In this document: piece after piece, positions 1 through 64,000 of the stretch
Numbering within the stretch: the first letter of the stretch is position 1
Layout of the letters: the number at the start of each line of letters is the position of its first letter
NCBI GenBank assembly: GCA_000004695.1
Contig: CM000150.2
Span: forward strand, 384,001 to 448,000
Direction of reading: 5' to 3'
DNA: 64,000 bases
Source: Dictyostelium discoideum
Taxonomy: Eukaryota
Notes under the pieces: model-generated
The model's input: only the letters and a program-made list of their open reading frames with translations
The model's database searches: none
Told to the model about the DNA's origin: nothing
Position numbers and translations under genes: made by a program

Positions 1-2
1 CA

Positions 3-1211
3 ATTAGAAGAGAGATTGAATGGTGTTCAGATAATTTATCAACGATTTTCGCACAATGGCAAAACTTATTCAGACCATCATTTTGGAGATTATTAATTGA
101 TCTTTACAGATTCTCAAAAGATGGTCCATTGATTGTAACACCAGAGAATTTAGAAAAGTATAAAAATATGTCAGTTCGTCAATATTGTGAAATCAATGGT
201 TACTCTAGAGCATTCATAGAATACTATTTAATTCCAGTTGCATCAGCAGTTTGGTCAACAAGTTTCAAAGAAGTTGACCTTTTCCCAATTGTTACATTGG
301 CACGTTTCTTTCAAAATCATGGTCTTTTTAAAATTGTAAATCGTCCACAATGGAATTCTGTCCAAGGTGGTAGTTATCAATATATGGAAAAAATTAAAGA
401 ATTTTTAGAATCAAATGGTGGTAAAATTTTATTATCATCACCAGTTTCAAAAGTTGTTAGATCAAAGAATACTCAAGATGGTGTTTTCATTACAACAACA
501 ACTACAACTACCAATGGTACTACTACTGATACTGCTACTACAAATACTCAACATTTTGATAGAGTTGTATTTGCTTGTCATACACCAGACATTTTCCCAA
601 TGTTAACTGATATGACATATCCAGAGAGAAAAGTATTGAGTGGATTTAAATTCACTCATTGTCTTGCATATCTTCATAGTGATCCATTGTTAATGCCACG
701 TCGTAGAAGTACATGGTCAAGTTGGAATTATATTTATGATGATAGTTCATTGACAGAGAATAAATTATGTTGTACCTATTGGTTAAATCGTATTCAACCA
801 TGGGTGAATGCAGAAAAGTATCCACTTTATTTAACTTTAAATCCAGTATTTCAACCAAACCCATCACTATTACATCGTGTCATTGAATATGATCATCCTT
901 TGATTTGTCCCGAGAGTGATAAAGCCAAATCTCGTTTACCAACAATTCAAGGTATTAGAAATTCATTTTATTGTGGTGCTTGGACTGGTTATGGTTTCCA
1001 TGAAGATGGTATCACCTCTGGTTTATTGGCTGCTCAATTAATTGATCCAAGTTTAAATAAACTTTGGAAAGTTGATGTCACTCGTTATATCGATGAATTC
1101 CCTTCAAATCCTGATAAAACAACTTTAACAATCTTTAAAAATATTTTATATTTTTCAACTTTATTAACTTTAATTTATTATTCAAAACCAATTTTAAATA
1201 AATTTAAATAA
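3..1211 (+). CDS. FAD-dependent amine-oxidase-like oxidoreductase, C-terminal ~400 aa. The 5' end is truncated by the window edge, and frame 3 is open from base 3. It belongs to the bacterial family usually found next to cyclopropane-fatty-acid synthase. It has a Thr-rich insert and a hydrophobic C-terminal tail.
   Basis: The ORF track entry 129..1211 begins at a TTG, not a real start; the same frame is open back to nucleotide 3. Diagnostic motifs are AVWSTS, RPQWNSVQGGSYQYMEKI, FACHTPD and LMPRRRSTWSSWNY, characteristic of this bacterial amine-oxidase-like flavoprotein family. Confidence 0.6.
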   Translation: MRREIEWCSDNLSTIFAQWQNLFRPSFWRLLIDLYRFSKDGPLIVTPENLEKYKNMSVRQYCEINGYSRAFIEYYLIPVASAVWSTSFKEVDLFPIVTLARFFQNHGLFKIVNRPQWNSVQGGSYQYMEKIKEFLESNGGKILLSSPVSKVVRSKNTQDGVFITTTTTTTNGTTTDTATTNTQHFDRVVFACHTPDIFPMLTDMTYPERKVLSGFKFTHCLAYLHSDPLLMPRRRSTWSSWNYIYDDSSLTENKLCCTYWLNRIQPWVNAEKYPLYLTLNPVFQPNPSLLHRVIEYDHPLICPESDKAKSRLPTIQGIRNSFYCGAWTGYGFHEDGITSGLLAAQLIDPSLNKLWKVDVTRYIDEFPSNPDKTTLTIFKNILYFSTLLTLIYYSKPILNKFK

Positions 1212-1334
1212 AAAAAATTTCTTTTTTTTTCCAAATTTAATTATAAAAATAGTTTTTTTTTTTTTTTTTTTGAATATGCAATGAGAGGGGTGGGGTCATT
1301 GTTTTTTGATTTTTTCACTTTTTTTTTTTCACTA

Positions 1335-1365
<31 letters not shown>

Positions 1366-1502
1366 TTTTTTTTTTTTTTTTTTTCTAATTTTTTTTTTTT
1401 AATTTTTTTTTATATTTTTTTTTATTTTAGCGAATCATTATAAAAAGTTCTCAACATTTGAATAAATTAAATTTATCAAATTTAAATCTAAATATATATA
1501 TA

Positions 1503-1941
1503 ATGTCACAACAAAAACAGCAACTTACAGAGAATCAAATTATTGAACATTATAAAGATTTAAAATCACAACAACAACAAATTATAAGTAGAATTTCAGA
1601 GTTTGAATCAGATGTAGGTGAATATGGTTTAGTTATAAATGCAATTCAAAATTTAGAATCAAATAGAAAATGTTTCAGAATGGTTGGTGGTGTTTTGGTA
1701 GAAAGAACTGTTGGTGAAGTTTTACCACAAATTAAACAAAATAGAGATGGTGTAACTATTTTTTTTTTTTTAATTTTCAAAATATTATTATTATTTAATT
1801 TAATAATACTAATTTTTTTCAAAATAAATAAATTTATAGATTAAAGAAGTTGTAAAGAAATTAGATGAAAATCTTTCAATTAAAACAAAAGAATTAAATG
1901 ATTTTGTAGCTTTATATAAAATAAAAATAACTTCACAATAA
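1503..1941 (+). CDS. pfdn2: Prefoldin subunit 2, two exons: join(1503..1751, 1840..1941). The 88-bp intron runs GTAACT...ATAG.
   Basis: MSQQKQQLTENQIIEHYKDL...RKCFRMVGGVLVERTVGEVLPQIKQNRDG matches the prefoldin beta-type core. The ORF track reads on into the intron (poly-T, then a stop). After splicing at 1751/1840 the frame continues IKEVVKKLDENLSIKTKELNDFVALYKIKITSQ* to a stop at 1939-1941. Confidence 0.8.
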
Positions 1942-2295
1942 ATTAAAAAAAATAAAAAAAAAAAAAAAAAAAATAAAATAAAAATTGGATTGAATCTTTT
2001 ATTTTTATTATTTGTTGTTTATATACCAAAAGATAATATTAATTTTGGATAATTGGGTTTATTATATATATTTCAATTTAAATTATTATTATTATTTAAA
2101 TTTAATATATAATATTTCAAAAGTTGTGGATAAAAATAAAAATCAAAATCAAAATCAAAATCAAAATAAATATTTATTTAGTTTAGTTTTATTTTATTTT
2201 ATTTCTTTTTAAAATTTATTTATTTACAAAAAAAAAAAAAAAAAAAAAAAAGAGATTTTTTTTTATTTACATTTTTTGATATTTTTTAAAATTAA

Positions 2296-3553
2296 TTAAA
2301 TATCAAGATTGATTAAACCTAAAGATTTTAATAAACCCTTATTTTTACAATGATTTTGATGAAAACAACAAATACAACCCAATTCATCAGATAAATGAAC
2401 ACCTTTATCACAATTTTCTTCACAACTTGTACATTTATTCAATTCTGAAGATTTACTAATGATAATACCTAAATGATCGAAAATTTCTTCACAACTACCA
2501 GTACCACCTTCAACAGAGTCAACTAAAAACATTGAATTTGAGGAAGAATCATTATTATTATTATTACTATTACTATTAAAAGATAATGATTCTAATTTGG
2601 TTATAAAATTTAATGATTCTTCAATATCATTCTTTGGTGAAATTACTAATGGAATAGTCGAAAGTATTTGATGAATCATTGTATGTAATGAAACTCTTGT
2701 ATCACCCATCTCTAAAAGATCAAAAATCTTTGAATCATATTCTTTTCTATCAATTGTTAATGATCTTTGAAGTTTATTTCTTAATTCTTCGATTTTTTTA
2801 TTAAAAATTGGTTTAAAAATATCTCTTTTAAAATTATAATTTTAAAATAAATAAATAAATAAATTAATATAAACATATATATTTTTTGTTTTTTTTTTAA
2901 CAAATTAATTTTATATACTTTACCTAGTGGAATTTGTAAATGAAAATTCAATACATGGTGCTTCAAAATTAATTTGTAATGGTTGTTTTAATTGAATATT
3001 TTCAATTTCAGGTTTTGATTGACGATTTTGATCATCATAATTATTTGAATTACTAAAAGTTTTCTTTTCATATGAACCAACAGAAGTTGTATAGATACCA
3101 ACACCAAATGAAACTAATAATTTTACTTGAGAATTTGATTTAAAATTGAAAAAAGATTGTTTTAAAATTTGTTTCATTTCAACTGTATTTATTTTATTTG
3201 CAGTTGTAACAATACGAACACTCTTTGGAAAATGAATTGGTTTTACAATTGCAAAACTATTTGAATATTCATTATTATTATTATTATAATTTTTATTATT
3301 GTTTGTAGTATTTAATGAAAGTTCTAAAACTTCAAAATGTGAAATTGGGCCACTATTATTTCTAAAACTTTCAGTATTATGAGTCATAAATATTGAACCA
3401 GGGAATAAACGTGTTATACTTTGAGATTTTGAAACTTTTTCAATGATATCACCATTAATTGAATTTAATTTAACATTTACAATATCATTTGTACCTGAAC
3501 CACCTCTTAATGATATTGATAAATGATGATAATCATTAGATTTCCATAAACCA

Positions 3554-3594
<41 letters not shown>

Positions 3595-5333
3595 TATTGA
3601 TTGTAAATAAATTTTATTATTATTTAATAAATTTTGTAAAATTAATTGAGAATTTGGACCAAAAAGTTTTAAAAGATAATTATAATTTGATTGTATACCA
3701 ATTTCAGAAGTTGCACAAAGTAAATGTGATGATAAAATATTTGGAAAATCACCATTGAATGAAAGTTTTTCAGCTTCACCTTCATAGAGTGACATTGGAT
3801 TATTTGAAAAGAATTTGTCTAATGGACTATAGTAATCTGGTATGTATAGTACTAAACCAAGTTTTGATCTACCTACTCTACCAACACGTTGTTTCCAACT
3901 CATTTTACTACCAGGATAACCAATGATTAGACATGCATCCAACTCTGAGATATCGACACCTGCCTCCAATGCATTGGTTGATAGGATTACATTTACATTA
4001 CCACGTTTCAATTGTTCCAATGTTTCCTTTTTATGAGCGGCTGATAACGATGCGTAATAGGGTCTTACCAATTTAGCTTTCTGTGAGAATTTACCATCAT
4101 TTGAAAAACTTTCATATAGAGTATTCAATGATTTAATTGTATTAAAGAATACAATACCCTTTATACCATACTGAATCCAATTGTTTATAATTATCGATGG
4201 TAAATAAAATGAATTTTTAGTTGGTCTAAGTGTTAGAAATACTTTTCCAAATGATCCCGAACCATTTCTATCGATTAAATGTAATCTTTGAGGTGACTCA
4301 TTTTGTCTACTAATGGTTTTTAATCCAATTTCAATTGGATTACCAACTGTAGCTGATGCCATTAAAAATTGTAATCTATTACTATTTAAAAAATTGATTT
4401 TTGAATTTAAATTAAAATGATAGTTTTGAATACGTCTAATTAAATTTATAAAATGACAACCCAATGCGCCAGAATATGTATGAATTTCATCTAAAACTAT
4501 GAAACGAAGATCGCTGAACCATTTTCTCCAACTATCATCCGAACCACTTTTTAAACCACCTCTATAGAGTTGATAATGTAACCAATCGGGACTTGTTAGG
4601 ATGATGTCGGGTTTGGTTGACTTATTTGAAAATAGTCTTGATAATGAATCTTTTTGAGTATCACGACTAAAACTATTAATATTTAAACGTAAATCAATGG
4701 GTAACATTTGATTCAACCTATTGATTGAGTTTAATTGATCATTTGCCAATGCATTCAATGGTACTAAAAACATTGCACTTGGAGTTTTAATTAAGGGTTG
4801 TTTTAAAACGTTTTGAGAGATTTGTAAATTCTTTAATTTTGCTTTTAATATCTCTTCAAATATCGGTAGAAATAAACAAAGTGTTTTACCACTTGATGTT
4901 GGTGTTGTAATAATAACATCATCACCTTGTATTACCTTTGAACGACATTCCAATTGATGACTATAAAGTTTATTATAACCCATTGATCTTAATACTCCAC
5001 TCAATATTGATGGTATCTCTTTTGGAATTTCCAATAAATTTGGTTCTTGATGTTCCGTACAATATAAATGAGTAATTGTACCTTTTAATGAAATTGCTAT
5101 CTTTTTAAATGGTTCATGTTTAATATTTTCTTCAATTTCTTCTTCTTTAATTAATATTTCATTATTATTATTATTATTGCTATTGTTATTATTAAATAAT
5201 TTATTATTTAATAATGATTCATTAATTTGTTGTTGTTGTTGTTGTTGTTGACTCGAATTTGATTTATATGATTGTATGAAACTATCAAATGATTTATTTA
5301 TATCTTCATTCTTACTTTTTATACTATTTATTG

Positions 5334-5421
<88 letters not shown>

Positions 5422-5785
5422 TACACTATTTACACTATTTACAATTGAGTTACTATTTGAATTACTATTTCTATTATCCAAATTATTTATATCATTAAAA
5501 TCATTATCATCAAATTCAAACTCGAAATCATCTTCAATTGTTACCGATGTTGTATCAATGTTTGATTGTTTATTATCATTATTGCTATTATTATTATTAT
5601 TATTATTGACATTAATTTTATTGTTGTTACAATTACTATTTTTATTTTCTTCATCATCGTCAAAGGGATCAAATGGTTTTGTTGAAGTTGGTTGGTTTTG
5701 AATTAAAGGTGTTGTTCTTTTTTGAAATGATATATGGTTTGATGCTTTATTGAAGTTATTATTATTATTATTATTATTAATATTG

Positions 5786-5822
<37 letters not shown>

Positions 5823-6186
5823 TATTATTATTGTGATTACTTATATTATTGATATTAACATTATTATTAGGTATTAAACTGTTGAAGGATAGAGCAGGTA
5901 AATCAAATGGTGATAAATCAGAATCTGAAATAGGTTGGTTACTACTATTGTTTTGTTGTGATGGAAAATTTAGGGAATATTTTGCTTTATTTTCGTTATT
6001 ATTATTATTATTATTTATATTATTACTATTATTAGTTGAGAAAGAACCAAATTGTCTTTTTGAATTATTTCTAACATTTGAATCTAAACCATTTAATAAT
6101 TCTTGTTGAGAAAATAATCTTTTCTTTGGGTTTATAAAATCATTTTTATAACTATCACTATCACTAATTTTATTATTTATATTCAT
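2296..6186 (-). CDS. Hrq1/YprA(MrfA)-like DExH-box ATP-dependent helicase with a C-terminal Cys-rich (DUF1998/MZB-type) zinc module, two exons: complement(join(2296..2824, 2924..6186)). About 1263 aa. The N-terminal ~400 aa are poly-Asn/Gln low complexity.
   Basis: Helicase motifs in the 1088-aa ORF are TPTSSGKTL (Walker A), DEIH (motif II), MASAT (motif III) and QRVGRVGRS (motif VI). On the minus strand the apparent stop TAA at 2920-2922 sits inside ACTAG|GTAAAG, a canonical donor. A 99-bp intron ends at ...TTTTAAAAG| and joins in phase to ...RDIFKPIFNKKIEELRNKLQRSLTIDRKEYDSKIFDLLE. That segment continues into the 137-aa ORF MGDTRV..., which carries CTSCEENC...CICCFHQNHC. Confidence 0.8.
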
Positions 6187-6201
6187 ATTAATTTAAAAAA
6201 C

Positions 6202-6244
<43 letters not shown>

Positions 6245-6445
6245 AAAAAGTGTATCCAACCTATGAAAAAAATTATTTTAAATAAACCAAAAAAAAAAAA
6301 TAAAATAAAAAAAAAAATAAAAAAAAAAATAAAATAAAAAGTGAAATTTTTTTTTTTTGATTTCCTAGAAATCTAAATGGGTTATTTTTAAAATATGTTA
6401 CCAAAAAAAGAAATAAATAATTATCAAGTTTTGATTTTGTTTTTA

Positions 6446-11584
<5,139 letters not shown>

Positions 11585-11593
11585 TATAATTAA

Positions 11594-11631
<38 letters not shown>

Positions 11632-11714
11632 GAAGATTAAAAAAAAAAAAAAAAATTGAGTTAATTAAATTAAATATATGTTTTAATTCTTTTTTTTTTT
11701 TTTTATTTATTTTT

Positions 11715-13021
11715 TTAGATTATTGAAAATTCTTTTTTTTCATCACCATCATCAAAAGGTAAAAAGAAAGAATCAATAAAAGATTGATTTATATCATATA
11801 TTGATGAAGGTGAATAAATTGGTTTATGAGTTTTATCAATTAAAGTTTTGAAAACACCTTGAGTTAAATCTTGTCTATTGCCCAATCTAGTACCAACCCT
11901 GACTTCCATTTGAAAGATTTGATCAATATTCATTTGTAAAGCACGTTTAATAATTTCAAATGAGACACAAACTGATGTCGGACATAATTGATCTAATAGT
12001 ATAGATAATGTTTTTGAAGCCCATTCAATTTCATCTTTATTGTTTTTATTATCCACATTTTCAATCTCCACTTTCAATTGATTCAATATCTCTTTCACTG
12101 ATTTAAATTCTTTATTATTAAAACATCTATTAATTATTGATTGATAAAGAACTAAATGAGAAGACTCTTTATCAGGATACAATGTCTTTCTATACTTATT
12201 TAAAATGAATTCAATTTGTCTATAACCTTCAATATCATCATCATTACATAACTCTTCCAATGTTCTTTCAAATAATTCATTTGGTATATAATGAGTTGCC
12301 AATTTCACATTTATCAAATCTTTTGAATTTATCTTTACCCCAACCATTGCTAAATATAATCCAATTGAACCAAGTCTAGATAAAAAATAACTTGTACCCA
12401 CATCTGGAAAATATCCAATTCTATTCTATATTTTCAATAAATTTATATTAGAGAAACATAAGATCCTATGTAGTAGTAGTAGTATTAGTAGTATTGGTAG
12501 TGTACACTTACTTCAGGCATTGCCCATTGAACATTATCACCTATAATTCTATGACTAGAATGTATGCTTAGACCTACACCACCACCCATGACAATACCAT
12601 TAACGAATGATAGAATTGGTTTATTAAATGTATGAATTAAATGATCCATTGCATATTCTACTCTAATGAATTCATTAACACCAGCTGATGAGCGTGACAA
12701 TTGTGAAAACTCTTTAATATCACCACCTGAACAAAATGATTTCTCTGTACTACTATTTATTATTACAAATTTACAATTATCATCATTATTAAATTCTTTA
12801 AGTTTTTCTGATAAAAATTTTAACATTTCCATAGTTAATGAATTCAATGCTTCACTTCTATTTAATATTATTCTTTTACATCCATTTTTATATTCTATAA
12901 TTTTAATTTTATTATTTTCCATTTCTTTTAAAACATTATTATTATTATTAAATTGTTTTTGTTGTGGTTGTGGTTGTAGTTGTGAAAATAATAAATGGTT
13001 TTTAATAATTTCTATTCTATT

Positions 13022-13024
<3 letters not shown>
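11715..13024 (-). CDS. 3-hydroxyisobutyryl-CoA hydrolase (crotonase/enoyl-CoA hydratase superfamily), paralog A. Two exons: complement(join(11715..12425, 12512..13024)). About 407 aa.
   Basis: KSFCSGGDIKEF and GIVMGGGVGLSIH are crotonase oxyanion-hole motifs, followed by WAMPE. The donor is GAA|GTAAGT at 12511. An 86-bp intron has its acceptor ...AAAATATAG| at 12426, and exon 2 starts NRIGYFPDVGTSYFLSRLG (the HIBCH catalytic Asp region). The ORF-track tail 'VSVHYQYY*' is intron read-through. Confidence 0.8.
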
Positions 13025-13063
<39 letters not shown>

Positions 13064-13720
13064 TTAAAAATATTAAAAAAAATGAAAAAATACAAATAAA
13101 GCATTAAAATGAATTTTATTATAACATTTTTTTTTTTTTTTTTACACAAAAATTTTTTTTTCTAATGAAAAAACTTTTTTTTTTAAAAATATCTTTTTTA
13201 TTTTTATGACGATAATGATCGGAAATTAAAAAAAAAAAAAAAATTTTGAAAATACATATGTATTTTTTTTATTTTATTTTTTTTTTATTTTCGATTATTC
13301 AAATAAGGGGAATCGCATAGAAAATAAAAAAAAAAAAAAAAAGGCGACAAACCACTTTAATGCCGAAATTTTTACATCCAACCACCCTTATATTCAAATT
13401 AATAATATTAACTTTTTTAAAAAAAATATTATGACTCAATCTGTGAATTATTATATATATATTTTGGAGTGTTTCAGATATTATCTTTGGACATTCCAAA
13501 CATGTTATCTTACTTGGCTTAGCTCAAAATAGAACCATAGGTACAGGTAGAATTTTATCAGTTAATATTTATGAATCATGTGAGATGACAACGCTATCTA
13601 ATGGCTGTAAGATACGAGTTGTACTAGATTTTAAATTAATCATGTTTATTAAATATCTACAATTTCCATAAAACAAATAATTAATTTTAATTTTTTTTAT
13701 CTTTAAAATTTCTCCTTTTT

Positions 13721-13784
<64 letters not shown>

Positions 13785-13799
13785 TTTACAATTAGATTT

Positions 13800-14340
13800 A
13801 ATTAAATCTATAGCAAATATCATACTTTAAATAATTAAATCTTTTTTAAAAAAATTTTATCTTCCCTCCACCCCTCAACCCTTTTTTATTTTTAAAAAGA
13901 GTTTAAAAAAAAAAAAAAAAAAAGTAAAAATTGTTTAAAATAGAAATGTAATAATTAGTATTTTATTACACACTTTTAAATATTTATTATTTTTAAAATT
14001 AATTATTAAATTTGAAATATTGTGGAAATTAAAAAAAAAAAAAAAAAGTTTAAACTTTATCCACTCCTTATTTCTTATAAAATTTCTTCGCTTTTTTCAA
14101 AATAAAAAAAAAAAATTCTTTTTTTAAATAATTATTAGATGCCATATAATAAAACTGAAATAAATTTTCATACTTAATTAAATCTTTTTTTATTTTTTTT
14201 CAAAATTTTTATCTCCTTTTTAAAATAAAAAGTCAAAATTGTTTAAGAATTGAAAAATTAGTATTTTCACACATTTGAATAATAATATTTTTTTATTTTC
14301 AAAATTAATAAATAAATACCTCAATTTTAAAAAAAATAAA
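13800..14340. repeat. Two diverged ~190-bp direct repeats (about 13800-14030 and 14150-14340, roughly 70% identity) in the spacer between the two HIBCH paralogs.
   Basis: Both copies share CATACTT(T/A)A.TTAAATCTTTTTT...TTTATCT(T)CC...GT(A/C)AAAATTGTTTAA...ATTAGTATTTT..CACA...TTTTCAAAATTAAT. Confidence 0.5.
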
Positions 14341-14416
14341 AAAATAAAAAAAATTTTAAAATTTATGATTATTTACTTCTTATTTTAGATAGATTTTTTT
14401 TATTTCTTTTTATTTT

Positions 14417-15601
14417 TTATTTATATAATTTTTTATGATAAAAAAGTTCTTTTTTTTCATTATCAAATGGTAAAAATAATGAATCAATATATGATTGGTC
14501 AACGTCATATATTGATGAGGGAGAGAATTTTGGTTTAAAAGATTTATCAATTAAAGCCCCATTGATGCCTTGAAATAAGTCTTTTCTTGAACAAATTCTA
14601 TTACCAATTCTATTGTCATTAATTAAAATTTCTTTTAAATCTAAATTTAAAGAACGATGTACACTATTGAATGAAACACAGATTGAAGTTGGACATGAAT
14701 TCATTAAAGTAGTAACAGTTTTAACTAACCATTCTTTTTCATTTGGATTATTATTTTCAAGTAATTCTTTATTCAATTTATTAAATATTTCTGAAACTGA
14801 ATTAAATTTTGTATTAAAACATCTTTGAATAATTTTATTATATTTCACAATATGGGATGTCTCTTTAGTAATTTTTAAATTTCTTTTATATTTATTTAAT
14901 ATAAAATCAATATCATTTTTATTTGATATATTTGGTGATAAACACAAATCATTTGTAACTTGATTAAATAAATGAAATGGTATATGATTTTGAACAAGAC
15001 CAAGCTTTAATAAATCTGGTGAATTAATAAAATTTCCAACCATTGCCAAATATAAACCAATTGCACCTAATTTAGAAAGGTAGTAACTAGTACCGACATC
15101 TGGAAAGTATCCAACCTTATTCTTAAAATTTTAAAAATTTTATAATTAGTAAAAATGAAAATAATAATTTAATATTCCCCACCAACTTACTTCTGGCATT
15201 GACCATTTAACATTTTCACTAACAATTTTATGACTACAATTAATACTTATACCAACACCACTACCAATTACAAATCCATTGATTAATGAAATAATTGGTT
15301 TTTTAAAATTGTGAATTAAATCAACAAGAGAATACATTGATGAAAGTATTGGAGTGACTCCTTCTGATGTATTTGATTTTTCAACCAACTCTTTTAAATC
15401 ACCACCAGTGGAAAATGATTTATTATTGTTACTACTTAATAAAACAAATTTAGTTTCCGGATCATTATTATATTCATTTAATTTATTAAATAAATCAATT
15501 GACATATTTAAATTTAAAGAATTTAATGATTCACTTCTATTTATTAATATTTTTCTACTTCCATTTTTAAATTCTTCAATTAAAATATTTTTTAAATTCA
15601 A
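14417..15601 (-). CDS. 3-hydroxyisobutyryl-CoA hydrolase-like, paralog B. A diverged tandem duplicate with two exons: complement(join(14417..15121, 15191..15601)). About 371 aa.
   Basis: Same architecture as paralog A: KSFSTGGDLKEL, GFVIGSGVGISIN, WSMPE|GTAAGT. A 69-bp intron is followed by NKVGYFPDVGTSYYLSKLGAIG. The intron sits at the same position as in paralog A. The oxyanion-hole residues have diverged (FCSGG to FSTGG, MGGGVG to IGSGVG). Confidence 0.75.
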
Positions 15602-16225
15602 TAATTTTTTTTTTTTTTTTTTTTTTTTGTTTTTTTTTTTTTTTTAATTTATTTTTTTAATTAATAATAATAGAAATTTCTATTTAAAATTATTGTATTT
15701 TTTTAGATTTTGTTATTTTTGTTTTAATTAAATTTGTTTTTTTTTTTAAACTAAAAATTTTACTTAAGTTTTCTGTTTTCTGGTTTTTTTTTTTTTTTTT
15801 CGGAAAATAGCATTACTTTAAAAAAATAAATATTAATTTATTTTAATTAAATTTGGAAAAAAAATAATATATTAGATCCTACCAACAGGATTTTTTTTTT
15901 TTGTAAAATTTTAGTAGATAATTTGATTAAAATTTTAAAAGTGGGAAAAAATAAAGTGGGAATTTTTGAAAAAAAAAAAAAAAAAAGAAAATAAATAATA
16001 AAAATATGGAAATTTGTCGCCTATTGTATGGGATTATAATTTTTTTATAAAATTTAAACTATTAAGATTAAAATTTTTTTTTTTTTTTTTTTTTTAAGGC
16101 CAGATAATGAAATACCTAAATATAAAATTAACAAGTAAAAAAAAATAGAAACTTAAAATTTATTTTAAAAACATTATTTCCTTTTTTTTTGTTTAATTTT
16201 ATTTTATTAAAATTAAAAATTTAAA

Positions 16226-16262
<37 letters not shown>

Positions 16263-16349
16263 TTAATTAATTTTTTAAATTTGTTAATTTTTTTATTTTA
16301 TTTTATTTTATTTTTTTTTTTTTTATTTTTTTAATTATATTTCCTTTAT

Positions 16350-19300
16350 TCAATTTGATTCATTTCCAAATGTAATTGAAGAATTTTTATTTGATTTTGA
16401 ATTAATTGAAGAAGAATTTAAATCAGTTGAGGAGGAAGAAGAACTTGTATTTTTCATTTTAACAATTGACCTTATACTCTTTCTTGTATATTTACCAAGT
16501 GGAATTTGATTATTTGTTACAAGTAATACAATGACAGGAATCATTTCAGTTACGATTAAACCAACAAAAGAGAAAATAATATTACTTGGATTAACAGAAA
16601 CCAAGATTACAATGAAAATACAATGTAATACAAAACCGGTACCACATAAAACTGTGATAACAAAAGTTCTATTTCTTTGTTTATTTGCAGAGGTTTGAGA
16701 GGTTTTACTAGAGAGAGCTGATAATTTATTATAAATTTGTCTACCATAATAAATGAAAGCAATACCAATTGCCAAAGAAAGACAAGCTTGTAAAACTGCA
16801 TAAAATATTGAAACTGCATTTTGTGGTGTAGTCTGTTCCAAATTAATTAATAATCTACCACCACATGATTTTGGTGTTGATTGTTTAGTGAAATTGTAAA
16901 CTATAACAATTATAATGAAAACTATATAAAGTACAACATTGATTAAAAACACCATCATATTAATACGACCGTAAATATCATTACTAAACGATGATGCGTT
17001 ACTTAACATATACCAAATTACAATTACAATTGTAAAAGCAGTGAAATATAAAAATGTTGGTAAAACCACTAAAATATAATTTCCAACGGTTGTAGTCTCT
17101 GTAATGATACCATTTGGTAAAATGAAGAAATAAATTGATCTAATCAAAGAGAATGCAGTAAGTACTAAAAATAAAAGATGTACTAATTTAAATGGTTCAG
17201 TTGATAAAACTTTTTGAATTGTAAAGAAACCAAGATGTAATAAACCATAAATACCTAATAAACAAAATAAAACTGCTAAAACATATAATAAACCTGATGA
17301 ACTATTATTAAATGGTTTAAAATTTTCATTTTCCCAATTTGAAATTCTTTCAATTAAAAAGTATGATCTTTTACCAATTTCAATAAAATTAATTATTTCA
17401 CCACGGTCATTTAAAATTTCATCATCATCATCGTTGTCATTAGTTTTTTGATTTGAATTAAAACCATTTGAATTTTTAAAATTAATTAAACAACAATATC
17501 TATTTTTTTCATCAATTTCAATTAAACATTCTAATGGTATTAATTGACCTTGATCATTATTTTCTAAATAACCAAAATCAATAATTGGATTCTTTTTTGA
17601 ATTTCTTGAAATTGTTTGTGACATACAAATTTTAAAATTTATAACACCCTGATCAAAAATTTCTAAATTTATACCATCATTTAATAGTTTACCAATTACT
17701 GCTTTTTTATTATTAAAGAATGAATAATCATCAGGTTTATCAAATGATACAAAAGTTGAAGATAATGAAATCACTTTTTTAGATAAGAAAGTTTCTTTAT
17801 AAATTTGACCAATTGAAATTGAAACACAAGAACTTTCATCGATTGAACCCAACGAAAATGATAATGAACCATCATTGAAAATGGTAGTATTTGATGGATC
17901 ATAACATGGTTTTATAACTTTTAAAACTGGTGTATCTAAATCATTATAACAATCATCACCAATACCATCGGATGAACAACCACATGATAATGCCTCTAAT
18001 GAATTCTTTGAATTTGATGTACGACATAAAATTTCAGATTTATATAATAAATTGGTTCTACTTTGTGCTGCATTATCAAATGATGTGAAAAATCTACCTA
18101 AATCCAATGACAATTGAAAGTTGGCAATATATTTAACAGGTTCATCATTTTTAATCCATTTTAATGGTACAGCCACTGCAGGTGTCCAAATACCAGATGT
18201 CCAGCTAAATGGTTGTTTCCAAGTTTCACCAGCATATTTACAATCATTTTCATTCTTTTCATTAAATCTAAAAGTTAATGGTAGTAAATAACCACCTGGT
18301 GATCTATCAATACCATAACATAATGGTTCATATTTTGTTTGTTCACATTCATCTCTATTGGCAGCAGGTAAAGTCCACCACCATTTTCCACCAGTTTGTT
18401 CGCAAGTGGTTTGATCTATAAATGTTAAATTGAAACAACCAAATGGTGAATCAATTTGAGTTTGAAATTCACAAGTTGGTAAACTTGCACCAATCAATGC
18501 TTTACTAGTACGTGGATATAAACATTTTGGTTGATAAGGATTACTATCACCGATTTTATAATTAAAATAATATTGATCATCACATTTACCAGAGTTTTCA
18601 CAATCAATTTTATTTGTACATGGAATTTCATATAATCCACAAAATAAACCAAATGAATTACAACCATTAACTAAATCATTACAATAAGTACATTGATCAT
18701 ATGAAAAATCACCACAATTTTTAAATACTGTATTTGAATAATCAGTTGAACAAGTACTTTCATTAATTGATGTATAAATACAATACATTGTTGATGATGA
18801 TTCATCAAACCATTTTTCATGTGATTCATTATTAATTTCTGGACAAACTGTAACTCCAGTTCCAAATGTTGATAATGGTATGAAACAACCTGTAAATTGT
18901 GAACATTCTAAACCACAACCAACTGTACAACTACCATAATTATCTGAACATTCACTTTCATCATTTACAGTAAATAAATCATAATCTACAAATTTATCAT
19001 TACTATGATCTTGTTTATAACAAACAAAATTATTGTTACCCGATTCACAAGATGATTGATTTAAAAAGTTTGAATCAACATAACAATTTCTAATTGGATC
19101 AGTACAATCACCACAGAAATAATCTGGTGGATTATTATTTAAACAATCATTAATTAAATTTGTAGTATCATAACCATCATACCAATTCATTGTACCTTGA
19201 TAATCTAACCAATTACAACGTGCTAAAGCTAAACAAGAATCCTTTGGGAATGCTTCAACTAACCATGTGAAAATATTTAAACCAGTGAAACAACTATCAT

Positions 19301-21975
19301 AAACTATTGATGGTGTAGTTTGATCTAAACCAATAACCAATGGAAAACAAAAACCATTTGTAGAGGTACTTGATGAATATGCAAAACTTTTTCTAGCCCA
19401 TGATGAAGTACCCAATGGATAATTACAATCATTAGTTTGATGTTTTTTCATTAATTCAATTGATAATTCTCTTTCATTTTCAAAATTATTATTTAATAAC
19501 CCCAATATTGATAAAACATCAGTTCTTAATGGTGTTGAAATATTTGATAATATACAACTTACAAAATTTAATTCCAATTCTGAATATGCAATTAAACATA
19601 ATCCATTTCTTTTATTACAACTAGTTGTAATATTTAAATTTGAAGAGTTATAATAATTTTCACAATCTAAATCCTCTTTACAAACAATTGGATAAATTGA
19701 TGGTTTACAAGCTCTAAAAACTTTATAAAGTGAATCTGTATAATAGTTTTGTTCATCTTGAGTTACACTACATTGTTCAAATTGTGTACCTGTTATAGTT
19801 TCAGAGAAAGTATTTAAAACTGATTCTGTACAATCTGGATATGAACATTTTTCATTCATTTGATCGTTATTTACACCATTGAATACTGTTGTTGTAATAT
19901 TTTGTAATCTTGGTCTACAAACTGATTTAAAAGTTGCATAAAAACTACAACATGGGTCATTGTAATAGTTGTTAATATCATTGGTTTCCGAGCAAAGTGT
20001 TGTATTTATTAAGGTTGTAGTTTGATTTAATATTAATAAATTCTCGGCCATTTTCTGACAAGAATTATAATCATCATAAAAACTTAACACATCTAAATAG
20101 TAACGTAATCCACTTATAGTTGATGAAGTTGCATTATCAATTGATTTTAAAACTGAATCGAAAATTTCATTAATTTTTGAAAATTTATTAAATGTACATT
20201 CTGGATTAACTTGATTACCAATTGATTTAGAACCAACTATTAAACTACCATTACCATAGACTAATCTATTTTTAAATGTTAATACTGTACTTGACAAATC
20301 CTCTTCATTAAAGAAATTATATGTATTACCATCAACTGTCAATGATATTATTAATCCAAATTGATAAGTATTTTTTAAAACTAAATTTGATGTGGTTTCA
20401 TTAAATGCAATACCATTAAATTTTGGTACATTTAATGAACGTTCACCATAAATTGATGGTACTGGATATAATGGATTTAAATTGGTTCTTGGAAATGTTG
20501 GTAAATAAACTGTACATTCAACATCATAATTTTCACAATTATATTTTTTACCACCATTTTTTTTAACTTCTAAAAAACTTGTACCTGCTAATGCCCAAGT
20601 ACCAGATAATGATGGATTATTTGTAATATCTCTTAATTTATATTTACCAAATGTTGAAATATAAAAATAAACATCTGATTCATAAAATGTATAAATTCCA
20701 AAAAATAATGTTTTATTATTTTCACCTTTATTTGGACATAATTGAATTATTAAATTATCATCCACTAAATAATAATAATAAAAAAAAATAAAAAAAAAAA
20801 AAATAAAAAATAAAAGTTAATAAAATTTCAACTCTTGGTCTTATTATTAATTTTTTCAAAAAAAAACTTACAAGAAAATGTTGAAGACCATTTATAATTT
20901 GTATTTGAAAATTCTGATAATTCTAAAATATTATCAGTTGCAAATATATCAACATCATTTTGTAAAACAACATTTGAAATTGTTATATTTTTACATTGAT
21001 TAATTGTTAAAGAATATTTTAAAAATGAATTAACTGGTACAAGTGTTGGTATATAAACTTCTTCACCATCATTTAAGCATTGATAATCTGGATGAACATT
21101 TGTACAAGTTGGTGATGGTGATGGTGATGGTGATGGTGGTGATGGTGGTTGAATTGGAATTTCTTCAATTAAAACTTTATAAATTAAATCAGAACCAGCA
21201 CCAACATTTTTAATAGCAATATGAACTGTACCATAAGGATATTGTGAACGATAGTGACCTGCATAAGTTGTATTTAAAGCTGGTGATGATGGACACATTA
21301 CAATTGATGCATCACATTCTTCAGATTGTACAATTCTAGATGCACCATTTGCCAATGGATAGAATGGATAAATATCTGATGAAATTTCACCTAAACCTTG
21401 GATGGTTTTAAAGGTGATTTTATAACCTACACATTCTGATGACGCATAAAATCTATAAAGTTGATAGGATTGGTAATAGGTGTCTATGAAACCTTGAGTT
21501 TCATTACCAATTTCAATATCTTTCCAATTCATTTCACATGGTGTATAGAAAAATCTTTGTGAAAATAATTCATCACATACTTCGCATTCTGGTGGTCTAT
21601 CATCATATCCAGCTTCACAACCTTTATGTGTATAATCACATGGTGGACATTCACTTGGATATGGTGGACATGTTGCATTTGGACATGTATAACTTTCTAA
21701 TAAATAAATTGGTTCTTCAAAATAAATTGAACCACTAACAATTTTAATATTTGTATCTAATAAATTTAATGATTTAATTGTATAATTTGAATTTACATTT
21801 TTTAATTCAATTTCTTCACAATTTATAATTTTTAAAACTTAAAAAAAAAAAAAAAAAAAAAAGTTAATGGAAAAAAGTTAAAAATAAATTTTAAAAATAT
21901 CATTATTATAAAAAAAAAATAAAAAATCTTACCAATTATAAAAAAAAATAAATAAATAATTAATTTTCTAATCAT
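16350..21975 (-). CDS. 7TM receptor-like glycoprotein with a ~1350-aa Cys-rich extracellular domain. Three exons: complement(join(16350..20764, 20872..21837, 21933..21975)). About 1807 aa. The first exon is a 43-nt signal-peptide micro-exon.
   Basis: Exon 1 is ATGATTAGAAAATTAATTATTTATTTATTTTTTTTTATAATTG|GTAAGA, encoding MIRKLIIYLFFFII-. A 95-bp intron ends in a poly-T tract plus TAAG|, and the frame continues VLKIINCEEIELKN.... The 234-aa ORF 20828..21532 is internal to exon 2. Its apparent stop lies in the donor TCTT|GTAAGT, and a 107-bp intron ends TTATTTAG| at 20765. The 1471-aa ORF has seven hydrophobic helices near its C-terminus (LLYVLAVLFCLLGIYGLL ... IIFSFVGLIVTEMIPVIVLLV) and a Ser-rich tail. 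Confidence 0.65.
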
Positions 21976-22179
21976 TATTTTTTTATTTTATATATATTTT
22001 TAAAATGGTGACTTTTTGTTTTTTTTTTTTTTATTTTTCTTTATTTTTTAGATTTTTTTCAGATTTTTTAAAAAAATAAAAATAAAAATAAAATAAAAAT
22101 AAAAAAATTCGTTTTTATAAAACAAAAAAAATATAAAAAATTAAAAAAAACCTTTAATCGAAAATTTGATAGGTTATTT

Positions 22180-22197
22180 TTATTTATAAATAAATAA

Positions 22198-22260
<63 letters not shown>

Positions 22261-22607
22261 GAAAAGAAAAAAAAAAAAAAAATAAAAAAAATATAATAGT
22301 AATAAAAAAAAAAGTCTGTTCAACGAAAAAGAAAATATCTTTTTTTTTTTTTTTTTTTTTAAAAAAAAGTAAAAAAAAAAAAAAAAAAAAAACATCACAC
22401 TTTTTTTTTTATTATTTTTGTTGTCATGATGGTTTTTTTTTTTTTTTTAAGAATACTTTCCACTGCCAAAGATTTTTTTTTTTTATTTTTTTTTATTTTT
22501 TTTTTTTACTTTCACTTTTTTTTCTTAAAAATAATTTCAAATAAAAGAATTGTTATGTGTGGATTATGGGGGTGTTATGTGATTGGTAAAAAAAGTTTTA
22601 TTTTTAG

Positions 22608-22640
<33 letters not shown>
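22180..22640. repeat. Extreme homopolymer block (A40-50, T20-30 runs) forming the intergenic spacer between the 7TM gene and the SerRS gene.
   Basis: Runs of more than 50 consecutive A are visible. ORFs 22180..22398 and 22426..22662 are poly-F/K artefacts. Confidence 0.9.
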
Positions 22641-22644
<4 letters not shown>

Positions 22645-22647
22645 TTT

Positions 22648-24225
22648 TTATTTTTTATTTAAAGGGAGAATAACTTTTTGATTATTCATAAATGGTTGTA
22701 AAACTTTTGGAATTAAAACTGAACCATCAGATTGTTGATTATTTTCTAAAATGGCTAAAATTAAACGTGGTATAGCACAAGCTGTACCATTTAAAGTATG
22801 AGTGAATAATGGTGGTATTGAATTATCAATTTCATTATTATTATTACTATTATTATTATTATCATCATTTAAAATTTGTGGTGATGGAATAATTTTATAA
22901 TTATTTTCAACAAATTGTTGAATTTGGAAATCATCTTTTGTTGATTGATATTTTATATTTAATCTTTTACTTTGATAATCGGTGCAATTTGAAGCACTGC
23001 TGATTTCACCATATTCTTGTTTTGAAGGTATCCAAACTTCTATATCATATTTTCTGTATGCTGGTGCACCTAAATCTTCAGATGGCATATCTAGCACTCT
23101 GAAATGTAGACCTAATTCACTGAATAATTCAATTTGAATTTTTAAAAGTTCCTCAAGAATCTCATTAGATTCGTGTGGTTTTGAAATGATAAACATCTCA
23201 ACCTTACTAAACTGGTGTACCCTATAGATGCCCTTATTTTGCAAGCCTCTGCCAGCCTCGGGTCTGAAACAGTGTGAATAGCCCACCATTTTAATAGGCA
23301 ACTCTGCAGATTGCAATGGCTCCTCATTGGCGTACATACCCGCTAATGGGATTTCAGAAGTTGCCGATAGGCAAAGATCCCTATCCTTAATCCAAAACAA
23401 TTGGTCAGCATCTGAACGTGCATGAAACCCACAAGCTTCTGCCAAATTTGGGTGAATCAAATCTGGTGTTATCACAGACTGAAATCCGTATTTATAAGTT
23501 AGTTTAGAAAATGCCCAATAGGACAACGCCATTTCCAGCATGGCACCCTCCCTTGTGAAATAGTAGTATTTATGACCGGTGGTCTTTGAAGCCGATCGAA
23601 TCACTCCTAAACTCTCACCCAACTCTAAATGATCTTTAATTGGTTCATCTGGTTTTAAATAATTTGGTTTCTCACCAACCATTTTAATAATGTTTGCATT
23701 GGATTCTGCTCCTATTGGCACTGATGGGTGTGTATTATTTGGTATTTTCAAAGCTTCACTTGTGATCTCATTGAAGTATATATCATGTTTCTCTTCCAAT
23801 GCTATTAAATCCTCTTTCACTTGTTTACCTTGTTCAACTAATTCCAATCTATCATTTTTATTACTTTCACCACCACCTTTCATCATTAATTTCATCTTTG
23901 ATGCAATTTCATTTCTTTTTGCTCTAAATGTATCCAATTCTTTCTTTATAATTCTATATTCATCATAATTTTTAATTAATTTCTCTAATTCAACTGGTGA
24001 TTTTCTTTTTATAATATTTTCTTTAATTTGATTTTCATTATCTTTTATAAATTGAAAATCAATTCTTGGTTTAATTTGATTAACAATAATATGTTGTTGC
24101 TGTTGTTGTTGATTAATTTCATTTTGGTCAATTTGCTTAATTTTACTTGTATAATATTTTAATAAATTTGAATTTAAATTTAATTTATTATTACATTGAT
24201 TAAAATTTTTAAATAATTTTAACAT
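22648..24225 (-). CDS. Seryl-tRNA synthetase (class II aaRS), bacterial/mitochondrial type, with an N-terminal presequence-like extension.
   Basis: A single 525-aa ORF. It has the coiled-coil tRNA-binding arm, NTHPSVPIG, motif 2 FRPEAGRGLQNKGIYRVHQF and motif 3 GTACAIPRLILAILENNQ. The N-terminus MLKLFKNFNQCNNKLNLNSNLLKYYTSKIKQ resembles a mitochondrial targeting peptide. Confidence 0.8.
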   Translation of the reverse strand: MLKLFKNFNQCNNKLNLNSNLLKYYTSKIKQIDQNEINQQQQQQHIIVNQIKPRIDFQFIKDNENQIKENIIKRKSPVELEKLIKNYDEYRIIKKELDTFRAKRNEIASKMKLMMKGGGESNKNDRLELVEQGKQVKEDLIALEEKHDIYFNEITSEALKIPNNTHPSVPIGAESNANIIKMVGEKPNYLKPDEPIKDHLELGESLGVIRSASKTTGHKYYYFTREGAMLEMALSYWAFSKLTYKYGFQSVITPDLIHPNLAEACGFHARSDADQLFWIKDRDLCLSATSEIPLAGMYANEEPLQSAELPIKMVGYSHCFRPEAGRGLQNKGIYRVHQFSKVEMFIISKPHESNEILEELLKIQIELFSELGLHFRVLDMPSEDLGAPAYRKYDIEVWIPSKQEYGEISSASNCTDYQSKRLNIKYQSTKDDFQIQQFVENNYKIIPSPQILNDDNNNNSNNNNEIDNSIPPLFTHTLNGTACAIPRLILAILENNQQSDGSVLIPKVLQPFMNNQKVILPLNKK

Positions 24226-24246
24226 TTTAATAATAATTGATTTTGG

Positions 24247-24293
<47 letters not shown>

Positions 24294-24721
24294 GACAATT
24301 AAAAAAATTAAAAAAAAATAAAAATAAAAAAAAAAAAATAAAATAAAGTGATTTCTTTTTTTTATAAAAAAAAAAAAAAAAATTAAAAAAATCAATGAAA
24401 TCTCGAAATAAATATTCTTTAATTTGTAGAATTTAATTAATTTTTTTTTAAAAAAAAAAATGAAAAAATAATTATAAATAAAAAAATCTGATTTTCAAAA
24501 AATTAATAATAATAATAATAATAAAAAAAATTGATAAATCAAATAAATAGTTTTTCGTTTTTTCAAAATATGGAAAATTAAAAAAAAAAAAAAATTAAAA
24601 AAAAAAAAAATTAAAAAAAATAAAATTCTCAAAAACGAGAAATTTTTATTTTTATTTTTTTTTTATTTTTTTTATTTTTTTTTTTATCATCAATTCACAC
24701 ACATATATATAAATAAAAAAG

Positions 24722-24830
24722 ATGGCAAGAAAACCAGGTCTTGCACCAAAAAAAGTTCCATTACAAAAATTAAATAAAACAAACCCGTAAGTTTTCCATA
24801 TGTTACAAAAATTTTTATTATTATAATACT

Positions 24831-24864
<34 letters not shown>

Positions 24865-25582
24865 GAAATTTTTCAAATAGACAAAAACAAATACAGAGAA
24901 GTAAACAAGAAGATGAACATAGAAAGAAATTAGAAGAAATGTAATATATTTTAGAAATTTATATTTATTATTATTATTATATATATTAATTAGTTTTTTT
25001 TTTTTTTTTAAATAAAATAAATTTAATTAATAATAGACCAGAAGATAATACATCACATATGTTTTTTTCATATAATGAAGCATTAGTACCACCATATCAT
25101 GTTATTATAGATACAAATTTTATAAATTTCTCAATTTCACATAAATTAGATATTATTCATTCATTAATGGATTGTTTATATGCTAAATGTATACCATATA
25201 TTTCAGATTGTGTAGCTGCAGAAATTGAAAGATTAGGATCTAAATTTAAAGTTGCATTAAAGTAAAGATTATTAAAAAATTAAAATTAAAAAAAAAAAAA
25301 GAAATTTTTAGAAAAATTTATTAATAATTTATTAAATTATTATTATTATTTTTTAAATTTAGAATTTCAAAAGATCCAAGATTCCAAAGATTAACATGTT
25401 CACATAAAGGTACATATGCAGATGATTGTATTATAAATAGAATAACAATGCACAGAATGTTTATAGTTGCAACTTGTGATGCAGATTTAAGAAGAAGAAT
25501 TCGTAAAATTCCTGGTGTACCAATTGTTTATCTTAAAGGAAAGAAATATACTGTTGAAAGAATGCCAGATTTATTACAATAA
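24722..25582 (+). CDS. fcf1: FCF1/UTP24 PIN-domain rRNA-processing protein. Four exons: join(24722..24786, 24866..24940, 25037..25261, 25363..25582). About 194 aa.
   Basis: [22 protein letters not shown]|GTAAGT. Exon 3 encodes ...[65 protein letters not shown], the FCF1 PIN core with catalytic Asp. Exon 4 encodes [27 protein letters not shown]...[27 protein letters not shown]. The ORF track catches only exon 3 (25059..25265). Introns are GT...(T)nAG. Confidence 0.8.
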
Positions 25583-25669
25583 AAAAAATAAAAAAATAAT
25601 AATAATATATATATTTTAAATTTGTATTTTATTTTATTGGTTTATTTTTTTTTTTTTTTTTTTTTTTTT

Positions 25670-26341
25670 TCAAAGACAAACATATTGCGAAGAATATTGA
25701 TTTGGATTATTTAGACGACAAGTTATTTCACCTTGAGCATGACCAATTGGACCACCTTTACAAGAAGTACCAAAATATTTTGTAGTTGAATAATTTGTTG
25801 AATTACAAGTTTGAATGAATGAATAAGTTTGATCTTCATTGATACATGTATTTAATGGAGTGATTTCTAAATTGACTAAATCCTCTTTACTACCACAATC
25901 ATCGTCTTGTGATGTATAAACTAGGAAACCACTTGTTGGAATTTCAATACTATCAACACATGAATATACTGTTGGATAAGATTGAGATGAATTTGTATCA
26001 CAAACATCATTCTCAATTACCATACTAAACACTATTGAACCATTACAATTATATCCTTCATACATATCATATATAATTTTACCATCATCTCTACATGTAA
26101 AAACATTACCAAAATAACATGCATTATCAATTGAATAAACTGTATTTACAACTTCTTCTGAACATTTATCATCAATAAAATTATATCCTTTTTGTACTAT
26201 ATATTTTTTATTTAATGATGATGAAGAAGAAGAAGAAGAAGTAGATAAAGATATTCTATTATTTGATATTATTGATGTTGAAAAATTTGGTGTTATATTA
26301 TATACAGATATTATTATTAAAATTAATAATATTATTTTCAT
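25670..26341 (-). CDS. Secreted Cys-rich protein (signal peptide plus a Ser-run), family unassigned. Paralogous in size and Cys pattern to 29651..30280.
   Basis: The N-terminus MKIILLILIIISVYNITPN is signal-like. There are about 16 Cys. The C-terminus ...GEITCRLNNPNQYSSQYVCL ends like ...TTCGFLTGYYADIYCT in the 29651 gene. Confidence 0.5.
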   Translation of the reverse strand: MKIILLILIIISVYNITPNFSTSIISNNRISLSTSSSSSSSSLNKKYIVQKGYNFIDDKCSEEVVNTVYSIDNACYFGNVFTCRDDGKIIYDMYEGYNCNGSIVFSMVIENDVCDTNSSQSYPTVYSCVDSIEIPTSGFLVYTSQDDDCGSKEDLVNLEITPLNTCINEDQTYSFIQTCNSTNYSTTKYFGTSCKGGPIGHAQGEITCRLNNPNQYSSQYVCL

Positions 26342-27404
26342 TTTTTTTTATTATTTTTTATTTTTTATTTTATTTTATTTTTTAATATACATCGAAAATT
26401 GTTTGGTTCGAAATAAAATAAAAAAAAAAAAAAAAAAAAAAAGATTGCTCGTTTTTTTTTTTTTTTTTTTTTTTTATATGGAAATTAAAGCTTCAAATTA
26501 AGTACCTCAAACATACTTTGAAATAAAAAATAAAATACAAAACTTAAAATTTTTTTCTTTAAATTTTTAATTTTTAATTTTTAACCAAAAAAGCTCTTTT
26601 TTTTTTATTTTTTTTTTATTATCACAATAAATAAAATAAAAATAAAAATAGTAATAATCAATATAAAATTAATAGATTTTATTTTAAAATGAAATATTAA
26701 ACTATATATTAGTTTGAAAAAAGTGGTATAGTTTTATATCATTAACAATTTCAAATAATATAATTAATAATAAATATTATTTGAAAATTGGTTAAATAAG
26801 TAAATTGGTTTATAATAGAATTGTAATTAATGTTGGTGGAGGTGATAATGATGATTATAGTTTAACTATAGATTTAATTTTATTTAAAATACATACGAAT
26901 ATATATTAAATGAAAATTCAGAAATCATATCAAATTTATTTGATAAAATATTAGAATTAAATTATGATTATTTGCAAAGTAAGAATTATAATCCTCCAAA
27001 CCACCTTGAAAGTAATAATAAGAAATATACTGAAATAATGTTTTTTTTTTTGTAATTTTTACAGTGAGTGTTTATTTTTATTAACAAAATGTATATTATT
27101 TATTTGATTTTTAATTTTCTTTTTTTTTTTTTGTGGAATTCAACCCACGAACAATTACACTAAAAACTTAAAAAAAAAAGATATATTTTAATTAAAAAAA
27201 AGAATATTCCATTCCAATTAATGAAAATCCAAAAAAGAAATTTTCTCAATTTCAGATGAAGGAAAGAAGAAAAATTAATCAAAATTTTTCCAGGGTAATT
27301 TTTAAAATTAAGAAAAAATAAAAAAATATATGGATTTACACATAAAAAAGTATTATTATTATTATTATTTTTATATAACTTTAATTAAAATTAGAATAAA
27401 TAAA

Positions 27405-27476
<72 letters not shown>

Positions 27477-27511
27477 ATAATATTTGAAGTGTAAAACTGA
27501 TTCAATAATTT

Positions 27512-28435
27512 TTAAGGTAAAACTGATTCAATTAAATTTGAAATTGGTGTATTTTTAACTTTTGATAATAACCAAGAATTATAATAACGTTCAATATCAT
27601 CAATTAATCTTGGTTGTAATGGATAATAACCAATTAATAAATTTGATTTTGAAAATGAAAAATTTTGATTAAAAGTTAAAACTTCAGTGAAAACATTATC
27701 ATTTGATTTTGGAATATATTGAATTGTTTTATTTGAATTACCAGAGATGGAAGCAATTGAAGTCACAATATCTTTAATTTTTTCATTAAAAGAATTTGCA
27801 ATTAAAGTTTGACCTTTTAATAATAAAGCATTTTTAACAACCAATTGATAAAAATGAACAAGATCAAAGATATGAATGAAACCTTGAACTAAATTTTCAT
27901 CACCATAAATTTTAATAGAATCATTTGATTTGGTTGCAGCTTCAAAGAAATAACCACTAAATGATTGATTCTTTCCATAGAGAATGGTTGGTTGAATGAT
28001 GATTGCACCCATTTCATTATAGGTTTTTTCAATTTGAACTCTCCAATCAATAAATTTATGAGAGAAATAAGGAGAAGATTCATTTGATAGAGTTTTACAA
28101 TTACCATAAATTGTTGAACCAGATGTATAAATAAAGATTGTATTTGGTTTTTCTTTATGAACTTTTAATAAAGCATCTTGAACAATAAATGGTGTTGTAA
28201 AATCAACTAAATCTGCAATTGTATCAATAATAATATCAACTTTTAAAGCAATTGGTAACCATTTTTCAACTTGTTTTGCATCTGCAATAATTGGAATAAT
28301 TTCATTCTTTAATAATTGATTTGCACTTTCTTCTTTTCTAGTTAAACCGTAAACTTTATAACCATTTCTAACTAATCCTAATGAAATTTCTGATCCAATA
28401 AATCCACTTGAACCTAATATTAAAATTTTTATCAT
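27512..28435 (-). CDS. NAD(P)-binding atypical short-chain dehydrogenase (NmrA/epimerase-like Rossmann protein), 307 aa.
   Basis: MIKILILGSSGFIGSEISLGLVRNGYKVYGLTR fits the GxxGxxG Rossmann fingerprint. Confidence 0.6.
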   Translation of the reverse strand: MIKILILGSSGFIGSEISLGLVRNGYKVYGLTRKEESANQLLKNEIIPIIADAKQVEKWLPIALKVDIIIDTIADLVDFTTPFIVQDALLKVHKEKPNTIFIYTSGSTIYGNCKTLSNESSPYFSHKFIDWRVQIEKTYNEMGAIIIQPTILYGKNQSFSGYFFEAATKSNDSIKIYGDENLVQGFIHIFDLVHFYQLVVKNALLLKGQTLIANSFNEKIKDIVTSIASISGNSNKTIQYIPKSNDNVFTEVLTFNQNFSFSKSNLLIGYYPLQPRLIDDIERYYNSWLLSKVKNTPISNLIESVLP

Positions 28436-28548
28436 TTTTTTTTTTTAAAAAAATATTAAAATATATAATTAATTTTTTTTTTTAATTTATTTATTTATTT
28501 ATTTTTTGATTATAAATTTTTTTTTTTTTTATTTTATTATTTATACCA

Positions 28549-28579
<31 letters not shown>

Positions 28580-28689
28580 TAAAAAATAAAAAAAAAATAA
28601 TTAAATTTAAAATTATATAAAATAATAAAATAAAAGAATTAATTAAAAATTCCAATGGAAAAATGTCAATCAAATAAATTTTTCATATA

Positions 28690-29000
28690 AATTCCAATAT
28701 TATAAAAAAGGAAAAGAATTTTAAATAAAAATCTGTTTTTTTTCAAAATTCAAATATAATAAACATGTACAAAAATAAAATAATTTTAAGATATTATTCC
28801 AATGCTATTTTTAAAATTTTTTTATTTTTTTTTTTATTTTTTTTAAATTCCAAAAATAAAAAAAAGGAAAAGAATTATAAATAGCAACATGATGGTTTTT
28901 AAAATTTATTTTAAAATAATACGTAATATTTATTTTTAAAATAAATAAAAAATAAAATTAAAATCAAAAAAGGAAAAGAATTGTTTCCAATGGAGAAAAA
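28690..29000. repeat. Three copies of an AAAAAGGAAAAGAATT motif, each next to (A)TTCCAA, spaced 100-160 bp apart. They sit in the divergent intergenic region between the SDR gene (minus strand) and the secreted-protein gene at 29651.
   Basis: The motif occurs at about 28705-28720, 28861-28876 and 28966-28981. ATTCCAAT occurs at about 28691, 28793 and 28847. Confidence 0.6.
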
Positions 29001-29230
29001 AAAAAAAAAATTAAAAATAAATTAAAAAAAAAAAAAAGATATTTTTTGAGGTTGGAAAAAAAAAAAAAAAAAAAAAAAGATATTTTTTGAATGATTATTT
29101 TTTTTCAATCCAAATATTCAAAAAAAAAATGAAAAAAAAATAAAGAGAAATAATTTTATTTTTATTTTTATTTTTATTGTAAAAAAGAATTTATGTATAA
29201 TAAAAAAGATAAAAATAAAATTGGATATAG

Positions 29231-29267
<37 letters not shown>

Positions 29268-29650
29268 AACTTTTTAGAATGTAAAGTTTAAATTTTTTTT
29301 TTTTTTTTTTTTTAATTATTTGAGTTTTTTTTATTAAAATATCTTTTGATGACGATTTTTTTTTATGATATTTTATCAAAGTATTAAAAAGACTAATTTT
29401 TTAAATTAAAATATCTTTTGATGATAATTTTTCATATTTTCAATAATTTATGATAACTTTTAAAAAGAAATTTCTTTTTTTTTTTTGTTTTAATTTTTTA
29501 AGTTTTTATTTTAAAACAAAAAAAAAAAAAAGTATAAATAAAAATTAAAAATAAAAAAAAAAATATCAAAATCTAAAAAACAATAACTATTAATTAAATA
29601 AACATATATATTATATATATAATAAATAAAAAAATAAAAAACAAAATAAA

Positions 29651-30280
29651 ATGAAAATTATTTATTCATTAATTTCAATAATTTTAATAATTTCAATTTG
29701 TAATGCAATTAAAATGAAAAATTCAAATAATGATGCAAAATCATTATGGATTAATTTCCTTCCATATGATGAAAATTGTGAAAAACCAGTTCCAGGTATG
29801 GGATTTGGTTCATTAGGAGCTGGACCTTGTTCACTCAATTATACTGCTGAAACATCAGGAAGTCAATGGACATTTTTCGTTGATGATGATACAACCTATG
29901 CAAATTTAACAACATTCCAAGATGAATATTGTAGTGTTCCAGGTCCAACCAAAGTATTTAAAGTTGGTCAATGTGCACAATATGATAATTTACAAAATAC
30001 CAATTATATGGTAACAGTAACAAAAGAACCACAAATTCCAAATGGAGTTTATTTAATTTATAATAAGGATGAATTTTGTCTAGCTTATCAAAATTATTGG
30101 TTTTATACCCCAGGAACTGAAATTAATAACTTTGATGGTAATCAAACTATGACTTTTTCTTGCAAACATGGTGTTGCTTATACAACTCAATGTGTTACTG
30201 AATCAAATTGTTTAACATTAAAGAGCTCAACAACTTGTGGTTTTTTAACTGGATATTATGCTGATATTTATTGCACTTAA
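29651..30280 (+). CDS. Secreted Cys-rich protein, 209 aa, a paralog of 25670..26341.
   Basis: Signal peptide MKIIYSLISIILIISICNA, about 14 Cys and N-glycosylation sequons. Confidence 0.5.
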   Translation: MKIIYSLISIILIISICNAIKMKNSNNDAKSLWINFLPYDENCEKPVPGMGFGSLGAGPCSLNYTAETSGSQWTFFVDDDTTYANLTTFQDEYCSVPGPTKVFKVGQCAQYDNLQNTNYMVTVTKEPQIPNGVYLIYNKDEFCLAYQNYWFYTPGTEINNFDGNQTMTFSCKHGVAYTTQCVTESNCLTLKSSTTCGFLTGYYADIYCT

Positions 30281-30525
30281 AAAAATAAAAAAAAAAAAAA
30301 AAAAAAATAAAAAAATTAATAATTATTTTTTTTGTTAACAATAAAAATAATAAAAAAAAAAAAAATATTTACCAAAATATATATATATATATATATATTT
30401 TTTTTAGTCTTTATTTATTTTTTTATTTTTTTATTTTTTTATTTTTTTATTTTTTTTTAATAATAATTATTTTTTTTTGGTTAATAAAAATTTCAAAAAC
30501 TGATATTATTTCTTAAATTTCTAAT

Positions 30526-30556
<31 letters not shown>

Positions 30557-30979
30557 CAAAGACAACATCACCAATCAAGATTAATATTTATTATTGGACC
30601 ACTCCAATTTTAAATCTGAATTTTTTACAATAAAAAAAAAAATAAAATAAAATAAAATAAAAAATTTTAAAATTTTAATAAATTAAATGTGTGGGAGATA
30701 AAGTTTTAAAAAATCTTTTTCTTCTTTTTTTTTTTTTTTTTTTTTGACAATTTACAAAAAAAACGGTAGGTTTTGAAAATCAATTTGAAGATTCATTTAT
30801 AAAAATAAAAAAAAAATTATTTTTAAAAAAAAAAAAAAAAAAAAAAATCTTTTTTTTTTTTTTTTTTTTTATTTTCTTTTTATTTTTTTTTAATTTTTAT
30901 TTTTTTTTATTTAAACCAAAGATCAAAAATTTTTTTTTTTTTTTTTTCATTAATTTAACAAATTTCAATAAATAAAAAA

Positions 30980-32538
30980 ATGACTAAACCAGTTGCTTCA
31001 TATGAATTAGATGAAAAAAGATTCCTTACATTATTAGGTAAATTAATTGGTGAAACTGAAAATCTCCAAAATAGACCACCAGCTTTAATTCCAATTGAAG
31101 ATAATGCAGGTCGTCATGTCATTGAAGTAATTATCAAAAAAAAAAAAATAAATAAATCAAAAAAAATTAAAAAAAAATCAAAAAAATTAAAAATAAATTA
31201 ACAAATATAATTTTTTTATTTTTTTTTTTTATTTTTATTTTTAATATTTCAAAAAAAAAAAAAAAAGGCTTTAACTCCATACTTAAAAGCAAATGGTGGT
31301 GTTTTAGAATTAGAACAAGTTCACTGTGATCCAGTAAACTATCCAAAAAGAGGTAACATTATTATTGAATACCCAGGTACCTCCAAAGGAACTAGTTCAC
31401 CAAAAACAATTTCATTTGTTGGTTCACATTTAGATGTAGTTCCAGCTGATAAAACTGCTTGGGATAGAAGTAAGTAAATATAATTTATAATTTTATAATT
31501 TATTATTCATTTATTAATTTTTTTTTTTTTTTTTTTAATTTAGATCCATTCCAATTAATTATTGAAGGTGATAAATTATATGGTAGAGGTACAACTGATT
31601 GTTTAGGACATGTTGCATTATTAACAGATTTATTTATTCAACTTGCAACTGAAAAACCAGCACTTAAACATTCAATTTTTGCAGTATTTATTGTAAGTGA
31701 AGAGAATGATGAAATTCCAGGTATTGGTGTCGATGCATTAGATCATAGTGGAAAGATGAATCCATGTAAGAATGGACCAGTTTATTGGGTAGATTCAGCA
31801 GATTCACAACCAACCATTGGTACTGGTGGTGCACAAACTTGGAATTTAACAGCTCATGGTAAGAATATGCATAGTGCTATGCCATATAGAACTGTAAACT
31901 CTGTAGAGTTGGTCAACGAAGCATTGGCTGAGATTCAACGTCGTTTCTACATTGACTTCAAACCACATCCAAAAGAAGCCGAATATAAATTCGATTGTTC
32001 ATCAACAATGAAACCAACCTTATGGAAACCAATCGCCGGTAGTTACAATACCATTCCAGGTGAGTCAACCATTTGTGGTGATATTCGTTTAACTCCATTC
32101 TATGATATGAAAGAAATGCGTGCAAAAGTTGAAGGTTATATCAAAGATATCAATGCCAATATCACTGAACTTCGTAATAGAGGTCCATACAGTAAATATG
32201 ATGTACCAGCCTCTGAAGGTGTTGAACCAGTCAAAGGTTCAGTCTCTATTGAATGGTTAGGTGAAGCATCAGCTGGTGTCGCTTGTAAACTCGACTCTGA
32301 TGGTTACAAAGCACTTGGTAAAGCTACTTCTGAAATTTTAGGTTCATTAACTCCAGTTGCAACTTGTGGTACTCTTCCTTTGGTTCGTGATCTCCAAGAT
32401 AGTGGTTTCGATATTCAAATTACTGGTTTTGGTAAAGAAGAAACTTATCATGCTGATAATGAATATGCTTTATTATCTGATTTTAAAAATGCTATTAAAA
32501 TTTTATCTCGTACAATTGATTTATTAGAAAAAAATTAA
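30980..32538 (+). CDS. argE: Acetylornithine deacetylase (M20 metallopeptidase family). Three exons: join(30980..31126, 31269..31470, 31544..32538), 447 aa.
   Basis: MTKPVASYELDEKRFLTLLGKLIGETENLQNRPPALIPIEDNAGRHVIE|GTAATT. Exon 2 encodes ALTPYLKANGGVLELEQVHCDPVNYPKRGNIIIEYPGT...TAWDR-, with donor A|GTAAGT. Exon 3 encodes DPFQLIIEGDKLYGRGTTDCLGHVALL...ETYHADNEYALL (M20 metal-binding residues). Total length and sequence are consistent with Dictyostelium ArgE. Confidence 0.88.
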
Positions 32539-32595
32539 ATTAAAATCCAATAAAACTCTTTTTTTATAAATTAATTAATTTTATTATTTCAATTT

Positions 32596-32709
32596 TTAAT
32601 AAAATATAAAAAAAATTAAAAATAATAATAAAATTATTAAATTTTTTGAAATTAAATTAAAATTATTATTTGAATTATTAAAATTTTCATTTAAATTTTC
32701 ATTTAATAA

Positions 32710-32744
<35 letters not shown>

Positions 32745-33778
32745 AATTTGAATTTAATGATTTTTTATTAATTGAACATAAAAAATTATTATATTGACAA
32801 GTTATTTGATCACCAAAACATGAAACATATTCAGTTTGATTTTTACATTTAACTTTACCAAATGAATCAATTAAACATTTTGTATTATCATCATTTAAAC
32901 ATTTAATTGTTGTTGAATTATTTGATTTACAAATAATATCTTCATCTCTTGATTTAATTTTAATACCTTCATCATAATAACTATCTTGATTTGAATTATT
33001 ATTATTTAATTTAATTGATTCACAAATAAATGATGAATAAGTTTTTAAATTTGGTAAACAAGCATATTTTGATTTTAAATAAAAATTAAAAGTGCTCATT
33101 GGATATTCTTCATATTTTTCTAAACTATGTTCAACACCATGTTCACATGAAATTATAATTTTTGATTTTCTATCTTGACTTAAAAAAGTTAAAATAATTT
33201 CATTTTGTTTTAATTCAAATGGTAATAATTGATTAATTAATCCAGTTTTAAATATCTCACCAGTACTAATTGTTTGACATGATTGAGTTTCATTATCATT
33301 TAATATTGAATTACAAATTTCATTTTTTGAACAAATTGAAAAATAATACTATTGTTTTTTTTTTTAATTTAACTATTAATAAAAATAATTTGTTTTTTGA
33401 TAATATTAAAAATTTTAAAATAGTTACATTAAATAAAAATGATCTATTTTCAGTATAATTTAAAGAAACACCTTTTAATGAAGATAAATCATAATAATAA
33501 TTTGAATCATTAAATATACATTTATTATACATTTCAATTATTAATTTATTACTATTTAAATCATTTGTTAATGATAATGATGATGGTGATACTGATGGTG
33601 ATACTGATGGTGATACTGATGATGATGATAATGAAGATGAAGGTTGAATATTTGATGTTTGAAAAAATGGATCACCTATATAATCATAAAAATAATAGCT
33701 TAAGGGTTCATTTGGTTCTTCTCCAGAAATTAAAATTAAAATTAAAAAAAAAAATAATAAAATTGTTTTTAAAAACAT
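32596..33778 (-). CDS. Secreted MRH-domain (mannose-6-phosphate-receptor-homology) lectin-like protein with a probable GPI-type hydrophobic C-terminal tail. Two exons: complement(join(32596..33348, 33428..33778)). About 367 aa.
   Basis: Exon 1 carries the signal peptide [19 protein letters not shown], a (VSPS)n repeat and ...NYTENRSFLFN|GTAACT. A 79-bp intron ends ...CAATAG|. Exon 2 encodes YYFSICSKNEICNSILN...SQDRKSKIIISCEHG...EEYPMSTFNFYLKSKYAC (the hallmark MRH ending E..PxC.Y.F....YAC). A Cys-rich module, poly-N and a C-terminal LIILLLFLIFFIFY follow. Confidence 0.65.
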
Positions 33779-36107
33779 TTTTATAATTTTTTTATTTTTT
33801 TTTATTTTTAATAATATAAAAAAAAAAATATAAATAAATGAATATTTAAATAATTATTTTTAAACTTTTTTTTTTTTTTTTTTTTATTTTTAAAATTAAA
33901 ATTTATATTATTAATAATAATAATAATTAATATAAATTTTATTTTTAATCATTTTTACAATTGTTCAATTAATTTATTTATTTTTTTTACTTTTGGTTAT
34001 TTTTAAAATTAATAATAAAAAAAATAATTATTTTATTGTGTTGCTAATGTAAAAATCAAAAAAATCAAAATTAACAAAATTCACTAACCCATTTCATTTT
34101 TTTGTCCACCCACAATAAATATAAAAACAAAAAATGAAAATTAATTTTGAAAATTATTGTTATTCCCCAATTAGAAATTTTTAAAAAAATATTAATTTTG
34201 AAAATTTAGATTTATTTAATTATCTTTTATTTCATGAATGTATCAGTGTGTGTGTGGTTGTTTACACATAAAAATAAAATTTGAATTTGATTATTACAAT
34301 TTTAATTTTTAAAATAAATTCCAAAATTAATACTATTTTTTTTACTATTCATAACTACAATTTTTTATTTATATATAAAACATATTTAAATTTTATTATA
34401 AAAATGCCAATTTTTAACTTTTTTTTATATTCTTTGTTTTTATTTTTTTTTTTTTTACCATTCATATAAAACAGATAATAGATAAGTCATATATGGAGAT
34501 TTGATCAATAGATTTTTTTTAAAAGTAATTTGAATAATTAGAACTATTTTTAACCTTAACCTAAAACTTTTTTTAATACTGGCAAACTTTTTTATTTTTT
34601 ATTTTTTTTTTTCTGGCCCGAGGAATAAGAAAGATAAAATGTAAAAATGAAAAAAAAAATTGAATAAATATTAAAGTTTTAAGGTGTTCCCAAACAACTT
34701 GAGTCTTACCTGTGGTTAATCTGTTTTTTTCCCTACAACTTTTTTAAATTGGGGTCATTTTGCCTCCAAAAATATTATTATACTTTTGTTTCTCCTCTTC
34801 TTTTTTTATTTTTTTATAAATATAATTTTTTTTTTTTTTTAAAGTTTAGTGATTTTTAAGTTTAACCCATTTATTTTATATATATAAACTAACAACATAA
34901 CAAACAACAAAAATTAAACTTTTATTAATGAAAAATGGATGAGGGCGAAAATTAGTTTTCAGATTGAGAAGAAGAAATTTAAGACATTAGTTTTCTCAAG
35001 GGATAAAGAACAAATATTCAAACAAGAGGTAGTAAATAACTATTTTAATTTTGATTTAAAAAACAACACCCAATCATTGATTTCACAAATTCAATTGATG
35101 AGGATATATTTTCTTATGATTATGATCATGTATCTATCCAATTTTTACCTTCAAAATCAAATGAAATTTTTGATTTAAGAGTTTGGAAAATTGTATTAAA
35201 GTTAGTGCTAATAACACCTTTTTTTTTTTTTTTGAAATTTTTTGATTAATCAAGCTTTTGAATTGGTAACATTCAAATCACATTTATGAAAAATATGTAA
35301 TTTAATTGAGGAATTCAAGGAGAATCTAATGAAATTTCATTATCAAAATATAAAAATGGTAAAATTAATTTTTTCCAATTTTAACTTTTTAAAAAAAACT
35401 ATATAAAAATATCAAATAATAATAATTATAAATAAATAAACAAATAGATTCAATAAATAAATAATTACAAAGAGGTCTCTTCAATGGTACACCACCCTTT
35501 CTAACAGTAGTCAAGTTGATCAGAGAAAGAACAACCATAATCATTAGTAGTAAATAATAAATTGAAATCATTATTATTAGTTAATAATAAAACAATTAAA
35601 AATAATATATAATAATAATTTATAAAATCACTTCAAATAAAATCACGACCTAACAGGCTGACTACAATGTTTTTTTTTTTAAAAAAAAAAATTTACCAAA
35701 CCGATTTCAAAGGTTTTTTAAAAAAAATGGACCAAATGGGCAATTATAAGGTTTTTTTTTTTTTTTTAAAAAAAAAAATATATATACCATATTGATCTCA
35801 TAACTACATGGGCTTATGAAAAGGTTTTTTTTTAAAAAAAAAAATAAAATATAAAATATAAAAAATAAAAAAAATATTAAATAAATAAATTAAACCTCAA
35901 TAATTTATTAAAATATTATAATATTGAGAAGATAATTAACCATAAAACAATTATTTTTTAAAAAAAAAAAAAAAAAAAAAATACAATTATATACCAAGGA
36001 AAAAAAAAAAAAAAAAAAAAGTAAAATAAAATAATATAAAATAAAAATTAGTCTATTTTCTTTCCAAACAAATATTTCTATTGTGTTTATTATTAATTTT
36101 TTTATTT

Positions 36108-37374
36108 TTATAAAATTAAAAATAATAATATTAAAGTTAAATAAATAAAAATATTGAATGAAAAAATTAAAGTTGAAGAAGAATTAATTTGTCTTTGTTG
36201 TTGTTGTTGTTGATTTTCTTGAATAATTAATTCATCACTACCAAAAGTATTTGAATTAATTACTAAATCATTAACATTTAAACCTGAATATAATTTAGTA
36301 TTAATTTTACAAGTGAAATATGAAGTTTTACAAACAATATGATTACCACTACAAGAGATAAAAGAATTTGGTGTTGTGCATGTGATAACTCCATTTGGTT
36401 GATCAGTTCCACATGTTGAACCTTCTTCTGTTATACAATTAGTTTTTCCATTACCAGTACAAACAATTAATTCTGTACTATTTATAAATAAACCATTTTC
36501 ATTTGATTCACAATAAATTGGTGAATTATTTGGTGTTGAAGTTGGTGTTGAAGTTGGTGTTGAAGTTGGTGTTGAAGTTGGTGATTGAGTTGGTGATTGA
36601 GTTGGTGATTGAGTTGGTGATTGAGTTGGTGATTGAGTTGGTGATGGAGTTGGTGATTGAGTTGATGTTTGAGTTGGTGATGGAGTTGGTTTTGGTAATG
36701 GACATGCATATATTGTTTTAATATAAATATCATAAACACACATTGGACTTTCAGTTTGTTTTTCAATTGTAAATTCATATTCTGGACTACATTTATAATA
36801 ATAATTTGAACTTCTATTATTACCATTTGGACAAATTACATTTGGACCACTTTGTGTACCTGAAGCATTATAACTGATTTTAAGGCTATATTCAGATAAT
36901 GGATTGAGTGAAAATTGACCTTTTCCAAAATTACCAATTTCAAAAAAACCTCTTTCAACATGTTGACATGATTGAATATTATCTCCAATACTTGAACAAC
37001 CATTATTTACTGAACAAACTGCAAATGAATACTTTTTTTTTTTTTTTTTTTTTAATTTTTTTTTTTTTAATTTTTTTTTTTTTAATTTTTTTTTTTTTTT
37101 AATTATTAAAAAAATAAATAAATAAATAAAAAAAAGTATAAAAATAAAATTGGTTAAAAAATTTTTTAATATAAAAAAAAAAAAAAAAATAAAAATTAAA
37201 AAATATAATAATATTTACATCAGTATAATGATTTACTCGATACAAGAATGTAGAATTCTTTATTAAAGACATATCAATTATATGAGTTGAATTTTGAAAA
37301 ATACATGTTTCTAATGATGATTTAACTACACTAAGAAATGTAGATAAAATAAATAATAAAATATATTTATTCAT
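36108..37374 (-). CDS. Secreted MRH-domain lectin-like protein, a paralog of 32596..33778. Two exons: complement(join(36108..37031, 37219..37374)). About 359 aa, with an (SPTQ)n mucin-like linker, a Cys-rich module and a hydrophobic C-terminal tail.
   Basis: Exon 1 carries the signal peptide MNKYILLFILSTFLSVVKS and ...NHYTD|GTAAAT. A ~187-bp A/T-rich intron ends ...AAAAAG|. Exon 2 encodes YSFAVCSVNNGCSSIGD...ASGTQSGPNVICPNGNNRSSNYYYKCSPEYEFTIEKQTESPMCVYDIYIKTIYAC, then PTPSPTQ(SPTQ)n(STPT)n, the Cys-rich module and the tail LIFSFNIFIYLTLILLFLIL. The 114-aa and 72-aa ORFs at 36482..36826 are repeat artefacts. Confidence 0.65.
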
Positions 37375-37445
37375 TATTTTCTTTTTTTTTTTTTTTTTTT
37401 TCTTTTTCTATATAAAAAAAAAAAAAAAAAATTTAATAACAAGAA

Positions 37446-37489
<44 letters not shown>

Positions 37490-37980
37490 CTCGGTTTGTT
37501 TGGCTGGAAAATGTTTTGGGCATAAAAATAGAAAACTTTTTTTTATTTTTATTTTTTTTTTTTTACGAAATTTTCTTTGATTATCAAGAAAAAAAAAAAA
37601 AAAAAAAAGTTATTATTCACAACTGTTTATAAAATTTAGGTTTTTAAAAAAAAAGTTAACACTTGTTTTAGATTAATATTTAATCAACACCCAATTTTTT
37701 TTACTCTTCCAAAAAAAAATAATAAAAAAAAAAAAAAAAATTTTACCGCCTTTCTTTGATTGTAGATAAAAAATCAAAGCCATCCAAATTTATTCAAAAC
37801 TTTGGAATTTATTTATTTTTTTTAATAATAATATTTTATAATCATAATTAATAAATAAATTTATTTTTGGTTTTTTTTTTTTTTGTCAAATTCTATCTGC
37901 AAAGAATAATTTCCAAAAAAAAAAAATAAAATAAAAAAAATAAATAAAAATTAAATATTTAACTTTTTTGATACAAAAAG

Positions 37981-38014
<34 letters not shown>

Positions 38015-38768
38015 TAATAATTAAATGGTTAAAAAGTATTTGGAATTTGAAATAAATTATTCTTCAAATTACCAAATTCAGAAAGACTGATATTGGAATA
38101 AGGTAATCTTTGGCAATTTGAATTTTAATTTCTAAAAAAAAATTTTTAATTATTTCTATTGGATATTGAATGTTAATAATATTATGTTGAGGAGAATAGT
38201 TTTTATTTTAGGTTTATAAAGTTGATGATTTATTCTCCATTTCATTTGAGAATAAGATATCATATAATTTTGACATCTCTGTAGAAAATCCAAATTCATA
38301 TCTGACTTGCTATTATACTCCTACATAAAGATAGCCTAAATAAATATAAAAAAATTTAAAAAAAAAAAATAAAAAAATAAAAAAAAAAAATTTCATTACA
38401 AAAATGGTGAAAAGTAATTTTATGTGCACCGCTTGGTTTGTGGATTCTTTTTTTTTTTTACTTTTATTTTTTACTTTCAATTTCATTATAAAAATATTAA
38501 AAATATATATATATATTTAATAGACATGCCTATAGATTAAGTTAAAACCTATAAAAGGTCTTACTAGGATTTAAATTAATTTGAGCATGGAAACGTTGCA
38601 AAATCAATCTGCACTACTATCCAAATCATTAGAGGATGGCTGAAAAATAAAACTCTAGAAGTTTAATAGGATAGGTATCAAAGAGTTATTATTTTTATAT
38701 ATTATATAATAATATGTAAAATAAAGAGTTATTATATAATATTTAGGGTTTTAAATCTGGTTTTAAGA

Positions 38769-38803
<35 letters not shown>

Positions 38804-40006
38804 GAAATTAAAGTGGTCCTATTGATTTGGCAACATTTTCTCTCAAATTTATTTAAATTCTAAAACCTCTATAAAAAAAAAAAAAAAAATAATCATAAAA
38901 CTAAAACCTTTAATTTCTTATTTTGCAATTGTAAAATTTAAAAATAAAAAAAAAAAAAACAGCTAAATATTGTTTTATTTTTTTTTTTTTTTTTTTGAAT
39001 TAATCAAAAAAAGTAATATTATATTTTTATAATTTATGAAAATAATAATAATAAAAAAAATTAAAAAAATTAAAAAAAAAAAAAAAATAGATATTTTTTT
39101 AAAAAAAAAAAAAATTAAGTCACCTGACATTCAAAAATTTTTGTTTTGTTATTTTTTTCATTTTAAAAATAGAATAAGCAAATTAGTGAAAAGACCTTTC
39201 AAATAAATCTTTACTTTTTTTTTTTTTTTTTTGAAAATTCATTCTCAACAGCAACAACAACTCTTTTATATTTGCCCGGAATTTAAAAAATTCCCATGAT
39301 CATACATAAGGTCTCTTTTTTTAATTTTTTTATTTTTTAAAAAAAAGAAAATAAAAAAAAATAAAAAAGTAAACCGAAAATTTTTTTACTTTTTTTTTTG
39401 CTCTATTTTTTGTTGTCATAATTGAATCAGAAACTTTTTTTTAGTTATATGACAATATAAATTTATAATTTTAGTATTATCTGTTACCTTTTTTTTTTTT
39501 TTTTTTTTTTTAAAGAAGTTGATTATAACAAAAAAAAAATAAAAAATAAAAAATAAAAAAAAAAAAAATAATAAAAAAAAAACAGTAATAATAAAAAAAA
39601 AAAAACAAATAAACCATAAAAAAAACCAGTGGTTTAATATAAAAAAAAATTTAAAAAAAAAAAAATATGGTTGTTTAATTTAATATTGTGGTGAATTTAT
39701 CCATTTTTTTATTATCAAAAAAAAATTTTTTTATTCACCAGTGTTTTAATTTTATCCAAATTGTTTTTTTTTTTTTTGGGTTATGTAATTATGGCGTAAT
39801 AAAATTGGTGCTGAGTACAATATTATGTAAACAAAAACATAGGTTTTACATAGATTTTTATATTTTTTTTTTTCGAATACAAAAACCGGCCATTTTGATT
39901 TTTTTTTTTTTTTTTTTAATTTTTTTTTTAACAATTTAATTTTACCATTTTTTTTTCTTTTTTTTTTTTTTTTCGTTTGTTGTGTTCCATATATAACTAT
40001 ATAACT

Positions 40007-40066
40007 ATGTCTAACCAAAAGAAAAACGACGTATCTTCGTATGTGTTTTTTTTATATATTAAATAT

Positions 40067-40137
<71 letters not shown>

Positions 40138-40246
40138 AAATAAATATTAATTTAATATTAATAATATAATAATTCTAACATTAAAAATTTAATTTTTAAA
40201 AAAAAAAAAAAATAGATTTGTTAAAGGTTAGTTAAAAAAAGAAAAT

Positions 40247-40323
<77 letters not shown>

Positions 40324-41518
40324 TTGATAAAAAAAAATAAATCAGGTGACTAAACAAAAAAAAACCGAAAATAATAAATAAATCAAATGATCAAAAAAAA
40401 AAAAAAAATTCTAATATATAAATATTTAAAATAATTTTTTACTATTTAATTAGATTCTTTAATCGGTGGTACTGCCGGTGGTGTCTCAAAAACTATTGTT
40501 GCACCAATTGAACGTGTTAAATTATTATTACAAGTTCAATCTGCTTCAACTCAAATTGCTGCTGATAAACAATACAAAGGTATCGTCGATTGTTTTGTTA
40601 GAGTTTCAAAAGAACAAGGTGTCATCTCATTATGGAGAGGTAATTTAGCCAATGTTATTAGATATTTCCCAACTCAAGCTCTTAACTTTGCCTTCAAAGA
40701 TAAATACAAGAAATTCTTCGTCAGACACACTGCTAAAGAAAACCCAACCAAATTTTTCATTGGTAATTTATTATCTGGTGGTGCTGCTGGTGCAACCTCA
40801 TTACTCTTTGTTTACCCATTAGATTTTGCCCGTACTCGTTTAGCTGCTGATGTTGGTACTGGTTCAGCTCGTCAATTCACTGGTTTAGGTAACTGTATCT
40901 CTTCAATCTACAAGAGAGACGGTTTAATCGGTTTATACCGTGGTTTTGGTGTATCTGTCGGAGGTATCTTTGTCTACAGAGCTGCTTTCTTTGGTGGTTA
41001 CGATACTGCTAAAGGAATTTTATTAGGTGAAAACAACAAGAAAGCTTCATTCTGGGCTTCATGGGGTATCGCACAAGTTGTCACTACCATCGCTGGTGTA
41101 GTCAGCTACCCATTCGATACTGTTCGTAGAAGAATGATGATGCAAGCCGGTCGTGCTGATATTCTTTATTCAAGTACCTATATGACTATTTAACTACTAT
41201 TTCATTTCACTTTCACTCTACCTATCCAATTCACTATTTGTTTTTGTACTTTCTCATATAATTTTTTTTTCTCTCTCTCATCGGCCTCCTCTGTCCTTCT
41301 CATATAAATATTTTAATTGTATATTAATATAATCTTTTTTTTAATTTATAGGCACTTGGGATTGTTGGGTAAAGATTGCCACCCGTGAAGGTCCAACTGC
41401 CTTCTTCAAAGGTGCTTTATCAAATGCCATCAGAGGTTCAGGTGGTGCTTTAGTTTTAGTTATTTATGATGAAATCCAAAAACTTATGGGTTTTGAAGGT
41501 GGTGTTGGTTCTGAATAA
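40007..41518 (+). CDS. ancA: Mitochondrial ADP/ATP carrier. Three exons: about 40007..40038, 40454..41173 and 41352..41518. The exon 1/2 junction phase is not reconciled.
   Basis: Exon 2 encodes [30 protein letters not shown]...[16 protein letters not shown] (carrier signature repeats, with RRRMMM diagnostic for ADP/ATP carriers). Its donor is A|GTACCT. A 178-bp intron ends ...TTTATAG| at 41351. Exon 3 encodes [54 protein letters not shown]. Exon 1 (ATGTCTAACCAAAAGAAAAACGACGTATCTTC|GTATGT) encodes [10 protein letters not shown]. Confidence 0.85.
40251..40319. repeat. (AAT)23 microsatellite in the ancA first intron.
   Basis: Perfect triplet run. Confidence 0.9.
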
Positions 41519-41720
41519 GAAAATCCGCAAGAAAAAAAACAGGATTTTAACTAAAAAAAAAAACATACATGAAATATAAAATAAAACTTTTTAAAAAAAA
41601 AATACTATAAAAAAAACTATCTTTAATTTTGATAATTCTCTTTTTTTTTTGATTTTGTTATATTTTTATAATTACTGTGTGGTAATATTCCCTCCATATT
41701 CCGATCGATTTATTTTATTT

Positions 41721-41860
41721 TTTTCGTAGAAGAATGATGATGAAAGCCGGTCTTGCTGATATACTTTATTCAAGTACCTATATGACTATTTAACTACTAT
41801 TTCATTTCACTTTCACTCCGTCTGTCCTATTCACCATTTGTTTTTGCACTTTATCTTATA
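41721..41860 (+). repeat. Segmental duplicate of the ancA exon 2 end plus the start of intron 2 (source 41101..41240, about 90% identical). It lies 200 bp downstream of the ancA stop.
   Basis: TTCGTAGAAGAATGATGATG(C/A)AAGCCGGTC(G/T)TGCTGATAT(T/A)CTTTATTCAAGTACCTATATGACTATTTAACTACTATTTCATTTCACTTTCACTC... occurs twice, with a few substitutions. Confidence 0.85.
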
Positions 41861-42060
41861 AATTTAAAATAAATAATAATGCAATTTTTTTTATTTTTTT
41901 ATTTTGAAATTTCATTTAATTGTTTTAGTGTATGATTTTATTTGTTCGTGTAATCATTTTATTAATGCATTGAAATATTTAAATGATAAAATAATTAAAC
42001 TAATATTTATATTATTGAATTGGCTTGGGTAAGTGAAAAAACTATAATTACTATTATTAT

Positions 42061-42082
42061 TTATTATTTTTTTTTAATATTA

Positions 42083-42113
<31 letters not shown>

Positions 42114-43479
42114 AACGGACATGCATTTTTGGATGATGCATAGATTGTTTGATTGCAAATGGAGTTATTAACAGTGGTTAAGACGGTGAATTCAGTATTG
42201 GAGCATCTAATATATACCTTTATCTCTGGTTTGGTTGTACAAATGGTAGGGGTAGATGATGAATTAAATGAAATTAAAATATTGTTTGATGTGTTACTAC
42301 TTGCAATAAATGGTACTTTGGATACTGTAGGTTTATCAAGGAATGGAATGGTTGTTTTTCCAAGTCCTAAAATAAGACAACCATAATACTTTCCACTTAA
42401 TCTTGAGAATTTATTACATACATCAACAGTACCACCGAAATTGAAAAGGAATCTATTGGGTTCTAGAGCTGACGAATATGGATTTGATGATGATGTTCTT
42501 TAATAATTTTTTTTTTTTATCAGTAAAATAAAATCTATAAAAGAAAATAATAATAATAATAATAATAAAATACATACAATTTCAATGATCTTAAATCATA
42601 TTGATTGCCACCAAATAAGTATTTGTTTTCAATTGGACAGGCAAATTTAGTGGAGATTTGTTGGATACCTTGTACCATTGACTGAAACACGTTATTGAAT
42701 TGGACCCTCACCAGCTGTAGCAGTACATAAAGTTGATGTTTCACAAAGACTAAAATAAAAAATGTTGCTACCATTTGTTGTAGTATATTGTGATGGTCCT
42801 AAAACACTATTGAGATTAATTAATTAATTTAATTTTTTAAAAATATAAAATAAATAGGTTAGATAATAAAATAATGATAAATTAAAATAAAAATAAAATA
42901 AAAGAATACATACTTTGAAGTTGGTGATAAATCGAAAAATCTATTTTTAGAATCTTGGAAAACACATCTATTTTTAGAATCTTTAGTATGTGGACTATCC
43001 ACTCTAGCATTTTGAATGAAATCATAGTGGTTTGTATCAGAGTATGTATAAACATAATTGTAAAGACTATAAAATGGAATGGTTTTTGGATTTCCAACTT
43101 CTACAGTTAATAATGATTGAATAGAATTAACTTGGTCTTCCAATACACCAATCGAAGCACGAGAGGATATATCGGTTGTCTTTGATTGAGCAGAGGTTGA
43201 ATTTGATTCGAGTGATGATGTTTTTGGTGCAATGAATTGGAAATTACTTTCAAAGAAACACAAATTATTTGAATTTAATGATTGATAAATCATTGGTTTT
43301 TTATCATTATTGGCTGCATTTAATAACTCTATGAAATATGTTTTGAAATCATAAACATTTTCTTTATTACTTAACACATCAATTAAAAATGATACACTTG
43401 ATTCTTTAAAACCTTCTAATTCATATAAATCATAAAAGAATGATGTTATTGAAGAGCTGTAATATGATTGAACATTCAA
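42061..43479 (-). CDS. Uncharacterized multi-exon gene. Exon 1 is complement(42913..43479) and encodes 189 aa (MNVQSYYSSSITSFFYDLYELEGF...FDLSPTSK) before a GTATGT donor. The downstream exons are only partly resolved. Candidate pieces include SMVQGIQQISTKFACPIENKYLFGGNQYDLRSLKL and a last exon GLGKTTIPFLDKPTVSKVPF...TEFTVLTTVNNSICNQTIYASSKNACPFYLFIYLFIYLFIILKKNNK*.
   Basis: The 206-aa ORF 42859..43479 runs into the donor AAG|GTATGT at 42912. ORF 42535..42774 ends at another GTATGT donor. The plus-strand ORF 42153..42386 is antisense to an open minus-strand frame that ends in a hydrophobic tail. I did not determine how the pieces join. Confidence 0.35.
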
Positions 43480-43758
43480 GAAAAAAAATTATTTTAAATA
43501 ATTTTAAATAAATAAAAAAAAAACAATCAATATTTTAATGTTTACTATGAAGCATTAAAAAAAACGCCATCAATATTTTAGTGCATATCTTTTCAAAATT
43601 TTTAAAAAAAAACGAGCAAAATCTTGGTGTAAATGAATTCATTTTTTTTATTTTTTTTATTTTTCTTTGAAATATCTTTTGATGCTAAAAATACCAAACC
43701 AATCATGATTTATTCTAAAAAATTTTGAACATTTTATTTTATTTAATTTTATTTTTTT

Positions 43759-43821
<63 letters not shown>

Positions 43822-43852
43822 GCAAGAAACGATTAATTAAATAATTAAAAGA

Positions 43853-45187
43853 ATGAAATATTTGGTTACTATATTTTTATTATTTATTTTGTTCTCAATA
43901 ATTAAATGTCAACCTCCAAGATGTTTATACAGTGATATTTATGCAAAATCACCACACCCAAACTTAAAACCCTCTGTAAATTATGTTAATTGGTGGATTT
44001 ATGAACATTTTAATGATGCTGGTTATGGTGGTTCATCTTTTTATACAGATAGTAATTTAAAGGACCTAAATGAAAAAATTTTTGAATTGAGCGATTATAA
44101 TATGAGAGATCAAAACCAGGTATCTCCAATTACTCAAACATTCAGTCAAGTGAATGATCTTCTATTTTCAAGTATTTCTTACAATAATGCTTTTGATGAC
44201 GATTACTCAAAAGGAAGTGCACATGAAAAAGGATTTTTTATTTGGAACGAACAAGGTGGTATTCATGTTATTCATAGTATTCCAAAAACACCTCAAAAAA
44301 TGAATGATTTCTTTTTACATACCTCCAAAGATAATTATTTACAACATTCAATTTGTATTACATTGTCACAAGCTGAATTAGATATTATTCCTAAATATTT
44401 GATTTATACCAACCCTGCAATTGCAACAATAAATTCTAAAAAGATTACTGGTTCAATCATAAGTTCTTTAACAGAAGAAAGTATAACAGGTGTTAATAAT
44501 GTTAACAAAAACGATACATTTGATACAGTAACAGATATTGAAATTGGAGATACGGAACAGTTTACAGAAATCGATACAATTATTCAGGATAATTTTATTG
44601 TAGGTCCAACTCTCCCAAGAATTATTAAAATTCTACAATGGGCTAAATTGGTATGTATAATTATTTTTATTATTGTTTATTTTATAGTTGTAAATTATAC
44701 TCACTCAAATTATACCACTTTTTGTATTTCCCAGGCTAATCATGTCGCTGGAAATATTGATTTTTCATCAGATCCAAATTTTCCAAGCTATCATTATTAT
44801 AGAGCAAAGCAACATTCATTTGGTGAATACTTTGTTCAAACTCCAATACCAGAAAAGAAAAATATTATTGCTGGATCCTCTCAGTATAACTTGGCAAGAA
44901 TGAATAACATTGAAATTTTATGGCAATACATCGGTAAATATTACGGTAGTATTTCAAAATGGATGTCTCAAACAATGACTACAAATAAAGGATTTGCTAA
45001 TAATGTAGTTACTGGTACAACTTTCTCATTAACATTTAGGCTCAATTATCCATTCCTAAATAACCATCAACAAAGAAGTGCCTCAAAAGATCATTCAAAG
45101 TTCATGTATGGTACCAGTAACAATGGTCAACAAAAAATCTTTTGTATAGGTGGTTTAAATTGGCAAAGAGCTCAAGGTAGGATAAAA

Positions 45188-45266
<79 letters not shown>

Positions 45267-46458
45267 TATATATTATATATTATATATTATATTATTTATT
45301 ATTTATTATTACTAATTAATCGTTAATTTGAATATTTTTATTGATACAATACACTTCATAATTAGAATCAAGAGGAGGGGCAGCTTTTTGCATGAATGGT
45401 ATTGGTTATTTAGTTGATTATATGGAAAGACATGTATCATGGACAAGAAAAGGAATAGCCCAAAATCAAGTAAAATCTGGTGTCCCACAATCAACAGTAG
45501 GAACTGAAATAGACTTTTCTTGGATAAAGGATCAATTGAACATCCAAAATCTAGATATTCCCATGGGATTCGAAATTTTAATACCAACAACACAAAATCC
45601 ACTTCCAAAAAGAGTTATTGAACCAGCACAATCAAATTATAAAACCAAAAATGCTCCACTCCTTGTTGAACCTGTGCAGACACCATTAGGTGCATTAGTA
45701 GGTTATAAAACTGAGGCAATTTCAATTGATGTTTTCCCAAGTGTAAAAGATAAAGTACATATATGTCTACAATCATCCCAATGTCCGTATGAATTATCAG
45801 CTAAATCTAATATCATTTCAAATATTAATCTTATTGTTACTCCTTATCAATTAAACTCAGAATCAGAACCTGTTATGACAATTTCCTCCAATGCAAACCC
45901 TGCTATTTCTGTTTCACAAGTATTGAAGAATAATTATTTCTCTTCTATGGCCACTGAAAAAATAATTCAACTAAATGGTAATAATTTTGGAGTTTATTTA
46001 CAAAAGACTCAACAAACTCTAGGTGATTTTAAATTTAAATTTCCACAATCAAGTATCAATACCCCTTGTACTATTTCACCAATAGGTAGTAATATTATTT
46101 CAATTATGTTTCATGAAACTTGTGTTGATCAACTTATATTTTGCTTATTTAGTCATTTCCACATGTATTCAATTAATAATATACCAGTGTTTATGGTAGA
46201 TGACCAAGCTTCATTTTATAATGATGTTACCCAAATTCTTGTAAGATAATATTCAGTTACAAATATAAAATGCACAAAACTTTTTGATCATTACATTCTA
46301 ATACCATTATTAATTTTTTTAAATAGAATGAATTCTTTCCAAACATTCCAGATATCAGTAGATGTGTTGAACAACCACCTTCGCCTGGAACTGCAATGAC
46401 TGATAACGATGAAATTGATGAATTGATGGGATCTCAGGCCATGACTGATGAAATTTAA
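43853..46458 (+). CDS. DNase II-family (acid deoxyribonuclease) homolog with a ~290-aa C-terminal extension of unknown function. Exons: join(43853..44650, 44735..45176, 45366..46240). A possible fourth exon is 46327..46458; if it is not used, exon 3 ends at the TAA 46247..46249.
   Basis: Signal peptide MKYLVTIFLLFILFSIIKC. DNase II motifs are GFFIWNEQGGIHVIHSIPKTP, DHSKF and CIGGLNWQRAQ. The intron GTATGT...CCCAG (84 bp) is read through in frame by the ORF track. The donor CAAG|GTAGGA at 45177, the (TTA)n intron and the acceptor ATAATTAG| at 45365 join in phase to ...E-SRGGAAFC, a match to the DNase II 'RSGGFIC' region. The frame then runs on as MNGIGYLVDY... for 285 aa (ORF 45392..46249). 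The stop TAA overlaps a GTAAGA donor. An 86-bp intron (acceptor TTAAATAG|) would add the in-frame NEFFPNIPDISRCVEQPPSPGTAMTDNDEIDELMGSQAMTDEI*. Confidence 0.7.
45189..45260. repeat. (TTA)n microsatellite (about 24 units) inside the last large intron of the DNase II-like gene.
   Basis: Perfect triplet run, followed by (TATAT) units. Confidence 0.9.
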
Positions 46459-46689
46459 AAAATTAATAATCAAAAAAAAACACTGTTTTTAAAAAAAAAA
46501 AAAATAATAAAAAAAAAATCTAAAAAAATTGAATCACGATATGGTATCTGTATTGTTTATGGCTTGATTTAAAATTTGTGGTAAATCTTTGACCTTAGGA
46601 TTCTATTTTAATTTCCAAAAAAAAAAAAGTAATATCAAATTGAATTTTTAAATGACAAATGATAGTATTTTATTTTTTAATTGTAAATT

Positions 46690-47772
46690 ATTCTTTTTCA
46701 ATACAAACTTTAACTTTGTATTGGATTTGATGAAGGATGATCCAGATTTATCATTATAACAAATAAGGGTATTATTATATGCATAGTTAAATTCTACTTC
46801 TCCTGGATAACAGGCAAGTTTATTTGATGCAGAGTTGAATTCTGTGATAATTGTTTGATTGGTAATTACAATTGGCTCTACTTCGGATGGTGGAACTTCA
46901 AAGCATGCATGAATAATCTGAAGCTTTTACCAATGAATTCTTTGAGCATGATGAATATTTATTGTAACTATAGCATTCTACATTATTAATGAATGAATGT
47001 TCAGGTTCACCGCCATCACTAACACATTCAACAATGTTTGATTGGGTTTCGCTATTTGAACAGAAAATAGTAGAATTATGATTGTATGAATATTCATTGA
47101 ATCCATCTTTACAATAGATTGGACTATTTTGACCATAGAATATCATTGATTTTTCATTGGCATTGTATTCACATTTTAATGAACTTGAAACTTTTGAAAC
47201 TGTTGAAATAGAGAATTTATAGTCAATGCAGATTTTGAACGAACACCACAATTAATTTCAGTTACAAAGTTGGTTGTATTACATTTAATACCATTATTAT
47301 TAGCATCAATTTGACAAGTGATTGATTTGTTGAAATTGAAACTAAAATTATTATTATCAATACATGTTACAGTTTCATTGAATTGATTATCAATTGTAAA
47401 GATACGATCATTATGATTAATTGAGAAAAATACTGCAGAGTAAGGTGTTGAAGCAATTGATAAAAGATTGGATGTTGGTACTGGTGCTGTTGATGATGAT
47501 AATAGGTTTCCACCCATTGATGATTTTGTTACCACCAATGCTAAAGCTATAGTTGATACACGTTTAATACCATTCTTTGCAACCTGAGTTACAACTCTTC
47601 TTGTTACCTCTGCGAACCCAAATTGTAATGATTTCTCTAATGCTCCTGAAAATGATGCTGTAGATGCTAATATTGAACCAGATTGAGCTGCTGTTGCAGA
47701 TGTTGCAGATGTTGCAAATGCTATTTGTGTAAGTGGTAAAGCAGTTGATGCTAATAATGCTGCTGCAACCAA
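46690..47772 (-). pseudogene. Frameshifted gene for a secreted Ala/Ser/Thr-rich, Cys-rich protein. Three successive reading frames carry the coding sense. It is a probable pseudogene, or else sequence errors.
   Basis: ORF 47176..47772 starts with the signal peptide MVAAALLASTALPLTQIAFA, a Ser/Thr/Ala-rich run and Cys modules. The sense then continues in a second frame (46898..47251, ...KCEYNANEKSMIFYGQNSPIYC...DYSCML*) and in a third frame (CFEVPPSEVEPIVITNQ...ACYPGEVEFNYAYNNTLICYND...). The second shift sits in a CATGCATGC tandem: TCATGCATGCTTTGAAG. Confidence 0.5.
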
Positions 47773-47828
47773 AGATTAAGATTTGTTCATTTTGTAATAA
47801 TGGGCCAATATTCTATAAGAATCTAATT

Positions 47829-47873
47829 ATGAAGACAGTTTCAAATTATTTGGCATCTGCTTTGGTTTCAATT

Positions 47874-47938
<65 letters not shown>

Positions 47939-48137
47939 AAACAACAACAATAACAGCAACAACAACAATAACAACAATAATTCAATTTTCATCTCTGATG
48001 ATTTATATAAAGAATTACCTTGTTTTAAATCCAAAGCAATCAATTATATAAATTTATTTGATTACTTTGAAAACGATTGTAATTTCCCATTGAATAATTA
48101 TAATTTAACCTTTGATTTTTCAAATTATTTAGAATAG
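47829..48137 (+). CDS. Small hypothetical protein with a poly-Asn tract (MKTVSNYLASALVSIINNN...ELPCFKSKAINYINLFDYFENDCNFPLNNYNLTFDFSNYLE).
   Basis: An ATG at 47829 lies inside ORF 47733..48137. The (CAA)n microsatellite at 47878..47980 encodes the poly-N. It is antisense to the 5' end of the frameshifted locus. Confidence 0.3.
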
Positions 48138-48639
48138 TTTAAACTATATAATAATCGTGGTGAAAATAATTAAAAAAAATTGCAGAAACAAAGAAAAAAA
48201 AAAAAAAAAAAAAAAAACAATAATAATAAATAATAAAAAGTGAATTTAATTTACATTTATTTTGGTTTGTTGATAATATATATTTTTATTTTTTATTTTT
48301 TATTTTTTATTTTTTATTTTTTTTTTAATGTAAATGTATATAGTTTCTTCTATTAATTAATTATTTCTATAAATTATCTGATCAGTTTCTTTTTATATTT
48401 TAAATAAAATACCCACATCACAGCTTATCTGTATGTTTAGTTATTGTTTAAATCAAAAATTTTTTTTTTTATAACTATTCAAAACCAAAAAAATTATACT
48501 TTTCAAATTAACTTAGTAAATGACAATAATATTTTTAATAAAAAAAAAAGTAAAAATAAAGAAATTTATGATTTAGTTTAATAAAGTTAACAATGAATTA
48601 AAATTATTTATTTATTTATTCATATATTTATTTATTTAT

Positions 48640-49480
48640 TGACCTGAAGTGATTTGGGGCCATGGTTGAATTCAATAGTTGTCATTGTGTTGTTCTTGTG
48701 TTTATACCTTTACCTGTAGTGATATTTGAGTAAGTTCTACTGTTTATTGTTTTTGTATTTACATTATTAAAAGATTGAAAATCTTGATTTTACCCAATCA
48801 CTAGTGATAGTGCTGCGCTACCAAATCTAATACAATATTATTGAATTCGATTTTGAAAAATTTTCTAAAATCTACCACCTAAACTATTACTAATATCCAC
48901 AATTTTCTCTTCTTATACACAACCAATACTATTTCCATCAATAGAATTTAAACTTGATAAACTTATTGAATTGGTTGTTGACCCCACTGCTGCTGCTGCT
49001 GTTGTTGTTGTTGTTGTTGATGCTACTGTTGCTGCTGCTGTTGTTGTTGGTTGTGCTTCTGTTACTAATAAATTTGTAATAATTGGTACAAAGGAAATTA
49101 TCAATATTATTGGTGATTAACAATTGAGAAGGTGGCCACTAATTCTACATATGGCGAGTACAATGGCCAGGTGGATGAATAGAACAAAAAGTAAGGTATA
49201 CCCAGAACGACAATCAGAATCAACGGGCACAAATAGTTTTCAGCTTTTTGTTTTAGTTTACATCGTGGATGAGCATAACATTACGCATGTGTTAAACTCT
49301 GGTGGATTATCAAAGAAACCAATGGATGTATACATTGTTACAACTGACAGGGGCGACTGGATTTAAAGAATATCAAGCATTGATTCATGAGCTGTAATTG
49401 TTTTGATTGGTGGTAATTTTGTATCGATACAAAATTCACATAATTTTTCATGGTTCTATAGAACCAAACTACCTTCTAAA
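48640..49480. other. Compositionally atypical segment. It is GC-richer, lacks homopolymer tracts and has no long ORF. It is a candidate degenerate mobile-element fragment or a non-coding RNA locus.
   Basis: Sequences such as GGTGGCCACTAATTCTACATATGGCGAGTACAATGGCCAGGTGGATGAATAGAACAAAAAGTAAGGTATACCCAGAACGACAATCAGAATCAACGGGCAC are unlike the surrounding 80%-AT intergenic DNA. The only ORFs are 60-80 aa and run across (CTG/GTT)n repeats. Confidence 0.3.
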
Positions 49481-50271
49481 TTTAATAAACATTCATAAAA
49501 ATTCTTTTTTTTTTTTTTTCTTTTGATCTTTTTCTTTATCAGAGATTAAAATTAGTTAGTTATACTCCAAACCATTATTATTATTATTTATTTTGTTTAT
49601 TTCATTGTATTTTATAAAAAATTATTAAAAAAAAAAAGAAAAAAAAAAGAAAAAAAAAAATGGTATTAATAAACCCAAAAAAAAAAAAAAAAAAAAAAAA
49701 CTTTCAACAACAATTTTCAAAAGAATGAGGTAATTAAATAAAAATTATTATTTTATATTAATTAAATATACATTTTTTATATTAATTTTTTTTTATTATT
49801 TTTTTTTTTATTTTTTTTTTTTCAGTATCAAAATGAGAATTTAAAATTTTAAATCGAGGAAATTCCAAATGAATTTGTAATTCAAAACCTCAAAAAATAA
49901 ATAATAATAACAATAATAATAATAAAATATTACCAAATTATGTTTCTATACAAATAATTAAACCAATATTATATTCGTATTTATTATTAAATAATAAAAA
50001 TAATAATAATTGTAATGAAAATAATAATAAATATTATGAAGTTAAAAATTATTCTAATAATATCAATGAAATTATTAAATTATCATAAGTATCAAAAGAT
50101 TGGTTTAAAATTATATCAAATTTAATTAGTGATAATATTATTAATAATAATAGATTAGAATATTGGTTTAATAAATCTTAATATTAATAATAATAATTAT
50201 AATAATTTTAATAATAATAATTATAATAATATTGAATTTAATTCAATTTCATATACATCAATAAAGATTTT

Positions 50272-51689
50272 ATGGAAGGTGAAGTTCAATTTAAAATGGA
50301 GATTAATTATGATTTTTCAATTATTAAAATTTCAAATGAAATCAGTAAAGAATATTTTAATCAACAAGTATTATGTTTATATGATTTAGATTGTAAAATT
50401 TTAGAAAACCTTGGTGAATTAGAAAAACAAGGTAAATTAAAATATAGAAAGATTTTAATTAAATATTATTTAATTTTATTTGATGATGATGATGAATATT
50501 TCGTACCAGTATTTTTTAAAGGTATTCAGGAAGGATGGTTTAAAAAGGATGGTTTATTAGATTTAACTTCATCATCCGGTAATTGTATAATTTGAAGTTT
50601 GTTCTAGTAATTTCTTTGATGCCGATTATGTAAATCCACCATCAAATATAATGCAATATTATTTTAATAGAACAACACCCTATATACCAAAACATTATTT
50701 TACAAATTTCTATTGTGGCGCACTAGAATATATTTATCAAAATCAATATAAAAAATCGTACGATTTAAATTTAGATATTCTAGCGGAAACAATTTTTTCA
50801 AAAAATATTAAATATAGATCAATTATTAATAAAAGAAATCCACAATTAAATAATACACATACAAATTCATTTATTCTATTTAGTATTTGTAATGAAAATA
50901 ATAAACAAATTGAATCAATTAAAATTTATAGATATTTCGTTGAACCATTTAGTTTGGTTTCAATTAAAAAATTTGAAAAATTACATACATTAGTTATACC
51001 AACTCAATTTCATCATTTAATTGGATTATCATTAGATAAAGATGATGCATGTTGTATTGGTGTTAAAAAATTTACATCAATTTTCATAAATGGTGTTACT
51101 GATTATTTTCAATCAATGATAAAATCATTAAATTCAAGTAAATCATTAAGAAATTTAACAAATAAAAATTGGTGTGAAAATTAAATTTGTATTTTTGAAA
51201 AGTATTGTAGCGATTTAAATTATGGTGATGATAAATTTCAATCATTTTTAAATGATATTAAACCATTTTCAAATGGTAATAAATCATTTTTATCATCAAC
51301 ATCATCAACATCAGGTATAGAATATTTTAAAATTAAAAATTTTGGTATTTTAATTTCAAATGATACATTCTCAGAATTGAATAATAAATCAATTAAAACT
51401 TTAGTATTAGATGATGATTGTATTTTTACATTTTCAAAACCATATCAATTTCAATTTTATAGAAATCATCATTATAATATAATTCAATATTTATTTGAAA
51501 ATATTTTCAATAAAGAATTATCAATAATTAAATATTTTAAATTCTCATTAGCTCATACATATTGTTTAAAACCAATATTTCAATCAATTTTAAATAATAT
51601 TGAAACAATTCAATTATATTCAATAACAATAAAAACAATTGAAAAATGAATCAATTTTAGATGAAATTATTAATCTTTCAAATAAAATT

Positions 51690-51720
<31 letters not shown>

Positions 51721-51920
51721 CAAAAAATTTAATTGAATTTAAAATATATGTTAGAATGTATCAATGTAGATATGATTTTAAAAAAAATGAAAAAATTAAA
51801 CAATATCAATCATTATTAAATTATAAAATATATAATAATGGTAAAAGTAATTGTCAATTTGCAATTTCAATTAAAAATCATTTAGATAGAGATTTACTTT
51901 TAAAATCTATTTATGATTAA
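50272..51920 (+). pseudogene. Disrupted hypothetical-protein gene (Dictyostelium-specific family). The coding sense passes through at least three frames, with one internal TAA.
   Basis: ORFs 50272..50595 (frame 1), 50651..51184 and 51377..51649 (both frame 2) are separated only by TAA 51182..51184; the frame reopens as ICIFEKYCSDLNYGDDKFQSFLNDIKPFSNG.... ORF 51639..51920 is in frame 0. The last shift is at an A5 run (GAAAAATGAATC), and the first is near TCATCCGGTAATTGTATAATTTGA. The upstream sense frame differs again. Confidence 0.5.
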
Positions 51921-52025
51921 AAATAAATAAAAAATAAAAATAAAAATAAATAAAAAATAAAATAAAAAATAAAATAAAATAAATAAATAAAAAAATATGA
52001 GTTTTTTAAAGAATTTCATTTTTAT

Positions 52026-53354
52026 TTAAAAGAAAAAGAAAAAAAAACAAATTAATAATAATATAATAAAAGTATAATTATTTGTATTTAATTTAGAATT
52101 TGAATTATTTTTATCAGAATTTTCATTATCTTGATTATTTTTTGGTTTTAATTCATTATTTGATGAATTATTTGAAGTATTATTATTATTACTATCATTA
52201 TTTTCATCAGCACTACTATTATTATCTTGACTAATTTCATCATTACTTATATCTTTTGGTTTAATTGGTTTTAAAGTTAAATCATCAGTATCATTATATG
52301 TACCATTTCTAGATTCTAAATTATAATTTAAAAAATAATTATTTTCTAAACTTGTTGAATTTGTAATTATACATTTTAGGGAATCTGGTAATTTACAACC
52401 ACCAAATTCAAAACGAAGACAACGAGAATAGAAACAAACTGCATGTTGTTGACAATTTTTCATAACACAACTATTGGCATTGGTTTCATGAATACCATTG
52501 ATATCATTAACTACTGAGCATTGACTACCTTTTAAACATTGTTGTAGGTTTGTATAAAGTTTTGAACAAGTTGCATCAATATTAAATTTAGAATTACATG
52601 TAGAATTGGAAGATTTACCTGAACATTCACATTCTTGCCAAAACGTGTCACAATCTTTATTGGATTTACATGTTTGTTTACCATTAACCATCTCGGCACA
52701 ACTTGACACTAGGCCACTTGTGGTGGGGCAGTATAGCCCACCCTCCATATCACACTCGCCAAATTGCGTAGCGTAGCAAGATTGGCCAATGGATTTCGAG
52801 AATAATGGAACACACTTACCTTGTAAATAATTTGATCTGCCATCTTCCATACCGCAAATAGCGTCTTGTGTACATTGGTCAACTTTGAATAAACAGTCTG
52901 CACCCATTGGTAATCTTTGTACACACTGATTGAATTTGTTACAATAACTATTGGAATCACAATCTTCATTCATTGAACAGTTGTTGAGTTTCTTTAATTT
53001 ACAAATTCCTTTAGTGCATAATAAACTACCTAAACATTCAGAACTTGATAAACATCTTTCACCAAGTCCATATAATTTCGATGGTTTACAAACTCTATAT
53101 TGACCTTGATTAATACATTTAAATCCTAATGAACATTCTTTATTACTATTACATCTACCATCTTCTAATTTACCTTCAACACATAATCCACTATTACCAC
53201 AATAAAATCCTGGTGAACATTCTTTTTGACTTTTACCACATTTTGCACCTTTAATACCACATTTATAATCATTTGAACAAATTTCTCCTCCAAATGATAT
53301 TTTAATTTTAAAAATTGTTAAAATTATTAAAATTAATAATAATTTTAATTTCAT
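52026..53354 (-). CDS. Secreted Cys-rich repeat protein, 442 aa. It has about 60 Cys in EGF/Dickkopf-like C-x-C spacing, a Ser/Asn-rich stalk and a hydrophobic C-terminus (probable GPI anchor).
   Basis: The signal peptide is MKLKLLLILIILTIFKIKISFG. Repeated CGxxGxCxxG and CxxNxxC units follow, then a poly-N/S/D stalk and ...NNYTFIILLLICFFFFFF*. Confidence 0.55.
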   Translation of the reverse strand: MKLKLLLILIILTIFKIKISFGGEICSNDYKCGIKGAKCGKSQKECSPGFYCGNSGLCVEGKLEDGRCNSNKECSLGFKCINQGQYRVCKPSKLYGLGERCLSSSECLGSLLCTKGICKLKKLNNCSMNEDCDSNSYCNKFNQCVQRLPMGADCLFKVDQCTQDAICGMEDGRSNYLQGKCVPLFSKSIGQSCYATQFGECDMEGGLYCPTTSGLVSSCAEMVNGKQTCKSNKDCDTFWQECECSGKSSNSTCNSKFNIDATCSKLYTNLQQCLKGSQCSVVNDINGIHETNANSCVMKNCQQHAVCFYSRCLRFEFGGCKLPDSLKCIITNSTSLENNYFLNYNLESRNGTYNDTDDLTLKPIKPKDISNDEISQDNNSSADENNDSNNNNTSNNSSNNELKPKNNQDNENSDKNNSNSKLNTNNYTFIILLLICFFFFFF

Positions 53355-53473
53355 TTTTTTTTTTTTTTTTTTAATTTTTTATTTATTTATTATTATTTAT
53401 TATTATTGTTTATTGTTTATTGTTTATTGTTTATTATTTTTTATTAAAAAAATATAAAAAAATTTTATTTATA

Positions 53474-53516
<43 letters not shown>

Positions 53517-53865
53517 GAATGAAAATATAAAACAAATAATATTAAAATTATATTAAATAAAAAATTATCAATTTTTATATAAATCATCATTTTCAAAAAT
53601 TATTTTTATAAAAAAAATTTAAACAAATAAAAAAATAAATAAATAAAAAATCTAAAAGATATATAAAATTGTGATTGGAATAGGGAAAATAAAATGAAAA
53701 TGAAAAAAATAAAAAAAAAAAAAAAATTGTTTAGATAGAGAAAAAAAAAAAAAAAAAATGAATAAAAAGAGAAAGAGGAGGTCATTGCAAATTATTGTGA
53801 TAATTTTACAATTTATGAAAATTCAAAAATATTTCTTCAATTTTCATTTTTTAATTTTGGTAATA

Positions 53866-53890
53866 TGTGTGTGTGTGTGTGTATGTGGTG
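53866..53890. repeat. (GT)n dinucleotide microsatellite.
   Basis: GTGTGTGTGTGTGTATGTGGTGTGGG. Confidence 0.85.
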
Positions 53891-53953
53891 TGGGATTTTC
53901 ATAATTTATTTTTTTTATATCTTTTTTTTATTTTTTTCTTTTCTTTTTTCTTT

Positions 53954-53992
<39 letters not shown>

Positions 53993-54236
53993 CCCCCATT
54001 GATTTTTAACCCATACATATAAATAAATAAATAAAATCTCATTTTTAAAAAATGAAGAATAATAAAAAAATAAAAAATAAAAATTATTTTTAAAAATAGT
54101 ATAAAAGAAATAATATATTTTTGATTGGTTTTACATTATTATTATCGGGGTTCTTTTGTTTTTTTTTTTTTATTATTATTTTTTTTTTTTATTATTATTC
54201 TTATTTATATTTATATTTATATTGTTTTTTATATAT

Positions 54237-54607
54237 TTATTGTTCTGTAGTAAGTCTAAAAAATAAAGAATTAATTTGATCTATCCTTTTGAAATCATTT
54301 TCTTTATCTGTTTGAAATTTAAGGTTCACTGTATCATTGGTAACTTTTAAAACAACTTTTCCTTCTACATGTCTAAATTTAAATGAAAATCTGGTCTATA
54401 TGTAATTAAATATAATATAAAATAATTTTATAGGTTTGTTTATAAAATTAATAAACCAAAGTTTAACCAATACAATATATTTAAGTAAATTATATTTATT
54501 TATAATTATATATTATTTTAATATAATTAAATAAATACCCTTTTTGGATCAGTTCTATATAATTGCTCTGATTTATCATAAAATTCATCCCAATCTTCAA
54601 TATACAT
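54237..54607 (-). CDS. srp9: Signal recognition particle 9-kDa subunit (SRP9). Two exons: complement(join(54237..54395, 54539..54607)), 75 aa. It is not in the ORF track.
   Basis: The minus strand reads ATGTATATTGAAGATTGGGATGAATTTTATGATAAATCAGAGCAATTATATAGAACTGATCCAAAAAGG|GTATTT. A 143-bp intron ends ...CATATAG|. Exon 2 encodes TRFSFKFRHVEGKVVLKVTNDTVNLKFQTDKENDFKRIDQINSLFFRLTTEQ*. This aligns along its whole length with metazoan SRP9 (WEEF...LY..DP...R...KYRH..G.L..KVTDD.V.L.YKTD...D.KKIEK). Confidence 0.75.
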
Positions 54608-54777
54608 TTTATTTACAAATTATATATTTATTTTTATAAATATTTAAGTTGAAATTTTGTGAAAAACAATAAAAATAAAATAAAATAAAAAAAAAAATAA
54701 AATTGAAAAAAAAAAAAATAAAAAAAAAAAAAAGTGAAAAAAAAAAAAAAGGTTAGGATAAGGGAGTTTGTCTTTTT

Positions 54778-54808
<31 letters not shown>

Positions 54809-54943
54809 TTCTATTTTCCCTTTAAATATTTTATTATAAATTGAACTATTTTTTTTTTTTTAATCATTCAAAATAATTACAATAATAAATTTTACCATTA
54901 AAATTTTATTTCCATAAAAACTAATAAAAATATTGTAATAATA

Positions 54944-55027
54944 AATAAAATAAAATAAAATAAAATAGAATAAAATAAAATAAAATAAAATAAAATAAAA
55001 TAAAATAAAATAAAATAAAATAAAATA
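54944..55027. repeat. (TAAAA)n minisatellite, about 16 units.
   Basis: TAAAATAAAATAAAA..., with one TAGAA variant. It explains the 'FILFY' ORF 54860..55075. Confidence 0.9.
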
Positions 55028-55136
55028 ACCTTTTTGTATTTTTAATAATAAAAAAAAAAAAAAAACCATAAACATGTATTAAAAAAAAAAAAAAAAAAAA
55101 ATAATAATAATTAAATAATATTTTTTAAAAAATAAA

Positions 55137-55430
55137 ATGAAATTAAATAATATTTTATTATTTTTATCATTTGTATTAATTACTATTAATCAAATTTCAA
55201 TAACTCAAGCTGTCCAATGTGTTGATTATAATAATCCAAATTATTATAGATTTATTAATCCATTAATGAATAATAGAGCATACTGTTATATTAAACCAAC
55301 GAATGCTTCTGAAATTAGTGATGCAATTTTATATGCACAAAGTATTAATAGAGGTGTAAGTTTTTATTTTTTTTTTTTTTATAAAATCTTTTTATTATTT
55401 TTTTAAAATTTAAATTCAATTAATTAATTA

Positions 55431-55478
<48 letters not shown>

Positions 55479-56790
55479 ATTAATTTAATTTTAGGTATCA
55501 ATTAGATCAGGTGGTCATTCAGCAACACAATTTTCAATGTTAAATAAAACTGTTAATATTGATTTAAGTTCATTAAAAGGTATTGAAATTGATGTTGAAG
55601 CTCAAACTGTTGTTGTACAAGCTGGTGTACAAGTTATTGAATTATATAATGCCACAACTAAATTATTATTGGCAACAACTGCTGGTAGTTGTCCAACTGT
55701 TGGTATGGGTGTTGTATTAGGTGGTGGATCAAATTACTTTGGTGGTAAATATGGTTATATGGCTGATAACATATTAGAATTCACCGTTGTACTTGAAGAT
55801 GGTTCAATTGTTAAAGCCAATCCAAAGAATAAATATAGTGATCTCTATTGGGCATTGGCTGGTTCTGGTGGTGGTGGTTTTGGTGTTGTTGTAGATTACA
55901 AAATTAAAGTTTACCCAATTCCGCAATATTTTTACAAGAATACCATTCGTTTCGATATTGTCAATTTAGATAAAGCTCTCGCCTTATTGGATTCTTATGT
56001 ACGTTCTGCCACTGAACAAACTCGTGAAAATATCTATGTCAATATGTACTCTCAATTAACTTTGAAATCCGCAAATATGACTCCATCCGCTAGTATTACA
56101 TTCTTTTACAATGGTCCACTTGAAGAGGGTGATTTCGAATTCAGAAAATTGTTAGCCGATTTCCTTTGTCCACCATCAAATCCAACCTGTACACCATTGG
56201 GTAGAGTCACCACCATGGATATCCAAACTTTAAAGAAAACATTCTGGGAAGTCATTAGCTCAATGAGTTATGATAATAATCCATTAAGACAATTCACCAA
56301 AGGTAGATTCGTTAAGAAATTATCTAAAAACGATGTACCAAATGCTATCAACGATTTCTATAAATATGCCGTCACCAATATCATCAATTCAACCTCTTTA
56401 ATTAAACCAGAAACATTGTTAAATATTAATCAAGCTATTTTCTATCATGGTGGTAAACAAAATCAAGATAGAACTGGTTCAATCGATTCTCCATTCAATT
56501 CTTTCCTTCACAGAGGTGATGAAGCTATGTGGTCATACACTATTGTCGCTCAATATAATAACACTGAAAATGATCCATTATTCTCTGGTCTTAGAAAACT
56601 TGTAAACTCTAAACTCTCTTCAATTGGTGATAAATTAAATAATAACTATCCAGATGATGAATTTGAAGATTGGCAAACCGGACTCTATGTCACCAAATCA
56701 AATTATAAAAAACTTCAAGAAATTAAAGGAAAATATGATCCAAATAATTATTTTAATTATCCACAATCAATTGAATTACCAAAGAAATAA
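55137..56790 (+). CDS. Secreted FAD-linked oxidase, berberine-bridge-enzyme-like (BBE-like, VAO/PCMH family). Two exons: join(55137..55355, 55495..56790). About 504 aa.
   Basis: Signal peptide MKLNNILLFLSFVLITINQISITQA. Exon 1 ends ...AQSINRG|GTAAGT. A 139-bp intron has a poly-T tract and ends TTTTAG|. Exon 2 starts VSIRSGGHSATQFSM (the FAD-binding RSGGH motif), with ...GGGGFGVV and the C-terminal BBE signature KYDPNNYFNYPQSI. The ORF-track ORF 55137..55406 reads into the intron. Confidence 0.78.
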
Positions 56791-57499
56791 ATAAATTTAA
56801 TAATTAAATTAAACAATTAAAATAATACTTTTATTAAATAATAATTAATTTTTTTTTTTTTCTAAACACTTTTTCCATTTTTTTTTTTTTATATTTTTTT
56901 TATATTTTTTTTTATTTTATTTTAATTTTTTTCTAAAGATAAAATTTTAACATTTTAAATAAGAGTTGAATCAAAACAGCAAGAAGAGGTGTATTCAGAG
57001 GTCAATTTTGGTTTTATATATACATGTTTAAACTTTATTTTATTGTTTTAAAGTTGTGGTGTTGAGTATTGTACTATTTGTATTTTGTATGAGAAGAAAG
57101 TCTATGTTTTTTGATGAGTGCACGAGTTAATTTTGTTAAATCTTTTAATTTTTTACATAGTTCTGCTGTTTTTAAATTTGCTAGTTTATCTTTATCATTG
57201 CCACTCTCTAAATTTTGTATATTTTTCATTCCAATAAATGTATTATGTATAATACTATCTTGACCAATTTTAATAAACAAAGAACAGAAATATTTTGAAT
57301 GAAAAAAAAATAAAAAAAAATAAAAAAAAGGTGGAGTTACAACTTTTACCCAAAATAAATAAAAAAATAAAAAAGAAAAAAGATCAGATTTTTCTAGTGA
57401 TCATTTTTTTTTTTTTTTTGGAAAAATAAATAAATAAAAAAAATAATAAAAATAAAACAAAATTAGAAAATTTTATAAAAAAACAGTTATTTGTTTTTA

Positions 57500-58740
57500 A
57501 AACACAAACAAATATTTTTTATTTTTTTATTTTTTTAAAAAATAATGTCGTTAAATTATTAATAAAAAAAAAAAAAAAAAGATTCCTGCACAACACATCA
57601 TATGAAAATAAAAGCGAATCCACCAATTCTCCTTGAAATTTTGAAGGGTAATAATGATCAAATGCTCCATCAAATACTCTATAAATTTTGATCAAAATTA
57701 CCACCAACTGCAGGTGAACATTTACAACTTAAAATATCATTAGTATCACAAAGTGTATCTTTGACAAAGTGTAAAAATATCTTTTAAATCATTTGAGTTA
57801 AAAGGTGGTGGCAATTATCAGAATCTCCCTCTGTGATATCAATTGGATTGAAAGTACTATTGTCTTTGAGAGATTTTCTCTTCAATGGTACCAACTGTTG
57901 TAAAGGTAAGATAAATTGTTGATACAACAATTTTTAGTTGACCTTCTGTCCAAACACAAGAGACACATAGATTGAACATCATGTGCTGGATTTCAATCTA
58001 CATCGAATAAAACCAAATGATTACCACCACCACCACCACCAATAAGATTCGTCAAACCAACACCTCACCTGCTTTTGATATAAGAAGAAATACAAACTCT
58101 GGTTAAGAGTTGGATCATTATAAATTTTAACAAATTGTTGACGTTTAGCATACTTGGTGTTGAACCATCCAATTGAAAGTATTCATAACCACGAGTTTTA
58201 TATACTTGAGTAAATAATTTGAAATGACAATTACAGTTTAGTCACCAGACTTTGAGTTTTCCAATATTTGCAAGTACAAATGATAACTTACTGGAATATT
58301 GTGGTTGCGATTGGTGAAAGTACAAAAACAGGTAGAACCAATATAATTTTATTTATACCATCACCCTTTCTTTAAAGTTCTTGACCCGAATTAACAAACC
58401 TACATGGTGCAACGATTACAACTTTTTCTTTGCAGTTGTGATTCACCTTTTGTACTTTTGAGAGTGTTGAGAGATTTGATTTCTTTCAATCTTTGTTAGG
58501 AGCTAATGTTATATAATGAGTGGAAGGGTATACAACTCCAACTCCATATGGTGTGTGGTTTTACTGATACCTTATAGTTTACTACCACTACTATTGGTTG
58601 GGGGTGGATTCTTGAAAATCTCGGGAATAATTTCAATTTACTCTAACCATTTTGATGAGAAGTGGATTAACATTATATGATGTAGTTGTTTGAATAAATT
58701 ATTGAACTTGGTTGGTTCTTCAATATATCTTGTTATATGA
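57500..58740 (-). pseudogene. Heavily decayed relic of an SNF2-family ATPase helicase C-terminal domain. It has no ORF longer than 70 codons, with motifs scattered over three frames.
   Basis: The region has coding-like composition (no homopolymers) but no intact ORF. Minus-strand frames contain RGYEYFQLDGSTPS (SNF2 helicase-C 'Y.RLDGST' motif), AKRQQFVKIYNDPT ('R...I..FN') and EFVFLLISKAGEVLV (compare FVFLLSTRAGGLGLNL), each in a different frame. ORFs 57519..57707 and 57074..57280 lie at its 3' side. Confidence 0.45.
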
Positions 58741-58778
58741 CTCATTTTTAATTTATTTTAAAAATTATTATTTATTAT

Positions 58779-58814
<36 letters not shown>

Positions 58815-59098
58815 CAACAGTTTATATTTAAGTTTGTTATACAAAAAATTAAAAAAATAAAAAAATAAAAGATTATTTTATTATTTATTTTTTGGAATGG
58901 AAAAGAAATTAAAAAAAAAAACCCCCTTTTTTTTTCCAAAAGTGGAAAAAGGTTGAACAACACTAAAAATAAAAACCAAAAATAAAATAACAAAAAAAAT
59001 AAAAATAAAACGAATATAGAGTTTAATTTACTAAATTTATCTAATTCTAAATTCTAAATTTTTATCAAACCAGTACAACTCAATTTCAATAAAATTGT

Positions 59099-59134
<36 letters not shown>

Positions 59135-59333
59135 TATAACATATCTTAACTCCCATATACTGTTTCCGTATCTTGTTGACAATTTAATTGAATCTCTTAA
59201 AAAATGAAAAATAAAAAAATAAAAATAAAATTAAAAATAAAAAAAAAAAATAAAAAAAATATCTTGTTGGATTTTTTCAACTGACAAAAAAATAATTTTC
59301 GTTTGCTCTTTCAAAATTCTTTTTTTTTTTTTA

Positions 59334-59374
<41 letters not shown>

Positions 59375-59513
59375 TTTTGTTCAACAATCGTAAAAAAAAT
59401 TTAATTGTATCTTTTTATTCATTTTATCCATTAAAAATAAAAAAATAAAAAAAAAAATAAATTCACTTTTATTTTTTTATTTTTTTTATTTTTAAAAAAA
59501 AAGAAAAAGAAAA

Positions 59514-59865
59514 ATGTCAACAACATCAATGATATTAACTAAAAAAAATATAATAATATTATCAATTATAATTATAACAATAATTGCATATCAATTTTAT
59601 ATAACATCACCACAATCATTCCCATCATCAAATACAATCACAAATACAATAAATACATCTGGTAAAGGATTAGATTATACAGAATTATTAAATTTACAAA
59701 AAGATTTAAAAGCGCAACAAACTGAAATTAGAAAACAATTAGAACAATTAAAATATTCAATTAATGATATAAATCAAAATCAAAATGAAAATCAAAATCA
59801 AATTAACAATGAATATAATAATAATAAATTAAATGATGAACAAGAAAATAATAATAATAATAATT

Positions 59866-59896
<31 letters not shown>

Positions 59897-60929
59897 ATTA
59901 ATAAATTATAAAGAAAGAATTAAAAAGAAATCAAAAGAACAACCAAATACATGTATACCAGTTGAAGGTAAATTATTATGTTTACCAAATTTTATAGTTA
60001 TTGGTACAATGAAGAGTGGTACAACATTTTTAGATTATTATTTACAAAAGCATCCACAAATCGCTCATCATAGTAAGAAAGAGATTTGGTATTTCAATAG
60101 TTATTATGCAAATGGTATTGAATGGTATGCAAAACATTTTGAACAATATACAAGTTTAGAGAATCAGAAATTAATTGGTGAAGCAACACCATTCTATATT
60201 AATAATCCAAATACTGCACCACGTTTATTTACAACCCTAAAGAATGCCAAATTGATTCTACTATTGAGAGACCCAGTGGAACGTTCCTTATCACAATACC
60301 ATTTCTCAATTCAATGGTTAAAAAGAAACAAGTCACCACCATTGGAATACTCTTTTGAGCATTTAATCCATGAAGAAGCTGACGTAATTGAAACTTGTAT
60401 ACGTGGTCATGAGAGATATAAAGAAGCATTTAAACAAAGAAAAGAAATTGAAAAGAATGGCGGTGGTGGTTTACTAAATGATAATACTAGTGGTGAAGAA
60501 TTCAATTTGGTTGATCCTTTTTACACTTTACATTCTGAAAAGAATTGGACATTCTATAAAGATTGTATTAGATGTGATAAATGTTTCCAAATTGGTTCAA
60601 TTCTTCATACAAGTGGTCATCCAACTTTTGGTATGTTAGCAAAATCACTCTATTTTGAGCAATTGGATTATTGGTTAAACTTTTTCCCATTGGAACAAAT
60701 TCATATCATTAGATATGAAGATATCTCTTCACAACCTGAATCAGTTTTAAGTGAATTAGAAGATTTCTTAGATATTAATCATATTGATTATGGTGAATTT
60801 AAACCAAGAAATGTTGTACAACATGATCCAATGAATCAAGAAATTAAATCATATTTAATTAATTATTTTAAACAAAGTAATGAAAAACTTTATAATTTAT
60901 TAAATAGAGATTTTAAATGGCAAAATTAA
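59514..60929 (+). CDS. Type II membrane carbohydrate sulfotransferase (sulfotransferase domain), 471 aa.
   Basis: The N-terminal anchor is MSTTSMILTKKNIIILSIIIITIIAY. The 5'-PSB motif FIVIGTMKSGTTFL and the 3'-PB motif LLLRDPVERSLSQYHF identify the sulfotransferase domain. A poly-N/Q spacer is present. Confidence 0.7.
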
Positions 60930-61091
60930 AAAAATTAAAAAAAAAAAAATTAAATAAAAAAAAAAAAAAAATTAAAATTTATAATTAATACATTTTTTAA
61001 AGGTAGAATTTAAATTTCTATTTTTAATACATTTTTTTTATTTTTTTTTATTTATATTAATAATACATTTTTATTTTTTTTTTTTTTATTT

Positions 61092-61260
61092 TTATTTAAA
61101 TTTTTTTAAATTTAAAATTAAATTATTTGAAATTGATTTTAAAATTGTTAAATTTAAATTTTTGTTAAAATTATTTAAATTATTTGAAAATGTTGAAAAT
61201 CTTTGAAATAAAATATTATTTAAATTTTTATTTTTAATAATATTTAAATTATTTAAAAAA

Positions 61261-61291
<31 letters not shown>

Positions 61292-62321
61292 TATTATTAT
61301 TATTATTATTAAAATTTATATCTTTAATTGATTCTTTAAAAACTCTTTTTGTATATTCATCATTATTTGTTAATTCATTTTTTTTTAAAATTTTTTGATT
61401 TAAAAATTCTGGTCTACTATTATTTGATTTTAAATTATAATTAAAAAAATTTTGAGTAACTTTATTAAATTGTAAAACATCTTCCAATTGTAAAGAGTGA
61501 CCTGAATTTTCACAAATATAAATTAAATTTGGTTGAATAATATCATAGGTTTTAATAACTCTTTTACAATCAATGAATTTATCATGTGTACCGAAAAACA
61601 TTACAATTGGAAATGGTCTATTTAAAACTTTTTCTTTAATTTTATTATAAGGTTTAATTTTATATTTTATCATTGCAAACATTGTTGAAATTATTATTGA
61701 GGGGGAGATTGTTTTTCTCTCATTATACATTTTCGAGAGTAATGGTAGTATGAATTCCCTGTTATTTCCATACTGTTTAATTCTAGATGGTGAATTTAAA
61801 AATGATTGGGAATATAATAAATCAATTAAATAATTTGATGGGTCGACTTTATTCTTTTTTGCAATGTAGTCTATGAGGTATAATTGTTGAGCACCTTTTT
61901 GAAATAGGAATCCGTAGTTTATATTGGGTGGGAATGATACTAAATTGAGGGTTTTTATAATTGATGGTGCCATTAGGGATAGCTCATATGCGATACTTGA
62001 TCCCATGGATACACCAACTATATTAACTTTTTCCCATTTTAAATGCTCAATTAATTCATTGGCATCTGATGCAAAATCATTTATACTACTTACACCATTA
62101 AATTCAGATTCACCAACACCAACATGATCATAAATACAAATTGAATATTTATTTGGATTATTTTCTAAAAAATATTTTATTGTTGATAACCAATATTTAC
62201 CACCTAATAATAATCCCATTATAAATAAACATTTCTCTTCACCATCTCCAAAAACTTTATAATTCATTTTAAATGGTTGATTTCTATTTTTAACATTTAT
62301 AAAAATATTTGAATTTTCCAT
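61092..62321 (-). CDS. Alpha/beta-hydrolase fold protein, 409 aa, with an Asn-rich C-terminal extension.
   Basis: The nucleophile elbow is NIVGVSMGSSIA (GxSxG). A catalytic His context ENSGHSLQLE lies near the end of the fold. The start is HGVGESEF... Confidence 0.65.
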
Positions 62322-62397
62322 TATTAAAATTTTTTTAATTATTGTTATTTTATTATTAATATTTAATTAAAAATCTTTGATTAAATTTTTTTTTTTT

Positions 62398-62441
<44 letters not shown>

Positions 62442-63318
62442 TTTAAAAAAATAAAATAAAAAAAAAAAAAAAAAAAAAAAAAGTCAAAGATTTAATAATT
62501 TAATTAAAATTTTTTTTTTTTTTTTTTTTTTTATTTTTGTAAACCATGTTATATTAATACCTAGTAAAATTTATAAAAAAAAAAAAAAAAACACTACCCC
62601 ATTTTTTATGTTTTTTATCTGTTGATTAACCTTATTTATTTATTTTTTTAATGATTTTATTAGGGGGGTAAGGGTATATGTTTTGATTTAATTTTAAAAT
62701 AATAATTTTTTTTTTTTTTTATTAAAAATATAAAAAAAAACCACACTCATTTTAATTCCAAGTTTAAAAATAATTTTCAAAAAATGGAAATTGTTAAAAG
62801 ATAGATTTTTTAAAAATCATAATTTCAATATATAATTTTTTTAATCTTTTATTTTTACTACTATTTATTTTATTGTATTAATGTAGGGTTAATTAAACAT
62901 TTTATACAATAAATTTTTTTTTATTTTTTTACCCTTTTTTTTTTTTTTTTTTTTTTTTTTATTTTAATTTTTTTTCTTAAATAAATTATTAGAAAATTGT
63001 TTTTTTTTTTTTATTTTTTTATTTTTTTATTTTTGATATTTAAATTTACATTATTATTAGATTATTTTTTTTTTAATTATTATTATTTTTATTTTAGTAA
63101 TTTTATTTAATTTTATTTTTTTAAAAACAAAATTTAAATGATAAAGAAGCATTTAAAAATCAAATTTTTTTTTTTTATTTAAATTATTTTAATGATTAAT
63201 TTAAAATTATCAATTTAAATTAATAATAATTAAATATTTTATTTTATTTAAAATAAAACAATGAAAATATATTTTTGGAAATTAAAATTTTTTTTTTATT
63301 TTTTTTTATTTTTTTTAT

Positions 63319-63880
63319 TTATTCATGAGTTTGAACTGAATGATAACCATCATGATGGTGAAGATGATGATGATGATGACCATTACAACAAAGTAAAGCT
63401 AAATAACTCAAGATTAAAAATGCAGTACCTAGACAAGTGCAAACCATATTAGAAATATTAATTAAAAATAATATTGAGTGAACATTATTTAAATTTGTAA
63501 TATCGGATAAAATTGTAGCAAAAGCAACCAACACTTGAAATTAAAACTAATAACATTGAAAGTTTTGAATGACGGAATAATTTTTCACTTAATTCACTTT
63601 CATGATGTTTATGATAAATTGCGAAAGCAATTTGAGCAACAAAGTAAATTATTGGGAGTACACCTATAACTATTAATAAAAATACAACAAAATGTGATGT
63701 ATTTGTTAAAGCTGATACATTATTATTACCGGTAACATTACCACAATTTCCATTTAATTTAATAAATGAATAAGAGCAACTTTCAATTAAAACTGAATCT
63801 GTATTATTAATTGTATCTTGTCTAAAAATGGAAACATGATAAATAATAATGATGTGTTGTATCTGAAACATTATAATCAT
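63319..63880 (-). CDS. Small His-rich multi-pass membrane protein, a possible metal transporter fragment. It spans two overlapping frames (63485..63880, then 63319..63534). Either an unresolved intron or a frameshift separates them.
   Basis: The first frame has the hydrophobic segments FVVFLLIVIGVLPIIYFVAQIAFAIY and SMLLVLISSVGCFCYNF. The second frame gives LVAFATILSDITNLNNVHSILFLINISNMVCTCLGTAFLILSYLALLCCNGHHHHHLHHHDG. Confidence 0.3.
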
Positions 63881-64000
63881 TAATTAAATAATGTCCAAAT
63901 GATTTATCAGCAGTTACTAAATTTATTATAAAAAAAATTTGAAATGTTAAATAATTTTTTTTTTTATATTTTTATATATTTTTTTTTTTTTAAAAAATTA

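Follow-up and report, generated by a model that had tools for sequence, protein, structure and literature searches.

A tandem pair of HIBCH-family genes in Dictyostelium discoideum: a PTS2-bearing hydrolase and a faster-evolving paralogue with a probably changed function

Two uncharacterised genes lying side by side on chromosome 1 of Dictyostelium discoideum AX4 encode paralogues of the 3-hydroxyisobutyryl-CoA hydrolase (HIBCH) family, and raise the question of what has become of the copy in which conserved motifs have diverged. A preliminary description of the 64,000-nucleotide stretch that contains them (the window) had suggested that this copy was neofunctionalised, as a hydrolase or hydratase of altered substrate specificity, or was losing its activity. 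We consider it probable that an ancestral PTS2-tagged hydrolase was duplicated, that one copy (A) keeps the ancestral state, and that the other (B) was relocalised with a changed function.

The two genes are adjacent on the minus strand and each consists of two exons, as splice models and translations bear out. The first exon of copy A (Q55GN0) extends from 13024 to 12512 (12512..13024, 171 codons), contains the motifs FCSGGD, RVEY and GGGVG, and ends in MPE; the second (11715..12425, including the stop codon) opens with NRIGYFPDVG. They are separated by a phase-0 intron of 86 nt (12426..12511, GTAAGT...ATAG) right behind the codon for the catalytic Glu171. The product of 407 residues is identical to XP_647154.1. 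Copy B (Q55GM8) has its first exon at 15191..15601, counted from the ancestral start position, followed by a phase-0 intron of 69 nt (15122..15190, GTAAGT...TAAG) at the same codon boundary, and a second exon (14417..15121, including the stop codon) that opens with NKVGYFPDVG. In both copies the donor follows the Glu codon of MPE (GAA/GTAAGT), and the motifs first quoted for the pair are present as described: FCSGGDIKEF and GIVMGGGVGL in A, FSTGGDLKEL and GFVIGSGVGI in B. The AX4 annotation of copy B (XP_647156.1, P0141) comprises 339 residues starting at Met33, and is an exact match to the protein of the window. A literature search on Q55GN0, Q55GM8, Q55GS6 and DDB_G0267536 found nothing.

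Both proteins match the Pfam profile ECH_2 (PF16113, cut-off 27.2 bits) along its whole length (positions 2-335 of 335) with the C-terminal helical domain, at E-values of 7e-102 (341.7 bits) for A and 4e-85 (286.9 bits) for B. Of the solved structures, human HIBCH (3bpt) gives the best match (E 4e-49), and A could be aligned to it over residues 43-399. An AlphaFold model of B (pLDDT 91.6, pTM 0.90) has 3bpt as its best Foldseek match (TM 0.89/0.91), and thus has a HIBCH-type fold. The human mitochondrial enzyme shares with the pair the two-domain fold (as seen in the B model) and the motifs FC(A/S)GGD, GGGVG and MPE-x7-PD, but sequence identity is only about 25-35%. By these comparisons A and B are HIBCH-family paralogues, neither of them tied to the HIBCH of the valine pathway.

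Several lines of evidence show that the pair arose by tandem duplication, as had been proposed. The phase-0 intron interrupts the same codon boundary (MPE/N) in nine A, B and B2 genes from four species, and L001, L005, L006 and L007 all contain the tandem pair beside the same neighbouring genes; pair and intron are conserved in four Dictyostelium species. In neighbour-joining trees, the only type of tree constructed, the A clade is supported by 100%, the B clade by 76-98%, and A and B together by 100% of bootstrap replicates, with D. purpureum, P. violaceum, T. lacteum and C. fasciculata outside A+B. The dictyostelid A/B family forms a clade of its own, apart from animal and kinetoplastid HIBCH. 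The duplication is not a recent one: since A and B are only 51% identical and the pair is common to at least four species, it is old, and dates to group 4 after the split from D. purpureum. A third paralogue is present in D. firmibasis and a gene for a 441-aa protein in D. dimigraforme. In D. cf. discoideum there is another B-like copy (P0145), in which the motif region is missing and Glu169 is replaced by Lys.

The spacer between B and A measures 1392 bp (13025..14416). The two direct repeats of about 190 bp reported for it are real, but they are degenerate and shorter, at about 165-173 nt. The copies (14222..14383 and 13914..14078, both minus strand) are 73% identical over an alignment of 173 nt with 19 gaps (self-blastn E 2e-20), and reach a Smith-Waterman score of 86, compared to 36 +/- 6 in shuffled sequences. 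Gapped self-alignment was required to find them, as an ungapped repeat finder reported only poly-A/T families. The pair is the only full-unit match; elsewhere in the window the matches are incomplete and AT-rich, and do not exceed 66 bits. Searches of the spacer for a relic of the third D. firmibasis paralogue or of the 441-aa D. dimigraforme gene gave only noise (tblastn, tblastx and blastn). In the spacer and its GC-rich island, no tRNA was identified by ARAGORN and no Rfam family scored above threshold (chance matches with E 0.46 and 0.66).

Mapping of residues onto human HIBCH, whose numbering is used below, shows that A is canonical throughout, in line with the earlier account; it retains all of the key residues Gly98, Glu121, Gly146, Glu169 and Asp177 (the last as Asp179, codon 12402-12404, minus strand). 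That both copies might have kept all catalytic and oxyanion-hole residues under equal constraint was tested by alignment, and only B was found to have replaced family-invariant residues. Its changes are Gly146, the second oxyanion-hole position, to Ser (Ser114, codon 15260-15262), Glu121 to Met (Met89, 15335-15337), Cys95 to Ser and Ala96 to Thr or Ser (all codons of B on the minus strand). Among 132 homologues outside the B clade, Glu121 is present in all 132, Gly146 in 131 and Cys95 in 130, while Ser95, Met/Ile/Leu121 and Ser146 are found in 10/10 B-clade proteins. The catalytic pair Glu169 (Glu137 in B, 15191-15193) and Asp177 (Asp145, 15098-15100) is present in A and in every B-clade protein, and Gly98 and the GG-D and MPE-x7-PD motifs are likewise strictly kept across that clade.

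The reported divergence of the oxyanion hole in B therefore holds for Gly146, but not for Gly98, which is intact; the changes in the first motif are at the flanking Cys95 and Ala96. In crotonases the oxyanion hole is formed by backbone NH groups, and it could tolerate the side chain of a Ser. A has both glycines and B has Gly98 with Ser146, and for a hole built from backbone the effect of this exchange lies beyond what sequence alone can tell. The loss of the invariant Glu121, the Glu of the (E)EY motif that A retains (RVEY), is an additional observation, absent from the preliminary description. The published key residues of HIBCH are Glu120, Gly146, Glu169 and Asp177 (PMC7982470), in agreement with our motif table. 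Glu169 and Asp177 hydrolyse the thioester via an acyl-enzyme anhydride (Wong and Gerlt 2003, as cited in PMC3660561), and Glu120/121 of the human protein is listed as a substrate-binding residue (PMC7982470). A literature search of open papers found no mechanistic study of the role of Glu121, and its putative contact with the substrate is drawn from this listing together with its conservation.

Selection on the two copies was analysed with orthologue pairs and a relative-rate test, as the direct comparison of A with B was uninformative (NG86 dS 0.75, near saturation). NG86 dN/dS values range from 0.20 to 0.35 for A and from 0.37 to 0.51 for B, and in the closest comparison B (0.42) exceeds A (0.23), which is compatible with partly relaxed constraint on B; dS is a rough estimate in this very AT-rich genome, and YN00 gave no estimate for distant pairs. 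The pN/pS of B is 0.41-0.44, and binomial tests reject neutrality with P=0.004 and 6e-9, indicating that B is still under purifying selection. In a Tajima relative-rate test with D. purpureum as outgroup, B has 78 unique changes and A 18 (P=9e-10), i.e. B has evolved about four times faster. Open reading frames and splice sites of B are intact in at least eight genomes. Replacement of invariant residues, the 78 versus 18 changes and continued purifying selection together support the part of the neofunctionalisation proposal that concerns a changed function, and they point to B as a relocalised paralogue with changed function and not a pseudogene.

Replacement of Gly146 and Glu121, both almost universally conserved, could abolish catalysis rather than retune it. 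B would then be a pseudoenzyme without catalytic activity that is retained for some non-enzymatic function, for instance in mixed oligomers with A; although it has no signal of its own, piggy-back import could even bring it into peroxisomes. B has indeed lost two residues that do not vary among more than 130 homologues, and both the purifying selection and the confidently predicted fold would fit a structural role equally well. Proteins with the crotonase fold form oligomers, and folded complexes can enter peroxisomes, including by piggy-backing (PMC3465988). There is also a precedent with a HIBCH fold, the mitoribosomal protein mS47 (yeast Ehd3, plant HIBCH-like 2), a HIBCH paralogue recruited to another role that is among the top structural matches. 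We nevertheless consider this explanation unlikely, as strict retention of Glu169, Asp177, Gly98 and the two motifs across the B clade is unexpected for a dead enzyme, and Ser146 is not necessarily destructive in a backbone-NH oxyanion hole. The parallel with mS47 is also imperfect: the sampled mS47 proteins retain Glu121 and Gly146, and mS47 is mitochondrial, while B has no presequence.

The start codon of B bears on the other possibility raised at the outset, a loss of activity, and on a reading in which the gene is decaying and in AX4 would already be a pseudogene. Position 15601 reads TTG instead of ATG, and the first in-frame ATG is that of Met33 (15503..15505, minus strand), an invariant column of the family alignment at which the AX4 annotation starts. 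The annotated protein is thus shortened to 339 residues because of the TTG at the proper start in the reference; the orthologue models of D. purpureum and D. firmibasis are also cut at this invariant internal Met. In the B model, residues 6-10 and 15-20 form strands, the protein beginning directly at beta-strand 1, and translation from Met33 would remove both of these first two strands. A search for an upstream start or exon was negative: between about 15813 and 15566 none of the frames contains an ATG, and no acceptor follows the in-frame stop. Over 15596..15604 (minus strand) the AX4 reference reads TTATTGAAT, whereas ATAATGAAA, with an ATG start, is found in a different D. discoideum assembly and in a contig built from reads; the samples behind the read-based contigs are of unspecified strain, and the related sample L008 is clearly of a different haplotype. 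Both of these D. discoideum data sets have ATG at this position, as do all the other species.

Of the five substitutions in 5.6 kb, three lie in the 9 nt at 15596-15604 (P ~7e-5), as clustered A-to-T differences beside a 24-nt poly-A run. All four AX4-specific substitutions that are covered by other D. discoideum data are contradicted by those data, which agree with each other against the reference. The B genes of AX4 and ACTFIT differ only at codons 1-2 (dS=0), and no other disabling change was found. Judged from the sequences, this is what errors in the reference would look like, and the missing ATG is either an error of the 2005 reference or a start-loss allele of the AX4 lineage, not a general property of the gene. 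Decay would be in keeping with the TTG at the homologous start, the strands that initiation at Met33 would delete, the faster evolution of B and the defective P0145 copy. Full-length reading frames with correct splice sites in other genomes, a pN/pS significantly below 1 and the error-like character of the AX4 differences make it a quite improbable explanation. Loss of activity is thus contradicted over evolutionary time, and remains a question only for the reference allele of AX4.

The N-terminal extension that distinguishes A from B is indeed present in A and absent from B, but it carries a peroxisomal signal and is not a mitochondrial presequence. Codons 3-11 of A (12992..13018, minus strand) encode the nonapeptide RIEIIKNHL, which in a regular-expression test conforms to the strict PTS2 consensus (R/K)(L/I/V/Q)xx(L/I/V/H/Q)(L/S/G/A/K)x(H/Q)(L/A/F) (PMC3465988); such a match has a chance probability of 0.0013 per 40-mer. 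A strict PTS2 was identified at residues 3-11 of copy A in D. discoideum (three strains), D. citrinum, D. firmibasis, C. fasciculata and T. lacteum, and the form RIx5H(L/I) in D. dimigraforme, P0012 and D. purpureum. The signal is thus conserved in at least seven dictyostelid orthologues, and is found in none of the B proteins. PTS2 import works in D. discoideum (PMC3465988), and Arabidopsis CHY1 provides a precedent for a HIBCH in peroxisomes (PMC3355810). CHY1 is a peroxisomal enzyme of the HIBCH family, the compartment also predicted for A and its dictyostelid orthologues, but its signal is a C-terminal PTS1 (AKL), unlike the N-terminal PTS2 (RIx5HL) of A. CHY1 and A do not represent one orthologous peroxisomal lineage, as plant and dictyostelid proteins fall into separate clades of the tree.

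The N-termini of A and B, the one with a conserved PTS2 and the other starting directly at beta-strand 1, argue against a mitochondrial location for either. That both are ordinary mitochondrial HIBCH isozymes of valine catabolism with functionally meaningless differences is scarcely credible, for although human HIBCH is the best solved match and both possess the catalytic Glu/Asp pair, neither has a presequence, their clade is separate from animal and kinetoplastid HIBCH, the substitutions of B are at invariant positions and fixed across its clade, and D. discoideum presumably has another gene that is annotated as the mitochondrial HIBCH (hibch, Q55GS6). This canonical mitochondrial hibch gene is absent from the 64-kb window.

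We propose that the ancestor was a dictyostelid PTS2-tagged acyl-CoA hydrolase of the HIBCH family, and therefore probably peroxisomal, that was duplicated in tandem in the group-4 lineage of Dictyostelium after its split from D. purpureum. Copy A keeps the ancestral state, with PTS2, Gly98/Gly146, Glu121 and Glu169/Asp177, and would be imported into peroxisomes through Pex7. Copy B has lost the leader with the PTS2, so that its protein should stay cytosolic, and has fixed Cys95 to Ser, Ala96 to Thr/Ser, Glu121 to Met and Gly146 to Ser, while fold, Gly98, Glu169 and Asp177 were kept. It would still be a thioester hydrolase, but with a changed preference for the acyl group, because a hydrophobic residue has taken the place of a carboxylate that lines the acyl pocket. 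Most plausibly it would act on non-hydroxylated or more hydrophobic short acyl-CoAs.

Replacements similar to those in B occur in other uncharacterised HIBCH duplicates, such as plant 'HIBCH 1-like' and 'probable HIBCH 3', insect 'HIBCH-like', T. lacteum P0147 and the second copy of C. fasciculata. In these, as in B, Glu121 is replaced (by Met, Leu, Ile, Gln or Val), often together with Cys95 to Ser. Unlike B, they are of independent origin and lie in separate clades, and most retain Gly146; moreover, a PTS1 is retained in the plant copies and a PTS2 in the other dictyostelid ones. Only in the group-4 B clade are Ser95, a hydrophobic residue 121, Ser146 and loss of the signal combined. It is conceivable, though we put it forward only tentatively, that the B-type site represents an unrecognised second specificity class of HIBCH (ECH_2) proteins, characterized by a hydrophobic residue 121 and Ser95 and reached convergently after independent duplications, to which Dictyostelium added Ser146 and a move from peroxisome to cytosol. 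If so, the convergence would span group-4 Dictyostelium, Cavenderia, Tieghemostelium, plants and insects, and its members might, for example, be thioesterases that act on non-hydroxylated short or branched acyl-CoAs.

Taken as a whole, this is a well-behaved and fairly ordinary case of duplication, relocalisation and active-site divergence, and does not overturn current understanding. For D. discoideum as a model organism it implies a correction of the Q55GM8 gene model, which is 32 residues short owing to a probable reference error or to an AX4 start-loss allele. Dictyostelia are predicted to have a PTS2-targeted peroxisomal HIBCH-like hydrolase, a further candidate among the few PTS2 cargo proteins of D. 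discoideum and a parallel to CHY1 of plants. For the family, the pair offers a natural experiment on retuning of the HIBCH/crotonase active site, in which two near-universal residues have been replaced while selection was kept and the compartment would have changed, with similar replacements in other lineages.

The adjacent minus-strand genes are best read as the product of a tandem duplication of an ancestral PTS2-targeted hydrolase, after which the upstream copy (copy B) would have been relocalised and its active site remodelled. The tandem pair is genuine and had been annotated before, but as uncharacterised HIBCH-family paralogues, both of which carry merely the database name 'enoyl-CoA hydratase/isomerase domain-containing protein'. 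Copy A, the downstream gene, consists of exon 1 (13024-12512), an intron of 86 nt (12511-12426) and exon 2 (12425-11715), and copy B of exon 1 (15601-15191), an intron of 69 nt (15190-15122) and exon 2 (15121-14417), all on the minus strand. In both genes the donor GTAAGT immediately follows the GAA codon for the Glu of the MPE motif, and exon 2 starts with N(R/K)(I/V)GYFPDVG. The window belongs to chromosome 1 of D. discoideum AX4. The 407-residue product of copy A is identical to XP_647154.1/Q55GN0, and translation of copy B from an internal Met reproduces XP_647156.1/Q55GM8 exactly. Both proteins match the whole Pfam ECH_2 profile (E 7e-102 for copy A and 4e-85 for copy B), with 51% identity to each other across 366 residues, and the closest solved structure is human HIBCH (3bpt, 4e-49). 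Splice models, translation, ECH_2 matches and this identity bear out the gene pair, the shared intron position and the motifs quoted in the preliminary description; a tblastn search of the whole window identified no further ECH_2 genes.

The pair is flanked on the minus strand by genes at 6446-11584 and 16350-20765. The first encodes a protein of 1712 residues with an extreme abundance of Asn, Asp and Thr and extended homopolymer and ND-repeat stretches; the second encodes a Cys-rich protein of 1471 residues with several transmembrane segments at its C-terminal end. The neighbourhood is syntenic, as genes of comparable size border the pair in a second D. discoideum assembly (L001), in D. dimigraforme (L007) and in L005, a diverged lineage labelled 'D. 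discoideum'. The order B-then-A between the same two large flanking genes is found in L005 and in D. dimigraforme, in the latter with an unrelated gene of 441 residues between the copies, in D. firmibasis a pair of B-type copies precedes A, and both types were also found in D. citrinum. A single intron at the identical phase-0 position is present in all nine genes examined. Neighbour-joining trees support an A clade (100%), a B clade (76-98%) and A and B jointly (100%), and place the single-copy genes of D. purpureum, P. violaceum, T. lacteum and C. fasciculata outside A+B. The conserved B-A arrangement, shared intron and tree together indicate a DNA-level tandem event, and by these sequence comparisons the duplication is old, having occurred in group-4 Dictyostelium once the D. 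purpureum lineage had branched off. The two D. firmibasis B copies (L006 4040-5257 and 6001-7103), upstream of A, are recent duplicates with 91.5% identity. Some species have extra unlinked B-like copies, i.e. P0145 (D. cf. discoideum ACTFIY_008032) and P0005 (D. dimigraforme ACTA71_010262); in P0145 the stretch from motif 1 to motif 2 is missing and Lys stands in place of Glu169, which may reflect decay of this copy or a faulty gene model.

Active-site residues were numbered according to human HIBCH, using a sequence that agrees with the published Gly146, Glu169 and Asp177 (PMC7982470) and with the 3bpt alignment; these three are the published key residues, and Glu120 is also named there. Gly98, Glu169 and Asp177 are retained in copy A and in all B-clade proteins, i.e. 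the group-4 orthologues of copy B. Cys95, Glu121 and Gly146, all kept in copy A, are replaced throughout the B clade by Ser, by Met, Ile or Leu, and by Ser, respectively, and the position of Ala96 is occupied by Ser in copy A and by Thr or Ser in the B clade. The diverged oxyanion-hole residues previously ascribed to copy B are thus present at the second position (146), but the first (98) is unaltered. The most striking change, overlooked in the preliminary description, is the loss of Glu121. In the bacterial, fungal, animal and protist ECH_2 homologues compared outside the B clade, Glu121 is found in 132/132, Gly146 in 131/132 and Cys95 in 130/132. The neighbouring Glu120 is not conserved across the family, and in copy B positions 120 and 121 are both non-acidic. 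The full-length copy B model shows a confident HIBCH fold (pLDDT 91.6, pTM 0.90, TM 0.89/0.91 to 3bpt).

It is possible that copy B is a pseudoenzyme. The dN/dS ratios (NG86) between AX4 and L005 are 0.23 for copy A and 0.42 for copy B. In comparisons with D. firmibasis and D. dimigraforme, copy A gives 0.20-0.35 and copy B 0.37-0.44. Nonsynonymous changes in copy B are significantly rarer than under neutrality (P=0.004 and 6e-9), as they are in copy A, indicating that copy B has not been a pseudogene on an evolutionary timescale. When D. purpureum serves as the outgroup, copy B has 78 lineage-specific replacements versus 18 in copy A (P=9e-10); the pairs from D. dimigraforme and D. firmibasis show the same asymmetry, which weakens with more distant outgroups. 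Judged from these substitution patterns, copy B has undergone rapid asymmetric divergence and is now constrained, somewhat less than copy A. The altered function proposed earlier for copy B accords with these results, in that residues have changed and constraint is unequal.

The N-terminal extension of copy A is not presequence-like; instead, its residues 3-11 read RIEIIKNHL, in agreement with the strict PTS2 consensus of PMC3465988, where PTS2 import was shown to be functional in D. discoideum. A random 40-mer with the composition of copy A would contain such a match with a probability of 0.0013. A PTS2 is found at the same position in copy A of three D. discoideum lineages, D. citrinum and D. 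firmibasis, and C. fasciculata and T. lacteum have RIDVLSNHL and RIEMISQHL; in D. purpureum the true N-terminus, which the annotation lacks, carries RIENIISHL, and in D. dimigraforme and the homologous protein P0012 the final Leu of the motif is replaced by Ile. This conservation among A orthologues suggests that the ancestral protein was most likely peroxisomal. Plant CHY1 is also peroxisomal, but is targeted by a PTS1 (PMC3355810) rather than the PTS2 of the putative dictyostelid ancestor. No PTS2 was found in B-clade proteins and no PTS1 in D. discoideum copy B, which ends in -LYK and is most likely cytosolic. One of the two D. firmibasis B copies ends in -SKL, a canonical PTS1, and the other in -SKY; in this species a B-type enzyme may have been returned to peroxisomes via a different signal.

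The homologous start codon of copy B (15601) is TTG in the AX4 reference, preceded in frame by Lys codons alone (a poly-A run) up to a stop, with no ATG in any frame for ~200 nt upstream; hence the AX4 annotation begins at Met33 (339 residues). Every copy B orthologue in other species starts at the homologous codon with MK(L/F/S)N…ILIEEF, and L001 (GCA_054883475.1) encodes MKLKNILIEEF…, the rest being identical to AX4. A comparison of AX4 with L001 over 5.6 kb shows five substitutions, besides differences in homopolymer length. Three of the five (15604, 15601 and 15596) lie directly beyond a 24-nt A-run, a clustering with a chance probability of about 7e-5. The ATG also occurs in a read-based contig found in three samples (L002), and at a fourth covered site, 11685, another sample matches L001 and differs from the reference. 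At these four independently covered sites the other data thus agree mutually against the reference, and all four AX4-specific states, out of five differences, are A->T on the coding strand. All single-base differences (15596-15604, 15783 and 11685) sit in A/T-rich runs, which suggests local reference errors or a cluster of AX4-specific mutations. The TTG may be either a reference error or an AX4-lineage mutation, and an AX4-specific loss of the start is possible; whichever its origin, copy B has 371 residues ancestrally and in other D. discoideum isolates. A start at Met33 would cut the strands at residues 6-10 and 15-20 from the predicted structure. The Met33 column is invariant across the family alignment, which is probably why the D. 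purpureum P0014 and D. firmibasis P0006 models are truncated at the same place. The D. purpureum model of 330 residues (L009 about 4790-5000) and the D. firmibasis B2 model of 340 residues (L006 about 5900-6000) both begin at this internal Met, with an open frame running upstream to a proper start.

Of the two ~190-bp direct repeats described in the spacer, the pair as such exists (14383-14222 and 14078-13914), but it is degenerate, with 73% identity in a gapped alignment of 173 nt (E 2e-20; Smith-Waterman score 86, versus 36 +/- 6 for shuffles), and is the sole full-length match in the window. No relic paralogue, tRNA or Rfam family was found in the spacer. Within its ~10% GC, an island of ~350 bp (13300-13650) has exon-like GC (25-30%), short ORFs (at most 33 residues on the plus strand, 66-84 on the minus strand) and no Rfam or tRNA matches, and only ~70 nt of it (13490-13422) are conserved in the sister lineage L005. 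It may contain a small annotated gene, as XP_647155 is numbered between the accessions of A and B.

A B-clade profile was searched against 1.84 billion representatives. Of the best 142 new sequences, 130 retain Glu121 and 136 retain Gly146. The exceptions include extra insect HIBCH paralogues, extra plant paralogues ('HIBCH 1-like', 'probable HIBCH 3') with C-termini -AKL/-SKL, and a second T. lacteum paralogue, which combines a PTS2 with Ser95, Met121 and Ala146. In C. fasciculata, too, there is a second tandem copy, highly divergent, that carries a PTS2 and Met at 121. This second C. fasciculata ECH_2 gene (L010 4732-about 6000), directly downstream of the orthologue, has RIGVIANHL as its strict PTS2, MYRGESD as a degenerate motif 1 and GGL in place of GGG, and is fused with the next gene in the public model, giving a protein of 1129 residues. 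As the plant, insect, T. lacteum and C. fasciculata copies fall outside the B clade in the tree, loss of Glu121, often with Cys95 to Ser, seems to arise repeatedly after HIBCH duplication; only the group-4 B clade was found to have Ser146 and to lack the targeting signal in addition. For D. discoideum the analysis provides a gene-model correction for copy B and a textbook-style example that would not surprise a specialist, and what most deserves follow-up is that the Glu121-loss variant recurs in several lineages.

Follow-up and report, generated by a model that had tools for sequence, protein, structure and literature searches.

We propose that DDB_G0267602, a three-exon gene on the minus strand of the 64-kb stretch of Dictyostelium discoideum DNA analysed here (the window), belongs to a large amoebozoan family of seven-transmembrane (7TM) proteins, in which a giant ectodomain, probably containing a fold of the GAIN/ZU5 superfamily, precedes a membrane domain homologous to the plant THH1/TOM1/TOM3 proteins (PF06454). 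In the reading that we tentatively place first, the product would be a non-cleaving, type-I-oriented 7TM glycoprotein with an adhesion-GPCR-like layout on a TOM1-type 7TM. The gene, its micro-exon and the join of its open reading frames were already known; the family membership and the proposed architecture are new. The gene model has the following parts.

21933..21975, minus strand: exon 1, 43 nt, with the ATG at 21975; MIRKLIIYLFFFII plus the first base of codon 15
21838..21932, minus strand: intron 1, 95 nt, phase 1, GTAAGA ... T-run ... TAAG
20872..21837, minus strand: exon 2, 966 nt, encoding the end of the signal peptide and the ectodomain to residue 336/337
20765..20871, minus strand: intron 2, 107 nt, phase 1, GTAAGT ... 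TTATTTAG
16350..20764, minus strand: exon 3, encoding residues 337-1807, and the stop codon (16350-16352)

The first-pass annotation had described two open reading frames with a stop between them, and both are present on the minus strand, one of 1471 aa (16350..20765) and one of 234 aa (20828..21532). The donor TCTT|GTAAGT and the acceptor TTATTTAG| fuse them in frame as it had proposed, and the shorter intron that it had drawn (GTAAGA...T-run...TAAG|) connects exon 1, giving a model identical to that of RefSeq. Translation of the spliced 5,424-nt coding sequence, which has one terminal stop only, yields the 1,807 aa claimed earlier, and the product is letter-for-letter the ‘hypothetical protein’ XP_647157.1 / DDB_G0267602 / Q55GM7 of D. 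discoideum AX4. The model is therefore correct and already annotated, and since RefSeq/dictyBase has the same structure, the micro-exon is not a discovery. Exon 1 encodes most of the signal peptide, the presence of which agrees with hydropathy; leaving intron 1 unspliced would run translation into a TAA at 21841-21839. An upstream exon is required because, in the frame of exon 2, a TAA lies directly upstream of the acceptor, the first Met comes only at residue 116, and residues 31-115 are conserved between species. The micro-exon has phase-1 counterparts of 40 nt in D. firmibasis, where the acceptor lies at the same position, and of 49 nt in P. violaceum, and the position and phase of intron 2 (…S|LDD…) are shared with these two species and with D. 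purpureum. Synteny with the seryl-tRNA synthetase gene was conserved in the cross-species comparison, and the orthologue alignment places invariant residues on both sides of each intron. Because a 1,471-codon open frame stands in DNA of roughly 22-29% GC and the protein is 42-96% identical to six other dictyostelid protein clusters, we regard this as a real gene and not a chance frame. Neither a paralogue of DDB_G0267602 nor a tRNA gene was found elsewhere in the window, and a literature search for DDB_G0267602 and Q55GM7 found no papers.

We divided the mature protein into the following regions and elements.

20637..21817 (including intron 2), minus strand: N-terminal ectodomain, residues 22-379, a Cys-rich head and two beta-rich segments
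18129..20636, minus strand: ectodomain core, residues 380-1215, with family-wide conservation and many invariant Cys
17295..18128, minus strand: juxtamembrane domain, residues 1216-1493, a putative GAIN/ZU5-superfamily beta-sandwich
17385..17477, minus strand: residues 1433-1463, an acidic insert of low complexity (about 30 aa) seen in the alignment, pLDDT <50
17346..17375, minus strand: last ectodomain beta-strand GKRSYFLIER, residues 1467-1476, family consensus YFPIxR...W
16515..17294, minus strand: seven-TM domain, residues 1494-1753, THH1/TOM1/TOM3 type
16353..16514, minus strand: cytoplasmic tail, residues 1754-1807, basic at first and then Ser-rich

The ectodomain measures about 1,472 aa (residues 22-1493), not the 1350 or so estimated at first, and holds 76 Cys (82 in the entire protein) instead of more than 100, together with 22 N-glycosylation sequons. 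Its N-terminal part, residues 22-379, is conserved mainly among close orthologues and has no Pfam match. The core retains the motifs DPCC, FCGxC and GxCSD across the family, and an alignment of 40 sequences contains 33 invariant Cys within residues 380-1495. An AF2 model of the ectodomain from residue 380 onwards reached a pLDDT of 83 and a pTM of 0.81, and no structural neighbour of core residues 380-1215 was found in the PDB. The tiled HMM search suggested in the first-pass annotation was run on five tiles (E<=5) and extended to 29 family members, and no ectodomain family of Pfam was matched; DEP, DUF3040 and BACOVA_00961-like matches from the whole protein, the five tiles and the isolated 7TM were discarded as sub-threshold noise. 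Nothing significant was recovered from PDB sequences with the single protein, the family profile or the juxtamembrane profile, and a rhodopsin alignment over ECL2-TM5-TM6 (E 0.33) was not counted as evidence. Self-BLAST and tile-against-tile hhalign detected no internal repeats, and the BFVD viral fold search gave no match. Specifically, neither VFT/ANF_receptor, the Fz Cys-rich domain, 7tm_3 nor the Frizzled 7TM was matched in Pfam by the five tiles (E<=5) or the 29 members, and the family profile had no Venus-flytrap or Frizzled match among PDB sequences, which bears out the earlier judgement that the ectodomain has neither a Venus-flytrap domain nor the Cys-rich domain of Frizzled. The accompanying view that the ectodomain fits no receptor class holds at the level of Pfam and PDB sequence matches. 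The first-pass annotation had missed that the 7TM does have a class (PF06454), that the gene is one of a large family, and that the ectodomain probably contains a GAIN/ZU5-like fold.

In the fold search with the ectodomain model, the sole known structural neighbours were GAIN/ZU5/FIIND beta-sandwiches, with Foldseek E-values of 0.03-0.04, suggesting that the ectodomain probably contains a fold of this superfamily. The sandwich would correspond to the juxtamembrane domain (~1216-1490), in which a long helix (~1225-1266) is followed by about 12 beta-strands; we infer this placement, since the fold matches come without aligned query coordinates, and the beta-rich segment 1079-1224 could also account for the match, though less well. 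Sequence comparison did not connect the protein to GAIN, GPS or ZU5: the juxtamembrane profile had neither a PDB nor a Pfam match. Between the end of the last strand and TM1 lie 17 residues; in adhesion GPCRs, the tethered-agonist strand occupies this position. The last hairpin has the family consensus C-x-x-[IV]-x-x-(variable turn)-YFPIxR...W, in which the turn is short and variable (5-6 residues) in most members; only orthologues of the D. discoideum group carry the acidic insert there. A conserved His-Leu/Phe-Ser/Thr was absent from this hairpin in 28 family members, and the agonist motif TxFAVLM was absent from the last strand in the family alignment. The GAIN-like domain appears not to be autoproteolytic, since no conserved His-Leu-Ser/Thr occurs in the hairpin that carries HL|T/S in GAIN domains. 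Arac et al. reportedly listed, in 2012, a D. discoideum protein, gi66815909, with a GAIN domain. Since the ectodomain probably has a GAIN/ZU5-superfamily fold, the earlier suggestion of an adhesion receptor would gain a concrete structural basis.

Hydropathy finds exactly seven hydrophobic spans in residues 1494-1753, and AF2, run at low confidence on residues 1216-1775 (six sequences, pLDDT 36; used for helix count only), also gives seven long helices; the seven helices of the first-pass annotation thus stand, neither approach giving another number. Sixteen Lys and Arg are predicted inside and four outside, which fits an N-out/C-in orientation. Conservation is highest in the 7TM (top-residue frequency 0.40, compared with ~0.30 elsewhere), where R1545, P1572, C1637 (ECL2, ‘CGGR’), Y1658 and E1743 are invariant in the family and P1746 nearly so (at least 90%). 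ECL3 has only ~6 residues. Ser and Thr make up 37% of the tail, which is Ser-rich as described before.

The D. discoideum protein did not match PF06454 even at E<=10, either at full length or as the isolated C-terminal 333 aa, its sequence being too diverged or compositionally biased for the model. Against the gathering threshold of 25 bits, the orthologues of P. violaceum and C. fasciculata scored 30.9 and 41.1 bits, P0006 scored 34.6 and a D. firmibasis paralogue pair scored 79.2. PF06454 was matched by 13 of the 29 family members, in alignments spanning nearly all of the 273-position model, and the matching relatives share 52-64% identity with the D. discoideum protein over residues 1216-1775; UniProt names the orthologues ‘THH1/TOM1/TOM3 domain-containing protein’. 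Because orthologues and paralogues that can be aligned with it end to end score above the threshold, we conclude from these alignments that the D. discoideum 7TM is transitively homologous to THH1/TOM1/TOM3. By comparison, 7tm_2 (PF00002) was matched neither by the DDB_G0267602 product nor by the 29 family members.

Profile matches place DDB_G0267602 as one member of a large amoebozoan family. The family was found only by exhaustive profile search, which gave 792 matches at E<=1e-3 and 157 at E<=1e-30; a word-indexed homologue search added almost nothing. Region HMMs gave co-linear N3-M1-M2-JM-TM coverage in many members of 1,600-1,800 aa. The distribution among Amoebozoa, which had been proposed as a check, takes in Dictyostelia and Planoprotostelium fungivorum as named members. 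Each dictyostelid has several paralogues, the family fills hundreds of database clusters, and its members include GC-rich metagenomic sequences. An apparent receptor-kinase fusion in Planoprotostelium (P0055), with a kinase at residues 198-451 N-terminal to the ectodomain, was judged to be a merged gene model. The ectodomain family is absent from Pfam and the family is undescribed; we came across neither TOM1, THH1, DUF1084 nor PF06454 in the latest dictyostelid GPCR census (PMC10445921).

The proposed layout parallels that of the adhesion GPCRs (class B2), such as latrophilin/ADGRL1 (4DLQ), CD97/ADGRE5 (9MQR and 8IKJ), CELSR1 (8VY2) and BAI3 (4DLO). DDB_G0267602 differs from these in having a PF06454-type and not a 7tm_2 membrane domain, in lacking the HL|T/S triad and TxFAVLM, in a helical subdomain A apparently reduced to about one long helix, and in having no HormR, EGF, cadherin, LRR or other known adhesion domain by Pfam in the ectodomain tiles and family members. 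PKD1 proteins cross the membrane with 11 TM helices and carry a PLAT domain as well as a C-terminal part that resembles a channel, whereas DDB_G0267602 has seven TOM1-type helices and no REJ, PKD or PLAT match in Pfam. The two share a giant ectodomain with a GAIN-type domain, putative in our case, ahead of TM1, as described for Polycystin-1/PKD1-like proteins, where it lies just before the first TM (PMC11697300). The ZU5/FIIND domains of ankyrin, UNC5B, CARD8 and NLRP1, which belong to the GAIN-ZU5-Nup98 autoproteolytic superfamily, are cytoplasmic, whereas the DDB_G0267602 domain would be extracellular or luminal, and the H/S-F|S-type sites of the autoproteolytic members have no equivalent motif at its hairpin.

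Homology of the 7TM extends to THH1/TOM1/TOM3 (PF06454, formerly DUF1084), the tobamovirus-multiplication proteins of Arabidopsis, to which DDB_G0267602 adds a signal peptide and a 1,470-aa ectodomain. The plant proteins have ~290 aa and a short N-terminus only. [quoted passage not shown]

We considered four other explanations. That the gene is a mis-joined model or pseudogene, two unrelated frames bridged by chance splice-like sites, is effectively refuted: the stop codon between the frames is all that speaks for it, against the exact RefSeq match, full-length orthologues in at least 7 dictyostelid protein clusters, the conserved intron position, phase and synteny, and the invariant residues flanking each intron. 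A cleaved tethered-agonist receptor resembling canonical adhesion GPCRs, in which autoproteolysis, or cutting of the acidic loop by an external protease, would cause shedding at the last hairpin and expose the YFLIER strand as agonist, is very improbable. The GAIN/ZU5 superfamily is autoproteolytic and the disordered insert of the D. discoideum group falls exactly in that hairpin, but 28 members have no conserved His-Leu/Phe-Ser/Thr there, and the insert is specific to one clade, the turn being mostly short and variable.

The protein might also be purely adhesive or structural at the surface, holding to the substrate or to other cells, with the 7TM as a multi-pass anchor without conformational signalling. 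The huge, rigid (pTM 0.81), Cys-rich ectodomain and the many paralogues per species, as often seen in adhesion families, are consistent with such a role; still, we consider it unlikely, since the 7TM is the most conserved part and its invariant intramembrane polar or charged residues R1545 and E1743, with the invariant ECL2 Cys, are more than an anchor needs. There is a modest chance that the protein is endolysosomal or vacuolar like plant TOM1, its 7TM serving as a membrane scaffold for recruiting cytosolic partners such as an ARL8-type GTPase, and the same chance applies to the companion idea that the ectodomain lines the lysosome or phagosome lumen for protection, cargo binding or content sensing, instead of sensing the exterior. 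The homology of the 7TM points this way, and the sequons and Cys are as compatible with a luminal domain as with an extracellular one. PMC3234234 describes plant TOM1 as a seven-pass host factor for viral replication on intracellular membranes that acts and co-purifies with ARL8, and Arabidopsis TOM1 did not bind the G-alpha GPA1 in a split-ubiquitin assay (PMC2530877). Against it, the plant proteins lack a large N-terminal domain, and it is in surface receptors that one would typically expect a conserved, rigid ectodomain of 1,470 aa on a GAIN/ZU5-like stalk.

The uncleaved receptor-like glycoprotein is thus the reading that we favour, if tentatively. Its disulfide-locked, N-glycosylated ectodomain would face the outside or a lumen and bind a ligand, surface or particle. 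Movement of the ectodomain might then pass through the uncleaved GAIN-like domain, the C-terminal strand and the linker into the TOM1-type helix bundle, which would alter the cytoplasmic face formed by the basic ICL3 and the basic and Ser-rich tail. PF06454 is not an established G-protein-coupled class, and in view of the G-alpha and ARL8 results for plant TOM1, cell-surface signalling stays no more than a candidate role.

Current opinion places the origin of the GAIN-7TM module in stem holozoans (PMC12716839), and the DDB_G0267602 family is amoebozoan. If the juxtamembrane GAIN/ZU5-like assignment is true, Amoebozoa would own a receptor design thought to be holozoan, on a different 7TM, which would bear on the evolution of adhesion-type receptors. 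It would also bear on the cellular role of the TOM1 7TM family, which in plants is known chiefly as a host factor for viruses, and the genetic tractability of Dictyostelium makes the question directly testable.

We mapped DDB_G0267602 within the window, whose base composition is extremely AT-rich, and confirmed each segment coordinate by translation. The ORF listing placed a stop between the two frames of the gene, which is organized on the minus strand as follows (a caret marks a junction):

16350..20765, minus strand, 1471-aa ORF
20828..21532, minus strand, 234-aa ORF
Intron 2, minus strand, 107 nt, phase-1, reading TCTT^GTAAGT…TTATTTAG^TGGATGAT in the strand reading
Intron 1, minus strand, 95 nt, phase-1, after the 43-nt exon 1, reading ATG…ATAATTG^GTAAGA…T-run…TAAG^TTTTAAAA

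The splice sites proposed in the first-pass annotation for joining the two ORFs were present in the minus-strand reading and gave one open CDS, and the 43-nt first exon and 95-nt intron it described were also found in the sequence. Splicing generated a 5,424-nt CDS with a single terminal stop, reproducing the proposed 1,807-aa product, which is exactly identical to XP_647157.1 / EAL73254.1 / UniProt Q55GM7 and thereby places the window in D. discoideum strain AX4. Because of this identity to XP_647157.1, the three-exon model is the existing annotation, rebuilt, and is not new. The exon-2 frame is closed by a TAA immediately 5' of the acceptor and contains no Met ahead of residue 116, yet residues 31-115 are rich in cross-species invariant positions; a start exon further upstream is therefore required.

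The position and phase of intron 2 (…S^LDD…) were common to the D. purpureum, P. violaceum and D. firmibasis orthologues. The phase-1 signal-peptide micro-exon was 40 nt in D. firmibasis, with an unchanged acceptor position, and 49 nt in P. violaceum, while the D. purpureum model is without the signal-peptide intron. The D. purpureum model also carries an additional 95-nt intron (positions 7508-7604 of its DNA locus L001, residues 1469/1470), absent from D. discoideum, that falls inside the 7TM domain within an IRSIYFF motif. A seryl-tRNA synthetase gene lies directly upstream of the gene and its orthologues in all four species. The C. fasciculata orthologue model DFA_01574 (824 aa; locus L004 1578-8548, GL883010.1) is N-terminally truncated; tblastn matched the absent N-terminal ectodomain parts upstream, from L004 3222-4249 onward, within the adjoining 'Clat_adaptor_s' gene model. 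The neighbouring genes in the window are:

2920-6186, minus strand, DEAD/DEAH-box helicase
6446-11584, minus strand, large uncharacterised uninterrupted ORF of 1,712 aa, no Pfam match at E<=1e-5
14417-15601, minus strand, enoyl-CoA hydratase/isomerase (ECH_2), two ORFs split by an intron
22648-24225, minus strand, seryl-tRNA synthetase, syntenic with DDB_G0267602 in four species
27512-28435, minus strand, NAD-dependent epimerase

Kyte-Doolittle hydropathy identified a signal sequence at the N-terminus and seven hydrophobic spans (~1494-1516, 1530-1552, 1566-1590, 1604-1627, 1653-1676, 1702-1724 and 1731-1753). Although poor, an AF2 model covering residues 1216-1775 placed seven long helices at these spans, with a short extra helix C-terminal to TM7, and Lys+Arg numbered 16 in the predicted cytoplasmic segments versus 4 in the outer segments. 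The signal peptide and seven TM helices of the first-pass annotation were confirmed, and the Ser-rich cytoplasmic tail was borne out at 37% Ser/Thr. The ectodomain, previously put at about 1350 aa with more than 100 Cys, was instead counted at 1,472 aa with 76 Cys, and holds 22 N-glycosylation sequons. The analysis shows an N-out 7TM protein of the secretory pathway whose ectodomain is rigid, disulfide-rich and glycosylatable.

The D. discoideum protein itself matched no Pfam family. Its orthologues, labelled "THH1/TOM1/TOM3 domain-containing protein" in UniProt, matched PF06454 (THH1/TOM1/TOM3 domain) across nearly the whole model, with scores that exceed the threshold of 25 bits: 30.9 bits for P. 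violaceum, 34.6 bits for a JGI/Logan orthologue and 41.1 bits for C. fasciculata. Among 29 diverse members of the family, 13 matched as well, and a pair of D. firmibasis paralogues reached 79 bits. Over residues 1216-1775 the matching orthologues share 52-64% identity with the query, so the homology transfers, and by sequence comparison through these orthologues the 7TM is assigned to the TOM1 family. Conservation in the protein peaks in this 7TM, where R1545, P1572, C1637 (ECL2), Y1658 and E1743 are invariant across the family and P1746 is nearly so. The invariant C1637 ('CGGR', window ~16863-16865) is without a partner Cys at the top of TM3 and may be free or bonded to the stalk; a profile alignment set it opposite the rhodopsin ECL2 Cys at a non-significant E of 0.33.

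A word-indexed search recovered only six orthologue clusters, all Dictyostelia, whereas an exhaustive HMMER profile search (residues 576-1775) recovered 792 proteins at E<=1e-3, of which 157 reached E<=1e-30; many of the proteins recovered are 1,600-1,800 aa and match the profile end to end. The product is one of a large family. Word-indexed searches with alignment queries found 1 and 6 proteins; the 8,000-candidate list is apparently filled up by low-complexity TM words and by words typical of AT-rich genomes. Region HMMs showed the N3 (401-575), M1, M2, juxtamembrane and 7TM segments to be co-linear in distant members, and detected the first 400 residues mainly in close orthologues. The members that carry a name are paralogues in D. 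citrinum, D. cf. discoideum, D. dimigraforme, D. firmibasis and D. purpureum, with others in Cavenderia fasciculata (DFA_00667, DFA_05485), in Acytostelium subglobosum and in Planoprotostelium fungivorum, a variosean. All remaining members are unnamed sequences of metagenome, metatranscriptome or EukProt origin, and some of them come from GC-rich organisms. One member, P0012 (D. firmibasis RB653_004106, 3,464 aa), contains two serial family copies, with two PF06454 stretches and region-HMM matches in two blocks, and is probably two tandem paralogues merged in one gene model. Another, P0055 (Planoprotostelium PROFUN_13067, 2,331 aa; UniRef name 'Guanylate cyclase'), has a protein kinase domain (198-451) before the ectodomain; this order is topologically odd, and the model is probably merged rather than a real fusion.

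The ectodomain had been described as without a recognisable class, and indeed no Pfam family matched it in five HMM tiles or in 29 family members; the family profile matched no PDB sequence, and no internal repeats were found in the protein. Across 40 sequences, 33 Cys are invariant in residues 380-1495, and DPCC, CCxPR, FCGxC, GxCSD and FxWxxGxW motifs recur, a pattern of strong constraint. AlphaFold2 modelled residues 380-1495 from the 40-sequence alignment with a mean pLDDT of 83.0 and pTM of 0.81, values indicative of a compact and rigid body of several domains, not of a bead-like chain.

Foldseek of this model against PDB returned nothing at E<=1e-3; the top-probability matches were CD97 GAIN (0.96), latrophilin-1 GAIN+HormR (0.84) and ankyrin ZU5A-ZU5B (0.82). 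Judging from structural features rather than aligned query residues, we consider it quite likely that the match is the juxtamembrane segment 1216-1493, because only there is a long helix (~1225-1266) followed by ~12 beta-strands, the segment is big enough for the 150-190 residues aligned with GAIN chains, and its pLDDT is 86-95. In GAIN domains, subdomains A and B follow each other from N to C in this helix-then-strands order. A less favoured placement is the beta-rich segment 1079-1224. The juxtamembrane profile matched no GAIN, GPS or ZU5 entry in PDB and Pfam. The last ectodomain strand (GKRSYFLIER, 1467-1476) ends 17 residues N-terminal to TM1, in the place of the tethered-agonist strand of adhesion GPCRs. 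The last hairpin, with the consensus C-x-x-[IV]-x-x, variable turn, YFPIxR…W in 28 members, holds in D. discoideum-group orthologues only an acidic low-complexity insert of ~30 aa (…NDNDDDDEILND…; window 17385-17477, residues 1433-1463), disordered in the AlphaFold2 model; other members have a 5-6-residue turn.

We tentatively favour a non-cleaving, adhesion-GPCR-like receptor, in which a ligand or surface would engage the ectodomain, the GAIN/ZU5-like stalk, terminal strand and linker would couple engagement to the helix bundle, and a basic ICL3 and basic, Ser-rich tail would provide the cytoplasmic read-out. The THH1/TOM1/TOM3 family, to which plant host factors of tobamoviruses belong, has been proposed to be GPCR-like, but in a split-ubiquitin test Arabidopsis TOM1 was the sole candidate that failed to bind G-alpha (PMC2530877). 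Plant TOM1 acts with ARL8 on intracellular membranes (PMC3234234), and the protein could likewise be a scaffold of endolysosomal membranes whose large domain is luminal; we regard this as unlikely, and a purely adhesive protein, for all the size of the ectodomain, as a little less likely again. Cleavage by a protease to expose a tethered agonist is improbable; no conserved His-Leu-Ser/Thr catalytic motif occurs at the last hairpin in 28 members. An LSSxF site (LSSTF, residues 1337-1341, window ~17751-17765), conserved in most of the 28 at consensus level and not invariant, lies mid-juxtamembrane domain in a lower-confidence stretch (pLDDT ~56-73); it loosely resembles GAIN/ZU5 cleavage motifs (L^T-x-F / F^S) but is off the expected hairpin and without the His. 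An annotation artefact, set beside intron positions and synteny shared among orthologues, is effectively excluded.

Our literature search found no published characterisation of DDB_G0267602. A term search of a 2023 dictyostelid GPCR census returned no mention of TOM1, THH1, DUF1084 or PF06454, and its authors state that they detected no GAIN domains in amoebozoan family-2 receptors (PMC10445921). A 2025 analysis places the origin of the GAIN-7TM module in stem holozoans (PMC12716839). Arac et al. described a single GAIN domain in D. discoideum, in which the GPS motif is conserved (PMC3321182); the DDB_G0267602 family is without such a motif. With no 7tm_2 and no GPS, the product is not in the adhesion GPCR class. 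Its architecture, a giant novel ectodomain, a putative GAIN/ZU5-like stalk and a TOM1-type 7TM, is new in that it joins two known kinds in one protein.

What the first reader, a model, noticed from the sequence alone, without database searches (positions are those of the whole stretch)
32596..37374. Two paralogous secreted MRH-domain (M6P-receptor-homology) lectin-like GPI-type proteins, 2.3 kb apart
Both minus-strand genes (32596..33778 and 36108..37374) encode the same set of modules: a signal peptide, an MRH domain, a Ser/Pro/Thr mucin-like repeat ((VSPS)n in one, (SPTQ)n(STPT)n in the other), a small Cys-rich module, and a hydrophobic C-terminal tail typical of GPI attachment. The order of the MRH domain and the repeat differs between them. 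Each MRH domain ends with the hallmark E..P.C.Y.F....YAC and has an internal Q..R...C signature (GTQSGP...NNRSS...C; SQDRKSKIIISC). MRH domains bind high-mannose glycans in glucosidase II-beta, OS-9 and M6P receptors. A cell-surface MRH lectin pair has no assigned function I can name, and it could act in cell-cell or cell-prey glycan recognition. The ORF track splits both genes, and the signal-peptide exons are only found by splicing.
Basis: partly seen in the sequence, partly recalled or inferred. Interest (0 to 1): 0.6.

Follow-up and report, generated by a model that had tools for sequence, protein, structure and literature searches.

The report
Two surface-anchored MRH lectin genes
Two neighbouring Dictyostelium discoideum genes encode secreted, probably GPI-anchored proteins whose head is a true mannose-6-phosphate-receptor-type (MRH) sugar-binding domain; databases already name their relatives "MRH domain-containing protein", but nobody has studied what these fast-evolving lectins bind.

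Summary
The window is D. discoideum AX4 chromosome 1. Two minus-strand genes, each with one intron (187 and 79 nt), encode paralogues of 359 aa (A) and 367 aa (B). Each has a signal peptide, one MRH domain, a short S/P/T repeat, a Cys-rich module and a hydrophobic C-terminus.

A keeps all eight CI-MPR-type cysteines and the Gln/Arg/Glu/Tyr sugar-binding tetrad (Q75, R125, E146, Y152). B has lost one disulfide and has Phe for the Tyr.

There is no cytoplasmic tail and no ER-retention signal. These are therefore not sorting receptors or ER quality-control lectins, and surface display is most likely. GPI anchoring fits the sequence but is untested.

The MRH domains evolve fast (dN/dS about 1.5-1.7 against D. 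cf. discoideum), while A's Cys-rich module is conserved (0.13). The family is restricted to dictyostelids and duplicates in tandem. Orthologues are already auto-named "MRH domain-containing protein", and I found no functional study.

The parts
36108..37374 (-). Gene A: two exons (37374..37219 and 37031..36108, stop included) and a 187-nt intron (37218..37032). Product 359 aa.
   Evidence: The intron position is conserved in D. cf. discoideum. Orthologues are P0001, P0002 and P0147.
37318..37374 (-). A: signal peptide, aa 1-19 (MNKYILLFILSTFLSVVKS)
   Evidence: Hydrophobic N-terminus (maximum Kyte-Doolittle 2.83 over 10 residues), with V at -3 and S at -1 before SLETC. This is a heuristic; no predictor was run.
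36699..37311 (-). A: MRH domain, aa 22-163, interrupted by the intron. It has eight Cys and the tetrad Q75, R125, E146, Y152.
36519..36698 (-). A: Pro/Thr/Ser/Gln mucin-like repeat, aa 164-223, (SPTQ)n(STPT)n
   Evidence: TRF finds a 12-nt period with 13.8 copies at 36530..36694. Translation.
36300..36518 (-). A: Cys-rich module, aa 224-296, eight Cys; no match to any known family
   Evidence: Alignment A3. No PDB or Pfam match. 97% identical to the D. cf. discoideum copy, dN/dS 0.13.
36111..36170 (-). A: C-terminal hydrophobic tail, aa 340-359 (LIFSFNIFIYLTLILLFLIL), preceded by NSSS. Candidate GPI-attachment signal.
   Evidence: No residues follow the hydrophobic stretch. The feature is conserved in P0001, P0003, P0152 and the cf. 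discoideum orthologue.
32596..33778 (-). Gene B: two exons (33778..33428 and 33348..32596, stop included) and a 79-nt intron (33427..33349). Product 367 aa.
   Evidence: The intron position is conserved in P0098's gene. Orthologues are P0098, P0099 and P0100.
33722..33778 (-). B: signal peptide, aa 1-19 ([19 protein letters not shown])
   Evidence: heuristic.
33572..33640 (-). B: Ser-rich (VSPS)n repeat, aa 47-69, N-terminal to the MRH domain
   Evidence: TRF finds a 12-nt period with 3.8 copies at 33581..33626. This region is the most divergent part against D. cf. discoideum.
33055..33526 (-). B: MRH domain, aa 85-215, interrupted by the intron. It has six Cys (the third and fifth of the canonical six, C3 and C5, are missing) and the tetrad Q142, R177, E198, F204.
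32767..33030 (-). B: Cys-rich module, aa 224-311, homologous to A's, with an Asn-rich insertion
32599..32640 (-). B: C-terminal hydrophobic tail, aa 354-367 (LIILLLFLIFFIFY), after an Asn-rich linker. Candidate GPI signal; 14 residues is short for a membrane-spanning helix.

Best explanation
A and B are paralogous secretory-pathway glycoproteins. Each displays one P-type (MRH, CI-MPR-repeat-type) lectin domain at the cell surface. The domain is held away from the membrane by an O-glycosylatable S/P/T stretch and a family-specific Cys-rich module. The protein is tethered by a C-terminal GPI anchor, or failing that by a tail-less membrane anchor.

Shown here:
- the gene models and the paralogy;
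- the MRH fold;
- in A, the full set of four disulfides and the Gln/Arg/Glu/Tyr residues that bind mannose in the mannose-6-phosphate receptors;
- in B, three of those four residues and three disulfides;
- the absence of any cytoplasmic tail or ER-retention signal;
- fast protein evolution confined to the MRH heads.

Inferred:
- A binds a mannose-containing N-glycan through that pocket. Candidates are high-mannose glycans or Dictyostelium's own methyl-phosphorylated or sulphated mannose.
- B does so weakly or with altered specificity.
- The ligands sit on other cells, on prey or on secreted glycoproteins. They are not cargo to be sorted inside the cell, because a tail-less protein cannot recruit sorting adaptors.
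- The rapid change of the lectin heads and the tandem duplication reflect changing ligands.
For: Gene structure and paralogy.

MRH membership:
- The family profile matches CI-MPR at 3.9e-45. The best single repeats, by their order along the chain, are repeats 9, 5 and 3 (36.7, 26.7 and 25.8 bits). Those are three of the four carbohydrate-binding repeats listed in PMC7481795.
- 507 library hits, led by CI-MPR-like proteins, which carry Pfam CIMR, ATG27, Man-6-P_recep and PRKCSH_1.
- AlphaFold pLDDT 95.8 and pTM 0.89.
- The Foldseek top 50 are all MRH proteins.

Binding residues:
- Among 457 aligned MRH domains, the columns of A's Q75, R125, E146 and Y152 hold Q in 302, R in 356, E in 274 and Y in 402. 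A reads QREY and B reads QREF.
- The family's invariant Arg aligns with the Arg of 'SGFQRM' (repeat 3) and 'HTPRAT' (repeat 5) in CI-MPR. These are R391 and R688, whose mutation is used to abolish binding (PMC7481795).

Topology: hydrophobic N-termini, and 13-20-residue hydrophobic C-termini with nothing after them in all complete family members. There is no HDEL or KDEL.

Evolution:
- dN/dS is 1.72 for A's MRH domain and 1.54 for B's, against 0.13 for A's Cys-rich module, 0.38 for the neighbouring epimerase and 0.09 for serS.
- The nonsynonymous-to-synonymous ratio of the MRH domains exceeds the epimerase's with p about 0.003.
- D. dimigraforme has at least three tandem A-type copies in 13 kb.
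Against: - No binding, localisation or expression data exist. I found no paper on these genes.
- A and B alone do not reach any Pfam MRH-type model.
- The binding tetrad is not inviolate in the family. AX4 B and P0002 have Phe for Tyr, and P0001 has Val for Gln.
- dN/dS near or above 1 could mean relaxed constraint rather than adaptation. It is not significantly above 1 (p = 0.12-0.42).
- GPI anchoring rests on a by-eye rule only.
- The AlphaFold alignment was assembled from MRH-profile hits, so its confidence is not independent of the sequence evidence.
- Most CI-MPR repeats bind no sugar although they have this fold.
Confidence: 0.6

Rival explanations
1. The MRH fold is kept but is no longer, or never was, a lectin. 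Like most CI-MPR repeats (for example repeat 11, which binds IGF2), the domain would bind a protein partner or act as a structural spacer on a surface glycoprotein.
Against: A and most family members keep all four tetrad residues. R and E are invariant, and the Gln is kept in 7 of the 8 aligned Dictyostelium sequences. The best-scoring CI-MPR repeats by sequence are the sugar-binding ones, 9, 5 and 3. Only 207 of 457 superfamily domains keep the whole tetrad, so its retention here is not a default.
Confidence: 0.22
2. They are intracellular MRH proteins. They would be either a Dictyostelium lysosomal-enzyme sorting receptor or an ER/Golgi quality-control lectin, with the C-terminal hydrophobic stretch acting as a membrane-spanning anchor.
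For: All characterised MRH proteins work inside the secretory or endolysosomal pathway (PMC9388126). Dictyostelium lysosomal enzymes carry methylphosphomannose and mannose-6-sulphate (references listed in PMC2115693). A's tail is 20 residues long, enough to span a membrane.
Against: Nothing follows the hydrophobic stretch, so there is no cytoplasmic tail and no adaptor-binding motif. There is no HDEL or KDEL. B's tail is only 14 residues. Mucin-like spacers and rapid evolution are typical of surface proteins. Dictyostelids have separate proteins of CD-MPR/Atg27 type, with a transmembrane segment and a conserved tail; P0246 and P0249 are examples.
Confidence: 0.12
3. The genes are not functional as modelled. 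They would be decaying copies or mis-spliced models, like the MRH gene fragment 5 kb upstream.
For: High dN/dS in the MRH domains. A neighbouring MRH gene fragment in the same window is clearly decayed. My exact A and B sequences are not in the protein collection.
Against: The reading frames are intact across four species, with conserved intron positions. All structural cysteines are conserved. A's Cys-rich module is under strong constraint, dN/dS 0.13. The missing exact matches look like withheld D. discoideum entries, not a modelling error, because orthologous models in other species join the exons in the same way.
Confidence: 0.04

Closest known systems
[quoted passage not shown]
   Same: About 145-residue flattened beta-barrel. 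A has the same eight cysteines and the Gln/Arg/Glu/Tyr tetrad, with repeat 9's E-x3-C-x-Y spacing. These are the best sequence and structure matches. B lacks the same Cys that repeat 5 lacks: repeat 5 reads 'EEDNSTYNF' where B reads 'EEYPMSTFNF'.
   Different: One domain instead of 15. No transmembrane segment with a cytoplasmic sorting tail. A mucin-like stretch, a novel Cys-rich module and a GPI-type tail are added. Sequence identity is only 14-21%. Recognition of phosphate was not assessed.
Cation-dependent mannose-6-phosphate receptor (CD-MPR) and the dictyostelid CD-MPR/Atg27-like proteins (P0246, P0249)
   Different: CD-MPR-type proteins have a transmembrane helix and a conserved cytoplasmic tail. 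In P0246 this reads '...YKVRGLQGKELFPNVTFW...' and hits Pfam Man-6-P_recep and ATG27. A and B end at the hydrophobic stretch.
ER and Golgi MRH lectins: glucosidase II beta, OS-9/Yos9, XTP3-B (erlectin), GNPTG
   Different: Those domains are the shorter type. GNPTG has three disulfides, and the solved OS-9 and glucosidase II-beta MRH chains are 94-111 residues. The proteins are soluble luminal ones. From my own knowledge, OS-9 reads its glycan through a double-Trp motif; A's and B's domains contain no Trp at all. Sequence and structure scores are clearly lower than for the MPRs.
DDB_G0290815/DDB_G0290813-type large Dictyostelium MRH-IPT/TIG proteins (cluster of P0173)
   Same: MRH domains of the same subfamily: P0173's first domain is the best-scoring hit outside the A/B-type proteins (71.6 bits). 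The C-terminus carries a Cys-rich module of the same kind, 'SPIYCKDG...'. UniProt names DDB_G0290815 an MRH domain-containing protein.
   Different: About 2450 aa, with three MRH domains, TIG repeats and internal hydrophobic segments, not a GPI-type end. Only decayed fragments of a copy lie in this window.
Dictyostelium GPI-anchored mucin-type surface glycoproteins such as PsA (from my own knowledge, not tested here)
   Same: The overall layout: signal peptide, globular head, Pro/Thr-rich O-glycosylated spacer and a C-terminal hydrophobic GPI signal.
   Different: The head domain is unrelated. No sequence comparison was made here.

Membership tests
MRH / P-type lectin domain superfamily (PROSITE MRH; Pfam CIMR, Man-6-P_recep, PRKCSH_1, ATG27) | Significant match of the single protein to a curated MRH-type model | tested here: not met
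   Pfam finds no MRH-type family in A or B even at E <= 10. phmmer of A's domain against PDB gives only ERLEC1 at E = 1.4.
MRH / P-type lectin domain superfamily (PROSITE MRH; Pfam CIMR, Man-6-P_recep, PRKCSH_1, ATG27) | Significant profile-level sequence homology to bona fide MRH domains | tested here: met
   The eight-sequence family profile matches CI-MPR at 3.9e-45 (single repeat 4.7e-8), ERLEC1 at 0.0019 and glucosidase II-beta at 0.0025. It finds 507 library hits, the top at 5e-91. Family members and relatives hit CIMR (2.4e-9), ATG27, PRKCSH_1 and Man-6-P_recep. UniProt names orthologues 'MRH domain-containing protein'.
MRH / P-type lectin domain superfamily (PROSITE MRH; Pfam CIMR, Man-6-P_recep, PRKCSH_1, ATG27) | Flattened beta-barrel fold (nine strands in GNPTG; PMC9388126) | tested here: met
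MRH / P-type lectin domain superfamily (PROSITE MRH; Pfam CIMR, Man-6-P_recep, PRKCSH_1, ATG27) | Conserved disulfide framework (eight Cys in CI-MPR-type repeats; PMC8717582) | tested here: met
   A has Cys in all eight conserved columns. B has six and lacks C3 and C5, the two I infer to pair.
MRH / P-type lectin domain superfamily (PROSITE MRH; Pfam CIMR, Man-6-P_recep, PRKCSH_1, ATG27) | Gln/Arg/Glu/Tyr carbohydrate-binding tetrad | tested here: met
   A has Q75, R125, E146 and Y152, a complete tetrad. B has Q142, R177, E198 and F204, three of four. The Arg aligns with CI-MPR R391 and R688.
MRH / P-type lectin domain superfamily (PROSITE MRH; Pfam CIMR, Man-6-P_recep, PRKCSH_1, ATG27) | Demonstrated binding of mannose-type glycans | not testable with these tools
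   This needs a glycan array or SPR with the recombinant domain.
Mannose-6-phosphate receptors as lysosomal-enzyme sorting receptors (CD-MPR, CI-MPR) | Type I transmembrane protein with a cytoplasmic tail that carries adaptor-binding sorting motifs | tested here: not met
   A and B, and every complete orthologue, end within or at the hydrophobic stretch. No cytoplasmic residues follow.
Mannose-6-phosphate receptors as lysosomal-enzyme sorting receptors (CD-MPR, CI-MPR) | Residues that contact the phosphate group | not tested
   The loop before the Arg is poorly aligned and is deleted in B. I could not retrieve the papers that define these residues.
ER quality-control MRH lectins (glucosidase II beta, OS-9/Yos9, XTP3-B) | Soluble ER-luminal protein with a retention signal or ER partner, and a short MRH domain | tested here: not met
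   There is no HDEL or KDEL, and the C-terminus is hydrophobic. The domain is the roughly 145-residue, eight-Cys type. Sequence and structure scores are lower than for the MPRs.
GPI-anchored surface proteins | N-terminal signal peptide plus a C-terminal signal: small residues at the cleavage site, a short spacer and a terminal hydrophobic stretch with no cytoplasmic residues | tested here: inconclusive
   The sequence pattern fits. A reads ...RQINSSST + LIFSFNIFIYLTLILLFLIL; B reads ...NNSNNNFNLISKN + LIILLLFLIFFIFY. It is conserved across orthologues. No GPI predictor (big-PI, PredGPI, NetGPI) or SignalP was available, and there is no biochemical evidence.

The most novel reading that the evidence does not exclude
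A and B are the first GPI-anchored, cell-surface members of the mannose-6-phosphate-receptor lectin family. They would read Dictyostelium's own unusual N-glycan marks (methylphosphomannose or mannose-6-sulphate on secreted lysosomal enzymes or on neighbouring cells) or mannose-rich prey surfaces. Their heads would be under diversifying selection, which would make them a glycan-based recognition system (for prey, for pathogens or for self against non-self) rather than sorting machinery.
Probability: 0.12. Interest if true: 0.7.

Novelty: new variant of a known kind. Interest (0 to 1): 0.4.

Why it matters
All characterised MRH lectins work inside the secretory or endolysosomal pathway. They act in lysosomal-enzyme sorting, ER glycoprotein quality control or GlcNAc-phosphotransferase targeting.

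A tail-less, mucin-stalked, probably GPI-anchored single MRH domain would place this lectin fold on the outside of a cell. Dictyostelium decorates its secreted hydrolases with methylphosphomannose and mannose-6-sulphate. As far as I know, no endogenous receptor for those marks has been established.

Three features are what one sees in surface recognition molecules: the heads change fast while the stalk module stays conserved, the genes duplicate in tandem in a sister species, and the family is restricted to dictyostelids.

The practical value is modest but real. It is a well-defined, testable pair of candidates in a genetically tractable organism. Against this, the domain call already exists as automatic annotation for relatives, and everything beyond the fold is inference.

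Tried and rejected
- Pfam on A and B alone gave no MRH-type hit. I judged this a sensitivity problem after the profile and structure results.
- phmmer of A's domain against PDB gave only a chance-level ERLEC1 match.
- The first AlphaFold run, with the eight-sequence alignment, failed (pLDDT 42). It worked only with a 36-sequence alignment that included distant MRH domains.
- The search for homologous proteins with the nine-sequence alignment returned nothing, not even the family's own members.
- The afdb50 fold library was unavailable, so I could not recover the UniProt entries and names of the AX4 proteins themselves.
- Literature searches found no paper on these genes. I tried guessed DDB_G and UniProt identifiers, and Dictyostelium combined with MRH, P-type lectin and GPI. 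Three MRH reviews or papers were not held.
- The Cys-rich module matched nothing in PDB or Pfam.
- I first read the weak tblastn hits at 42-47 kb as two extra paralogues, which would make a four-gene cluster. I rejected that. They are fragments of a partial segmental copy of the chromosome-5 DDB_G0290813/15 locus.
- I considered whether a conserved gene lies between A and B on the other strand. The interval is not conserved with D. cf. discoideum, and that genome's 142-aa gene model has no counterpart here.
- No tRNA genes were found in the window.
- dN/dS above 1 is not statistically established, so I do not claim positive selection.

Full report
**Where we are.** The window has 21.7% G+C. 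Five of its ORFs are identical to D. discoideum AX4 chromosome 1 proteins: serS, DDB_G0267610, DDB_G0267620, the sulfotransferase kil1 (DDB_G0267630) and DDB_G0267632. The finding lies between an M20-peptidase gene that ends at 32538 and an AT-rich intergenic region.

**Observation.**
Gene A on the minus strand has exon 1 at 37374..37219, a phase-0 GT..AG intron of 187 nt at 37218..37032, and exon 2 at 37031..36108, giving 359 aa.
- Gene B has exon 1 at 33778..33428, a 79-nt intron at 33427..33349, and exon 2 at 33348..32596, giving 367 aa.
- In D. cf. discoideum (locus L001) both orthologues have an intron at exactly the same codon but of different length (246 and 144 nt), and the flanking reading frames are conserved. 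This is good comparative support for the splicing, though it is not transcript evidence.
- A and B are paralogues: BLASTP gives 26% identity and E = 2e-15 across the globular domain and the Cys-rich module.
- The S/P/T repeats are 12-nt tandem arrays.

Pfam gives no MRH, PRKCSH or CIMR match even at E <= 10, and phmmer against PDB gives only a chance-level ERLEC1 match.
- Homologues are few and all from Dictyostelium. They come from D. dimigraforme, D. firmibasis and D. cf. discoideum, at 36-66% identity. The D. discoideum entries themselves appear to be withheld from the collection.
- A profile of the eight domains (A1) settles the matter. Against PDB sequences it matches CI-MPR at 3.9e-45 for the whole chain and 4.7e-8 for the best single repeat. 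It also matches ERLEC1 (0.0019) and glucosidase II-beta (0.0025).
- Against 1.84 billion representative proteins the same profile finds 507 hits. They are led by proteins of 2000-2600 aa with up to 17 matched repeats, at E down to 5e-91.
- Sampled relatives carry Pfam CIMR, ATG27, Man-6-P_recep and PRKCSH_1.
- An AlphaFold model of A's domain built on eight sequences was useless (pLDDT 42). With 36 aligned domains it reached pLDDT 95.8 and pTM 0.89.
- The top 50 Foldseek hits against PDB are all MRH proteins.
- One caveat applies: the deep alignment was built from MRH-profile hits, so the model is not independent of the sequence evidence.
- The domain is therefore an MRH domain of the long CI-MPR/CD-MPR type.

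**Binding-site and disulfide anatomy.** I aligned 457 full-length domains from the library hits to the family profile.
- A's Q75, R125, E146 and Y152 (full-length numbering) fall in columns that hold Q in 302, R in 356, E in 274 and Y in 402 of the 457 domains. The whole tetrad is present in 207 of them.
- A reads QREY. B reads QREF (Q142, R177, E198, F204).
- In the HMMER alignments the family's invariant Arg pairs with the Arg of CI-MPR 'SGFQRM' (repeat 3) and 'HTPRAT' (repeat 5). Allowing for a constant offset of two residues in the construct numbering, these are R391 and R688. PMC7481795 mutates these residues to abolish binding, and calls R391 essential for high-affinity binding.
- The same alignments pair the family's 'SCQ' Gln with the 'CQ' Gln of repeats 3 and 9.
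- The three best-scoring CI-MPR repeats are 9, 5 and 3, assigned by their order along the chain. They are three of the four carbohydrate-binding repeats.
- A has Cys in all eight conserved columns. CI-MPR-type MRH domains have eight conserved cysteines (PMC8717582).
- B lacks C3 and C5. CI-MPR repeat 5 shows the same Cys-to-Ser change at C5.
- B's orthologues in other species keep the Tyr, and two of them keep C5. In the A lineage, P0002 has Phe for Tyr and P0001 has Val for Gln. The pocket is therefore usually but not always kept.

**Topology.**
- Both proteins begin with a hydrophobic signal-peptide-like segment.
- Both end, as every complete orthologue does, in a 13-20-residue hydrophobic stretch at the very C-terminus. 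Small or polar residues precede it: NSSS in the A group, and N/S-rich sequence in the B group.
- There is no cytoplasmic tail and no HDEL or KDEL.
- This is the classical look of a GPI-attachment signal. B's 14-residue stretch is short for a transmembrane helix.
- No predictor could be run, so I treat GPI anchoring as likely but untested.
- Either way, a protein with no cytoplasmic tail cannot engage sorting adaptors as the MPRs do. Dictyostelids also have separate CD-MPR/Atg27-like proteins with a conserved tail (P0246, P0249).

**The other modules.**
- The Cys-rich module (A 224-296, B 224-311) aligns across the family and matches nothing in PDB or Pfam.
- A related module sits at the C-terminus of the large MRH-TIG proteins of the DDB_G0290815/13 type.

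**Evolution.** I compared AX4 with D. cf. discoideum using Nei-Gojobori dN/dS.

| Region | dN/dS |
|---|---|
| A, MRH domain | 1.72 |
| B, MRH domain | 1.54 |
| A, Cys-rich module (97% identical) | 0.13 |
| B, Cys-rich module | 0.59 |
| neighbouring epimerase | 0.38 |
| serS | 0.09 |

- The excess of nonsynonymous change in the MRH domains over the neighbouring gene is significant (p about 0.003). The values are not significantly above 1 (p = 0.12-0.42). I therefore claim fast evolution of the heads, not proven positive selection.
- The A/B neighbourhood is syntenic in D. cf. discoideum and D. firmibasis. In D. firmibasis the A orthologue is inverted, with a mitochondrial-carrier gene in between.
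- D. dimigraforme has at least three tandem A-type copies within 13 kb, a B orthologue on the same contig, and a second adjacent pair elsewhere (P0003, P0152).
- Relatives with one or two MRH domains occur in D. purpureum and Polysphondylium violaceum. UniProt names them 'MRH domain-containing protein'.

**Mechanism.**
- The most likely reading is a pair of surface-tethered P-type lectins.
- A is probably competent to bind a mannose-containing N-glycan through the canonical pocket. B probably binds weakly or with altered specificity.
- The ligand is unknown. Dictyostelium's own methylphosphomannose and mannose-6-sulphate glycans (references listed in PMC2115693), plain high-mannose glycans and prey mannans are all possible.
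- Three rivals remain: a non-lectin MRH module, an intracellular sorting or quality-control role, and non-functional genes. They are weighed in their own section of this report.

**Comparison and novelty.**
- In fold and pocket the heads resemble MPR sugar-binding domains and are members of the MRH superfamily.
- They are not members of the functional classes 'mannose-6-phosphate receptor', since the tail test fails, or 'ER quality-control lectin', since they have no retention signal and a different domain subtype.
- I found no description of this architecture: one MRH head, a mucin-like stretch, a novel Cys-rich module and a GPI-type end.
- The domain call itself is already made automatically for orthologues. 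The genes sit in a fully annotated model genome, and everything beyond the fold is inference.
- I therefore rate it as a new variant of a known kind, of moderate interest.

Noticed in passing
window 42114..47772 (fragments at 42095..43476 and 46691..47772, minus strand): This is a partial segmental copy (88-93% DNA identity) of the locus that holds two tandem large MRH-IPT/TIG genes; in AX4 that locus is DDB_G0290813/DDB_G0290815 on chromosome 5. The copy contains only the 3' end of the upstream gene and residues 264-729 of the downstream gene. The downstream fragment lacks the first 263 codons. It has a roughly 200-bp internal deletion, a stop after 'GEGPIQ', and nothing beyond residue 729. 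These are pseudogene fragments, not extra paralogues of A and B.
   Followed up: yes
window 43853..45319 (+) and 45392..46249 (+): A DNase II-family ORF (Pfam 5.7e-27, residues 43-211) with a signal-peptide-like start and a long poly-Tyr end, followed by a 285-aa ORF with no Pfam hit. Together they correspond to the two DNase II gene models inside the duplicated segment. I did not examine whether this copy is intact.
   Followed up: partly
window 59514..60929 (+): The membrane-associated sulfotransferase kil1 (DDB_G0267630) lies about 22 kb from the lectin pair. Dictyostelium N-glycans carry mannose-6-sulphate, one conceivable ligand class for an MRH lectin. The proximity is probably coincidental.
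   Followed up: no
L004 779..2294, 10001..11290, 12336..13615 (D. dimigraforme): At least three tandem A-type genes in the same orientation within 13 kb, about 66% identical to each other. A further A-like model of 170 aa (P0147) and the B orthologue lie on the same contig. The family grows and shrinks by tandem duplication.
   Followed up: partly
window 36300..36518 and 32767..33030; also 46898..47251: A Cys-rich module of about 75-90 residues and eight Cys, with no match in Pfam or PDB. It is shared by A, B, their orthologues and the C-terminus of the large MRH-TIG proteins. In A it is far more conserved than the lectin head (dN/dS 0.13 against 1.72).
   Followed up: partly
window 34103..35827: The interval between B and A has no detectable similarity to the 5-kb interval between the orthologues in D. 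cf. discoideum. That genome's 142-aa gene model in the interval has no counterpart here. Conservation extends only about 300 bp upstream of each start codon.
   Followed up: partly
L002 1026..2003 (-) against 10001..11207 (+) (D. firmibasis): In D. firmibasis the A orthologue (P0002) is on the opposite strand to the B orthologue, with a mitochondrial-carrier gene between them. P0002's model (292 aa) stops before the hydrophobic tail and may be truncated.
   Followed up: no
window 29651..30280 (+): A single-exon ORF of 209 aa belonging to the counting-factor-associated protein family (Pfam CfaA_B_C, 2.6e-31). It is a secreted-protein family involved in group-size regulation and lies 2.3 kb from gene B.
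   Followed up: no

Follow-up and report, generated by a model that had tools for sequence, protein, structure and literature searches.

Positions 43853-46458 of the window, by which we mean the whole 64,000-nucleotide stretch of Dictyostelium discoideum DNA analysed here, hold a gene of four exons on the forward strand. Joining 43853-44650, 44735-45176, 45366-46240 and 46327-46458 gives a product of 748 aa that matches NCBI XP_647168.1, encoded by DDB_G0267616 of D. discoideum AX4, at 100% identity over 100% of its length. DDB_G0267616 is annotated as a hypothetical protein with a called gene span of 43853-46458, and searches of the literature with the gene, protein and neighbour identifiers found nothing relevant. 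The gene is already known yet uncharacterised, and the architecture of its product varies on DNase II in a way not described before. Taken as a whole, the locus is very probably one intact gene that encodes a DNase II-type nuclease joined to a module found only in Dictyostelium. A first-pass annotation had already proposed a single gene whose product is homologous to DNase II but has a long extension at its C-terminus, with a possible acidic fourth exon added by splicing, and the public gene model agrees with it. The features of the gene are as follows.

43732-43808, forward strand: poly(T) tract of 77 nt (TRF), in the upstream intergenic/promoter region common to the gene and its divergent partner relic
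43853-44650, forward strand: exon 1 (aa 1-266), predicted signal peptide and first half of the nuclease domain, including HSIPKTP
44651-44734, forward strand: intron 1, 84 nt, GTATGT..CCAG, phase 0, in frame and stop-free
44735-45176, forward strand: exon 2 (aa 267-413 and one further nt), second half of the nuclease domain, including CIGGLNWQ
45177-45365, forward strand: intron 2, 189 nt, GTAGGA..TTAG, phase 1, 7% GC
45188-45311, forward strand: (TAT)n microsatellite inside intron 2 (TRF)
45366-46240, forward strand: exon 3 (aa 414-705), whose first ~25 residues complete the DNase II core, with the module from ~aa 439 (45440)
46241-46326, forward strand: intron 3, 86 nt, GTAAGA..ATAG, phase 0, 19% GC
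46327-46458, forward strand: exon 4 (aa 706-748 and the TAA stop)
46506-46511, forward strand: AATAAA, candidate polyadenylation signal read from the sequence, 48 nt past the stop codon

On sequence grounds, the public four-exon model of DDB_G0267616 is correct. Introns 1 and 3 occupy identical positions in the paralogs and in D. firmibasis, and intron 2 agrees within one nucleotide. Intron 1 had been given no coordinates in the first pass; it is in frame and without a stop, so the ORF listing runs straight through it. The paralogs and D. firmibasis have an intron at the same point, between KL and A; the D. firmibasis one is 67 nt long and contains stops. The splice sites named earlier for introns 2 and 3 are indeed canonical (45177-45365 and 46241-46326), and two details of those introns needed correction. 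Intron 2 is not almost entirely microsatellite, the array taking up 124 of its 189 bases, or about two thirds; and the in-frame TAA (46247-46249), said to overlap the GTAAGA donor of intron 3, follows directly after that hexamer.

The DNase II domain

At 109.9 bits, with a cut-off of 23 and E 1.9e-31, the match to Pfam PF03265 is far beyond chance, and the DNase II domain, including the signal peptide, covers residues 1-438. Residues 1-19 (43853-43909), followed by Q, are the sole hydrophobic stretch of the protein and are predicted to form a cleavable signal peptide, by which the protein may enter the secretory pathway; the mature protein has 10 Cys and one N-x-T sequon. The DNase II motifs read in the first pass are borne out in the spliced product, with HSIPKTP at 141, DHSKF at 385, CIGGLNWQ at 403 and SRGGAAFC at 415; AHEKG is found at 123.

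Our alignment of 22 family members represents two subfamilies and five species. The first HxK motif is H124-E-K126 (44222-44230, exon 1), in the context GSAHEKGFFIWN, with H and K invariant in all 22 sequences; from this context we take it to be the canonical first motif (H100/K102 in B. thailandensis, Bth, and H113 in human). The second is H386-S-K388 (45092-45100, exon 2), where DHSKF 385-389 aligns with DHAKW of 5i3e. The RGG arginine, at a position equivalent to Bth R305, is found in R416-G-G at 45371-45379 (exon 3). Over the exon 2/3 junction CIGGLNWQRAQESRGGAAF aligns with CVGDINRMVTQEKRGGGTI at identical spacing (the C-x-G-D-x-N...QE-x-RGGG segment), in that splicing of intron 2 restores QESRGG and the distance from C403 to RGG equals that in the solved B. 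thailandensis DNase II. H124, K126, H386, S387, K388, R416, G417 and G418 are invariant in the 22 members, and catalytic roles for the equivalent H100, K102, H279 and K281 have been described (PMC5449587). The same work reports a W239-W282-R298 second-shell interaction conserved in DNase II. This interaction is not retained in our alignment to 5i3e, in which W282 is replaced by F389 (F, L, M or I in the family) and R298 by W409 (W or Y).

The full-length AlphaFold model (pLDDT 77, pTM 0.74), built like our other models on a shallow alignment of 17-22 sequences, predicts for this domain the PLD-superfamily fold of solved DNase II. Its best Foldseek matches are 5i3e/5unb, the B. thailandensis enzyme, with probability 1.0 and E from 1.8e-7 to 9.6e-7; next come Tdp1, which belongs to the same superfamily, NucT and Zucchini. 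At the sequence level, family profiles found nothing at E 0.01 among PDB sequences, the match of the family profile to the only DNase II with a solved structure was confined to 34 residues (E 0.38), and a nuclease-domain profile search of a word-indexed database returned Dictyostelium proteins only.

Might this be a DNase II-like protein that has no nuclease activity and works by binding, for example through its C-terminal module? Such a protein would be compatible with the second-shell changes relative to canonical DNase II (F389 for W, W409 for R) and with fast evolution over the whole gene. Indeed, dN/dS among D. discoideum-clade copies is 0.5-0.9, high in the nuclease domain and the extension alike, a range compatible both with relaxed constraint and with diversifying selection, and PMC10249883 reports a Trichinella DNase II-like protein without DNase II activity. 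However, none of the 22 members departs from either HxK motif at its H or K or has lost the arginine of RGG, which is hard to square with a lack of catalytic constraint. We consider an inactive protein rather unlikely and favour a working nuclease.

Relatives and the duplicated block

The closest paralog of DDB_G0267616 is DDB_G0290837 (P0002). The gene lies inside a 5.7-kb duplicated block and is flanked by fragments of giant TIG-domain membrane-protein genes; in most of the paralogs checked, a giant TIG-domain gene is the head-to-head partner. The two flanking fragments are as follows.

42114-43468, reverse strand: giant TIG-domain gene fragment (divergent partner), an internal piece only, with a ~200-bp deletion
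46617-47774, reverse strand: 3' end of a second giant TIG-domain gene (transmembrane segment and Cys-rich tail), convergent with the nuclease gene

The divergent fragment has lost ~1.08 kb at ~43467, including the signal-peptide ORF, and by blastn is 87-92% identical to locus L006 (6940-8537 and 18686-20325), L007 and L001. The convergent one is 91-93% identical to L006 (1181-2333 and 12951-14121) and 88% to L007. These two 'genes' beside DDB_G0267616 are probably relics. A homology search with the 903-aa C-terminal ORF of the giant gene gave a single uninformative match. We also considered a conserved small downstream partner, and rejected it on finding no homology between the downstream relic and the small minus-strand genes that lie past the tandem copies in D. 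firmibasis (L008).

With both flanking partners now in fragments, the chromosome-1 copy could itself be a recent segmental duplicate heading to a pseudogene, its ORF still intact for lack of time. The high dN/dS would agree with this, the other sequenced strains have no protein on record that exceeds 90% identity (the cluster has one member), and at least one relative, P0003 (locus L006), keeps its frame only with 'introns' of 22, 44 and 56 nt. Yet the 748 codons of DDB_G0267616 run uninterrupted through four exons with all splice sites canonical, and the invariant Cys, His and Lys are all retained. Moreover, of 120 positions with a conservation of 90% or more across the family, 119 are kept, the single change being a conservative L to I. 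By its sequence this copy is not degenerate, and its decay into a pseudogene seems to us distinctly improbable. We instead envisage a small, fast-evolving and copy-number-variable family, from which a segmental duplication may have brought the gene to chromosome 1, where the nuclease gene alone would have stayed intact.

Fast divergence and the frequent pairing with a giant TIG gene hint at something beyond bulk DNA digestion, and we offer this as a lead only. One such idea is a functional two-gene cassette, in which the nuclease-like gene and its giant TIG neighbour would co-duplicate and evolve unusually fast, and the module would dock the secreted nuclease on the polymorphic surface protein. 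We regard it as very doubtful. If true, it would represent a cell-surface effector system against prey, competitors or non-kin amoebae, and the copy in the window would be a 'freed' nuclease that has lost its partner.

The C-terminal module and exon 4

The extension had been equated in the first pass with the ORF 45392-46249. This ORF exists; the part that is not DNase II begins at ~residue 439 and comprises ~310 aa with exon 4 included. That the extension carries no recognisable domain was rightly noted, as neither sequence nor solved structures gave a domain match. In an extension-only AlphaFold run (pLDDT 84.5, pTM 0.82; five models all 79-84), residues ~439-725 are confidently predicted to fold into a compact module of ~290 residues, in which a beta-sandwich part precedes an alpha/beta part, and with predicted disulfide bonds. 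The module has six invariant cysteines, five in exon 3 (547, 553, 648, 666 and 673) and C718 in exon 4. The comparison with other dictyostelids proposed earlier bears the extension out, for it is kept from D. purpureum to D. discoideum. The profile search proposed alongside it recovered relatives in Dictyostelium, and even an exhaustive one found the module nowhere outside this genus. The module is restricted to Dictyostelium DNase II-like proteins, with no detectable relatives by sequence or in solved structures.

An Ig-like, C2 or FN3 beta-sandwich was considered as a candidate fold for the initial part of the extension. A zincin-like metallohydrolase or metalloprotease (YbeY, thermolysin) was considered for the alpha/beta part and rejected, as neither an HExxH nor an H-x-x-x-H metal-binding motif is present. 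A DNA-binding domain is unlikely because the module is acidic (pI 5.4).

Exon 4 falls into two pieces. Residues 706-725 (46327-46386) form the rest of the folded module, where helix 694-708 ends and the invariant C718 (46363-46365) is found, and residues 726-748 (46387-46455) make up a 23-residue tail, acidic and disordered, with an M-x-S..M-x-D-like motif. Judged from the alignment, this tail is specific to the DDB_G0267616 subfamily. The helix, which is confidently predicted, and C718 join exon 4 to the module fold. All full-length subfamily members aligned conserve both the extension and the peptide of exon 4, and in six of six mapped gene structures the peptide lies in the final exon behind a phase-0 intron. 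The position and phase 0 of this last intron are constant while its length varies between paralogs and D. firmibasis (86, 83, 121 and 271 nt), which puts exon 4 in another genomic frame than exon 3. The GC of exon 4 is coding-like at 0.38, compared with 0.19 for the intron and 0.14 for the 3' flank. An ungapped codon comparison of exon 4 across loci was uninformative because of internal indels. NG86 dN/dS (0.27-1.08), which the extreme AT content may bias, gave no clear purifying-selection signal in any region and therefore no evidence that exon 3 or exon 4 is coding.

Overall, the comparisons support exon 4 as part of the gene. The in-frame stop two codons into intron 3 would allow exon 4 to be normally unused (707 aa ending ...QILVR), and the first pass had also suggested that exon 3 or exon 4, or both, come from a different, overlapping gene, but either is scarcely credible: the stop after the donor is not kept in paralog L001, the exon-4 peptide with C718 is conserved in all full-length members aligned, its GC is 38% against 14-19% in the surroundings, the module would be left with five cysteines and a truncated helix if exon 4 were absent, and the first residues of exon 3 belong to the nuclease core, with its RGG motif and C422. 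For annotation, it is reassuring that the four-exon public model is right.

Proposed function and known systems

Our preferred reading of an active, two-part nuclease suggests the following mechanism. The protein would enter the secretory pathway and act in acidic phago-lysosomes or extracellularly, where it may cleave DNA without metal by the two-step PLD mechanism. H124 would attack the phosphodiester to give a covalent phospho-histidine intermediate, and H386 would next activate water, leaving 3'-phosphate ends. The C-terminal module may serve as a non-catalytic accessory in sorting, in oligomerisation or clamp formation, or in the binding of a partner or particle. Of the DNase II-like proteins found here in D. 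discoideum and species close to it, almost all are fused to this ~290-residue module, predicted to be folded. In a phagocyte that feeds on bacteria, the module is a good candidate for sorting, assembling or aiming the nuclease, and the tractable genetics of Dictyostelium make its role directly testable.

As a rule, DNase II is a lysosomal enzyme with a single domain and ~350 residues, and canonical members end ~35-40 residues past RGGG, as does the chain of 5i3e. DDB_G0267616 differs in having ~310 more residues, in the replacement of the second-shell W and R, and in its low sequence similarity. It shares with human DNASE2 and C. elegans NUC-1 a (here predicted) signal peptide, two HxK motifs and the C-x-G-x-x-N...QE-RGG(G)-x-x-C segment; the domain length of ~420 aa is like that of canonical lysosomal DNase II, and the acid, metal-independent mechanism is presumably alike. 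The B. thailandensis DNase II (5i3e/5unb), a homodimer that forms a U-shaped clamp (PMC5449587), is the best structural match and has identical spacing in the second catalytic segment, but it is bacterial, lacks the C-terminal module and is only 13-14% identical in sequence to the model.

A likewise lineage-specific multiplication of DNase II-like proteins is found in Trichinella spiralis, where, according to PMC4148230 and PMC10249883, some members occur in the worm's excretory-secretory products; it shows that such families may hold inactive members. That family belongs to another lineage, and our exhaustive profile search found the C-terminal module nowhere outside Dictyostelium. The tgrB1/tgrC1 pair (PMC12745789) resembles our locus in gene arrangement alone: there too a TIG-domain membrane-protein gene is paired head-to-head, and the pair, itself duplicated, shows far more rapid divergence than a housekeeping gene nearby. 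In our case, by contrast, the TIG-domain partner is a protein of 2400-2500 aa, and the place of the second Tgr protein is taken by a nuclease-like protein predicted to be secreted.

Gene model and nuclease domain

The window has a GC content of 21.7% and short introns of the GT..AG type. Joining four exons yields a CDS of 2247 nt encoding a 748-aa protein:

43853-44650, + strand, exon 1
44735-45176, + strand, exon 2
45366-46240, + strand, exon 3
46327-46458, + strand, exon 4

Exon GC is 28-38%, and the three introns (84, 189 and 86 nt) have GC contents of 20%, 7% and 19%. The spliced product is DDB_G0267616 (XP_647168.1, UniProt Q55GL6; an AX4 hypothetical protein) at 100% identity and 100% length, and the gene span in the public assembly has the identical 2606 bases. 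The model preferred in the first-pass annotation is indeed the public one, with small corrections. The microsatellite said to fill nearly all of the second large intron is present as a (TAT)n array (45188-45311) but covers about two thirds of it, whilst the in-frame TAA described as overlapping the GTAAGA donor (46247-46249) directly follows it, abutting its 3' side. Intron 1 (44651-44734) is in frame and without stop codons; its retention would add 28 hydrophobic residues and leave the ORF unbroken. The D. firmibasis intron at this position is spliced, since it is 67 nt long and contains stops.

The sole Pfam family on the protein was DNase_II (PF03265; E 1.9e-31, 109.9 bits against a cut-off of 23 bits), split over two stretches of the N-terminal ~440 residues, and the DNase II motifs listed in the first pass were all found, at residues 141, 385, 403 and 415. 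We built a full-length AlphaFold2 model from the family alignment (pLDDT 77.3, pTM 0.74). Among solved structures it strongly matched only Burkholderia thailandensis (Bth) DNase II, in the two entries 5i3e and 5unb (Foldseek E 1.8e-7 to 9.6e-7, probability 1.0), followed by Tdp1 and other phospholipase-D superfamily members. The catalytic HxK motifs of the Bth enzyme, H100/K102 and H279/K281 (PMC5449587), have their counterparts in H124-E-K126 and H386-S-K388. Aligning the family profile with 5i3e placed DHSK...C-x-G-x-L-N....QE-x-RGG on residues 285-318 with identical spacing. As this nuclease segment crosses the exon 2/3 junction, the proposed 45176/45366 splice is independently validated, and exon 3 as part of another gene is ruled out.

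Two second-shell residues called conserved in DNase II, W282 and R298 of Bth (PMC5449587), are replaced in the window protein by F389 (45104-45106) and W409 (45164-45166). Catalytic competence is therefore likely, not certain. The same replacements might suggest an inactive, binding-only protein, but we consider this rather unlikely, given that the HxK residues and R416-G-G are invariant in 22/22 aligned family members. Across the Dictyostelium family the replacement is consistent, and it may reflect a compensated rearrangement near the second HxK motif. Apart from its N-terminal 19 residues the protein has no hydrophobic stretch, and its mature form is acidic with ten cysteines, which fits a secreted or lysosomal protein. 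Sequence and model together establish an intact gene with a predicted DNase II fold, both catalytic motifs and a signal peptide-like N-terminus.

A giant partner gene and a duplicated block

In both sequence searches, this type of DNase II-like protein was seen in no species but D. discoideum (including related strains), D. citrinum, D. dimigraforme, D. firmibasis and D. purpureum. AX4 has five members: DDB_G0267616, DDB_G0290837, DDB_G0291033, DDB_G0270642 and the truncated DDB_G0270848. At most related loci the gene stands head-to-head with a giant gene for a 2400-2500-aa protein with a signal peptide, TIG repeats, one transmembrane segment and a Cys-rich tail. The pairs examined (gap 160-510 bp, partner 2429-2513 aa) were:

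L001, 1-8567, locus of paralog DDB_G0291033 (AX4-type)
L002, 1-8618, D. firmibasis
L006, 1237-22625, strain with the pair tandemly repeated
L007, 1-12613, second such strain, diverged within the D. discoideum clade

D. firmibasis thus keeps the arrangement, and D. dimigraforme (L009) keeps part of it. In the window, two pieces of the giant gene remain, each with 87-93% identity to intact genes:

42114-43468, - strand, internal fragment with deletions
46617-47774, - strand, 3' end of a second copy

With the partner reduced to pieces on both sides, we read the 5.7-kb block 42114-47774 as a segmental duplicate; of its genes, the nuclease gene alone stayed whole. The public assembly calls two genes in these flanks, of 414 and 244 aa, both probably relics. 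Shortly 5' of the start codon, within the stretch common to the divergent partner relic, lies a 77-nt poly(T) tract (43732-43808) that looks uninterrupted.

The family diverges fast. Between L001 and the syntenic L007, identity was 98.8% for the ATP-sulfurylase gene, 84.8% for the DNase II-like gene, 91.8% for the giant TIG gene and 93.3% for a ComC-like gene, figures limited by uncertain orthology inside tandem arrays; either divergence in this stretch runs at roughly ten times the rate of the housekeeping neighbour, or the compared copies are non-orthologs. Nei-Gojobori dN/dS among D. discoideum-clade copies was 0.5-0.9. Fragmentary flanking partners might also point to a decaying duplicate, an improbable reading, however, as, of the 120 family positions with conservation of 90% or more, the window copy retains 119; despite the fast divergence it does not look degenerate. 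For a close relative, at L006 10001-12625 (P0003), the annotated model requires additional "introns" of 22, 44 and 56 nt for its frame, which suggests patched frameshifts, from a pseudogene or assembly errors. Most intriguing as leads are the frequent pairing with giant TIG-domain genes and the rapid divergence.

Elsewhere the window holds further large ORFs, their coordinates forming one list and the named products, given separately, following in the same order:

2923-6186, - strand, DEAD-box helicase
22651-24225, - strand, seryl-tRNA synthetase
55537-56787, + strand, FAD/BBE oxidase
59514-60926, + strand, sulfotransferase
61095-62321, - strand, alpha/beta hydrolase

Two very long ORFs, 6449-11584 (-, 1712 aa) and 16353-20765 (-, 1471 aa), had no Pfam match.

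The C-terminal module and exon 4

The extension from about residue 439 was described in the first pass as lacking a recognisable domain. Indeed, Pfam gave no match to it, alone or as 17 homologous sequences, and an exhaustive HMMER search of 1.84 billion representative proteins returned five clusters, each of DNase II-like proteins from Dictyostelium, 740-834 aa long and matched at the C-terminus. The extension is a real domain all the same: it can be aligned between D. discoideum, D. purpureum and the distant subfamily that contains DDB_G0270642, has six invariant cysteines (residues 547, 553, 648, 666, 673, 718), and was predicted alone at pLDDT 84.5 and pTM 0.82 (five models, all 79-84), its first half beta-rich and its second alpha/beta. 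A metal-binding motif at the zincin position is absent from the family, and the module's calculated pI of 5.4 makes simple DNA binding unlikely. We regard it as an orphan module, limited to D. discoideum and close relatives as far as the searches reach.

Exon 4, proposed earlier as a spliced coding exon in agreement with the public model, holds up well. The last intron occupies the same place (...Y-N-D-V-x-x-I/V-x | ...) in phase 0 in the window gene (86 nt), DDB_G0291033 (83 nt), L007 (121 nt) and D. firmibasis (271 nt; its annotation used developmental mRNA-seq, PMC11193728). With position and phase fixed and length varying, the last exon is always in another genomic frame than exon 3, so that splicing is required. 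The genes of D. purpureum and the distant subfamily likewise end in a short exon preceded by a phase-0 intron. The peptide R-C-V/I..P-P-x-P-G plus acidic tail is present in 17/17 subfamily members, and the last cysteine in the other subfamily too, although the acidic tail is absent there. GC is 38% in exon 4, 19% in the preceding intron and 14% in the 3' flank, and helix 694-708 spans the exon 3/4 junction with high confidence in both full-length and extension-only models. That exon 4 is unused, or that exon 3 or 4 belongs to a separate gene, is, with this conserved intron phase and peptide and a nuclease segment crossing the exon 2/3 junction, hardly credible. Residues 727-748 are predicted to be disordered. 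Sequence comparison and modelling thus establish a predicted folded, cysteine-stabilised, lineage-restricted module with a disordered acidic tail.

Within the tail (46387-46455), a motif hydrophobic-M-x-S-x-S/A-M/L-x-D is loosely conserved near the C-terminus of most members of the window gene's subfamily. One D. purpureum protein ends similarly (..SQSQTMNDDS), and the other subfamily has a short, basic C-terminus (..WCIKK).

Proposed function and relation to known DNases

From the DNase II and phospholipase-D literature (PMC5449587), the protein would cleave DNA at acid pH without metal ions, H124 forming a covalent phospho-histidine intermediate and H386 activating the hydrolytic water. The biology of bacterivorous amoebae would place its action in the phago-lysosome or the medium, and we propose that the module may serve sorting, assembly or partner binding.

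Public databases already list the gene, its product being an uncharacterised protein that carries a DNase II domain, and D. discoideum homologs are included in published phylogenies (PMC4148230, PMC5982838); our literature searches found no paper on DDB_G0267616, its paralogs or the extension. By sequence and predicted fold the window protein belongs with DNase II, but it differs in its replaced second-shell W/R residues and in the orphan module fused to it, which is a variant within DNase II and not categorically new.
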